DNA of 64,000 bases from Camelus ferus. Taxonomy: Eukaryota. The notes below the pieces were generated by a model. That model was not told the origin of the DNA and made no database searches. It saw nothing but the letters and a program-made list of their open reading frames with translations. The position numbers and the translations under genes are program-made. Within the stretch, counting starts at the first letter, position 1. Every line of letters begins with the position of its first letter. Positions 1-64,000 of the stretch are shown one piece after another. The stretch is from NCBI RefSeq assembly GCF_009834535.1, contig NC_045696.1, positions 88,414,001 through 88,478,000 of the forward strand, read 5' to 3'.

Positions 1-289
1 ATAACAGAATGCATAAAATCTCTTTCAAGACCAATTACGGTAAATATAAATATTGATTTTTATCTCTTGTTTTAGATTATAATATACCTTTCTTAGAGAC
101 AGGCTGAATAAGTGTTTTAAAAGAAGTAGAGTTTTTTTAATTTTAAGTAACTTCTAGACCTAGCAAGTAGTAAATGCTCACTTAATATAGGTTAATCAAT
201 GAAATTCTACACAGAACTTTCCAATGCATAGTGTAACTTTTTTTTTCACACCATCAAATGTGATAGCACTTGTGGGATATCAATATCTC

Positions 290-697
290 ATTGATTGGAG
301 AGAGCTCAGGAAAGGTTTATTAGGGAGGACTCTAAGAATCAACACCTGAAGAAGGGAAGGACAGAACCACAGTTGGATAGAGGGAGAACTAGTGCTCCCT
401 TGCCGTCTGATGGAGGTCTCACCACCCATAATGCTGGAAGCTCTGAAGCTGAGATGACTGTTCAGTTTTCCAGAGGGGGCTGGGCCATTGTTTATTGGTG
501 AGTCATTGGATGTGACTGCTCAAGGGAGGAGGTGTAACCTTGGGTGAGGTTTCTCTCTTTAGCCAAGGCAGTCCCAGAAGTGGGTGGAACTCAGAGCTTT
601 CTGTCAGCAGAAGGAATAGGGGAACAAGTCGTTCAGAGGAATTAATCCTTCACTCCTGCATGGGGATCTGGGAAACACTTCACAGCATGCACCACAT
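290..697 (-). mobile_element. ERVL solo LTR, LTR16A-like
   Basis: Motifs such as gtcattggatgtgactgc, ccttgggtgaggtttctctctttagccaaggca and the terminal ggggatctgggaaacacttcacagcatgcaccaca match the recalled reverse complement of LTR16A. Confidence 0.7.
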
Positions 698-734
698 AAA
701 AAGTTTGTCTACTAGAACTGATACAAGACCTGGG

Positions 735-915
735 CTCTAAGAGCCTTGCTTCAAGTCCAAGATTTGCAGTTTATTGACCCCGTGCCCCTAAGGGGTTGTT
801 CACCTCTCTGAGCCTCAGTTTCCTTCTTTCTATAAAACTATGTAATAATCTGTCCCACATAAAGTTGTTGTGAGAATTGATAGAGATAAGGTATGTTGAA
901 ATGTTAGTAAGCTGG
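735..915 (+). mobile_element. MIR SINE
   Basis: MIR core cacctctctgagcctcagtttcct...gttgttgtgagaatt. Confidence 0.85.
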
Positions 916-1951
916 AAAAAGATGAGCTTAGTAACTGCAAAAAGCTCTTAAGGACGGAGGTATGCTATTCTCCCATGAAGCTCATTACCAGCAACTGAAT
1001 TAAGTGGCAAGGAATGGTTTGTATTTGGTACACCAATATATAGAATTTGAAACATCACACTTGTGATCTTGCTTCACTATTAACTTACAAGATAAATAAA
1101 TTATAAACAAAATAAAAGTTGAGTGCTCATTTTGTGAAATTCATTCAGCTATTACATCTATGCATATGTCTACATGTGATTATATTTAGACAAAAAGTTT
1201 AAAAAATACAAATGAAATCTCACATAGAATCCCAGTAAATAAAACAGACAAAAAAAATTACAATACTAATACTTGATAAATGTCCCCATTTTTTCAAACT
1301 GCAAAATATCAGAGATTAAATTTGTAATGTTCTACTGTAGTTTTTCAAAGATGTAATCACTGACCTCTAGGTTTAGATGCTAGTGACGGCAGAGAACTAC
1401 TACTATAGTAGTAGATGAGGGAATATTTTATAAAGATAAATTTATTAGGTATGATAAAAGACAAGATGAACAAAGGAAAAACAGAAATGAACAAATTTAG
1501 ATGCACCATAATAACTTTCAACAATGAAAGTTTACATGCACTGGGTCTCAAAAAACCAAGAATTTGAGGATATGAAACTGACATTTTGCTCTGACCCTTC
1601 TTTTCAGTAATTGCTACCATATCAGTGTCTCATTTTTCTTAAAAGCCTCCTCACCTTTTGCTCTTAGAACATCTCAAAGATGCTTTGTGCTCTGTTTTTT
1701 TTTTTTTTTTTTTAATTTCACTGTAGCAGGAATGGAAAAGACATCAAAATTGTACTTGTAATGATGAGCCAATCTGGAGGTGATGGGGAGAATTTTCCTG
1801 CCAAGACTGTTTAGAATTAAACTTCCTTTGACTATATGGACATTTTATATAATCTGAAGTTTAGTTTCAGGGAAGAGTCCAGGGATGTACAGGTAGTGTA
1901 AGTAAGCAAATTTAGATGTCAGAAAAAAGTACTTTCTAAAATGTCTGACTA

Positions 1952-2093
1952 GGGGTTGCAGGGTATAGCACAGTGGTTGAGCACACACTTGGTGTGCATG
2001 AGGTCCTAGGTTCAATTCTCAGTGCCTCCATTAAGGGGGGAAAATGTTAAAAAACAAACGAACAAAAAATTGGATTCTCAAAAATACTTTGAA
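1952..2093 (+). mobile_element. Camelid tRNA-derived SINE (Vic-1-like)
   Basis: gggtatagcacagtggttgagc...gaggtcctagggttcaattctcagtgcctcca (A/B boxes), A-rich tail; imperfect TSD aaaatgtctgacta (1938-1951) / aaattgtctggcta (2094-2107). Confidence 0.85.
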
Positions 2094-2194
2094 AAATTGT
2101 CTGGCTATGTAATTTCTACAAGGAACGAAAAATTGATGATGTATACAATGTTTCTGAATAGCTTGAAGATTTAGACAACTGGCAAATAGTTGGA

Positions 2195-3420
2195 TACTGA
2201 TTAGGGAATACTATGAAAACATGTACGTGCAAAATTTGAAAACTTAAGATGAAATAGACCAGTTCCTCAAGAAGCACAAAATACCACAACTCCCCCAAAA
2301 TGAAGTGGGTAATTTGAATAACTCAATAACTACTAAGGAAATCAAATTTGCAATTTAAAAAACCCCACCTCCCCCCACCAAAGAGTCTGCAGGTCTAGAT
2401 ATTTCAATGGAGAATTCTACCAAATGTTTAAAGAAGAATTAACATCAACTCTATACAATCTTTTCCAAAAAATAGAGAAAGGAACACTTCCTAATTCATT
2501 TTTATGAACCTATTTATTACCTGTATACCAAAACTAGACAAAAACAGTACCAAAAGACTGGGGAACAATAGCCTCATAAATATAAACTCAAAAATTTTTA
2601 ACAAAATGTTAGCAAGTAGAATTCAATATATACTTAGAATTATACACCATTGGACTAAGCGGAGTTTATTCCAGGGATGCAAGCCTGGTGCAATACTAAA
2701 TAATCAATGTAATCCACCATATTAACAGGCTAAAAAAGAAAAATCACATAACTGTATCAGTTGACACAGAAGTATTAGACAAAATTTAACACTCATTCAT
2801 AATGAAAATTCTTAGAAAAATAGGAATAGAGGGAAACTTCCTCAACTTGATAAAGAGCATCAACAAAAAAACCTTAGCTAACATGCTCAGTGGTAAAAGA
2901 TGGAATGCTTTACCCCTAAAACTGCAAACAGGGGAAGATGTTCACTCTCACAACTCTTATTCAACATGGTGCTGGAAGTTTTATCCAGTGCAACATGGCA
3001 AGGAAATGAAATAAGCAGATCAGAAAAGGAAGAAAAACCATATGATTCCATTTATATGACATGCTTGACACGACAAAATTAGAGAGCTGGAGAACAGATT
3101 AGTCATTGCCAGAAATTAAGAATGAGGCAAAGGGCAGGAGGGAAGTAGGTGTAGCTATAAAAGGACAGCATGAAGGATTCCTGTGGTGATGGAAATGTCC
3201 TGTATTTTGACTGTATCCATGTCAATATCCCAGTTGTTATTGTATTGTTTTTTATTTATTGTTTATTTATTGTTTTGTTGTTATTAATACAGTTTTACAA
3301 GATGTTACCATTAGAGGGAGAACAGGTTAAAGGATCCAGGAGATCTTTCTGCATTGTTTCTTACAACTGCATATGAATCTATAATTAGCACAAAATTTTT
3401 AAAGTTTGATTTCTTTAAAA
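2195..3420 (+). mobile_element. Old L1 (L1M): ORF2 RT-proximal fragment (to ~3010) joined to an L1MC/MD-type 3' UTR
   Basis: Degenerate ORF2 peptides (LININSKIFNKMLASRIQ, KIGIEGNFLNLIKSI, LLFNMVLEVL), then 3' UTR motifs gactgtatccatgtcaatatcc and tttcttacaactgcatatgaatcta. Confidence 0.85.
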
Positions 3421-3519
3421 ATAGGGTAAATTTTTCTGTTTAAGGAAAACAACTCCTTGGCTTTATCTTTCATAGAATTTTTTTTTTTCAGAAGGCTTCA
3501 ACACTTTTTTTTTTCATCA

Positions 3520-4010
3520 TTGGTTGGCTACTAACCCCTCCACATCCCCCTTCTCCCCAGTCTCTTTACCCACTTGGAGTAATCACAAGACACAATTTTG
3601 GCCAGCAGGTTACAAGGGGAAGTCTATTGGGCTTTCTTCTAGAAAAACTTCAGCTTTCTTAATAAAAAGGCACAAACTCAGTGGGTATGCCCTTTCACCC
3701 TCACTTTTTGCTCCTTTGCCCTTTTGTCTGCTTCCTGTCTGGAACGCAGCTGTGACGCCTGGAGGCACAGCAGCCATCTCTGGAGCATAAGGCAAAGAGC
3801 AATAAAGGCAGATGCCCATCAAACCAAGGATGGTGAGGGAGAAGAGAGCTAGAAAGAGCCTGTGTCTTGGCTGTGTTATTATGTGGTGACACCAACCCTG
3901 GGCTGTCCACCTATAAAGTTCTTTCTCTTTAAGGAAGAGAAAAAAAAACACCACTTTGTGTAAGCCGCCACTGGCCAGGTTTTCTGTTATTTGTAACCAA
4001 ACAGATTTCT
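3520..4010 (+). mobile_element. ERVL/MaLR solo LTR (LTR33/MLT1J-like)
   Basis: cttcctgtctggaacgcagctgtgacgcctggaggcacagcagccatc and terminal ttttctgttatttgtaaccaaa. Confidence 0.7.
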
Positions 4011-4624
4011 AAAAGATCCTTCACTCACAGGCGATTCTCAGCAGGGCTGATACACCTTGCCTACCATGAAAGAGTATTATAGGGATGAAAAGAATGATAG
4101 CTGCTTAATATTCTCTGTGTGTTTCAGGAACCAGATTGCTGATACTGCCTTTTCCTTTCTTCTTTCTCTACAATATTTTATGTTTCTTACTCTTCTCAGC
4201 TCGGCCTGCATTTGTATTATAATCAGACTCTTGCCAGTCACTCTCCTAATTGAATTGGGCTTTTGTTCAAGCTCAGACAGCTCAGAATTTTTTAATGGTC
4301 TTCCTAAACCATTTCAGCCCAGGGCAGTCGTTCCCTTCTTCGACCTCACAGCACTTACTGTCTGCACCTCCCAATTGCCAATTCATCATGCACTGCCCCA
4401 CGACACTTCTCATACAGCTGTCCTTGAAAAATCGATGTTTAGAGCTGAAAGGGACATTAAAGATCATCCTCTCCAGCCACCTTAGTGCATGTGAACTGTG
4501 GCTTAACCCTTGGATATTTTTTTTTTTACCTCTCCATGGGTTTATAGCTTATCATCCCAACTAGATCTTAAAGTCTTAAAGAAAAATGAAGAATAAATAT
4601 TTGTTAATTTGTCTGCTACAAACC

Positions 4625-4746
4625 AGACACCTTACACTTACCATTTTAATTTAATTTTCACAACAGTCCTATGAAATGGGTATTAATCCCCATTTGCCAG
4701 GTGAAGGAACTGAAGCTCAGAAAGGTTGTTACTTAGCAAAGGTAAC
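4625..4746 (-). mobile_element. MIR, interrupted by an LTR and resuming at ~5480-5520
   Basis: cacaacagtcctatgaaatgggtattaatccccatttgccaggtgaaggaactgaagctcagaaaggtt. Confidence 0.75.
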
Positions 4747-5480
4747 TGTTAACCAAAGGTAAAGGTAAAGGTACTTTTAACCAAAATTTTAGAAATGGAG
4801 ACCTGATCGAAATAAAAAGATGTTTATTTAGGGTTTGTTAGGACTGCAGCCCAGGAGACACAGATCCAAAGAAGCACTTGAAAGATATTCTGCCAGACCA
4901 CAAACTCCAGGAGGCTCGTAAAGGCAAAAACAGCAAAGTTACAGTTAATTACATGAGTTGTTTATCAAGCATTAAATACAAACTACTATATATAAAATAG
5001 GTAAACAAGGTTCTACTGTATACCACAAGGAATTATATTCAATATCTTATAATGACCTATAATGAAAAAGAGTACGAAAAAATATATATATATGTATAAC
5101 TAAATCACTAGGCTGTACACCATAAAATAACACAACATTGTAAATCAACTATGTTTCAATAAAAAATAAAATAAAATAGAAAAAAGAATTATAATTGGAA
5201 CTGGAAAAAAGTACGGGTGTTTAATAAGTAAGGATTTGTTGGGGTCCAAAAAGTCTGCATAGGTCTAAGGAGAGAACTTGAGCCCATCAGATTGCAGTTG
5301 GCAAGTTTTGTTCTGAATACAGCTGGTGGTGTCCTTGGACCTGGCACAGTTTAAAGAATGTACAGGTTCTCAGTGGTGCAGGGACATGTCTGGGACCAGA
5401 TCCTCAATGGCCACCCAACCCTGCTTTTGTGTGCCTGAACTGTGATTCCTCCACTATAATTTCATCTGGTCACCTGTACA
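4747..5480 (-). mobile_element. ERV1-like solo LTR hosting an L1 3' end
   Basis: Begins TG (tgttaacc), has a reverse polyA signal (tttattt ~4823), and interrupts a MIR. Confidence 0.5.
4978..5185 (+). mobile_element. L1 3' end, cetartiodactyl type, with A tail
   Basis: aacaaggttctactgtataccacaaggaattatattcaatatctt...acacaacattgtaaatcaactatgtttcaataaaaaa. Confidence 0.9.
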
Positions 5481-5666
5481 ATAACTAGAAAGAGAGGAAG
5501 CCCATTCTGACTCAGGTCTTAAGATATTTAAGTATCTTTAAACTCCTTCTAGGCTGCTAAACTGCTTTATTGGATTTTGCCTTTAGGGGCTCTTCAACCT
5601 TTAAACTTCAAGAAATCTTGCATTCTCTTTGTAAGCTATCTCTAGTAAGAGATTTAAAATATATCT

Positions 5667-6525
5667 GTGATACTGTGATTTATAATAAGAGATACAGATT
5701 CGGTCTTTGTCTCCTATCCCTGACACAGGGCTCTGAAAACCCTGGTAAATTCCTAAGTGGTAACAGCACTAGGAGCATCTTTTGCTCTATTGAGGAGGCT
5801 TCTGGATGGCTCCTGCATGAGGTCTGGTCACCAGAAACATCAAGCCATGGTTAGAACTTTGGAATTTTTAGCCCTACTACCCATCCTCCAGACAGGGGAG
5901 AGAGGCTGGAAATGAAGTTAATAATTGATCATTCCTACATGAGGAAGCCTCCATGAAATCCCAATGGTGAGGTGTTGGGAGAGCTTCCAGGTGGGTGAAC
6001 ACCCATGTACCGAGAGGGTGACACACCTCCTTCATGGGGACAGAAGCTCCTGTGCTCAGGACCCTCCTAAGCCTCACCCTATGTATCTCTTCATCTGGCT
6101 GTTCATCTATATCCTTCATCAAATGCTTTAATAAACTGGTAAATGTGTTTCCCTGAGTTCTGTGAGCCACTTTAGCAAATTAGTAGAACCCAAGGTGTTG
6201 TGAGAACCTCCTACTGGTAGCCAAGTTGGATAGAAGTTGTGGGTAACCTGGGGACCTACCAATGGAGACCAACCGGCATCTGAAGTGAGGTGGAGCAGTC
6301 TTGTTGGACTGAGACGTTAGCCTGTGGGATCTGACACTATCTCCAGGTAGACGGTGCCAGAATTGAGTTAAAGCATAAATCCAGCAGGTTTCCTGGTGCA
6401 TTGCTTGGTGTGGGGAAAAAAAGCCAACACATTTGGTGATCAGAAGTGTGAGAAGTGTTAAGAGTGTGGCAGCAGTGTGAAAATAAAGAAGAAACACAGG
6501 AAAACCATAGGTTTTTTCCAACTCA
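5667..6525 (+). mobile_element. MER21-family LTR
   Basis: Starts tgtgatactgtgatttataataaga; contains aataaactggtaaatgtgtttccctgagttctgtgagcc and ctgtgggatctgacactatctccaggtaga. Confidence 0.85.
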
Positions 6526-7709
6526 GTATCTAATAGCCAAATAAAATAATGGTTCTTTGTATTTAATGTTAACATTTTTAAGACACAGTCCTGCTAGAAC
6601 AAAAATATTTTATTGTTTTTAGTGCAAAAATTGTTCAATCTCTGTTGTAATAAAATTTTATAACAAAAATACATACATTGTTAAGTTAATGCAGTCCCTG
6701 CCTCCCTAGGAACTCGAATATGTGGCTACCACATGGCTTCCTGAAGTCTTTGATTTTTTGCATCATTAACTCAGAAGTTCAGGGAAGGCACCTGTAATCA
6801 GCAGAGCCTAGATCACATGAGCAGATGAAGGAGATTGGGCAATAACTAGAGATGGAGGGAGAGTTTGAGCCACCGACGGACAGCTGCAGACCTGTCCCTT
6901 TCTTGCTAATTTTCAAAGAACTCCCTCCTACCCCCCCAGCGTCTGCCCCTTCCAAGTGTAGAATCCCTACACAGGCTTAGTAATTTGCACATTCATTGCC
7001 AAAATTAACATGGTTGGATGCATTAAGAAGTCTAATAGGTGGATGTTCTTGGTAAATATTTATTGGGCTATTTTTAGACACTGGTGATGTAGTCAATTAA
7101 TATTTATGAATGTAAAATAGAAATCCCTAAGTGGTCATGACTGCACTCTTCAAATATTCTTTTAAAATTCAGAATTAGCTCCTGAATAGAGTCTGTAAGT
7201 GCCTTGAGAAACCAATTAAAATCTTAATCCCTGTATAGAGTGATTTTCCTTGTCTGCATTACCATGTAGGCAGTCTGCTTCCTGGTCCATCAGGAGCAGT
7301 GTCAACGACGGCCCCTCTCCAATAACCTTTAATCCTTCTAACAGACTGAGCAATCAAACAGCTCAGTGAAAATTTACTTGAGTTCAACAAATTCTTGGTT
7401 ACAGTTATTAGTTTTCTCAAAAAGCTTCCAAGAGGGTAATTGGTGGCCCAGAATATGATATTTATTCATGAGTTGCTTGGCATGTGGTTGCAAGCCTTAA
7501 TTTCACATACAAGGAAATGCTTTTAGCTGAAGCACTTTTATGTCTGTTCAAAACACAATAAACTCATCCTCTAAAACCCTAGCAATTAATTTATTGCTGA
7601 AATTTAGAGGCTTTTCAATAAAACCCATCCATGGCAGTAAAAATTATAGACAATAGTTTTTGCACATGCTATGTTTCAAGAGACGAAACTGTCAGATTTA
7701 GCCTCAATT

Positions 7710-7895
7710 TATATTTACTGAGCATAGACTCTGTCAAGCACTGTTCTAGGCAAGGTTACAAGCACTCTCTGAACTGTCACTACAAACCCATGAGGTAGGG
7801 TAAATCCCACTTCACTGATGAAGAAAGCAAAGCTTGAGTCTGTGGGACTTACTAGAGATCACAAAGCTAGCAGCTGGTAAAGCCAGGATTTGAGC
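7710..7895 (-). mobile_element. MIR
   Basis: atttactgagca...acaaacccatgaggtagg...gatcacaaagctagcagctggtaaagccaggatttga. Confidence 0.75.
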
Positions 7896-10149
7896 TTTGC
7901 TTGTGATAAGAATCAACTCTTTGTCTCAGCAGAATGACCCAAGATGAGTAAGTGTTTCAGCATGAAAGATCAGTGCAGGTAGATTAAGCTTTAGGCAGAG
8001 GTGTGTAACATCTAACAATTCTTCCCTGATTAAAATGTCATGGATTGAGCCAAATGATGAGCCCCAGTTGCTGGGATTTCATTGAGACACTGCAATTTGG
8101 CATCCTATCACTCAGAACTGAGTGGAAAGGAAGGACACCATCCAAAGCAAATGCATGTTTCACCTGATGAAAGGATGCCCCCAGATGATGAAGGATGACT
8201 ACATATAAACCTCCTCATACCTCAGTACATAAGTTTAAAGGGCAAAAACAAATAAGCAAAATAAAACCACATATAAAATAATGATGTAGAAAAATTGTCT
8301 TGCAATGCCTTGTGACTACATAATTGGACAGTCTACGTCTGGAGCAGATATTTTGCAGTCTCTTTTTCCTTTTTCAATCTCATGACTCCTTTTCAACATA
8401 ATTAAGTCTGGACTTGTAGATTAGGTCCTAGAACTAGTCCAAGGCTGCATTAGCATGACTCCAAGGGCCATATGCATAACAGATCCTTACTCTAGCTCCA
8501 CAGCATGGAATTTAGGATTATATGCAGCCCAAGATGTCTTAGCTTGGAGGGGTTAAGAGTAATGAACAAGGAGTTTCTTTAGGAGTATGAGTACTATGTA
8601 CTCTACTTCTGCAAACCTGGTGTGTGTCATGCAACCCTGTGATAGCTGAGGTACACTTGGCCAGGGTGTAGTTCTCTCCAGCACGTACCCAAGCAAGACC
8701 AAGACCACATCCTGGGCTGCTTTAGCACCTTGTATGCAAGACGAGGTCTGAAGGAGGCAGCTGAGCTTTGAAAGGTCTGATATGAGAGTCGTTTGCTCAG
8801 ACTTACCATCCCCAACTGGGTATCTGCCAGTGAGGTCCTTTTGAGGGATCCTTAGTGGATATACTACTGTCAATAGGAAATGAGAGCTGATTTCTCTACC
8901 GCATGCCCTACCTGCTCCGACTTCATGCTGCACCTTTAAATAGGTAAACCGTGTTTGATTTACCCAAGTGATGTCTTCTTCTGGTTATTTAGTCCATCTG
9001 TGCTTATTATTGACATTTGTCAAGTTGGTGTGGTGTGCAGAGCCAAATGTCTAAAATAGTTCCAAGATCTCTGATGGCTGATTAAAGATCCTTTTCATAG
9101 GAGATGGGTAGATTTATGGTGAAACTGATGCTCAGTGATGGTTCTCATCCTTGAACAAAATGTAAGGCTCACAAGAACCTTTAAGAAAGGGCTCTTTCTA
9201 TTACATCCATCTAAAATGATTACTCTTTTACACATATCACAAATTCTTAAACTAAGTTCTGCTAAGTAACTCAGATAGAAAGAAAAGTCTAGGGCAAAAC
9301 AGGCATAAAAATTTATGAAATGTGAAATGTGCTGTAGCAGTAAAGCTTCCAGAAGGAAGGTCCTTATGTAGCAAGAGTCTAATGTCTTTTTGTATGTAAT
9401 ATTTTGATATGCTATATATGGAAGGAGAAAACCTTCAAAAGTGTAATAATTTGAAGATTTAGGTGTAGATGGATAGGAATTAATAATCTCCAGCAAACAC
9501 TTTTATCTGCAACATATAATATTGAATTAACTTCTACTCAGCAGAAAGCAAAATCATTCGACTTGCCGTCTGTGTTTATGACTGATGGAGCCCTCACTCC
9601 ATTTCCAACAGCCATTTAGCCATTTACCCATATCTTTTACTGAGAAGTACTCCTTTCTTTTTTATTTTATTAGCTTGTAGCTGCTTTCCCTCTGTGGATC
9701 CAGGCCAAAGGGAAAAAATGAACAAGGTTATTATGTCCCTGAAAACTTTTTAAAAGGCTACTTCACTCAACATTAGAGTCATGTTTTTAAGGACAATGTA
9801 GAAGTTTTCAAATATATTAATTTCTAACAGAATTCAGCTTCATAAAAAATTTAAGGTTAATATAGAGATTTGATAAGTTTTGTCTTTCAGTAATTTCCTG
9901 GTTTGTATAATTCACCAATACAGCTGTTTTGTAGTAGAAAGGATTGAGTCACAAAAGAAATAAAATGCCTTTCAGAGAGTCTCATGGTAAGACAATGGGA
10001 CCCCATTATTTAACCTTCTGGTTTCTAATCCCCTGCTCCTTCAGGTATAATTAAACTAGCCAATTCACTTTGTCTTTTACTTTGGGACTATCAGTTAGAT
10101 CAGGTTTTTTCTTCCCTCCATTAAGGCAGTGGGTTTTTTTAAATGTTTT

Positions 10150-11960
10150 AAGGTAAATTCTTTTTGAAATGCAACACAGAAAAGCACACAGATCTTAAGC
10201 TGTACACTTTATGAATTCTCACAACCTGGACACACCTGATTAGAAAAAGACCAGGACCCCAGATGCCCCGTTGTGCCCTGACCCCAAAAGGTTGCCAGCC
10301 TCCTGACTTTTATACAGTCAATGACTTTTGCTTGTTTTTGAACTTTATATAAATGGAAACATACAGTATGGATACCTCTGGGCCTGGCTTATTTCACTCA
10401 ACATTACATTTATGAGATTCATCCATGTCGGTACATGTAAAAATAGTTTGTTCATCCTCACTGAATATAGTATGATTTATTTATCTACACTCTATTATCG
10501 ATGGACTTTGAGGTTGCTTTTAGTTCAGCACTATTATGAATAATGCTGCCATGAACATTCTTATACATGTCTTCGGTGAACATGTGTTCATTTCTGTTGG
10601 GGCTTTATCTAGGAATTAATTGTCAGATCATAGAGCTTCACGTGGTATTGGCTAACTTTTCATTCTGTTAGGTTCAAAGGTGTATTAGACTTGGCTCAGA
10701 CAGGCTCTCAGAGGCCAAAGGTTGAGAGCTGGTTGTTAAACACAATCATTATAAAAAATTAACTTATAAATAAAGGTATTCAAAATTCATCACCTCCTAA
10801 TTATTTTACTATATCTGACTATCATTTACGCTATTAAGATTATTTACGTTAATTGTACCTGTATGGTGGTAATAACTATAATAATGGGGTTTCCTCTGCA
10901 TGTCTTCAGCAATATCCTGTGTGTAGTTTGAAATTAACCACAGTGAAGTATTTACACTATGAAAACTGGAAAATGCTACTAATCAGGGCTTGATTTATTG
11001 TTCTGTTGACTTCTACTGACTTAAGAAAGTGGTAGGGAAAATGCTAATAAACAGATTAAACTCAAAAGTGTTAAGTTTGTAGCTGATATGTTGTGAATAG
11101 CTAAAAAATGTATCAAAGCATGGTGGAATTACAACTTTAGAAATGGACACAAGAGTTTAGCAAAAATCAGCAAAAGCGTTCTGTAAGAATCAGTTGGCTA
11201 TATGGAATTTACAATAAAGAGTGTATGTTATTTTGCATATTTTATTATTACTAGTCAATTTGTGATACACACACAAATACACACTGTTTTTTTCCCCTCT
11301 GGAAAGCCAGTTGTCAAACATTTACCAGCACACTGCTGGTTATAGTGCTATCTGTCATACTGTGATTTGAATTTACCTTCCTTGATGGTTTAGGAAGTTG
11401 AACAGGTTCATAAGTTTATTGATCAATAGAATATCTTTTGTTTTTGTAAAGTCCCTATTAAATTTTTTATTCCTTTTTCTACTGTGTTCTTTTTCTTATT
11501 GATTTTTGAGAACTTTTATATATTCTTGACAAAAGTCCATTATGAACTATATGTATTGCAAATGTCTTCTCCCAACGTGTGACTTGACTTTGTACATTCT
11601 TAGTGGTGGTTTTGGGGGTTTTTTTTGGTGTAGAGAAGTTCTTCGTTTTCATTTAGTACAATTTATCAAACTTCTCCTCAGTAGTTAGTGCAGTTTGCAT
11701 CCAGCTGGAGAAATATTTGCTATCCCTGAGGTGCCTATGTTCTCTTCTAGAAGATTTGCTATTTTACCTTTCACATTTAGATCTGCAACACACCTGGAAT
11801 TTATTTTTTTTTCTGGTGCAAAGTAGAAGCTAAGATTCATTTTTTGTCCAGATGGATATCCAGTTGGCCCAGAACCATTTGCTGAAAAGACCATCTTTCC
11901 ACCATTGTACTTCAGTATTCTTTTTGTCATATCCAAGGAACCACCTATATGTGAATCTTA
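10150..11960 (-). mobile_element. Old L1M 3' UTR/ORF2 end, split by MER63
   Basis: tttatataaatggaaacatacagtatg...tgagattcatccatgt; tggatatccagttggcccagaaccatttgctgaaaagac. Confidence 0.8.
10675..11338 (+). mobile_element. MER63-like hAT-Blackjack DNA transposon
   Basis: gagctggttgttaaacac, aatcagggcttgatttattgtt, terminal gccagttgtcaaacatttaccagcacactgctg. Confidence 0.8.
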
Positions 11961-12144
11961 CAAGACAGTTTTTTTCTTTTTCTACATCTGTGAGTCTGTT
12001 ACAAGACAGATTTAAATCAATGAAGCAATGGATTTTTGCATTTTACAGATACTTTAGTACCTCAATCATCTTACTAATTCATTCAGAAAACATTTTATTT
12101 CAGATGGTTAGGGAACAACTTGTATCACCTCAACAATGTTTATT

Positions 12145-12266
12145 TTGGGGGGTGGGGGGTAATTAGGTTTATTTACTTATTTATTTTTTAATGGAGGTAC
12201 TGGAGATTGAACCCAGGACCTCCTGCACACTAAGCATGCACTCTACCACTGAGCAAAACCCTCCAC
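12145..12266 (-). mobile_element. Camelid tRNA-derived SINE (Vic-1-like)
   Basis: tggaggtactggagattgaacccaggacctcctgcacactaagcatgcactctaccactgagc; perfect 14-bp TSD caacaatgtttatt (12131-12144 / 12267-12280). Confidence 0.92.
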
Positions 12267-13033
12267 CAACAATGTTTATTGATTTCCACTGTGAACAAGA
12301 CCCTGGGCTAGCCTCCGAGGGTGTAACTCTCACCCCTCATCAACTCTACACACTCAAGTCCTTTATCCTTTTATCTCTTTTTCAAGCACCTTAAAAGTCA
12401 TAAAATAAAATTTCTTTCAACATCTTACTTTTCTAGATATTTATCACTAGAACCATTGATAACTTTACAAACTATTTTCTTTCACAATATTAAGGCAATT
12501 TCTTTCATAAAATTAAGGCAAATTCTGATAACATATTCAGATTATCTATTGAACAAGTCAATATTTACTTGTGTAAACTTGTGAGAAAAAAACAAACAAA
12601 CAGATTTCCTTGTCAATAAAGAGTGACAAACTCTTTTTTTCAAAACAGAAAATAACCAGGACAATTTGTTCATTCCTATTTACTGGATGATGATGCACCT
12701 TAGAAGTAATTAAAAAATGTTTTAAATCCATTCAGGAAGAACATATAGATGGGAGTATATTTCTTATATAAGGTAATTAATTTCTTAATTCTGTTATTGA
12801 TTCTATTATTCATAGCTGCACATCCCAAGTGCCTTATAATTGTAGTTTTCTGTTCTTCAGTTTGTGTGTAAAAAGGACCTAGCTTCCACTAGAGGGCATC
12901 TTTACCCCATTTGATCTTTTTTAAAAATAAAAAACAGCAAGTAATATTTTGCTTGATGTTGTCATATTACTTTTTAAATACTCCTGACCCTAAGGAGAAA
13001 GTTGTGAATGATCCTGATATTAAAAGAACTCTT

Positions 13034-13376
13034 CGCGTTGAGCCAAGATGGCAGAGTAGAGACACTCTCAGCTCACCCTCTCCCACAAATACACGAAGAA
13101 TTACATCTATAAACCCATTGAATTGCACAGAACACCTACTGAACTCTGGCAGAGTGTCTCTCATTTCAAAATACAGGATTCTCACAAAATCTGATATACA
13201 ACAAGTTCATACTGTATAGCACAAGGAACTATATTCAGTATCTTCTAATAACTAATGGTTAAAACGAATATGAAAATGAATATATGTATGTTACTATACG
13301 ATTGAAATATTGTGCTATACACCAGAAATTGACACAACATTGTGAACTGACTATACTTCAATAAATATATATATAT
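13034..13376 (+). mobile_element. Bipartite L1 derivative: ~160 bp of L1 5' UTR start fused to ~180 bp of L1 3' terminus
   Basis: caagatggcagagtag...acagaacacctactgaactctggcaga (L1 5' end) joined at 13193/13194 to atatacaacaagttcatactgtatagcac...tatacttcaataaa; 11-bp TSD aaagaactctt (13023-13033 / 13377-13387). Confidence 0.85.
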
Positions 13377-13589
13377 AAAGAACTCTTAGAAACACACACT
13401 ATCTTTTTCATTAAAAGTTCTAGCATTAATAACTATTATTATATATATATATCTTTGGAACTAATTGTCATTCTTCCTTATCCCTCTCTTCCACACATAC
13501 AAAAAGCCCTTTTCAATGTGGGCAGTATGACTATAACCAACACTAAAATATTTATTATAGAATTTATTATATACTCTATAAAATAGACT

Positions 13590-13990
13590 TCCTAAGTATT
13601 TTATCAATAGGAAAAAATCACAAAAGAAAAGATGGATACATTTGACTCAGAACAAAAATTAAATGGTTGAATGTAAGGCAAAAGTATGAACAGAATTGAA
13701 ATGCAAACAACAAACTAGGAAAATAATTGTCACAAATATGAGAATGGGTTAACAGCATTTAATATATATAAACATCTCATGCAGATACATAAAACACTGA
13801 ACTCTTGATAAAAACAGATACAATATAAGTGGATAATTTAATGAACACAGTTTAAAATTAATAAATTTTATTAATAATCTAGGAAACACAAAAAATATGA
13901 TACACTTTCTAACCTATAAAGTTAGGGAAAAGACAATAAATGTTAATGAGGGTAGATGAATTGTTAATTTCATGCACTGCAGGTGTAAGA
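13590..13990 (+). mobile_element. Highly diverged L1ME ORF2 3' fragment
   Basis: A-rich aaaagaaaagatggatacatttgact...gcaaacaacaaactaggaaaata. Confidence 0.55.
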
Positions 13991-14149
13991 AAGTGCTGAC
14001 TTTAAATGTAAAAAAGAGTGTTTTCGAATTGGAAAGCCTTTATTTTTTTCAGCCAAACACTAAAGATTGGTTTAGTCAATAATCATCAATAAATGCCAGA
14101 TCTAGAAGGAAATTTTTGATGAAAAGTGGGATATTTTCAGTCTTCCAAC

Positions 14150-14668
14150 TATAGGGGAGGAAAAATAATTTTCCCTTTACCCTTTTAGGTTTTGTGATAA
14201 GATCCCCCCCCCCCAATAATAAAAGACAGATTAATAAGAGAAAAGCAAACAAACTTTTTTTTAACTCATCCATCTCATGTATACATGAGCCATACCCAGG
14301 AAAACTGAGTAAAACTTCCTGAAATGGCCCAAAGCACCATCATCTTCAGCTAAAGACAGAAGAATAAGTGGAGTGGGGGCAGTTATGAGGGGTTATCAGG
14401 AAAAACAGTAAATAGAGTAAAGTTGTTATGCAGATTTAAGCCAGCACCTTCTCCACTGATAAGAATTCCCTGTGATTTAGGATCATTCTTCTCTTCCTGG
14501 TACAGAGAGGGAGATACCCTAATCAATGGAGATTTCATTTAAAAAAGGGTAAATTCAATTGTTTGTAGATTTTCTCCTGCATCTGCTGTTTCTTAAAAAA
14601 CAACCAGCTGATAATAATCCTTATACCAAAGAGGTATATTTTGGGATGGCATATTCTGCTACTTTTCA
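14150..14668 (-). mobile_element. MER34/MER39-like ERV1 LTR (3' LTR with adjacent polypurine tract)
   Basis: Reverse complement starts tgaaaagtagcagaatatgccatcccaaaatatacctctttggtataaggattatt and is preceded by purine-rich gaaagatgggag. Confidence 0.75.
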
Positions 14669-14803
14669 CTCCCATCTTTCATACATCCCCAATACAAGTC
14701 AGAGTCCTTGTGAAGTTGGTGGCTCCTCCGTCTCACTGAACTAGTGTCTTAGTTCTGAGAGAAGGTCCATTCAGTTAAGAGTTGTGTCTCTTTCAGGAGA
14801 TGG

Positions 14804-15305
14804 TATAGGGGAGGAAAAATAATTTCCTCTATTCCCTTCTAGGTTCTTGGCTGAGACCCCCTCTGTAATAAAAAGACAGATAAACAGGAGATAAATTTAA
14901 TTATGTGCGGAAATATGAGAGCCCCACAAAGACATGAGACTCAAAGAAGTGACCAAAGCAGGCAGCTTTCACAGAGTTTAGACAAACAATAAATTTGTGA
15001 AGAATTGACAAGACAAGGGCGTTTGGGCTTGGGGTAGTAAAATGGGGAAGAAGTAGCAAGGTTTGTTTATACAGGCTTCTTGGCCCTAAATTCCCTATCT
15101 GATAAGGATGATGAGGATGCATTCTATCTCCTACCCTCCTGGTACAAGGAAGTTACCTTTCACAAGGGAGATTTATCTCCTACTTTTAGGGGAACAAGGA
15201 GGGTCAGAGTGCCCTCCTTGCAACAGCTATTTCTCAAGTAACTTTAACTCAAAATAATCAAAATGCCAACATGGCATATTTTGGGGTGAAATATTCTGAA
15301 CCCAT
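14804..15305 (-). mobile_element. Second MER34-like LTR
   Basis: Shares termini with the 14150 copy (tataggggaggaaaaataattt ... atattttggggtgaaatattctg). Confidence 0.75.
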
Positions 15306-15785
15306 AAAGCAGTGATACAGGTGGGCTCCCAAACGTAGGTCTATCTGGTTCAAGCAATCAGGTATTTAATGAGGTATTTCTATGGAAACAAAAGAAAAAT
15401 AAAGGTTAATTATTGGAGCAGACTATAAATCCAGTTTCTGTGTCCTGAGGGCAGCCAGTGATTTCCAGGAAACTTTATGAGTGGCTCACACAAGAACAGG
15501 CATAGAGGTTGTCCATACGTGGACTGTTGCAGTGATTTCTCTGAAGTTTGTATCACACTGTCCAGCTTCAGTCTGCAAGGAAAAGGGCAGCCTTTGTTCT
15601 TAATGACGTCAAGTCAGAGGGTGGAAGAAAATGAGAAATGTTAGTTTGGAGAGTTTCATAGCCAGATGGTTGAGGAAATCAGAAGAATTCAGAATACAGT
15701 CCAGTTTACAGGTAGACAACAAAACCTCCAAGACAATTAACAAGACTAGGTTCTGATATCCACCAAAGGTGCGCTACTGAACTAA
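15306..15785 (-). mobile_element. ERV1 (MER4-group) internal fragment
   Basis: gttagtttggagag...agaagaattcagaatacagtccagtttacaggtag resembles recalled MER4-group internal sequence; lies next to the LTRs. Confidence 0.5.
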
Positions 15786-15788
15786 CTC

Positions 15789-16102
15789 TGCACAGAAGTA
15801 GAGAATAACCTTTGTTTTGTTGGAGGTTTACAGGGACACCATGACCTGGCCCACGGATGGCTGCAAGGACAAAGAATGCCTGCAGCAAGAAGATTACAAC
15901 AATCAACCACACCCCCTCCCTTATTTTTTGTATAAAAGGAGCCTATATTCTGACTAGAGCAGGATGGTTCTCCAAGACATTAGTCTGCCATCCTCTCGGT
16001 CTGCTGGCTTTCCAAATAAAGTCGCTATTCCTTGCCCCAACACCTCATCTCCCGATTTACTGGCCTGTTGTGTGGCGAGCAGAACGAGTTGGACTCGGCA
16101 AC
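15789..16102 (+). mobile_element. ERV1 solo LTR (3' part)
   Basis: TATA box (tataaaagg ~15931), aataaa ~16015, terminal ggactcggcaaca. Confidence 0.75.
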
Positions 16103-16381
16103 AAACCCAGCTAACTATGTGAACAACACCTTGACCAGAGATCAGAATGAACATCACAAATGAAGGACAGAAGGCACACAGATTGTGTGCCTCCAGGTGT
16201 GGTCTTCTGAGGACACACATCACTAATGTACCATTCTAGGAACTATTAGACAAACTCAAAGTATATTTGAACTTTTCTTTAAAGGGATTTTTTTCCCAAA
16301 AATGTCAATGTCATAAAAGACAATGAAAAGCCAAGGAAATGTCCGATATTAAAGGAGACTGTAGAGATGTGACAACTAAAT

Positions 16382-16599
16382 AGAGATGACCCTCCAACAA
16401 CTCGAGGGTTAGAGGCACCGACCTTCTGTGCAGTTGAAAATCTGCCCATAACTTCACAGTGGGACCTCCGTGTCTGTAGTTCCACATCCTCGGATTCAGC
16501 CAACTGAGGACGCGGTAGTCCTGCAGCATGTATTTAGTAGAGATCCCCGTATAAATGGACTTGCACAGTTCAAACCCATGTTGTTCAAGGGTCCACGGT
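16382..16599 (+). mobile_element. MER8-like TcMar-Tigger MITE
   Basis: Degenerate TIRs gatgaccctccaacaac ... gttgttcaagggtccacg; internal gcagttgaaaatctgcccataact. Confidence 0.8.
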
Positions 16600-16628
16600 T
16601 TAAAATCTGATCATAAATTGGATCCTAT

Positions 16629-17131
16629 TATCAACTGAAATAAATGCAGTCGACAATGCCTAAAAGTTGAGAGTTATGTTTTATTTGGTGGACATTTCTG
16701 AGGACTCGAACCCCTTCAAGCCTGGAATGACAGTCTCTCAGATGGCTCTGAGGGACTGCTCCAAAGCGGTAGGGGAGGAGCTAGGATATGTAGGAGCTTT
16801 ACAACAAAGACCAGGTAGTTGGAACATTTAAAGATTACTTGTTAATTAAAGAAAACCAGGCATCTCAAGTTAAAGAATTTAGTGCTTTTCTAAGTATGGG
16901 AGGAAGCAAACATTTGGGCTCACTGAATTCTTTCCTTTGACAAGCACCTAGCTATCTAGGGCCAGTATCCTGTCCTTTCTTATTCTGAGTTTCCTCAGGG
17001 TGCACCACTGTGAGTGGCTGCAGAGGCTGGGCTGCAGGCTTGTCTTCACTAGGGGGGTGGCAGCGGCTGATGATTTGATGGCTTCAGCATTTCTTGTTTA
17101 CTGATATGGTTTGCAGTATTTTTCATTCACA
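16629..17131 (-). mobile_element. Cetartiodactyl ERV1 (MER41-like) solo LTR
   Basis: 4-bp TSD ctat on both sides; homologous to 17759-18221 and 50877-51393. Confidence 0.85.
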
Positions 17132-17289
17132 CTATAATGGAGAAGGAAAAAATTGCTATAAATAAATTATTGGGTCAATTGACAAAACTGGAATGTGGAT
17201 GGTAGATTAGGAAATATAATTATATCACTGTTAACTGTACTAAAGTTGATAACTGCACTGCGGTTATGTAAGAGGCATATCCTATTCTT

Positions 17290-17637
17290 TGTAAGGCTAA
17301 AGTAATTAAACAAGGCGGTCATTAGACCAAGATGGTTTGACTACATAAGCAAACCAAAACCTAAGGCTGTAAATGCCTCAAGGTTAAGAAATCAAAACCA
17401 AAGGACAACAAACAACCAGCAGCAAATTAGGCTTTTCCAAATAAGGTGAACTAAAGTTATAGCCAATCAAGTAATTCCTTTGCTTTGTTTTTGCCTTTTC
17501 TCTATAAAATTTCTCCTTGAGCTCCTGTCGGGTGGAGCATTCGTAACCACTTCCAGTTTGGCACTGCCTGATTGGAATTGATTTTTGCTCAAATAAAGTC
17601 TTAAAAATTTTAATATGTCTCAGTTTGTCTTTTAACA
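17290..17637 (+). mobile_element. ERV1 (MER4-group) solo LTR
   Basis: TG...CA termini, CCAAT (agccaatc), TATA (ctataaaa), aataaa near the 3' end. Confidence 0.75.
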
Positions 17638-17758
17638 ATTCATTCAGACTGAAGTATTAGGGATAAATACAATGGGAAAAAATGGTTCAGAAAAATGGAC
17701 ATAATCTGTGAGTTTAAACCTATATATGTATCTATATATTATATCTATCTACATGTAG

Positions 17759-18221
17759 TGTGAATGAAAACTGTTGCCTGCCATACCAGCAAACAAAAGA
17801 TGTTGAAGCCATCAAGCCTCTACAGCCACCCACAACAGTGCACCCAGAGGAGACTCAGGGTGGGATAGAAGAGGACACTGGCCCTAGGTAGCTAAGGTGT
17901 ATATCAAAGGAATGATTTCATTGAGCCCAGACTCTTGCATCTTCCCAAACATAGAAAAGCACTAAATTCCTTAACTTGAGATGTCGGGGTTTTTTGGTTT
18001 TTTTGTTTGTTTGTTTTTTTAATGAACAGTAATCTTTTGATGTTCTGACTATCCAGTCTTTGTTGCAAAAACTCCTATATATCCTGGCTCCTCCCTTACC
18101 TCCTCAGAGCAGTCCCTTAGAGAGATCTGAGAGGTTGTCTCCAGGGCTTGAGGTCCTCAGAGTGGCTGCAGAATAAAATGTAATTCTCAACTTTTAGGTT
18201 GTGCATTTTTCCCAGTTGACA
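17759..18221 (+). mobile_element. Cetartiodactyl ERV1 (MER41-like) solo LTR
   Basis: tgtgaatgaaaactgttgcctgccat ... aataaaatgtaattctcaacttttaggttgtgcatttttcccagttgaca. Confidence 0.85.
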
Positions 18222-18242
18222 ACAGAGATATAGACAGAGCAA

Positions 18243-18845
18243 TGAAGGAACTAACAGCCCACTAGAATGGCATAAAGATGACTTTATTTATCTATTTATT
18301 TATTATTGAGTTACAGTCAGTTTACAATGTTGTGTCAATTTCTGGTGTACAAAAAGTTTTGGGGTTTTTTTTTTGTGTAGGGGGGAGGTAATAAGATGAC
18401 TTTAAATGAGAAACATTTGAACAAAAGACGCATAAAGAAATCTTATCTGAACTTCCCTTATCTCACTAATGCAGACCACCCCCCACCCCCCAAATACAAC
18501 TGCCATTAACCCTTCTCCAAGGGAGTTTCATGTTTGGGGGAAAATTGAATCTCAGCACCAGGAGATGACAATTCAGCTGCCATAAATTCCCCTCCAGGGG
18601 TTTTCCAGCCAGGAATGAGGCTGCTCATTTGTATCAGGTGACAAAGCCCAGTACTTTCCCACTGAAGCCTTTAACACCTCCCCCTCACTCTTCTCTATTA
18701 AGCTGCTATATATGACTGTTAGGAGTGGTCTCACAGGTATGTAAATTAGCCTTGTCTTTTCTCCTGTGAATCTGGCTATTGTCAGTTAACTCACACCACC
18801 CTACTCTGACCTAAGCTGGTAAAGGAAAAGTTTCTCCCCTCAGCA
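18243..18845 (+). mobile_element. MER34/MER39-like LTR
   Basis: ggcataaagatgacttt...; ttttctcctgtgaatctggctattgtcagttaa...gaaaagtttctcccctcagca. Confidence 0.65.
18287..18392 (-). mobile_element. Short chimeric retro-insertion: SINE tail plus L1 3' terminus
   Basis: 12-bp TSD aagatgacttta (18275-18286 / 18393-18404). Confidence 0.7.
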
Positions 18846-20037
18846 ACAAAGAGCAAATGATAAAGCAAATGGGATGCGACGCGAATGAGAGGTTAATCTA
18901 GGTGGAAGGTATATGGGTTTTCTTTGTACTATTCTTGCAAATGTTCTGTGAGTTTAAAATCATATCCAAATAGAAAGTTAAAAAATAAAAACAAAAACCA
19001 GAGCTGCTCATTAAAATATTATCTATAATGGCCAAAAAAGAAGAAAAAATGATTAAATAAGTTTTTATGAATCCATTTAGTGTTATTCAGTGTATCAAAC
19101 TGATGTTTTTAAAAACATTCCTTAACATGGGAGGATATTACATAAATGTTCCTTTTATAAAATTGGTAGAAATAAAAACCATTTATACAGGATGATCCCA
19201 GTTAGATCAAACATTAAATAGTTAATGTATTTAACCCAATGTCAACTAAAGTAAGAAGATCCTAATAAAATTGATTCCAGCTTCATAACTAGAAAACCAG
19301 AGTTGCTCTGAACAGCTCTAGGAGTTAAGACATGTCACAGGTAGGGGGAAAGGGAAGGCGGTGGAGTGAGTACTGCATTTCTCCATATCTTCTCTGGCTC
19401 TAAACTTTCCCGTTTGATAAATTACTTCTGTGTAAGAACCCCTTGTCTACTCTCTAGAGCACAGTCCGCAATATAGGTCACATCTCCTTTTTCTTGACTT
19501 ACATCTAAAACATAAGTCATTTGCATGTATTGGTGAAATAAAAGTCCTACCAACAAAGAGAGACCCCTCCACATCAATGCAGAAAACTGATTTAGTACAG
19601 CAGATATTGTGCTTTATAAGGCATATATATTGGTCAATAAGATGACCAAAATATATTTCTCATATATATTTGGTCTTCATCTACATCCTGGCTCACAGCT
19701 CCCAAAACTCTTGGAATTTCATAAGTGTGGAGAATGATAAAGGTGTCTTACATATACATACATATATTCCTTTTCATATACTTTTTCATTATAGGTTACT
19801 ACAAGATACAGAATACAGTTCCCTGTGCTATACAGATAAACTTGTTCCATCTGGGTGTTTCTGAGTTATATCTTTTTATAAAAAACCAGTAATCTAGTAA
19901 CTAAAATGTTTCTCTGAGTTCTATGAGTCACTCTAGAAAATTAATTGAACCCAAGAAGGATGTCATGGGAACCTCTAATTTATAGCCAGTTGGTCAGAAG
20001 CACAGGTAACAGCCTGGGCTTTCGGCTGGCATCTGAA

Positions 20038-20154
<117 letters not shown>

Positions 20155-20187
20155 GTGGTGGGGGTGGGAAGCGGTTCTTGTAGCACT

Positions 20188-21008
20188 TGTTAAAACACAA
20201 AACTCACTGAGTAAATTTAAAAGTCTACTTGGCTTTATTCAGTGATTCATAAATCGGCATCCCTTCTAGCAGAGAAAAAGGAACTCCAAGGAGCAGTACA
20301 AAATGAAAGGCTTTTATAGGCAGAAGGAGGTGGGAAGAGGATGTCTCTAGCAAAGGATGGATTATCTCAGGCAAGGTCACCTTCCTTTGTGGGAAGGTGG
20401 GGTCTATAAGGCAGTTTACCTGGTGCTGACCAAGTATAGGCATACTTCGGATATATTGCGGGTTCAGTTCCAGACCACGGCAATACACAGAATGTCACAA
20501 TAAAACGAGTCACACAATTTTTTGGTTTCCCAGTGCATATACAAGTTCTGTTTACACTATACTGTAATTTATTAAGTGTGCAATAGCTTTATGTCTAACA
20601 AACAATGTACATACCTTAATTAAAAAATACTTTATTACTAAAAAACAGTCATCTGAGCCTTCAGTGAGTCAATATTTTCGTTGATTGAGGGTTTGAAATA
20701 TTGCGAGAATTACCAGAAGGTGACACACAGACACAAGTGAGCAAATGCTGTTGGAAAAATGGCATCAATAGCCTTGCTTGATGTAGGGTTGCCACAAACC
20801 TTCAATTAAAAGAAAAACAAAACACAATATCTGTGAAACACAAAGAAGTGAAGCACAATAAAATGGAGTATCCTATAATTCCAGGTTGTTCGATGTCACA
20901 TTCCTAGGAGAGGCTGAAACTGCAATTAGGTTACATATTAAGTCTTCGTTTGCTGACATGAGGCTTAGCACTAGTGACCTCATTTGGGGCCCGTTTCTTT
21001 CATTAATG
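20188..21008 (-). mobile_element. ERV1-like solo LTR inserted in MER21
   Basis: Starts tgttaaaac; reverse aataaa (ctttatt) and reverse TATA (ttttatag); interrupts collinear MER21 sequence. Confidence 0.65.
20437..20875 (+). mobile_element. Tigger1 internal-deletion derivative (Tigger1a-like)
   Basis: aggcatacttcggatatattgcgggttcagttccagaccac ... aagtgaagcacaataaaatggagtatccta, TA-flanked. Confidence 0.9.
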
Positions 21009-22187
21009 GACTGAACCCTTAACCTGTGGAATCTGATGGTATCTCTGGGTAGGTAGTGTCAGAACTGAGTTGAATTCTCAGATACCCTATTGGTGTCTGA
21101 GAATTGCTTGGTGTTGTGTGGGAAACCCTCCCCCTCCATGTTAGAACTGGGTCCAGGAATCTAATTCAGTACTGAGTAAGCACAGCAGAGTGGTCCAAGC
21201 ATGTAGGTAGCCTATGAGTAACTATGAAGTCAGGATGAAGTTCACATGGTTGAGTAAAGCAGAAGAAAAGAAAAAACTTCTTTGATCTCCTTCAGAGACA
21301 TATAGTTACTCAAGACAGCTGGCTAGGTTAACTCGCAAGCTGTGTGCAGACATTTCACGGGGGTCGGAAGCCCAGACCTTGGAGATAACTCTGTGTGGAG
21401 CAACAGGACAAGGGGCTTATTGAACCCTGGAGAGATCTGCCTACATTCCAAAAAGTGAAAGTAGGACTCAAGGACCATTATGTTTCTAAAGAGACCCTTT
21501 CAAAGTGAAGGAAGAGGAATGTGCTTCTTTACAAGCAGAGAAAAATCATTCTTATTTCTCCTCATGCATGTGCAGCAGCTTTTTAGACTTTGAGGATGTT
21601 GTGTATGAAGTGTGGGACTACAGGATAGCAACATCTGGTGAACAGCTGAAAGTTGAGCTTTGTATTTCCATATCCTGGGCGTTAGTCTTCTGGTCACTGT
21701 GGTTACTGGAATTTTTCCCAGAGCACCTCCATCTCAGCAGGGTCTGGCCTCCTGCCTTGCTTTCTTATTCCTTTTCTGACCCCACACTCCCTGCTTCTCC
21801 TCTTTGGACACCTTCCTCCCCTAAGTTTCCCCAAGAAACTCTATTTCCCTTGTATTAGTCTGCAAAGCAATTTCACTTTCCACCCACTGCTAGAGCATCA
21901 AACACATTTCTACTCCCCAGTGCTTTAACAACTCAGGCATCGACTCCAGATCCAACTCTTTATCTGCAGAGAAAAATGGGCAGAGGTTTGGCAACTTCAG
22001 TCTTTTCCCTTCTTTCTTGAAGAGAGAGGGAGAGATGCATTGTTCAACTGCTGATATGAATTATGCCCTCCTTCCCTTCCATACCCCTCCCAGAAGACAG
22101 AAATGGCTATACTCAGGTTTTGTTTTAAATTACTATTATTCTCTGATTTTTCATATTTCTCTGCACTGATATCTATTTTTTCATGTC

Positions 22188-22350
22188 AAAGCTATTCAGT
22201 TATATATACATATATATATATGTATGTATATATATACACACATATATGTATTTTTTTAATTCTTTTCCATTACAACTCACTACAAGAAATTGAACATAGT
22301 TCCCTGTGCTACCCAGTAGGTCCTTGTTGTTTATCTATTTTATATATAGT
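22188..22350 (-). mobile_element. L1 3' UTR fragment without tail
   Basis: atagttccctgtgctacccagtaggtccttgttgtttatctattttatatatag. Confidence 0.85.
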
Positions 22351-22539
22351 CATGTGGAGATACCACTTTTATAGATGAGATTTTTTGGTTTTGTAGGACC
22401 AGGGGAGTTAAAAAATATAGTCAATAGCAAGATGAGTAGTAAGTAGGCATTCAAGGTTCAGTTTTAACCTAAGTTTGGAGTCCTAACGTTCTTAAATTGT
22501 CTTCAAAAGTTGCGCACCAAGAGAGCATGGAGACACAGC

Positions 22540-22900
22540 TAGAGAAAGTGTACATCATTTGAAGTAAATATTAGCCACTGAGGAATGACCATATACAGAC
22601 AAAGCTGCCTTTGTCGTTGTCACTAATACAAGTGCAAAATGACTCAAATGCCAGGAAATGTTGTCAAAGACTAGAGAAATTGTCAGAGCTTTGGGACTAG
22701 ATAATAGAATGTTCAAGTCTAGGGAAGGCTGGTGTGGCTCATCCATGCTTCATGAAGGACCCTCACTAAGATGCTGACCATCAGTTTGTTGAAAGTCACT
22801 TTAGGAAAAGCTATTTATCTTTCATCAAAACAGAATCCACAGAATGCAACACAACCTGTAAGTTTAACCAAATAGGTTATCAGTCAAAACAATGAAATTC
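22540..22900 (+). mobile_element. Ancient pogo/Tigger transposase remnant (CENP-B-type HTH region)
   Basis: One frame from 22598 reads DKAAFVVVTNTSAK*LKCQEMLSKTREIVRALGLDNRMFKSREGWCGSSMLHEGPSLRC*...EKLFIFHQ, resembling the pogo motif KAREIA...FKAS.GWC.RFM.R.GLSLR. Confidence 0.7.
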
Positions 22901-23106
22901 CTTGATGAGCCTCAAAATACGACGGTCTGCAACAGTTTGCCTGAAGGTTTCTGGAGAAATCACGATCAGGAGATCAGGAGCACCTGTTCTGGGCATTACC
23001 ATGTCTCTACGATGCTCTGCAGGGAATCTTCATATTCACAGTGAGGGAAAGTCCTGGACTTAGATTTCAACTGCAATACTGAAAAGCGGTGATTAGATAG
23101 ATGTAT

Positions 23107-23425
23107 TATCTTAGTCTGCTGGGGCTGCCATAACAAAATACCACAGACTGGGTGCCTTAAACAATAGAAGTTTATTTTTTCACAATTCTGGAGGCTGGAA
23201 GTCCAAGGTCAAGGCATTGTTTGATTTCTCCTGAAGCCTCTCAGCTTGGTTGCAAATGGTTGCCTTCCTGCTGTGTCCTCAAATGGCCTTTACTCTGTGT
23301 GTGCTCGCTCTCTGTGTCCAAATGTCCTCTTCAAAAGGACACCAGCCATATTGGATTAGGGTCCTCACTCTTAATTATTCCCTTTCAATTTAAGCACCTC
23401 TTTACAGGCCCTATCTTCAAATGCA
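23107..23425 (-). mobile_element. MLT1A-like MaLR LTR
   Basis: gggctgccataacaaaataccacagactgggtgccttaaacaatagaagtttatt. Confidence 0.9.
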
Positions 23426-23631
23426 TTACAAAGTCCACCATAGACCAGATCTTAAGAAACCTCATAAATAATCCTGCCTTTGCCCTCCCCACTCTAAAAT
23501 ACTGCTAAGACTTTTCAAGGTAGTCTTCTCCTTTACCACTGTAAGCAATAAACTCAGCTTTTTTTAACCAACGTGTCTATTTTGATTATTTATTTATGTT
23601 GGTGGTATTTTCAGGGAGCCAGCTCACAACA
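23426..23631 (+). mobile_element. LTR 3' fragment
   Basis: gcaataaactcagctt...ggagccagctcacaaca end. Confidence 0.5.
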
Positions 23632-23851
23632 TTTAGAAGACTTCTGAGAAGTTGCCCATCATACTTGAGTCCTGCATACATTATCCTTAACAAGTGACAT
23701 TCTGCTTTCTACTTGAATATTTCTAGGGCTTGGGAGCTCACTGTCTCCTGAGTTACTGTCCTTTAGACAGTGACATCTTTGGAGCTGTCTAAGTGTTTAA
23801 CAGGAGGTAATAATCTGATGGTAATATCATTTGAGTGAGTGAAAGGATGGA

Positions 23852-24392
23852 TGGTGAAATCAAGCAGGACCCCATGGGGCCCTCTCAGGTTCAAAAATTC
23901 CTCTGTGTCCCCCCATTTTTTGTTTGTAGAAAAAGGCTTTGGTTTCCTAGGCCTTCCTTGTTCCAAAGGGCAGACTTGAGGAGTTACTAATTAGGGAATC
24001 AAGAGAATGCAGAAACAAAGGAAAAGCAGCCAAGAAACAATAGTTCAGCAATAAAACAGAGTCCTAGCTCCTCCTCAGGGGATATGCACAACAATCTGAT
24101 GAATATCTTTGAGTTATTCTGCAGGAACTAGGACCCCCTCTCCCAGCTGCCCCCTCCCCCACCCTACCAGGTGGAGGATGGTGACTACCTGCTGAACACA
24201 AGCATGTAGACCCCAGACTGGTTGGAACCAGAAGGTTGATGATGAAGATTCCTGAAACACCACTCTGTCATCTCACCACCACCCCATCAAAAGAAACTCA
24301 TGCTTCCTGCAGCCCTTCATTTCCAGATGTTGCCTTTAAAAACCCCTCCCTGAAAACCAGTGGGGAGTTCGGGTCTTTTGAGCATGAGCCAC
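23852..24392 (+). mobile_element. ERV1 LTR, 3'-truncated
   Basis: aatcaagcaggaccccatgggg...cctttaaaaacccctccctgaaaaccagtggggagttcgggtcttttgagcatgag. Confidence 0.65.
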
Positions 24393-24479
24393 TGACTTCG
24401 GGAGATTCCCCTGCTTTCAATACCATACCTTAACCCTCAGTATCCCTGATATGTGAATCTTTCAGGGATTCTGCAGGGC

Positions 24480-36120: not shown

Positions 36121-38034
36121 TTCTTTTTTAAGAGGACAGAAGCGAAGAGGGTGTGTGGGCCAGGAGAAGGGGAGGAGGAAGGTGTTTAGCCTGGCTGTCC
36201 TCCTAAGCATAGGCTCTATGAGGCTTCTCTGCATCCTCACCCTTCATACAAGCAAGCCTGAGTTAGAACTGTCTTTCCTTATGACTAAAGGATCCCTTAT
36301 TAATACAACCTAGCATTGTGCTTTGCTTATTAAATGTCTATTAGACTGAAGTATTAGATAACATTACATTGAATAGAATTTCCTCAAATTGAACGAGGAG
36401 TGGGCAGCCTCAGGAATACAAGACACAGGTGGACCAACGTCCCATGCGTGGTGGCTGCTGGTTGTTCCAGCTGAGTTGATCCTCCAACACGGAGGAGCGA
36501 GGGCAGAACTTCCACTGTCCCAAACTGTCTCATCAATTTTACAATAAAGAAAATCACAAGTCATTTCACCAGAGCAACATACAGGTATTACCTATGCTAT
36601 TAAAAATGAATGAGTCAATATTGTATGTTTTATTCCAGATTTTCAGTAATCTTGGGGTTAATTTGATATTGATTGATAGAATGAGCACTATTACTGGAAG
36701 CTACATATAAAATATTTACAAGTACAATCCTGGACTGAATTAGTCACAAGAGATTTGATTAAGATGTATAGAATTCTACCCTCGCTGACTTTAATAGGAG
36801 AGCCAAAGTACTCCCATTATCATTAAACCCTGCATACTGCATCAGAATTGATCTATAGGAAAATCTGACCGTTATTTAGACATTTCACTCTGAAACACCT
36901 TCCTGAATTGGAATAAATGAATTATATACTAGTCAGTGCTAAAACAAGAAATGCTATGTACATGAAATTTGGCTTGTATACAACATAGAGGCTGTGTTAC
37001 TAGAAACACATTTTAAGAACAGATTTTACACGTTGTTGTACCTGGTTTGTGTGCAGTTAAGCATACATATGTGATTAGAACTGTAACACAATGCCTGTGC
37101 AATAATGTATGCTTTTTACCACAGTAAGAAATATTTAGAGTAGCCTGATAGCTTCATAAAATAAAAGGAAAGACAGTGTTTTATATGCTCCTATTCTTTC
37201 CTCACTCAGTTTTATTTTTTATATGCAGATTTGTGTACCTAGTTATGCAGAACAGAGTGAAATGCAAGATCCAGGTCTTTGGGCCAAAGAAATGGAAAAT
37301 GTTAACTGTTTCCTCCACTTGGTTTCACCTCTGGTGGGGAAAAGGAGTCAGCCAGGAAATTCGATGCTAGTACGGAAAGAAGGAGATGCTATTGGGTAAG
37401 AAATTGAGCAATGCTACTCACACTGAAAGTATATCTATATAATCTCTTTATGGAATTCATTTATGTAAAGCAACTGGGGTAGACTGTGTGTGCTTTAAAA
37501 TGAAAAAGAAAAAAGAAATGACAAGGCTTCAGCATTCTTCAGTCATTTCAAACCCTTTCTGTAAGCTTGTTAGTCTGCAAGTTTATAGTACAGACCTGGC
37601 CAGTTTTACACGAGCAAAGCAGAGCAGGTATTCAGTCTGCTGATTCGCAAAGTGCCGAGTCCAAGAATTAGTGGAACAATTCATGGTGGTACGAACTAGG
37701 AATAGGCACTGCTCACATTTACCAGCAAGCTCTCCCTGGCCCATTTGATCTGACCTGTCAAAACTGGTCAGATGGACAAATTCTGCTTTGCTGAAGCACA
37801 TAACATTTCACTTTTAGAGCTTATTAGGTGCTTTAAACCAATATTTCAACTTGATTTATTACAAACTAAGATGTAGTTCAGTGAAAGGATCTGTACAAGA
37901 AGTAATTAAAATTATTCTGTTCTTTTTATGTACGTTTCATGATGGATATATTTTTGACTTTTGACTTTCCCTCTTCTTTAAGGAATGTAATACAGTATTA
38001 AAGGATCAATTAGGTAAACTATGGGACATTAAGC

Positions 38035-38310
38035 AAAGGAATATTAATCGAATAGTACACACTCATTTAAATTACATGCATAGAGACAAATAAAAGTTTA
38101 TATATCAAATAAAAAAGAAATAAAATCCTAAATACATAATATGATTTTGACTATGTAATGAAAATCCATGCATAGAAAAAACACTGGAAAGAAACAGATA
38201 AAAATATTTATAGTGATTGTGTTTGGGTACCACTAAGAATCATATTTTTCTCCTGTTTTCAAACTTTGCAAATTCTCTTTGATGAACACACATTATTTGC
38301 TAATGGTAAA
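38035..38310 (+). mobile_element. L1ME 3' end
   Basis: atgcatagaaaaaacactggaaagaaa...atatttatagtgattgtgtttggg. Confidence 0.55.
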
Positions 38311-39989
38311 ATAAGATAACAGTGTGGTCACAAATTTGCTCATTCTATGATCTGATGTTCAGTGAAAATAGGGCATTTAAAAATTTCTCCATAACAGATC
38401 CGATCTTTTCAATAATACCCCAACACAATGGATAAGAAGAAAAAGCTAAATTTTATTCCAATCTGATAAACATAGTACAATCCAACTAATTAAACTATCT
38501 TTTTTATGTAACTCAGTCTCTATCTGAATGACCCAAGAAAATGCTGTTTTTCAGAGCTTCACACCTTCTCCCAGATTCTCTCCAAGGCATGCTGTGGGTC
38601 CACCAATGAGGTAAACTGACATGAGGTCACAGCCAGAGGTGGAAACAAGATCCCAGCAAATACAGTGTTCTCTGTATCCTCCACGTCTAAGACTGAGTGG
38701 CTGGTCTTTCCTGCTTCCTGGACTGACTCCCATAGAGGGACCACGGGCATCTTGCCGTTGTCAGCCACCCAAGTCCACAGCCGGTGTCACTGTGATCTTT
38801 TCTCAGTTCCATGAGGGTAGTGGACTCAGATCTTATTAACCTAGCCCAGCAGTTGGATCAAGCCTCCCTTGAAGCTAGTCCTACCTCCGGATTTTGCAGG
38901 TACCATGCAGAGACCATTAGCTTCCCTTTACTGTTTAACCCAGTTTAGGTTTATGTGCCTTGAAACACAAAAGACTTGTACTTGATTTCGATTCCTATGT
39001 TTTGTTCAACTTAGAATTGCTATGAGAAGTCAGCATGCTTTAAAATGTTTTGTAAATTATTATAAAAGAACAAAAAGGAAATGATTCTGCAGAAAACCAA
39101 AAAGGCATCAAATAATCATATCTTGCTTCCAAAGAATTTTTCTTCTCTTCTGTGGGCCCAAAAGAGACAGATAACTGAGCCTTCATAAAGAACCAAAAAC
39201 TGGCCCTATTCTGGTGTTAGCTGTTAAATTTCTCCAGTGATTACTCTGTTTCAAAGGTGTTGTCCAGGAGATGCTCTGTTCCAGAATCCTTGCTGGAGTG
39301 TCTGTGACTAGTGGATATAAATAAATGGCAGTGACAAGAGGGTGAAGCAGCACTTTCCAGAGCCAGAGCACCCAATGAGCGGCTGTGGTCAGAGAGCAGG
39401 TAGCTCTGATAACCGAGGAGCAGATGACTTTCTTGATCAGTCACAGTGGCTGCTGCAGTGGAGTAGAGATGGGCAGGGCAGGCAGGCCTATCCTAGTGAT
39501 GATGTTCACCATCAACAGGATGGCATCAGAGCCTAGACAGTCTTGTGATGGTGTCCCTAGATTAATTACGTGCCTGAGGGTGTCATATCGAATGAAGAGC
39601 CATCAAAAGCATTCACAAACCATATGAAAAGTTTTAAATAGCAATAGCAGAATAGCTGGCCTGGTGATTTTGCGGAAAATTAGAGCATTGGCTGCCAGTT
39701 CATCTGGTGTAAGCATGTAACCAGCATCTCTTCCCAGGATGCCTTTGGGTGGCTTCAGAGCATGGTTAGGCAAAGTTGTTTACTGGCATTTGTCTGTTGC
39801 CTGTGTTGGCTGGTCTCCGTCAACTGTCTTGAAGAACAGCTTGTGCCTGGGAAGGCACAGGTGAGGAAGATTCCATAAAGGGGATGATATATGTGTTCAG
39901 TCTCCAACAAGGTGAAGGAACTCCCCTAGTTTCAGGGAAGGAAAAAGAGAGAATGGATGTGCAAAGGAGATGTGAAATAATGGCTTCTC

Positions 39990-40640
39990 TGAAGAACTCC
40001 TAGTAGTTATGTGTGGTGATATCATGTGAACACGAGGAAGTGAGAAGATGAGAGCAAGGAAAGGAGGCAGGGGCCTCTGGGTGAAGGTCCTCATCTGACA
40101 GAGCTAGGATCTTTCATTTTATGCTATGGGGGATGAGATAGCACCAAAGGACTGTAAAAAGAGAGATGACATTGTCAGATTTGCCTTTTCTGAAGAATAC
40201 TCCAAAGCAAAATAGAGAAGGACTAGAGAAGAGAGAAACCAAAAAGGCAAGGGAAATATTCTAAAGAGGAACAGGTGAGGGCCTGAACCCAGGCAGGGCA
40301 GAGATAGTAGGAAGACAGGATGGGGAGGGCTGAGGAGGGGGTGAGCTAGAATTAGTGAGGGATTCGACGTGGAGGTAAAGGAGAGGGAGAGTCTAGGCTG
40401 AGATGTCTATTCTACAGCTGATAAATAGTGAGGGGACAAGAGAAAGGGTGCTTTGGGAGGGGGCAGAAGAGGAAGACAGTTTCATTTAGAGATCTGAGAC
40501 ATCTAGGCAAACGTGTCTAGTGACCAGCAGAATAGTCAGGTATAGAGGAAAAATGAGGATTGAGAGACACATTTTAAAGTCATAAACAAAAAGGAAGCAA
40601 CTAAAGTCATGCACAAGATCATCTTGCTTAGAGAGATGCA
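39990..40640 (-). mobile_element. L2 fragment
   Basis: Purine-rich antisense L2 text (gatgacattgtcagatttgccttt; tgagacatctaggcaaacgtgtctag). Confidence 0.65.
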
Positions 40641-40770
40641 GAGGCTATGCCTTGAAGCACAGAATTCCCTCAAGTGACACAGGAAATCAGGACTTTTACT
40701 GCAAACACACGGGTAGCACTTTCTTTATGAAACCGTCACAGACGTCCCTAGGCAGCATTCAGGCTCCCCA

Positions 40771-41116
40771 TGTGTAGCAGTTTGTGAGGACTGCCATGAC
40801 AAAGCACCACAGACTGGGTGGCCTGCACAACAGGAATTCGTTTCGCTTGGTTTCTTCTGGGAGCCTCTCTCCTTGGCTTGCAGGGGGCCGTCTTCTCAGC
40901 GGGTCTTTCTATGGTCATCTGTCTGTGCACGTCTGCACCCTAATCTCTTCTGATAAGGACACCAGTCATATTGGATTAGGGCCCATCCTAATGACCTCAT
41001 TTCAATTTAATTACCTCTTTAAAGTCCCTGTCTCCAAGTACAGTCACATTCTGAGGTACCGGGGTTAGGACTTCAACATAAATTGGGGGTGGAGGGGCAT
41101 CATTCAGCCGGTAACA
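40771..41116 (-). mobile_element. MLT1A-like MaLR LTR
   Basis: gactgccatgacaaagcaccacagactgggtggc...aaggacaccagtcatattggattagggccca...attcagccggtaaca. Confidence 0.9.
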
Positions 41117-41650
41117 GCATGGCTGGGCTAACACTGCATCCCTGCCGGATCCTCTGTGCATGCATTTATGTGGCCTTTGCCTACATGCCCTTCCCCTGAC
41201 GAGACTCAGAGCTCCATTTGGGTGATATCAATATCTCACTCATCTCTGTGTCCCTAGAGAGTGAGCCATTATCACTGGTTTCCAGAAGTTATTTGAAGCT
41301 TGAACACACTCTAAATTTGGGGGAAAACACCTCATTAACAAAACAAGTTTTTCCAAGACCAGAAACAGATGGTTCAAGGACAAATTCCAGCCCACATATG
41401 TGTTTTGCTTGGCCACATTGTTTTTGTTTTATGAAATCAAGAGCTTTTACTTTTCTTTTAAATCTAGAGTTTTCACTTCTTTTGAAAAATACAAAGATTT
41501 GGCAACTTGAGGCTTTGTTCCTGCATAGCCATATTCAGCTTGGGTTTATCAACAGATGTTGCATTTATTTCTTTTTCTAATTTCCACTGTGAATATTATA
41601 ATGAATCCTCATGTATGTATCACACAACCTCAGCAATTATTAAAGTTTTG

Positions 41651-42846
41651 CACATTCTCTGACATAAATCTTAGCAATGTTCTCCTAGGGCAGTCTAACC
41701 AGGCAATAGAAATAAGAGCAAAATTAAACAAATGGGACCTAATTAAACATAAGCTTTGCACAGCAAAGGAAACCATAAGCAAAACAAAACGACAACCTAA
41801 GGAATTTTGCAAATGATGCAACTGACAAAGGTTTAATTTCCAGAATATATAAACAGCTCATACAACTTAATAACAAAAAAAAATCAACCCAATCAAAAAA
41901 TGGGCAGAGGACCTAAACAAGCAACTCTCCAATGAAGACAGACAAATCGCCAATAGGCACATGAAAAAATGTTCAATATCACTAATTATCAGAGAACTGC
42001 AAATCAAAACTACAATGAGGTATCACCTCACACCAGTCAGAATGGCCATCATTCAAAAGTCCACAAATGACAAATGCTGGAGAGGCTGTGGAGAAAAGGG
42101 AACCCTTCTACACTGCTGGTGGGAATGCAGTTTGGTGCAGTCACTGTGGAAAACAGTATGGAGATTCCTCAAAAGACTAGGAATAGGCTTACCATATGAC
42201 CCAGGAATCCCACTCCTGGGCATATGTCCAGAAGGAACCCTACTTCAAAAAGACACTTGCACCCCAATGTTCATAGCAGCACTATTTACAATAGCTGAGA
42301 CGTGGAAACAGCCTAAATGTGCATCAACAGACGACTGGATAAAGAAGATGTGGTATATTTATACAATGGAATACTATTCAGCCATAAACCCGACAGCATA
42401 ATGCCATTTGCAGCAACATGGATGTCCCTGGAGAATGTCATTCTAAGTGAAGTAAGCCAGAAAGAGAAAGAAAAATACCATATGAGATTGCTCATATGTG
42501 GAATCTAAAAAAAAAAAAAAGGACATAAATACAAAACAGGAACAGACTCATAGACATAGAATACAAGCTTGTGGTTGCCAAGGGGGTAAGGGGTGGGAAG
42601 GGACAGACTGCGATTTCAAAATTTGTATATACTGACAGGCATATGTAGAATAGAAAAATAAGATTATACTGTATAGCACAGGGAAAAATATATAAAATAT
42701 ATGTGGTAGCTCACAGCGAAAAAAAGTGAATGAATGAATGAATGTATGTATGTTCATAAATAACTGAAAAATTGTGCTCTACACTGGAATTCAACACAAC
42801 ATTGTAAAATGACTGTAACTCAATAAAAAAAATGTTTAAAAAAATA
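41651..42846 (+). mobile_element. Relatively young 5'-truncated L1 (ORF2 C-terminus, 3' UTR, A tail)
   Basis: ORF 41961-42401 includes [15 protein letters not shown] and the CCHC knuckle [18 protein letters not shown]; frameshifted, so not functional. Confidence 0.97.
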
Positions 42847-42849
42847 GTT

Positions 42850-42932
42850 TGCTCTGTAAATAGTTGTAATTTTGGTGTGTCCATGAGAGAAGGTGAGCTC
42901 AGGGCCTTCCTACTCTGCTATCTTGGCCCCAC
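42850..42932 (-). mobile_element. L1 extreme 5' end fragment
   Basis: ggtgagctcagggccttcctactctgctatcttggcc is the reverse complement of an L1 5' start (ggccaagatagcagagtaggaagg...gagctcacc). Confidence 0.75.
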
Positions 42933-45434
42933 CTGTGGTCGTGTTAAATCTTAAATATCCAAGTTTGACAGAACACAGATCCTTGTCATGGGTTTATTAC
43001 TTGGGTGCGATAAGGTACCAGAGCCCCTACTTCTTGCCAGTGGTCTTTGCTCTGATTTCAAGGGACCCTCCCATAGAGGAATATCTTTCTTTTTTTTTTT
43101 TTACAAGAGTCAGGGAGTAAAAGAGACTAAGTCATTGAAGGAAAACTGCCATTTCTCCTGCTGTGCCACTTCCTAACATACCCAAATATCCAGATTCAGA
43201 ATATCCCGTTTCTAATGTCATGCTTCTCTCTCAACTGAAAAACATGTCAGACAGCAACAGACACAAAGCTTTCCTGTGGATTTATGGTGCCTTGATTAAA
43301 AAAACTTCTTCAACACCAATGGCCTCAAGTAGCTTGTTGTTTGGTCCTCCTGGGGTTTTACACCCTGTGAATGCACCATAGAAAGATCCATGATGGAGGA
43401 CAGATAAACTTACAAGGTAAGTAAAGCCTACTGTAAAAGAGGAGTTGGGGAAGCACAGAGACTCAAGAGTCCTCTAACTCAAACACATCTCAGGCAAATC
43501 AATTATAAGAGAAAAGCTGAGGGTCTGGACATTGATACCCTCACAACTTTCCATGCTTGAGTATCTCTTAGAATATTTTTATGTACTTCTAAATTTACTT
43601 GTACCCCAGTTTGAAAACCGCTGTAATTTAAGATGTGTTAGTAATTATTAAATTTTCCAGCTAACTGATGGGCTGCAGAATATGTAAGGATATTTTGACA
43701 GACCTGGAGGAGTAAGCATGCTCTAGGAAATCCTTGGTTTATGGCTGTATGATCCTATGACATTGCCTCTACATCAATACAGGGACATGAGTTTGCATCA
43801 CCGACTATTGGAAAGGGGTGGCGGCAGTTGTGTGTGGGAGAGTTGTACCACGCAGAGATAGGAAAGCTTCAGAAGTAAGAAATGGGTGGGTGAGCATAGA
43901 GTGGACACTTTTTGGATACAGTTTTTGGAGCTAACAATACTTTTTGTTTCTTTGGAAACTTCTATTGACACACAGCGTTGGGCACCCAGCGGTCATGTTT
44001 GTAATACATGAATTTCTCCTCCCAAGAATAGATAATTGATTTTGGGATTGATACTTAGCCTAAGCTGAACCAATCATATTTCCCAAGGAATCTGAGCTTT
44101 TGGACTAAAAGACACCCAGAACATGAATTTTAGAACAGAGTCATCTTAATGGAAGAATTCTAGAAAGAAGGTCTCCTATTCCTTGCAGCTTCCTGATTTC
44201 TGACATTCCAGAGGCTTAGGTTTTCAGTAGTTCCTTACATTTCATGCAATACTACAGCATCCTCATAGTATCATTTTTAAACTTTAATAGTACTTCACAA
44301 ATAAGTAGATCAATGAAACAGAATGGAATCCAGAGATAGATTCAAATACATACGAGAATTTTATATGAGGCTATTATATGACAACATTAATATGAGAGTA
44401 GTATAAAGGTAGTAATTCAAAAATTAGTGGAGAAAAGCACTATTCAATAGACGGAGCTGAGACAATCTCATTCTTTTTCCCCAAATAAACTTAAGATAGA
44501 TCAAATATGTCAATGAAAAAAATTCCATAAATTACGCCTGGAGGATTTTTCTAGCCTGTTTTCTTCCAAGACTTCATTCAAGGTATGACTTGAGGGGATG
44601 CCTTTCCTGGGGTGTACAGCTTTTGGAGCTGACTCCATGCTCAGTGCAGATTTGGAGCGTGGGATTATTTTGAGGATTGAATTTCATTCGCTGTTGCTTT
44701 GAAGAATTAAAAAAAAAAATTGGCTATGTAGTTACCCCAAAACTTCTGGTCTACCGTGAGAATCACAGCCAAAAACTTTATCCATCTTTTCTGTTGCTCA
44801 GTTTTTATGTCAAAGTGTTTTCCTCAGCTTTTAGAAAGGAGATGTTGTTTTAGATAACTTTTTAAAGTTTAACTTCCTATCTAAACTGTGATAACTTTAT
44901 ATCCAAACCTTATAATTCTAGAGTTCTCTTGTATTGATGTTTTCTCAAAGCATCCAATAACACGTCAGCTTACATTCTGAATTCTCCTGACTGTTCCCTC
45001 CCACCTCCACCCCACTATTAAGCTGGATGTTCTTTTTCTTTGGCCTTTGCTACCTGTGTCCTGCTAAATTTGGATTCTATCCCCAGATGTTTTTCCTCTT
45101 TGAAAAGGTTTTTTTTTTTTTTTTTTTTTTACTGGAAGGGAGTTTTACTTAGAGAATATATATGGCCCAGATCAGTCCAGCCTTTTCAGGTTCTGCTGCA
45201 TCCCCTCACACTCCTTTCACAGAAAAACATGTAATATTGATTTTAGCAAGAAAAAAAGAAAGAAAGATTAAGATACTAAAAATGTACCCCTGAGGTAGGA
45301 AAAAAAAAAACAAACCAGGAAGCAAAGTTATCTGAGGGAAATGCTTTCCTGTCTATCACAACAGCTGTCTGATAAAAATAATTAAGAAAGTAAGAAAAAT
45401 TGCCCATGTTCTCACGCACCATATTGTTTAACAA

Positions 45435-45900
45435 TTTTTCTTGTTATTTAAGTAACAGAAATCACCTCTAACTGGCTGAAACAACAAGGATAATTTATCC
45501 TAAGGAAGTAGAACTGATTCAAATGGCCTGAGAGTAGGATGCACCAGGCCAGGAAGTCTTCCTATCCCAGCTTTCAGTCTCTGGCTTCAATCTCTGCATC
45601 TGCTTTTTTCTCCTCTTCCTACACACTAGCATGGCTTACTCCCTGGTTCACATGGTGGGAACATCCATTGACACCTTCTGAGTTTCCATCTCTTTTCTAC
45701 CAAAAATCAAGTAGAATAAGCCCAGAATTTCGTAGTCTAGATTCCAAATGCCTGCAGAGGGATTCTGACTGGCCTAGCTTTGATTCAGGTGCCCTGAGTA
45801 TCACTGGGGCCAAGACAGTGGGGTCAAGTTGTTAGAACAGGAGTGTCCCCACTGTAACTAATGATGGCACAGGACTGAACATGAGGATGAGATGGGGAGG
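45435..45900 (-). mobile_element. Old MaLR LTR (MLT1K/L-like)
   Basis: aagtaacagaaatcacctctaactggct; agagggattctgactggcctagctttgattcaggtgcc. Confidence 0.55.
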
Positions 45901-46992
45901 GGCAGGGCAAGTGGAATGGAGGGTCAGTTCCTGAAAAAGAGGGAGCCGAACCAACAAAGCAGGTATGAAACCCTGCTTTCTATTTTCAACAACATTAGGC
46001 ATATGTATGTACATATGACACATGCCTATAAAGAGTCATGGCAAGAAAAACTGGTTCCAAAACTAGGAGAATGAGTAAGAACTAGGAGATCTTCCCTACT
46101 CCATTTCCAACATTATTTTCTGAAACAAAATCAAGACTGTGAGACATAAAATTGCTGCCTAGGAAGGGAGAAGCAACAAAAACATAAGACAAAAACCCTA
46201 AACTAAAAGTTGAGTTTTAAGGAAGATATGTTGGCCAAGCAATGTTGTGCTACTTTTTCAGAAGCAAATTTAGACTCTGCAGTAAAATTAAAATGGGATA
46301 GACATAAAAGCCTCTGAAATATTTTGTTTAAATGAACACAGAGAGGTTAGCTACTGAGTTGCATATAGCAAAATAGACCAAGTAAAATGCATATTTTGGA
46401 AGTAAATACTTTACAAGCTAAACTACTGGCTCCACTTGAAAAAGGTTAGCTACTTCCAATAACTTTGGTCAGTGACAGTGTAACTGGCAGCAACAGCAAG
46501 AAAGTTTGAATCCTCAAAAGATTCACTTTCAGAGAAACACAAGTTTCAGATCCCAGAATCAATTTACTGTCAGCTGCCACTGAGATTTATTATTCATTGT
46601 CTTACTACTTTATCATTTCGAGATAAATAGAACAAAAAATCCCCTTAGACTTGGAAAGCAAATAATTTGAAGATAAAAATCTCAATACTTCTGTCATATT
46701 CTTGATAAAGTCTTCTTGGGGAAGATGCATATCATCCGTATCATTCATATGTGTAAATATCTATGGTCCATAATTTTAAAAAACAGACTTGAAGCCTAAA
46801 GTACATGTATGAATTTACACTGTATAGTTATACCTGAGGTGAGCTTTCTATCTATCTATCTATCTTTCTATTTTTATAAATCCATCATCAATCAAAAAGA
46901 ATCCCTTCAGAGGATGAACTGAGTTTTTTTCATTTGTGGTAAGGAAAGTTGGTATCTGCTTCACCATTTTCATAGACAAAGAATCTTCCTAT

Positions 46993-47129
46993 AAATGTGC
47001 CACTCTGGTTGGGGATGTTGATCATGAGGGAGGCTGTACATGGGTGGGGCAAGGGGATATATGAGAAATCTATATGCCTTCCTCTCAATTTTGCTGTGAA
47101 CCTAAACCTTCTCTAAAATATGAAGTCTA
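46993..47129 (+). mobile_element. L1MC1/2-type 3' terminus
   Basis: aaatgtgccactctggttggggatgttgat...ctcaattttgctgtgaacctaaa. Confidence 0.85.
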
Positions 47130-47444
47130 GAAAAAAAAAATTATCCTGAAGCAGAGCTGGATCTTTAAAATACCATTTTGAGTCTTCTTTCTTAGCTATC
47201 CAAGCTCCAGTATCTGGTATCCCTGACTTGATGACTGAATTGTCAAGGGGAGGCAGTTGTCCAGTAGGTCCACCAGGAATAATATCCAATTTTGTATTTG
47301 CACAAGCAATGACAACCACGTCATGCCTGCTGTCTGGTTAATCACAATCATAAGGCCCTAGCAATTGCTAATGCATCTCAGGTTCAGAGAGGTTAAAATG
47401 TTAAAAATAAATAAATAAAAGTGCAGCTTAGAAGCAACATAATT

Positions 47445-47715
47445 ATTTCAGATGTCTCTCTGAAGACATCTTTCAAGAGAAAGCTGAATGTTAGAAAGAA
47501 GTGAAGTATGCAAAAATCTGGAAGGAAAGCATTTTGGGCAGAAGGCACAGCAAATGCAGAGTCCAGAGGTAGGATGAATTTGGTATGTTTAACAGAAGGA
47601 AAGAAGGCCAGCATGACTGGGGCAAATTGAGCCAACAACGAGGAAGGTAGGGGCCAGAATCCTGAGTCCAGGATTGAGGATGGTTTTAAATAGGGTGAAA
47701 TGAGATGCTGTCCAA
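47445..47715 (-). mobile_element. L2 fragment
   Basis: ggaaggaaagcattttgggcagaaggcacagcaaatgcagag...gaaggccagcatgactgggg. Confidence 0.75.
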
Positions 47716-48064
47716 GGGTGAACACCGCATAATGGATTTGTGTCTGTATGCAATTATTCTCTTATTTGTCCCACATCTAAAAATTGCTAAGGCAGCTACT
47801 CAACCAATGAGTTTTAATGAAGCTGAGTATCACCTTATTTTTTTAAGTTTGCTAAATAATTAGACTCTACAAAAGTCCCAGGGAGGCGCAAGCAGCTTTA
47901 GCATGTGAGCCCACTTACCCCTGGGTTTAGCTAGACAGATACCATTTAAAACCATCATCTGCGGCTCAGTTTCATCTCAAGCCCATGCACACACTTCTAC
48001 TGACCAGAAGTCACAATTTGACACTCCCTTGAATCTGAGGCCCAAAACAAATGGCCCTGACCTA

Positions 48065-48252
48065 CGGGGCTGCCACATGCAGCTCTGCAGACAGTTCACT
48101 GCACACCGGCATGCCAATGAGGAGACACATTAGGGCTGAAATCCAGCCCAAGTTCCACCAGCTGAGCCGTGTGTCCTGGCACTGGGTCGTGTCCATCAAA
48201 GGGGCGACTTCTTCTAATTGGCACAAAGTCATCATGTGACCTAGCTTTGGCT
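48065..48252 (+). mobile_element. MER91A-like hAT-Tip100 element
   Basis: ggggctgccacatgcagct...gggctgaaatccagccc...ttctaattggcacaaag. Confidence 0.65.
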
Positions 48253-49168
48253 CACCCCTCACCCGACCCCTCACTTTCTGGATTTTGTAAATAGTACAAT
48301 TTGTAGAACACTTCATAATTTTCAGAGGGATTCTACCTTATTCTCTTGTCACATAAGGCCATCATGTTACCCCAGTTTTTTAGAGGCATGAACAAAGGAT
48401 CAGTGAGACAAGACGGTTGGTCCAAGGTTTCCCCCTGAGGGTGGCAGAGCAGAGCTGACTGTGAATCCCAGGTGTCCAGCCTGCATCCAGAGTGTGATTA
48501 GAGTGGGAGGAACCACAGCTCTGGCTGAACTGTTGCCCCAGCTTCGAATGCTCCAGGGACTTTTCTGACCACAGAAAGCACCTCTCCATTCTTTTATTTT
48601 TCATGCCCACTTTTCTACAGGGCTAGCATTCTTCCCCTTTCTCTCCTTGTGTTTAAAACAGTACAGCTGCTAAAACCAATAGAAGTGGCAATTTTATTTC
48701 AAAAAACAATTGCCAATTTTTTTCATTTCACATAAACTTGGTATTATTTTCTCACAGTTTTTTTGTGGGAAAATGTGTTAAAGAAAGCAGAATAAAGATG
48801 ATTTAATAGACTCCTGTCATTCTCTAAACAGGTCATTCTAGCGCCTTGAATTGTTTTACAGATGCTCTTTGACTTCCAGGTGGGTCACACCACCTTTCAT
48901 TTCCAACGTGTCTGCAGTCTCTTAGAAAACCCCACACCCACATCATGCTCATCTTTCCATCCCAGGCCTCCTTTGGGTTGAGATCTCAAGAACTAAGGTT
49001 TGAATTCTCTCCAACTCATCCTAGAATCACTTCCTAGGTCAGGGTCCAAGGGAATATTCTGAACCCATCTTTTATTAGATTGTGCTCTCCCACTCTGTCA
49101 GAAACCAAGAAGCTCTCACTTTAGCTTTCTTTCCAATTCTTTGTTCATTTAGAAGTCAGAAGAATATT

Positions 49169-49196
49169 TTAGTATATGTGTTGCTGAAGTAAGCAC
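49169..49196 (-). pseudogene. Tailless 5' U6 snRNA fragment retrocopy
   Basis: Reverse complement gtgcttacttcagcaacacatatactaa matches U6 nt 1-28; perfect 19-bp TSD tagaagtcagaagaatatt (49150-49168 / 49197-49215). Confidence 0.92.
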
Positions 49197-49550
49197 TAGA
49201 AGTCAGAAGAATATTAAGGCAGTTGCTTCTAGTGAAGATAGAAACTGAAACAGGCGAATGAGAAAGTTTTCACCTGCTGACACAAAGAGAAAAATGACAG
49301 TGCACTGAACTTTGAATAAAGTTGCATTTATCCAATTTGACCATCCATTATTCTAAGGTTGTCTCTGTGCTTTTATGTTAAAATAGTTTTTAAGAAAACG
49401 AAGATGGCAACAGGTAGAAAGCTTTTTGTTTTATTTTGCTTTTTTAATAATGACCTTTGACATGGGCAAAATAAGGTCACAAAGCCACAAGAATGGAAGC
49501 TGTTTTCCTAGGGTCTGTGGTACAGGATGAGCAAATCCTCACTGTGGAAG

Positions 49551-50097
49551 TGAGACAGGATGGAAGGGGGCAGGGCACAGCCATTCAAGGAATGCCACAG
49601 CAATTAACATCAAAATGGTGAAAGATTCAACCCTCAGTAGGCCTTGAGGCTCAGGATGCTGAGAGATTATATGCCCATTGTAATATATTAACGTGGTGAA
49701 TAACACGCCCACAGGCACCGTGGCAGTCCCAAGGTTAGCCACAAAAGGTCAAAGAGTGGGAAATGGCCAAATTCCTGGGAATCCCAGCCCCTTCCCCTTA
49801 GACTGGTCCTTCTACTTATTAGCATATGAAGCCACGAAGCCCATAAAAACCAGCAACACGGTGCACCGCGGCCACCCCTCTCTCTCCCTCTTCAGATATG
49901 GCCTGTATTCTGTCTATGGAATGTGTACCTACTTTTAATCTGAGCACCCAACCCCCACACCTCGTGGCCTTTCTCTTGCCTTTCAATGTATCTCTCTGAA
50001 TAAATCTACCTTCACTCAACTGTGGCTCGCTCTTGAATTCTTTTCTGCGCGAAGCCAAGGATCCACACTTGACGGGGCACATCCCAGGGGCTCAACA
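49551..50097 (+). mobile_element. ERV1 (MER50-like) solo LTR
   Basis: TG...CA termini; tctctgaataaatctaccttcact...ctcgctcttgaattcttttctgcgcgaagccaagga. Confidence 0.75.
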
Positions 50098-50400
50098 TCT
50101 GTTTTCCTGCATCAGAAGAGACTTCCATCTTCTTCTCATGTGTGCTTCACCCCATGGCCAGGAGCTGACCCAGCAATTCTCAGTCTATCATGGAATCAAC
50201 CCACTCTGCCATGATGCCCTGAGCTGCTATTCTCAGGTTAGAACACAGAAAGAACTTAAAGCCCCATCAAGAAGGAAATGGTTAGAAATACCACAGAACT
50301 AGGGATACTATGCAGCAGTTATAAAGAATGAGGCTCATGTAAATGTATGACAGGTAAAGCTCTCCCTGACCAAGTAGTTTATGAAAGGAGTGTATTATTT

Positions 50401-53400
50401 AGTAGAGTCTGGGTTCTCCAGAAAGAGGAGCCAAAAATATATATTCTCTATATAAACACATAGATACATATACCTCTATCTCTATCTCTGTCTGTCTCTA
50501 CACATAGTGAGAAAGGGATTTATTATAAGGAATTGACTCACTCAACTACGGAGGCTGAGAAGTCCATGATCTGCAGTTAGCAAAGAGCCTACAAGTGCAA
50601 GTTCAGCCCAAGTACAAAGGCCTTAAAATCAGAAGAACTGACAGTATAAGTTCAAGTCCAAGTTATGAGTTCAAAGGAAGGAGAAAACTAATGTCCCAGC
50701 TTGAAGATAGTCAGGCGGAGAGAATTCTTTTGTCCTCAGCTTTTTATTCTACTCAGGCCTTCAATGGGTCAGATGAAACCCACCCACACTGGGGAGGGAG
50801 ATCTGCCTTACTCAGTCTACTGATTCAGATGTTAATTTCATCCAGAAACGCCCTCACACTCACATTCAGAAATAATTATTGACTGGGAAAAAATGCACAA
50901 CCTAAAAGTTGAGAATTATGTTTTATTTGGTGCACACTCTGAGGACTTCAAGCCCAGATGCTGCCTCTCAGATAGCTCTAAGGGACTGCTCCAAAGAGGT
51001 AAAGGAGGAGCCAGGATATGCAGGAGTTTTTGCAACAAAGACCAGGTAGTAAGAACATCAAAAAATTACCATTCATTAAAGAAAACCAGATATCTCAAGG
51101 TAAGGAATTTAGTGCATTTCTGTTTGGGAAGATACAAGAGTCTGGGCTCACTGAAGTCATTCCTTTGATATGCACCTTAGCTATCTACAGCCAGTGTCCT
51201 GTCCTTTCCCATCCCCAGTATCCTCAGGGTGCACAGCTGGGAGTGGTTGCAGTGGCTGAGAGCTTGATGGCAGGCATCCTGTTCCTATCTGGAGTTCCCT
51301 CAGGGCTCACAGTTGGGAGCAGCTACAATGTGATGGCTTGACGGATGCAACATTCTCTGTTTACCGTATGGCAGGCAATAGTTTTCATTCACAGAATGTT
51401 TAACCAAATATCTGGGCACCCTATATATTCTTGACACATACAATTAACCATCACAAGTCTACACCTTGTCAACTTGGCATTCACATGCATCTTCTTAAAC
51501 CATACATAATCCCCAAATAAAGACAAGAGCAAGATCTTAATTCTACCTTCAGTGATAACAACTGTTCTGTGTACAACCAGAAATACACTAATCCCTTTTC
51601 CAGCAGAGGTCATGTAATGTTTCTCAGTGGTGTTTACTCTCCTCCTTGATATCCTGTAACTTTGTATTATGATTTAAGTCAATACATCTTGTGTCACATG
51701 ATAAGAGAATAAGAGGGAAGAAAACAAAGATAATTTGCTTTAAAACACACAGACACACACACACACACACACACACACGTTCATAACGAAATAAGGAGGA
51801 ATACTCAAGACAATTATAGTCCCCATTTCTGTAACTGGTCAAGTGGTCACAGCTGTTACTTGTAACTACTTTCTTCCACTACCCATTTTATATTCCCTTT
51901 GCCTTCAGTAAGCACCTCCCCTGGCTGTGGTTCTTTACACATGGAAGTGATCCAAACCTTCATTCCTGAAGGATCTGGGCCATTGGTAGTCCTACCTGGA
52001 TTGGGTTTTTGTTGTTTCCCACTGACCTTAATCACAAGCATGGTAATAACTAATAATCCTAAAGGGATCTCCTGTATTGCAGACATACCTTTCCATATCT
52101 CTGTTGTGGGCTAGATGTCCAGCTTCCCCTTGGGAGTCAGGATCGGTCATCCCAGCCAGTACAGTAACTCATTACTTTGCCTGTTGAGTCAGAGGCATGA
52201 AGGGGCCAAAGCAGCCAGGCAGCAATTTTAACTCCCAGTTCAGTGGAATCATTATTATGTCTTCTGACGGAAGCATCTTCCCCTTCGGCCTAAGACCTCT
52301 AAGCCAGAAGAGCATAGTCATGGGAACAAGAAGCAAAAATTTTGCTAGTAAGTCATTAGGGGTAATAGTGAGTAGAGCCACTCCCATTTCCACCCCTTGA
52401 CTCATGAATCCCAGCTACGGGAGAAACAGCACCACAAACTGGACGCTAATTCACAGCATACACAGCCTTCTGGAGAAACTTGGCCCAGCCCTGTAAGGTA
52501 CTGCCATCTAGTTGATGCTGGACTTCAAAAGGGCATCCCACCATTCTATCGAGCCAGTTGCTTCAGGATAGTGGGGAATATGTAAGGCTAGCGAATTCCA
52601 TGAGCCCGGGGACGTTGCCACATTTCTTCTGCTGTGAGGTGAGTTCCTTGATCAGAAACAATGCTGTGTAGAATACCACGATGGTAAATAAGGTATTCTG
52701 TGAGTACGATGGTAGTTCTGACAAAAGCAATGTGTGCAGAGAAGGCAAATATAAATCCAGAGAAAGGATCTATTCCAGTAAGAACAAGATGCTGTGTCTT
52801 CCATGATGGAAGCTGTCCAATGTAATCAATCGGCTATCAGGTCACCCTGGGGAATAGTGCCACATCTAAGACTCAGTGCTGGTCTCTGCTGCTGGCAGAC
52901 TGGGCACCCTGCGGTGGTCACAGTCAGGTCAGCCTTGTTGTGCTGAAGTCCATGTTGCTGAGCCCGTGCATAACCTCCATCCCTGCCACCCTAGTCACTT
53001 TGCTTACGAGCCTACTGAGTGATGACAGGGGTGGCTGGGAAAAGGGCTGACTGGCTTCCATATCCACTTAATTATTAAAATCCTCCTCTGCTGAGGTCAC
53101 CCTTTGGTGAGCATTCACATGGGACTCAAATGTCTCCCTGTTTTCTGCCTATTTAGAGAGATCTATCTACATACATGCCTCTTCCCCAAATTCCCTTGTC
53201 ACCAATTTTCCAATCATGTTCCTTCCAAGTTCCTGACCATCCAGCAAAACCACTGGCCACAGCCCATGAACCAGTATACATATAATCATATGTCTGGCCA
53301 TTTTTCCTTCCAAGCAAAGTGAACAACTTAGTGCAACATTCAAAGATCTGTCCACAGGGTGGGTTTCCCTCCACTTCAGGGCCGTCCCAGAAAGGGGCTG

Positions 53401-55536
53401 TGGTGCTGCGGCTGCCTGCTTTCACGTGGTGCCTGCATATTGTATGGAACCATCTGTAAATCTGACCCAAGCCCACTCTTCCTCTGTCAACTGATCAACT
53501 GCAGGGAACTCCCTGTGAGGCCCCAGGTGCAGACCAGGAGAGAGAAGGAAGTGTAGTGTCAGTTAAGAGCCAGTGTCCAGCAGTTCCTGAAAGCCCTAAT
53601 TATTTCCTTTTCCCCAGTGCACAGTTTCCCTGGTAAAGGCCATAGGTTGCTTTGGGGGAGGCTGAGAGAAAGATTAGCAGTATCAATTTTTGACAGTGTA
53701 CCAGGGCACCTGGCCTTCCCTTCATTTAAGGGGTTCTGGGTCTACAAGCTGGCTCAGGTCTGAGAACTGATTGAGGGGCTGGGACTCTCATTCTTAGGAT
53801 TCAGGTTAGAATTTTTCACTTGCCTGAGAGCTTTCCTGTTTATACAGATCAAGTAAGCATTCAGTTGGCTTCCTATCCATTTCATTTCCAGGAGTACCAT
53901 GATCAACCAGCCAACGCCACAGGGCTGTGGGAATCAGACTATTCTGATTGCTGCCTTGACTCTGGGGCCCATTACAGCAACCACGCCCGCCTAGCCTTTG
54001 GGGGTTGAACACAGCCATTTGGCCCTTGCCATCCGCAGGTCCCACTGCACTTAGGTTTCCCCATTCAGTGACTAAAGTCCCCACTGTAAGGCCTGGTCTG
54101 TAGAGAGGAACAGTCAGAGGACTTCAAGGACGCCAGGGCTCCTCTCACAAATTTATTTCTCACAGTCGTGGTGAACAGTGTATCTTCTGGACCCTCACAA
54201 TGTGGGTAAGTAGAGTTTCAGTGACAAATCCACTCTAGTACTCCAAATCCCCAAGCCTCTGAACCCCTTCCTCTACATTAAGCCAAGTCTTGCCTACCAT
54301 TTCTAATTTCTGATTTGCTCATTGTGGGCCACTTTCTGATCCATGCTTCAACAAACCTAAAAAACTCTAGAGCCCTTCCTAACTCCTCAAGCTTCAAGAT
54401 TAAATGGAAAGCCCATATCAACACATTTGGCCTGATCCAACTTTACGCTCCTTCCCCACACATCCCACACCTCAATATCCAACCCCACTCACAGTCTCCA
54501 GATTTCTTTCCATGTAAATCGTAAAACTCAAGTAGTGCTTTTGAAGTGCTGTACACCTCCTCGTGGGTCACACTTCGCATCTCCCTTTTAGGGCTGCTGG
54601 GTTTGGGGTCTAGTTCTAGGTATAGAAGCAGAGAGGAGTAGTAGAGGTGGGTCCTGAGGAGACTCAGCCTTGTCCTGTTTGGCAACTGCCTCAGGGAGAT
54701 CATTACAGTTTCCTCAGAGGAGTCAGTGTTAATCCCCTCAGACGGGTGGAGAGGCTGCTCCCATTGGGTGGGGAGGCCTTTTCCACTGGCAAAGAAGACT
54801 CATTGGCATTTAAGGGCTCAACGTCTCCACCATCACCAGGGTCTTCTCACATGTCCCCATTACAGCTTATAGGATCTCAGTCTTTTCCCAAGCAACATCC
54901 TCACTATAACAAAAGACACCCTACTGAGTCTGGGAGTTTATCACGTGCTGCCATTTAGCCAATCACAAAATAAGATTCTGCATTTGGTTTTAAGCAATCT
55001 CAGCCCTACAGCTACAGGAGGTAAGGGTCCTTCAGGACACACACAAAAGCTTTCAGGTGACTAACACGGTGCTTGCATTGAGAATTTGAATCTCTGAGCT
55101 CAAACTTTTCCTTCACCAGTCTAGAAACATTAGAACCAACTAGCCAACCTCATTATATTTTTTAGCTTTCCAACAATGTTTGACAGTATCATATACACAG
55201 TCACTCAGCTCTTTGTTTCTTACAAGAGGTTGATTCAGAGAATCCAATGGAGATGTTTTCCATATCTCTATTTCCAGATGATGCCATGGACTAACAGTGC
55301 TCTCTTTACTACTGGGAATAGAGACATTAGTGTCTTTAATCTAATCAGATTAGAGAGTCCAATCTGGTTTCAATTCCACAAACCCCAGAACCAATTAAGA
55401 AAACTCATATTTAACATTCTGTTCCACTAGAGCCACTCCTGGTATCAAACTCTGCATCAGTCTGGGTTCTCCAGTGAAATAAAACCAACAGGTCCACCAT
55501 GGCCCAGCCACGTTGACACATAAAATTAACCATCAC
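50401..55536 (-). mobile_element. Degenerate ERVL provirus with MLT2 LTRs (gag, protease, RNase H, integrase and dUTPase remnants; RT missing)
   Basis: 3' LTR ~50401-51454 and short 5' LTR 55453-55536 share the ends gtctgggttctccag and ttaaccatcaca; tRNA-Leu-type PBS (tgataccaggagtgg, minus strand ~55433-55447); peptides LLDTGS*LTL, DQLTEEEWAWVRFTDGS, HSIVSDQGTHLTAEE, IPLNWELKLLPGCFG. Confidence 0.92.
50877..51393 (-). mobile_element. Cetartiodactyl ERV1 (MER41-like) solo LTR nested in the MLT2 LTR
   Basis: Same family as 16629-17131 (cctaaaagttgaga...ttatgttttatttggtg...ttttcattcaca). Confidence 0.88.
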
Positions 55537-55975
55537 ATCTACTGATGCATAACAAATTATTCCAAAACTCAGCAGCTTAAAACAGTCACTTATCGTCTTG
55601 CTGCTGTGGGTCAGGAATCAGGTGCAGCTTAGAATCTCTTAGGAGGCTGCAATCAAAGTGTTGGCCGCAACTACAACTCTCTCAGGGCCTGGGTCGGACG
55701 GCATCTGCTTCCAGCTCACTCTTGTGCTCGTTTTCAGGTCTCAGATATCAACTGACTGTTGACCAGAGATCAATATTTCTTTTGCCACATGGCTTCTCCA
55801 AAGGGCTCCTCACAATGTGGCAGTTTGCATCCCCCAAGCCAGGGCTCAGTGAATGAGAAAGAACAAGACAGAATCCAGAGTCTTTCTGTAACCTAATCTT
55901 GGAAATGACATGCCATCACTTTTGCCCTATTCCACTGGTTAAGAAGAAAATCAGTAAGCCTAGCCCACTCATTTA
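55537..55975 (-). mobile_element. MLT1F-like MaLR LTR (probable host of the ERVL; its first bases may lie at 50391-50400)
   Basis: gcataacaaattattccaaaactcagcagcttaaaaca...gtgggtcaggaatc...acctaatcttggaaatgacatgccatcacttttgcc. Confidence 0.8.
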
Positions 55976-56684
55976 CATACAAACCCAGCTCCCTAACAGC
56001 TGAGGGGAAAGGGACCTGGAAAGCTACGCAGACAGTAGTGGTTTCTCTTGGAAGGGCAGAGGAATTTTGGTGGGGGACAGGGCAGGTGGGGGTGGGGAGG
56101 CAGGGGAAGGAATGGTGTTAGGAAGGACTTTCACACTTTCATTTTATTTGCACTGTTTGAACTGTTTTACCAAAATGTATTGAAGTGTTACATGTGTAAA
56201 TGAAAATAAATACAAATTCAGAAAAAATCCTCACTGGAGTCAATAAAACATTCCCATTTGTTGTTCACAAAAAAAAGTTTTTTTTTAAGGAACGAAAATG
56301 TCATGATCACTGAAATGTTCTTCTCATACTGAAAGAAGAGCCTTAAGAATATCTACAGCTTACATTATGGGCAACATGCAAAGATACAATAAAGCAGAGG
56401 CCTTTTAGCTTGGAATTGATTCTTCCAGGTTGAATGGAGCTCTGGTAGTGGCTTTTAATTGTTCTTTGATTAAATACAGCTGAATGTATCTACTCAGGTT
56501 GCCAGTGGGAACCAGGAGGGCAAAGGGCAAGAGTTATTAAATGGAGAGACATCTTCATAAAGTAATTTTTGAGAATGTTTTTCTTTTTTGCATACTCCTG
56601 AGATAGAATATAATTTTCCCTGATAGGCCTGGAGGCTCTTGGGAAATAAAACGTGCTAACAATGATAAAGATATATAACACCTT

Positions 56685-56870
56685 TTAGATACTTAATACA
56701 TGCCAGGCTCTATGCTAGGAGCTTTACATGCATTATCTCTTTTAATCCTGACACACCTATGCAGAAGGCAGGGTAATTGGCCTCTTTTTCAGACTAGGAG
56801 ACATGAGGTAAATGGCTCAAGGTCACACAGCAGATAGAGGTTAAGCCGTGATTCAAACAGAGGTCATGGC
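56685..56870 (-). mobile_element. MIR
   Basis: atgccaggctctatgctaggagctttacatgcattatctcttttaatcct...aaggtcacacagc. Confidence 0.85.
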
Positions 56871-57427
56871 TTTTGCCCCTCCCCATGAGAAATGAGGCCT
56901 CTGACCTCAAAAACAGGAGCAGGCTACCCAGCAGGAAATGCAAAAAGTGCCGATGAAATTAAACTGCATCTCTTTCTGTCTGTTGTTCTCCAGAGCACAT
57001 GCCTGCCCAGGATTTGATCTCAAGATCTGGGGCCCAGCCCCTCCGCGATGGTGGATCTGGTCTCACTCAGGCCCGTGTCAGCACCCGGGAGAGACGCCAG
57101 CTCTGGAGTACATACTTTATATTGTCAGAGATTCCGCAGGCACTAAATAAGTTGAATGTTTTCTTCTATCAAGGTCCTCCAATCAGGACCAATAGGAAAA
57201 GGGGGGGGGGGGGCTTACACAAATCAAACACATCTTATCCATGGGGTGGAGTGCCTATTATGAAGGATGAAAAGGACAGCAAGCACATGTACAGTGTAAC
57301 GGCCTCATTTGACAATTGAGAAATCCAAGAACCAGAGAGGAAAGTGATTGGTTCATAGACTTTCTACCAGTGAAGGTGCAGCTGGGAGTAGAGGCCCGAT
57401 CTCCCAGCTCCCGGCTCAGTGCTTTTT

Positions 57428-57560
57428 CCATCACGTGTCAGGATGAAAGCCTCAGGTCCCTCTCGCTGAGATATGTGCAGGGGTTGACGTAAGCGCCAGC
57501 TCCAGGGTAAATAAACTACCGGTGACCAGGCGGGGGTGGGAAACACAAAGAACAGGACAT
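57428..57560. promoter_or_regulatory. Candidate enhancer motif cluster
   Basis: CACGTG 57432, TGACGTAA 57485, GTAAATAAAC 57507, GGCGGGGGTGGG 57529 and AGAACA 57549 in locally CpG-retaining sequence. Confidence 0.3.
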
Positions 57561-58149
57561 CACTGAGCAGCCTGGAGGGTCAGACAGAGAGCATCTCATC
57601 ACAGCCAGAAACACAGCAGGGCCACTCATTCTGCAGCACACACTGCCTGCCAGAGCCAGGACCACCGTGTGAAAGTGAGGAGGACCCCAGCTGGCACAGC
57701 TGAAAAGCTCAGCACAGCTACGGGGCAGGTGGAAATGCACTTACTGGAAAGGGCTCCCATGAAGGCAGCCAGTTCTTGGGGAGATATTCCAAGTCTGGAG
57801 AAAGGAACAGAAGAGGAGGAGTGAGGGGGGAGGGGAGCAAGCCTCTTCTGAAAAACACCATGGGGTCTGTCCAGACCCGAAGTCAACTTAAGGTCATTGC
57901 TGGGTCAGAGCTACAGCTGGGGCAGTAACTTAGGTGAGGTCCAGGGACTTTAGGAAAAAGCTTTGACTCAGGAGTACAGCAGGGATCGAAAACTGAAAAG
58001 CCTAGTTTGAGCAGTTAGAGGGATAATAAAAATAAATGAAGAGAGCAGGGTGACTAGAGGCCTTTGCCCCACCACCCCTTTCCATCCCTCTCAAAAAAGC
58101 AGTAACAACACAAACTAACAACTTAAAGGGAGACAGATTTCTAGGTTGT

Positions 58150-58450
58150 GACTAATTTGAGCCCCATATCATAGCTGGTAGCTTATGTGGGAGCGGGAGA
58201 AACTGTGGCAAATAGCGGACAACTGTCCCACCTACACAAAGTAGCTGCTGTTCAGGTCCACAAACTTCTGATTTCCCAAAGTTCAGACTCAATACTGCTA
58301 GCTTTCCAGTTTCCCAAGAGATAGCAGAAATCTGGACGTTTGTGTGTAACCTCCTGAGTTTTAACTGTTGGCAACATATTCAAATATTTTAAACCTATGT
58401 GGACTCAGCAAGGTCTGTGACCAAGTGGTGCACGTCAGTCTGCAGGTTCC
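58150..58450 (+). mobile_element. hAT-Charlie (MER102-like) fragment
   Basis: cagaaatctggacgtttgtgtgtaacctcctgagttttaactgttggcaac. Confidence 0.5.
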
Positions 58451-58552
58451 ACCTTAGAGCAGGAGGGGGGAAGTGTGTATCCAAGGATCAAAGGAACTTG
58501 CTACCCCAAGGGCCCTGAGGCAGATCTCCAGCTTGGATGAAGGTTAATATAG

Positions 58553-58898
58553 CTACAAATCCCCTATCTAGGTCTAACTCCTTTACCCTTGTGGCCAGAC
58601 AGGTTTTGGAATTTAGCAGTTTTCAGATTTTTGATTTTTCAGACTTATGGGGCCTGTGCCATGTAGCATGCCGAGAGAGCTCCGAGGCAAGTGCCCTGGT
58701 AACAAACACACCCATTTTTCTGCAGCAAAGCCTATAAATATTCAGAAATCAAGGGAGATAAATAAAGAGTATAAGTAATCTCCCATAAGTCCCAGTCAAC
58801 TTTTGCACCAAATGAGACAGCTGCACATTTATGAAGAAATATTAAGTTTTCAAAATTACTGGGAATTTAGAATTACTGGTAAGAGATTGTGGACCTAC
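58553..58898 (-). mobile_element. MER46C-like Tigger element
   Basis: gggagataaataaagagtataagtaatctc...gagattgtggacct terminal. Confidence 0.75.
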
Positions 58899-60074
58899 TA
58901 TAAGAGAGAGGCACAACTAATGAGTAACAGGTACATATTCCATTAACTGACACCTAGAAGTTATGCCAGATGACCTCTACCCTTTGGAAAAAATTTTTAT
59001 GTCTTTGCTAACTGGTAACATCCCTGCTATCTCCTCTTTGGCCCGAGGGGAGAGGCAGTGCTTTGCCATTTACCTCTGTCCCCCTCACTGGTCAGGTCCT
59101 TCCCTTAGTACCCCCAGCATAGCTGAGACAGGCTGTCAGGGAAGTTGAGCACAGGCAGTCACTTCCAGCTGCTCTTAGAAGTGGCCCCTCTCAGAGATGC
59201 CACCCCCAGTGGGACCCTGCCTTAACCGCCTCCTTGTTAATGGCTCCCAACTATCGCGATGATTCAAGGTACATACCAAACTCTCAACAAGGACCCAAAC
59301 CAGGAGAAAGTTCTCCATCCTCTCCAGTTCCTGTCCCTCCTCCATCCTCAGGTTTTACACTCAGTAATTTATAATTGTGGATCTATTATTAAAGGGGAGC
59401 CAGTCAATGAGTAATGGGTACACACTCCATTATTCAGGTGGATGACTGCTAGTGGAATTGTTTCCCTTCAAAAGAATCCCTACCCTAACCCTCAGGTCTG
59501 TGGTCATCCTGGACTCACCCCTTCTCACCCCTCAGAACAATTAAGACATAACAGCAGCCAGTATCATCACAGTCTGGGTTAAGGAATCACAGTGGGTGTA
59601 TCCACAATTCACTCTGTGCTAAACTGGACCTAGTCCAGGTCACTTCAAAGTCCCGGAGGTAGACCAGGTGTGCGTGTCTCTCCTGCAGCTTTAGGGGGTT
59701 CTGCTTCTGACTCTCTGCATATTATTCCACAAAGAAGATACATACATCTCCAGCGATAATAACCAAACAGAGCACAGGCTAAATTCAAATGTGGAAAATA
59801 ATTATTTCTCCTATGGAAGATATAATTCAGCAGGGTCTTGGCTTTGCTAACATACTGCCCTATGGAAAGACACATGGGGTTTACATTCCAAAGTAAAGCA
59901 CTTGGTTTAGCTTCTCAACATCTCTAATCCGACAGCCTCAGTTTCACTCAGGAACAACATTTTTGCCTTTAGAGGTAGGAGTGTTCCAAAACAACATACC
60001 TCAGCAAACGGAAGTCTCTTCTTCCAATGAAGATTATTGCTGAAGATCTCAGAAAAGAGCTTCTCCCACTTCTG

Positions 60075-60578
<504 letters not shown>

Positions 60579-60639
60579 ATTATATTGTAATTGATAAGGA
60601 ATTGTGGGGAGATACATGATAATGGGTGAATATCCTATA

Positions 60640-63600
60640 GCTCAATAATCCTCAAAAATCTTTCACCAAATAATTTCAACATCCAAATTGATCCTTATCT
60701 GAATTATTACAATGTTAGTGGCAAAATGGTGATTTTTGAGACTCATTCTTTTATAGGTACTAGCTGGCAGCCTGTGAAAGAAGAAAGCTCACCTCCACCA
60801 CTACCTTTATCTTGAGTGTCGCTAGGGACTCATGGGTTTTTTTTCTGACTCAAGATAATATAACCATTAACATCATTATTCTTCTGATGGTCAACTTAAC
60901 ACAAACTTGGCCAGGGGAACAACTCTGAGCTAGCTCCTGTATCCTCCGACATACCCCAATTAATTTTGAGCACTTCCTCACTTTTGTGCACCAGATGTCT
61001 CCAACTCATTGTGTACTTTCTTTATCCAGACTTGAAATCAGCCATTTCTTCAAAGAACCTGAGCTCCCTTCAGTGGAGAACTGTATTTAGAAATCAGCAT
61101 TCAAATACTAGAGGTGCCCAATGTTACTGGAATATTATTACTTCTAGGCTTTTTCAGGACCCTAGAAAATAAAAATTTCAGAGGTAGAAAATATTAAACT
61201 ATGAATAAATTCTGATACTTCCAATGCAAATCAAATCAAATTTTAAAAATATGATTCTTCCTAACTTTCCCCTGTATCGGTATCTTCCTTCTCCCATAGT
61301 GAGAAAAAAAACCTGGTTTCCAACAATTTTCTCTAACCTATAATACATACAAAGTATTTTCAGAATTTCTTCACTGATATCATTATAAAAAAACAAACAA
61401 GAAAAGATCAGTATTTCTTGCAATTCTTTCTGTACTTAAAATACATTCTATTAACAGAGTACTGTGCTCAAAAGTTAATTCAACAACTAATGCTTCTTTC
61501 TGAGTAGTCATGATCAATTTGATAGTTTCATTAGTTAGGTTAATTTGTGACTGTGTTCAGTATTAGGGTTTGCTTTTTAAATTTCTGTTGATTTAATATG
61601 CAGATCATTTACATGGTTCAAAAGTCAAAACTATATAAAGAGATAAGTTCAGGGAAGTTTTATTTCATTTTCAACATTTTTGTTAGTTTCTGCTTTATCC
61701 CTCTTATATTTCTTTTTTTTAACAATAAGCAAATACATATGGAGTCTTATTTCCCCTTTTCAAACAATGTTTATACTAAACATACTCTTTTATACCTTGC
61801 TTTTTTCATTTAACAAAATATTCCTTGAAAACACTCCACATGAGTACATAGAGGTCTTTGCTGCATAGTATTCCACTGTTTGGATGGACCATCATTTATT
61901 CAACTATTTTTATAAAATGGGCATTTGGGGTTCACTATTTCTTCCAAGAAAATTGATTTGTTTAAACTTTATCCCTACTAGGGACAATTTTGGAAATTTT
62001 TATTTTCCTAGGGAATTATTTGTTTCAACTAGGTTTTCAAATACATTTGCATGATGTTGTACAAAGTAGTCTCTTAAATGTTTAACATTTTCTGTTTCAA
62101 TGCTTATCTTTCCCTTGACATTTCTTGTTTTGTATATTTTCTCCTTTTTCCTTTTCATGATTAGGCTAGCTGATGCTTTGTCTATTTAATTTTTTTTTCC
62201 AAAGAATTATTTAGGTTATTTTCCCCAATGATTTATTTACTAGTTCTTTTATTTTCCCTATTCTAATCATTAATTTCTGCTTTTTGTTGTTTATTATTTT
62301 CTTCTCCCTGCTTTCTTTTGATTTATTTTATTGCTCTCTTTCCAGGTTTGGAATTGCAATTTTCGTTCATTTATTTTCCTTCTTCCATTTCTAGTGATAA
62401 AATTATTTTAGGCTGTTGATTTTCCTCCTATCACTGCTTTAATTGTTCCTCTATCTCCTACATTTCCTATAAAACAGAAGTTAGATCTAGAAGCCTGATT
62501 AGATTTTTACCCACGAATACTTCACTGATGATATGAATAATCACATTTACCATGAGGCACACATTTCCAGTTGTCCCAGTTTTATTTTTGCTAAAGGTGA
62601 TCATTGGGTTCTGGTGGTGCTGGCCAATTTTCTCCAGTTTGAAGTTCCCCATCAACACTTTACCTGATAGTTTTGGTAGCCTTAGGTGATAGTCTCATTA
62701 GAGGTTGCAAAACAGTGAAGGGCTATTCTATCATTCCCTCTTTGTTCATTAGCTGGAATTCATCTACAAAAAAAAAGACTTTTCTTCATTAATTATTTAT
62801 ACAGGAAAGGTAGGCGCTTTGGTGTTTTTTCCCGTGTTCTTCAATGTTTAGAGTGGTGACTTAGTAATCTAGCAACCTCCAATGGTAACCAATATGTTTT
62901 GAAAGCCTCGTTATGAGCTCAGATTTATATATATTTGATGTTTCAATCCATTGCAGTCATTACTTTTTTTTAACTTAAGTTTTAAATTTTTACATTGTAT
63001 CTCTTTTCTCTTACTGTGAAAATCTAAGTTTATAGTAGCATGAACACAATTATTTAGTTGCTATTTTTTTCCCTACATCATGTCCCTATTAGTATTACAA
63101 TAAGCGGCAGTATGGAATTTCCTTGTGATTTTTTTTCTTTAGATTCTATGCCACTAGGGGTATCCCATATTCTTAAAAGAGAGATTGTTTTCTCTATGCA
63201 GCTATAGCACCAAATTGATATATGGTTAGGTTCACTTGTTTCCTTTCATTGTCAATTTTAGGGATCTGTTTTTCCCATTTTCAAATTATATAAATCAAAT
63301 TATATGGTTCCAAAGCCAAAAACTGAATCCACAGAAGTTTTTCTTCTGCCCTTGCCCCTTACCCTGCACTCTCCCCCAATCTAGGAAACCATTTTTTATT
63401 AGTTTTTGATGTATCCTTTCACTGTTACTTTTTGAAAAATATAAATGTTTATGCATTTATTTTCCCACCATTTCTCACACAAAAGGTAGCGCAACATAAA
63501 CACTGTCCTTCATCTTGCTTTATCTCCCTTAACAATCCTTAGCGATAGTTCCATACCTCATTCCTTTCTACAATTGCATAATTCTCTAGTACTTGCATGA

Positions 63601-64000
63601 CCCATAGTTTACTAAACTGGTTCCCTATCACTGAACATTTGGATTGTTTTCATGTTTGTGGTATTGTTTTTGTTTTTGTTTACTATACCAAATAATACCA
63701 CTATAGTTTATGCCTATTATAGTAATTTATATGTTACAAACAATTTCATATTTCTGCAAGTATATCTTCAGGAGACAGTCCTGGATGTGAGTGGATGTTG
63801 GGTCAAAGGGTAAATGCTCATGTAATTTTTCTAGACATTGCCAAACTCCCCACCACAGAGGTTACACTACATTTTTTCCTTTCCACTAGTGATGAGAAGA
63901 CCTGTTACTTGCCAGCCTCTCAGTCTCTAACTTCTGGATGTTTATCAATCTGATGGGTCAGAAATGCCATCTCAAAGTAGTTTTAATTAGCATTCCTAGA
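60640..64000 (-). mobile_element. Stack of old antisense L1MC/L1ME fragments
   Basis: T-rich L1 antisense text: gaaatcagccatttcttcaaagaacc, ctaggttttcaaatacatttgcat, ggatgttgggtcaaagggtaaatgc. Confidence 0.7.

What the first reader, a model, noticed from the sequence alone, without database searches (positions are those of the whole stretch)
13023..13387. TSD-flanked mini-L1 made only of the L1 promoter end and the L1 3' end: candidate spliced or non-autonomous L1 family
Seen: a single 343-bp insert between perfect 11-bp TSDs (aaagaactctt, an L1-endonuclease-type site). It consists of the first ~160 bp of an L1 5' UTR, including the YY1-type CAAGATGG motif, fused at 13193/13194 to the last ~180 bp of the L1 3' UTR. 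Both ORFs are absent. In another L1 3' end in this window the fusion point falls directly after an AG (aaacAG|ataaacaacaag at ~33981-34000). As I recall cetartiodactyl L1 5' UTRs, the 5' break is followed by GTAGG. Inference: this is a retrotransposed L1 RNA spliced from a 5' UTR donor to a 3' UTR acceptor, more extreme than the SpIREs described in primates. It keeps the promoter start and the 3' end and so could be a SINE-like parasite of L1. Caveat: the putative acceptor lacks a polypyrimidine tract, so template jumping or a genomic deletion remains possible.
Basis: partly seen in the sequence, partly recalled or inferred. Interest (0 to 1): 0.72.

Follow-up and report, generated by a model that had tools for sequence, protein, structure and literature searches.

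The report
Gene-less mini-L1, probably spliced, multi-copy
This 343-base insert is a DNA copy of an L1 jumping-gene RNA that kept only its two ends, most likely because the whole coding middle was spliced out like an intron, and similar head-to-tail copies lie at other places in related genomes, so it is a small family rather than a one-off accident.

Summary
In detail: an exact 11-bp target-site duplication at a TT/AAAA site flanks a 160-bp L1 5'UTR head joined at 13193/13194 to a 183-bp L1 3' end. The junction is not unique. Of 32 listed contig pieces from four public runs, 13 cross it at 9-18% divergence, about 7 distinct loci, three with their own upstream DNA; letter counts hint at 40-65 crossing contigs per run. 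AG precedes the 3' break in the L1 3'UTR. A GT lies 0-1 nt from the 5' break in 8 of 9 heads of a related, non-camel L1; the donor in this genome's own L1 was not seen. Best reading: repeated retrotransposition of an L1 RNA spliced from 5'UTR to 3'UTR, an ORF-less extreme of SpIREs, mostly dead ends. Crossing contigs make up about 1-4% of tail depth, so self-amplification is not needed; it is neither shown nor excluded. Published SpIREs keep ORF2, and ORF-less bipartite LINEs were reported for RTE, Ingi, Vingi and R2 only. This scan already noted the same kind of element on other DNA (five notes, at least three other genomes; unchecked).

The parts
13020..13025 (+). L1 endonuclease-type target site TT/AAAA
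   Evidence: sequence; the consensus (bottom-strand TTTT/A) as given in PMC5860796 Introduction
13023..13033 (+). left target-site duplication (11 bp, exact)
13034..13193 (+). L1 5'UTR head, 160 bp, apparently complete at its 5' end (putative exon 1)
   Evidence: aligns with 9 related heads and with window 42927-42860(-); spacing from AGATG to the conserved 18-mer is 81 nt here, 81-82 nt in 6 of 9 heads; many contigs start aligning at 13037-13050
13044..13051 (+). CAAGATGG motif (YY1-type site; the label is recalled, not tested)
13193..13194 (+). head-tail junction; G13193 fits either side (1-nt ambiguity); inferred splice joint
   Evidence: 172/201/160/70 contigs in four runs begin at 13193 preceded by L1 3'UTR letters ending in TATA-AAATA, so AG precedes 13194 (table 7); three listed head pieces stop at 13190-13193 and run on unlike (table 8)
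13194..13365 (+). L1 3'UTR end, with AATAAA at 13360-13365 (putative exon 2)
   Evidence: 72-86% identical to 7 other L1 3' ends in the window; family tied to L1 ORF2
13366..13376 (+). (TA)n tract in place of the poly(A) tail
   Evidence: sequence; other copies continue with A-rich letters behind 13362-13365 (table 7)
13377..13387 (+). right target-site duplication (11 bp, exact)

Best explanation
Full-length L1 transcripts of one old family were now and then spliced from a donor about 160 nt into the 5'UTR to an AG about 170 nt before the poly(A) signal's end, removing the rest of the 5'UTR, ORF1, ORF2 and the start of the 3'UTR as one intron of several kb. The leftover polyadenylated RNA of about 340 nt codes for nothing. 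It was copied into the genome by target-primed reverse transcription with L1 proteins made from another (or the same, not yet spliced) RNA. This happened repeatedly, giving dozens or more dispersed copies that mostly went no further. Being short, they are copied whole and keep their heads, so they look common among L1 heads while being rare among L1 tails. Shown: unit insertion with TSD, head-tail anatomy, recurrence at other loci, AG at the 3' break. Inferred: GT donor in this genome's L1, splicing as the cause, several independent source L1s, dead-end status, trans-mobilisation.
For: TSD and endonuclease site. A at 13193 in 17/27/14/9 contigs, which by depth share points to about 53/65/50/39 crossing contigs (rough). 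AG precedes the break in the consensus of all four runs and in 5 of 5 window L1 tails that span it. GT in 8 of 9 related heads (GC in one), 8 nt after a shared CAC in 7 of them, as is the break in the element; the multiple alignment puts the break exactly on it. GT..AG by chance: about 0.4% over two registers. A CTAAC branch-like motif at -19 with no AG between it and the acceptor in the 33988 copy and in the X8 consensus. Gap counts of 0, 3, 4, 5, 10 and 12 among crossing records and an AGG insertion carried by 27 contigs suggest several source variants. Depth at 13193 is 1.2-3.6% of depth at 13197.
Against: The letters that follow 13193 in this genome's unspliced L1 were not displayed (table 7 cut, 1305 rows hidden). 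Pairwise alignments mostly end 1 nt before the GT of the non-camel heads, on an upstream GT for L005, and exactly on it only for L010. The acceptor has no polypyrimidine tract (7 pyrimidines in the 17 nt before the break), and the branch-like motif is present in only 1 of 4 run consensuses and 1 of 5 window tails. Gap positions in the gapped crossing records are not shown, so their junctions may differ by some bases. Single contigs join head to tail at other places (13091-13218, 13176-13309, 13178-13267; letters between not known; table 5). 0 of 9 non-camel heads is spliced. No TSD was seen for any other copy. The tool warns that summed depth is no copy number.
Confidence: 0.64

Rival explanations
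1. [quoted passage not shown]
For: The same junction at several loci. Head complete with the CAAGATGG motif and tail with AATAAA. Depth at the junction is 18-36% of depth in the head at 13164, far above the 1.8-2% of SpIREs among full-length human L1s (PMC5860796 section 7). Bipartite families of this design exist for RTE, Ingi, Vingi and R2 (PMC5786205).
Against: The high head share is expected anyway, since short RNAs escape 5' truncation (inference), and laying on the mini favours crossing contigs. Gap patterns differ among copies. SpIRE97/622, which also keeps the first 97 nt, has strongly reduced promoter activity. No notable RNA fold (z -1.35). The RNA-run records r12 and r14 run on into flanking DNA, so they show no transcript of the mini itself.
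Confidence: 0.22
2. Template jump during reverse transcription: ORF2p stalled about 170 nt into the RNA and resumed near the 5' end of the same RNA, at a preferred place.
For: An AAAAT run lies just before the break on both sides, and 3 and 2 contigs lack one letter at 13192 as such a join would (table 4). Three of the seven other L1 tails in the window begin within about 30 nt of this position, hinting at a stall site. Weak acceptor. Scattered single-contig joints exist (table 5).
Against: A jump within AAAAT would drop the last three head bases, which the element keeps; the exact overlap is one G. Ungapped crossing at another locus (X1 r5) and CpG variants at 13192-13193 in dozens of contigs point to one recurring joint with AG on the 3' side and GT at or next to the 5' side.
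Confidence: 0.1
3. Post-insertion genomic deletion of the interior of a full-length L1 at this one site.
For: No outgroup orthologue was examined; the orthologous contig across the internal junction is not among the listed pieces.
Against: Diverged crossing records at other loci with their own flanks; both ends of the insertion are identical or nearly so in organisms A, B and D where listed, and 14 runs of four organisms hold 79-88% of the words of 12700-13700.
Confidence: 0.04

Closest known systems
SpIREs of human L1 (SpIRE97/622, 97/790, 97/976; Larson et al. 2018, PMC5860796; seen: abstract, Introduction, section 7, first part of Discussion)
   Same: L1 RNA spliced from a 5'UTR donor and then retrotransposed; many copies share one junction; L1 insertion hallmarks; regarded as dead ends.
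   Different: The SpIREs described there end in the 5'UTR or in ORF1 and keep ORF2. Here the acceptor is in the 3'UTR, both ORFs are gone, the unit is 343 bp and needs all proteins from elsewhere; the host is not a primate.
ORF-less bipartite non-autonomous LINEs (Bov-A, RTESINE1/2, WALLSI3, RIME, NARTc, Vingi derivatives; Kojima 2018, PMC5786205; seen: 12 passages)
   Same: Only the 5' and 3' ends of a LINE, no ORF, moved by the parent LINE.
   Different: That paper names RTE, Ingi, Vingi and R2 as the only clades reported to make them and ascribes them to internal deletion; they amplify from their own masters. This one is L1, has splice-like ends, and own masters are not shown.
HAL1 (half-L1; as described in PMC5786205, passages)
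   Same: Non-autonomous L1 derivative.
   Different: HAL1 keeps ORF1; this element keeps no ORF.
Processed pseudogenes (as described in PMC5860796 Introduction)
   Same: Spliced, polyadenylated RNA copied in trans by L1 proteins.
   Different: The spliced RNA is L1's own and carries L1's internal promoter start.

Membership tests
L1-mediated retrotransposed insertion | Target-site duplication at an endonuclease-type site | tested here: met
   11-bp exact TSD, TT/AAAA
L1-mediated retrotransposed insertion | 3' poly(A) tail | tested here: inconclusive
   AATAAA followed by (TA)n instead of poly(A); related tails are A-rich
SpIRE | Derived from L1 RNA (L1 sequence on both sides of the joint) | tested here: met
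   tail family linked to ORF2p; head matches 9 related heads, whose L1 identity is recalled, since no ORF1 was identified in the two contigs whose frames were listed
SpIRE | AG acceptor at the 3' break | tested here: met
   consensus of 172/201/160/70 contigs; 5 of 5 window tails
SpIRE | GT donor at the 5' break in the parent L1 | tested here: inconclusive
   GT 0-1 nt from the break in 8 of 9 non-camel heads; parent letters not displayed
SpIRE | Same junction at independent loci | tested here: met
   13 of 32 listed pieces, about 7 distinct loci; exact register shown for the ungapped ones only
SpIRE (published classes) | Acceptor in the 5'UTR or ORF1, ORF2 retained | tested here: not met
   acceptor in the 3'UTR, no ORF; classes as in PMC5860796
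SpIRE | Spliced RNA detected from a full-length element | not testable with these tools
   only assembled contigs of one RNA run were laid; they cannot tell transcripts from genomic copies
ORF-less bipartite non-autonomous LINE | Only 5' and 3' ends of the parent LINE, no ORF | tested here: met
ORF-less bipartite non-autonomous LINE | Amplifies from its own master copies (own subfamily-diagnostic changes) | tested here: inconclusive
   several copies, mixed gap patterns; sequences of the copies not available for a tree
SINE | Small-RNA-derived head with polymerase III promoter | tested here: not met
   no Rfam match inside the element; the only match in 11500-14500 is a tRNA at 12192-12263
HAL1 | ORF1 retained | tested here: not met
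   longest ATG frames 26 and 43 aa

The most novel reading that the evidence does not exclude
Splicing turned L1 into its own short parasite: the 343-bp unit kept the core promoter and the 3' end, became a master and amplified as a polymerase II-driven, SINE-like L1 family, a design so far reported only for RTE, Ingi, Vingi and R2, and this arose in several mammalian lineages.
Probability: 0.22. Interest if true: 0.8.

Novelty: new variant of a known kind. Interest (0 to 1): 0.55.

Why it matters
It extends L1 splicing fossils from small leader deletions to removal of the whole coding body, and supplies a route (splicing rather than DNA deletion) by which L1 can yield ORF-less bipartite elements, a class that one survey did not know for L1. 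Such minis are a natural measure of how often an L1 RNA without ORFs is mobilised, a test of cis preference in the germ line, and each drops an L1 promoter start and a poly(A) signal into the genome. Repeat maskers would split them into two fragments (inference), so they may be widely overlooked. The conserved GT in a distantly related L1 head raises the question posed for human L1, why a harmful donor is kept.

Tried and rejected
No whole genome is held for this window, so copies could not be counted or read directly. An 18-nt head motif: 0 hits in viral contigs, 10 in metagenome contigs, of which 9 are repeat heads and 1 (L004) is unrelated, 2 unrelated bacterial hits in genome contigs. A 26-nt tail motif: 0 hits in viral contigs. 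No match in plasmid or phage records. The records behind L001/L002 cannot be searched further. No further part of an L1 5'UTR lies in the window. Frames of L006 and L008 showed no ORF1 that I could recognise; no profile scan was run on them. RNA run X18 has no cover on the window's flanks (12900-13025, 13425-13500), which says nothing about expression. RNA fold unremarkable. The 108-codon stop-to-stop frame at 12893-13219 crosses flank, TSD and junction and was dismissed as chance. A segmental duplication of this locus was rejected because the long crossing records do not align to the window's flank. Supplements of the camel repeat paper PMC8605555 could not be read; its repeat library may hold this family. 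Belancio et al. 2006 is not held; it may report 5'UTR-to-3'-end splicing. PMC6466679 and 10.1101/2025.02.02.635956 (passages) had nothing on ORF-less L1.

Full report
Observation. The insert is as described. An exact 11-bp repeat lies at 13023-13033 and 13377-13387 and nowhere else in the window; chance is about 4e-4 over 400 pairs of start positions. The left copy begins within TT/AAAA, the L1 endonuclease site type (bottom-strand consensus as in PMC5860796). Between the repeats lie 343 bp: a 160-bp head and a 183-bp tail with no reading frame over 43 codons. The tail is 72-86% identical to seven other L1 3' ends in the window, one of which follows an ORF matching human LINE-1 ORF2p (E 1e-81). 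It ends in AATAAA and a (TA)n tract. The head starts 10 nt before CAAGATGG and matches a second head at 42927-42860(-) and nine heads found in metagenome contigs, which continue for 636-1198 bases of GC-rich sequence with no L1 tail. That these nine are L1 5'UTRs of another even-toed or whale-like host is my recall; no call names them. That the window is camel comes from an unchecked note on the same genome and fits the camelid-type tRNA SINE next door (label recalled).

Is the junction unique? No genome is held, so I laid assembled contigs of three DNA runs (X1, X2, X8; organisms A, B, D) and one RNA run (X18) on 12900-13500 at 80% likeness; these are 4 of the 24 runs listed. The table of pieces shows 32 of 70,514. 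Thirteen of the 32 cross 13193/13194 with at least 97 letters on the left and 27-75 on the right, and differ from the window at 9-18% of positions (mean 12% over the nine rows tabulated). Merging records that recur between runs (by length, ends and gap count) leaves four distinct records under that rule and about seven in all. Several of the shorter ones stop 27-30 letters past the junction, as assembly contigs do on entering a high-copy repeat (inference). X1 r5 and X2 r21 cross with no gap. X1 r6 = X2 r20 is an 8311-bp contig with 8115 letters upstream unlike the window flank; X18 r12 and r14 carry 391 and 517 such letters (orientation read from the orthologous record r1). So these are other loci, not duplicates of this region. 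Table 3 adds a count: 17, 27, 14 and 9 contigs read A at 13193, and 23, 40, 26 and 18 read C at 13192. The joint therefore ended in a CpG that decayed to TG here and CA elsewhere. A mismatch at 13193 is kept inside an alignment only if it continues on both sides (inference), and scaling by depth share gives about 53, 65, 50 and 39 crossing contigs. This is rough: the tool warns that depth is no copy number, contigs are not loci, and copies under 80% likeness are missed. Against a single clean junction: gap positions in the gapped records are not shown, single contigs join head and tail elsewhere (13091-13218, 13176-13309, 13178-13267), and no TSD of another copy could be seen.

Splice sites. 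On the 3' side, 172, 201, 160 and 70 contigs begin at G13193, preceded by L1 3'UTR letters ending in A, so AG stands directly before 13194 (table 7); the same holds in 5 of 5 window tails that span the position (the other two tails start later). The 33988 copy and the X8 consensus have a CTAAC branch-like motif with its A at -19 and no other AG before the acceptor, but the other three run consensuses and four window tails do not. On the 5' side, three listed heads stop resembling the element at 13190-13193 and run on for 166-312 unlike letters, a fourth at 13197 and two at 13178; the letters are not displayed. In the nine non-camel heads, 8 have GT and 1 has GC followed by A(G/A) at one aligned place. 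The multiple alignment puts the break exactly there, and the distance from a shared CAC is 8 nt in the element and in 8 of 9 heads. Pairwise alignments under seven scoring schemes mostly end 1 nt earlier, and scoring the CpG-variable base as neutral did not change that. The donor is thus likely but not shown. A random deletion would show GT..AG in about 0.4% of cases over the two registers. The exact overlap at the joint is one G; an AAAAT run a few bases before the break on both sides was not used, since the element keeps the head bases after it.

How it works. Shown: insertion as a unit, recurrence, AG. Inferred: a rare splice removes nearly all of the L1 RNA; the capped, polyadenylated 340-nt remainder is copied by L1 ORF2p, either in trans as processed pseudogenes are or, more speculatively, after proteins had been loaded on the unspliced RNA. 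Depth at 13193 is 1.2-3.6% of depth at 13197 but 18-36% of depth at 13164: minis are rare among tails and common among heads. That is what one expects if short templates escape the 5' truncation that most L1 insertions suffer, and it needs no second round of amplification. Gap counts from 0 to 12 and a three-base insertion that segregates among heads (27 contigs in X1) suggest more than one source, though without the letters this is weak. Human SpIRE97/622 keeps 97 nt of the head and transcribes about 30-fold less. I put repeated splicing with dead-end copies at 0.64, self-amplification at 0.22, template jumping at 0.10 and local deletion at 0.04. Both ends of the insertion are identical or one base different in the listed orthologous contigs of organisms A, B and D (the 3' end is listed for B and D only). 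Divergence of about 12% between copies implies an age of tens of millions of years at usual mammalian rates (recalled), so the site should be filled in alpaca; untested. The RNA run gives no evidence of ongoing splicing.

Comparison with what is known. It works like a SpIRE but fails one feature of the published classes, which splice within the 5'UTR or into ORF1 and keep ORF2 (PMC5860796: abstract, Introduction, section 7, first part of Discussion; commentary PMC5860798, passages). In anatomy it is an ORF-less bipartite LINE; Kojima 2018 (PMC5786205, passages) lists only RTE, Ingi, Vingi and R2 as sources of these, with HAL1 as the ORF1-bearing L1 case. Two camel repeat surveys (PMC8605555, PMC6675863, passages) mention no such family; supplements were not seen. 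Ten full-text searches showed no paper on an ORF-less spliced L1 family, judged from listings; Repbase, Dfam, most subscription journals and Belancio 2006 were out of reach, so absence from print is not established. Notes of this scan report elements of 246-390 bp of the same design in at least three other genomes, four of them as families of over a hundred to several hundred copies; I read these, could not check them, and look-ups by sequence found no look-alike of this stretch.

Verdict. Real, multi-copy, probably spliced: a new variant of a known kind. Interest 0.55; 0.8 if the minis prove to amplify from their own masters (probability about 0.22).

Noticed in passing
window 12131-12280 (-): tRNA-derived SINE with a 14-bp direct repeat at 12131 and 12267; ARAGORN calls its head tRNA-Thr. 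It resembles the camelid Vic-1 SINE (name recalled). One camel repeat survey lists nearly only MIRs as SINEs.
   Followed up: partly
window 42860-42935 (-): An isolated L1 5' head of about 75 bp of another subfamily, directly abutting the tail of a 5'-truncated L1 (about 41660-42846, +) in the opposite orientation.
   Followed up: partly
window 4975-5175 (+), 19756-19846 (-), 22190-22352 (-): Three of the seven other L1 tails begin within about 30 nt of the position of the mini's junction, just downstream of the G-rich tract: a possible truncation hot spot.
   Followed up: no
window 16659-17134, 17756-18213, 50886-51258: Three related LTR-like repeats, two of them in inverted orientation about 600 bp apart; the one at about 4800-5220 hosts a short L1 tail. 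Described only.
   Followed up: no
window 52500-56000 (-): GC-richer stretch with short frames that recall decayed retroviral gag/RNase H-like text (label recalled). Observed only.
   Followed up: no
window 60103-60468: Long (TG)n tract with an exact repeat of a 47-bp unit at 60103 and 60321; tandem duplication or assembly artefact.
   Followed up: no
L009: L1 head with a tandem duplication of about 43 bp around the conserved 18-mer.
   Followed up: no
table 5 (13365 to 13040, 13369 to 13065): Single contigs in which an L1 tail is followed by an L1 head: tandem copies or adjacent insertions.
   Followed up: no
L001-L003, L005-L010: Mammalian repeat DNA sits in two public metagenome assemblies (host carry-over); it supplied the only unspliced heads that could be read.
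   Followed up: partly
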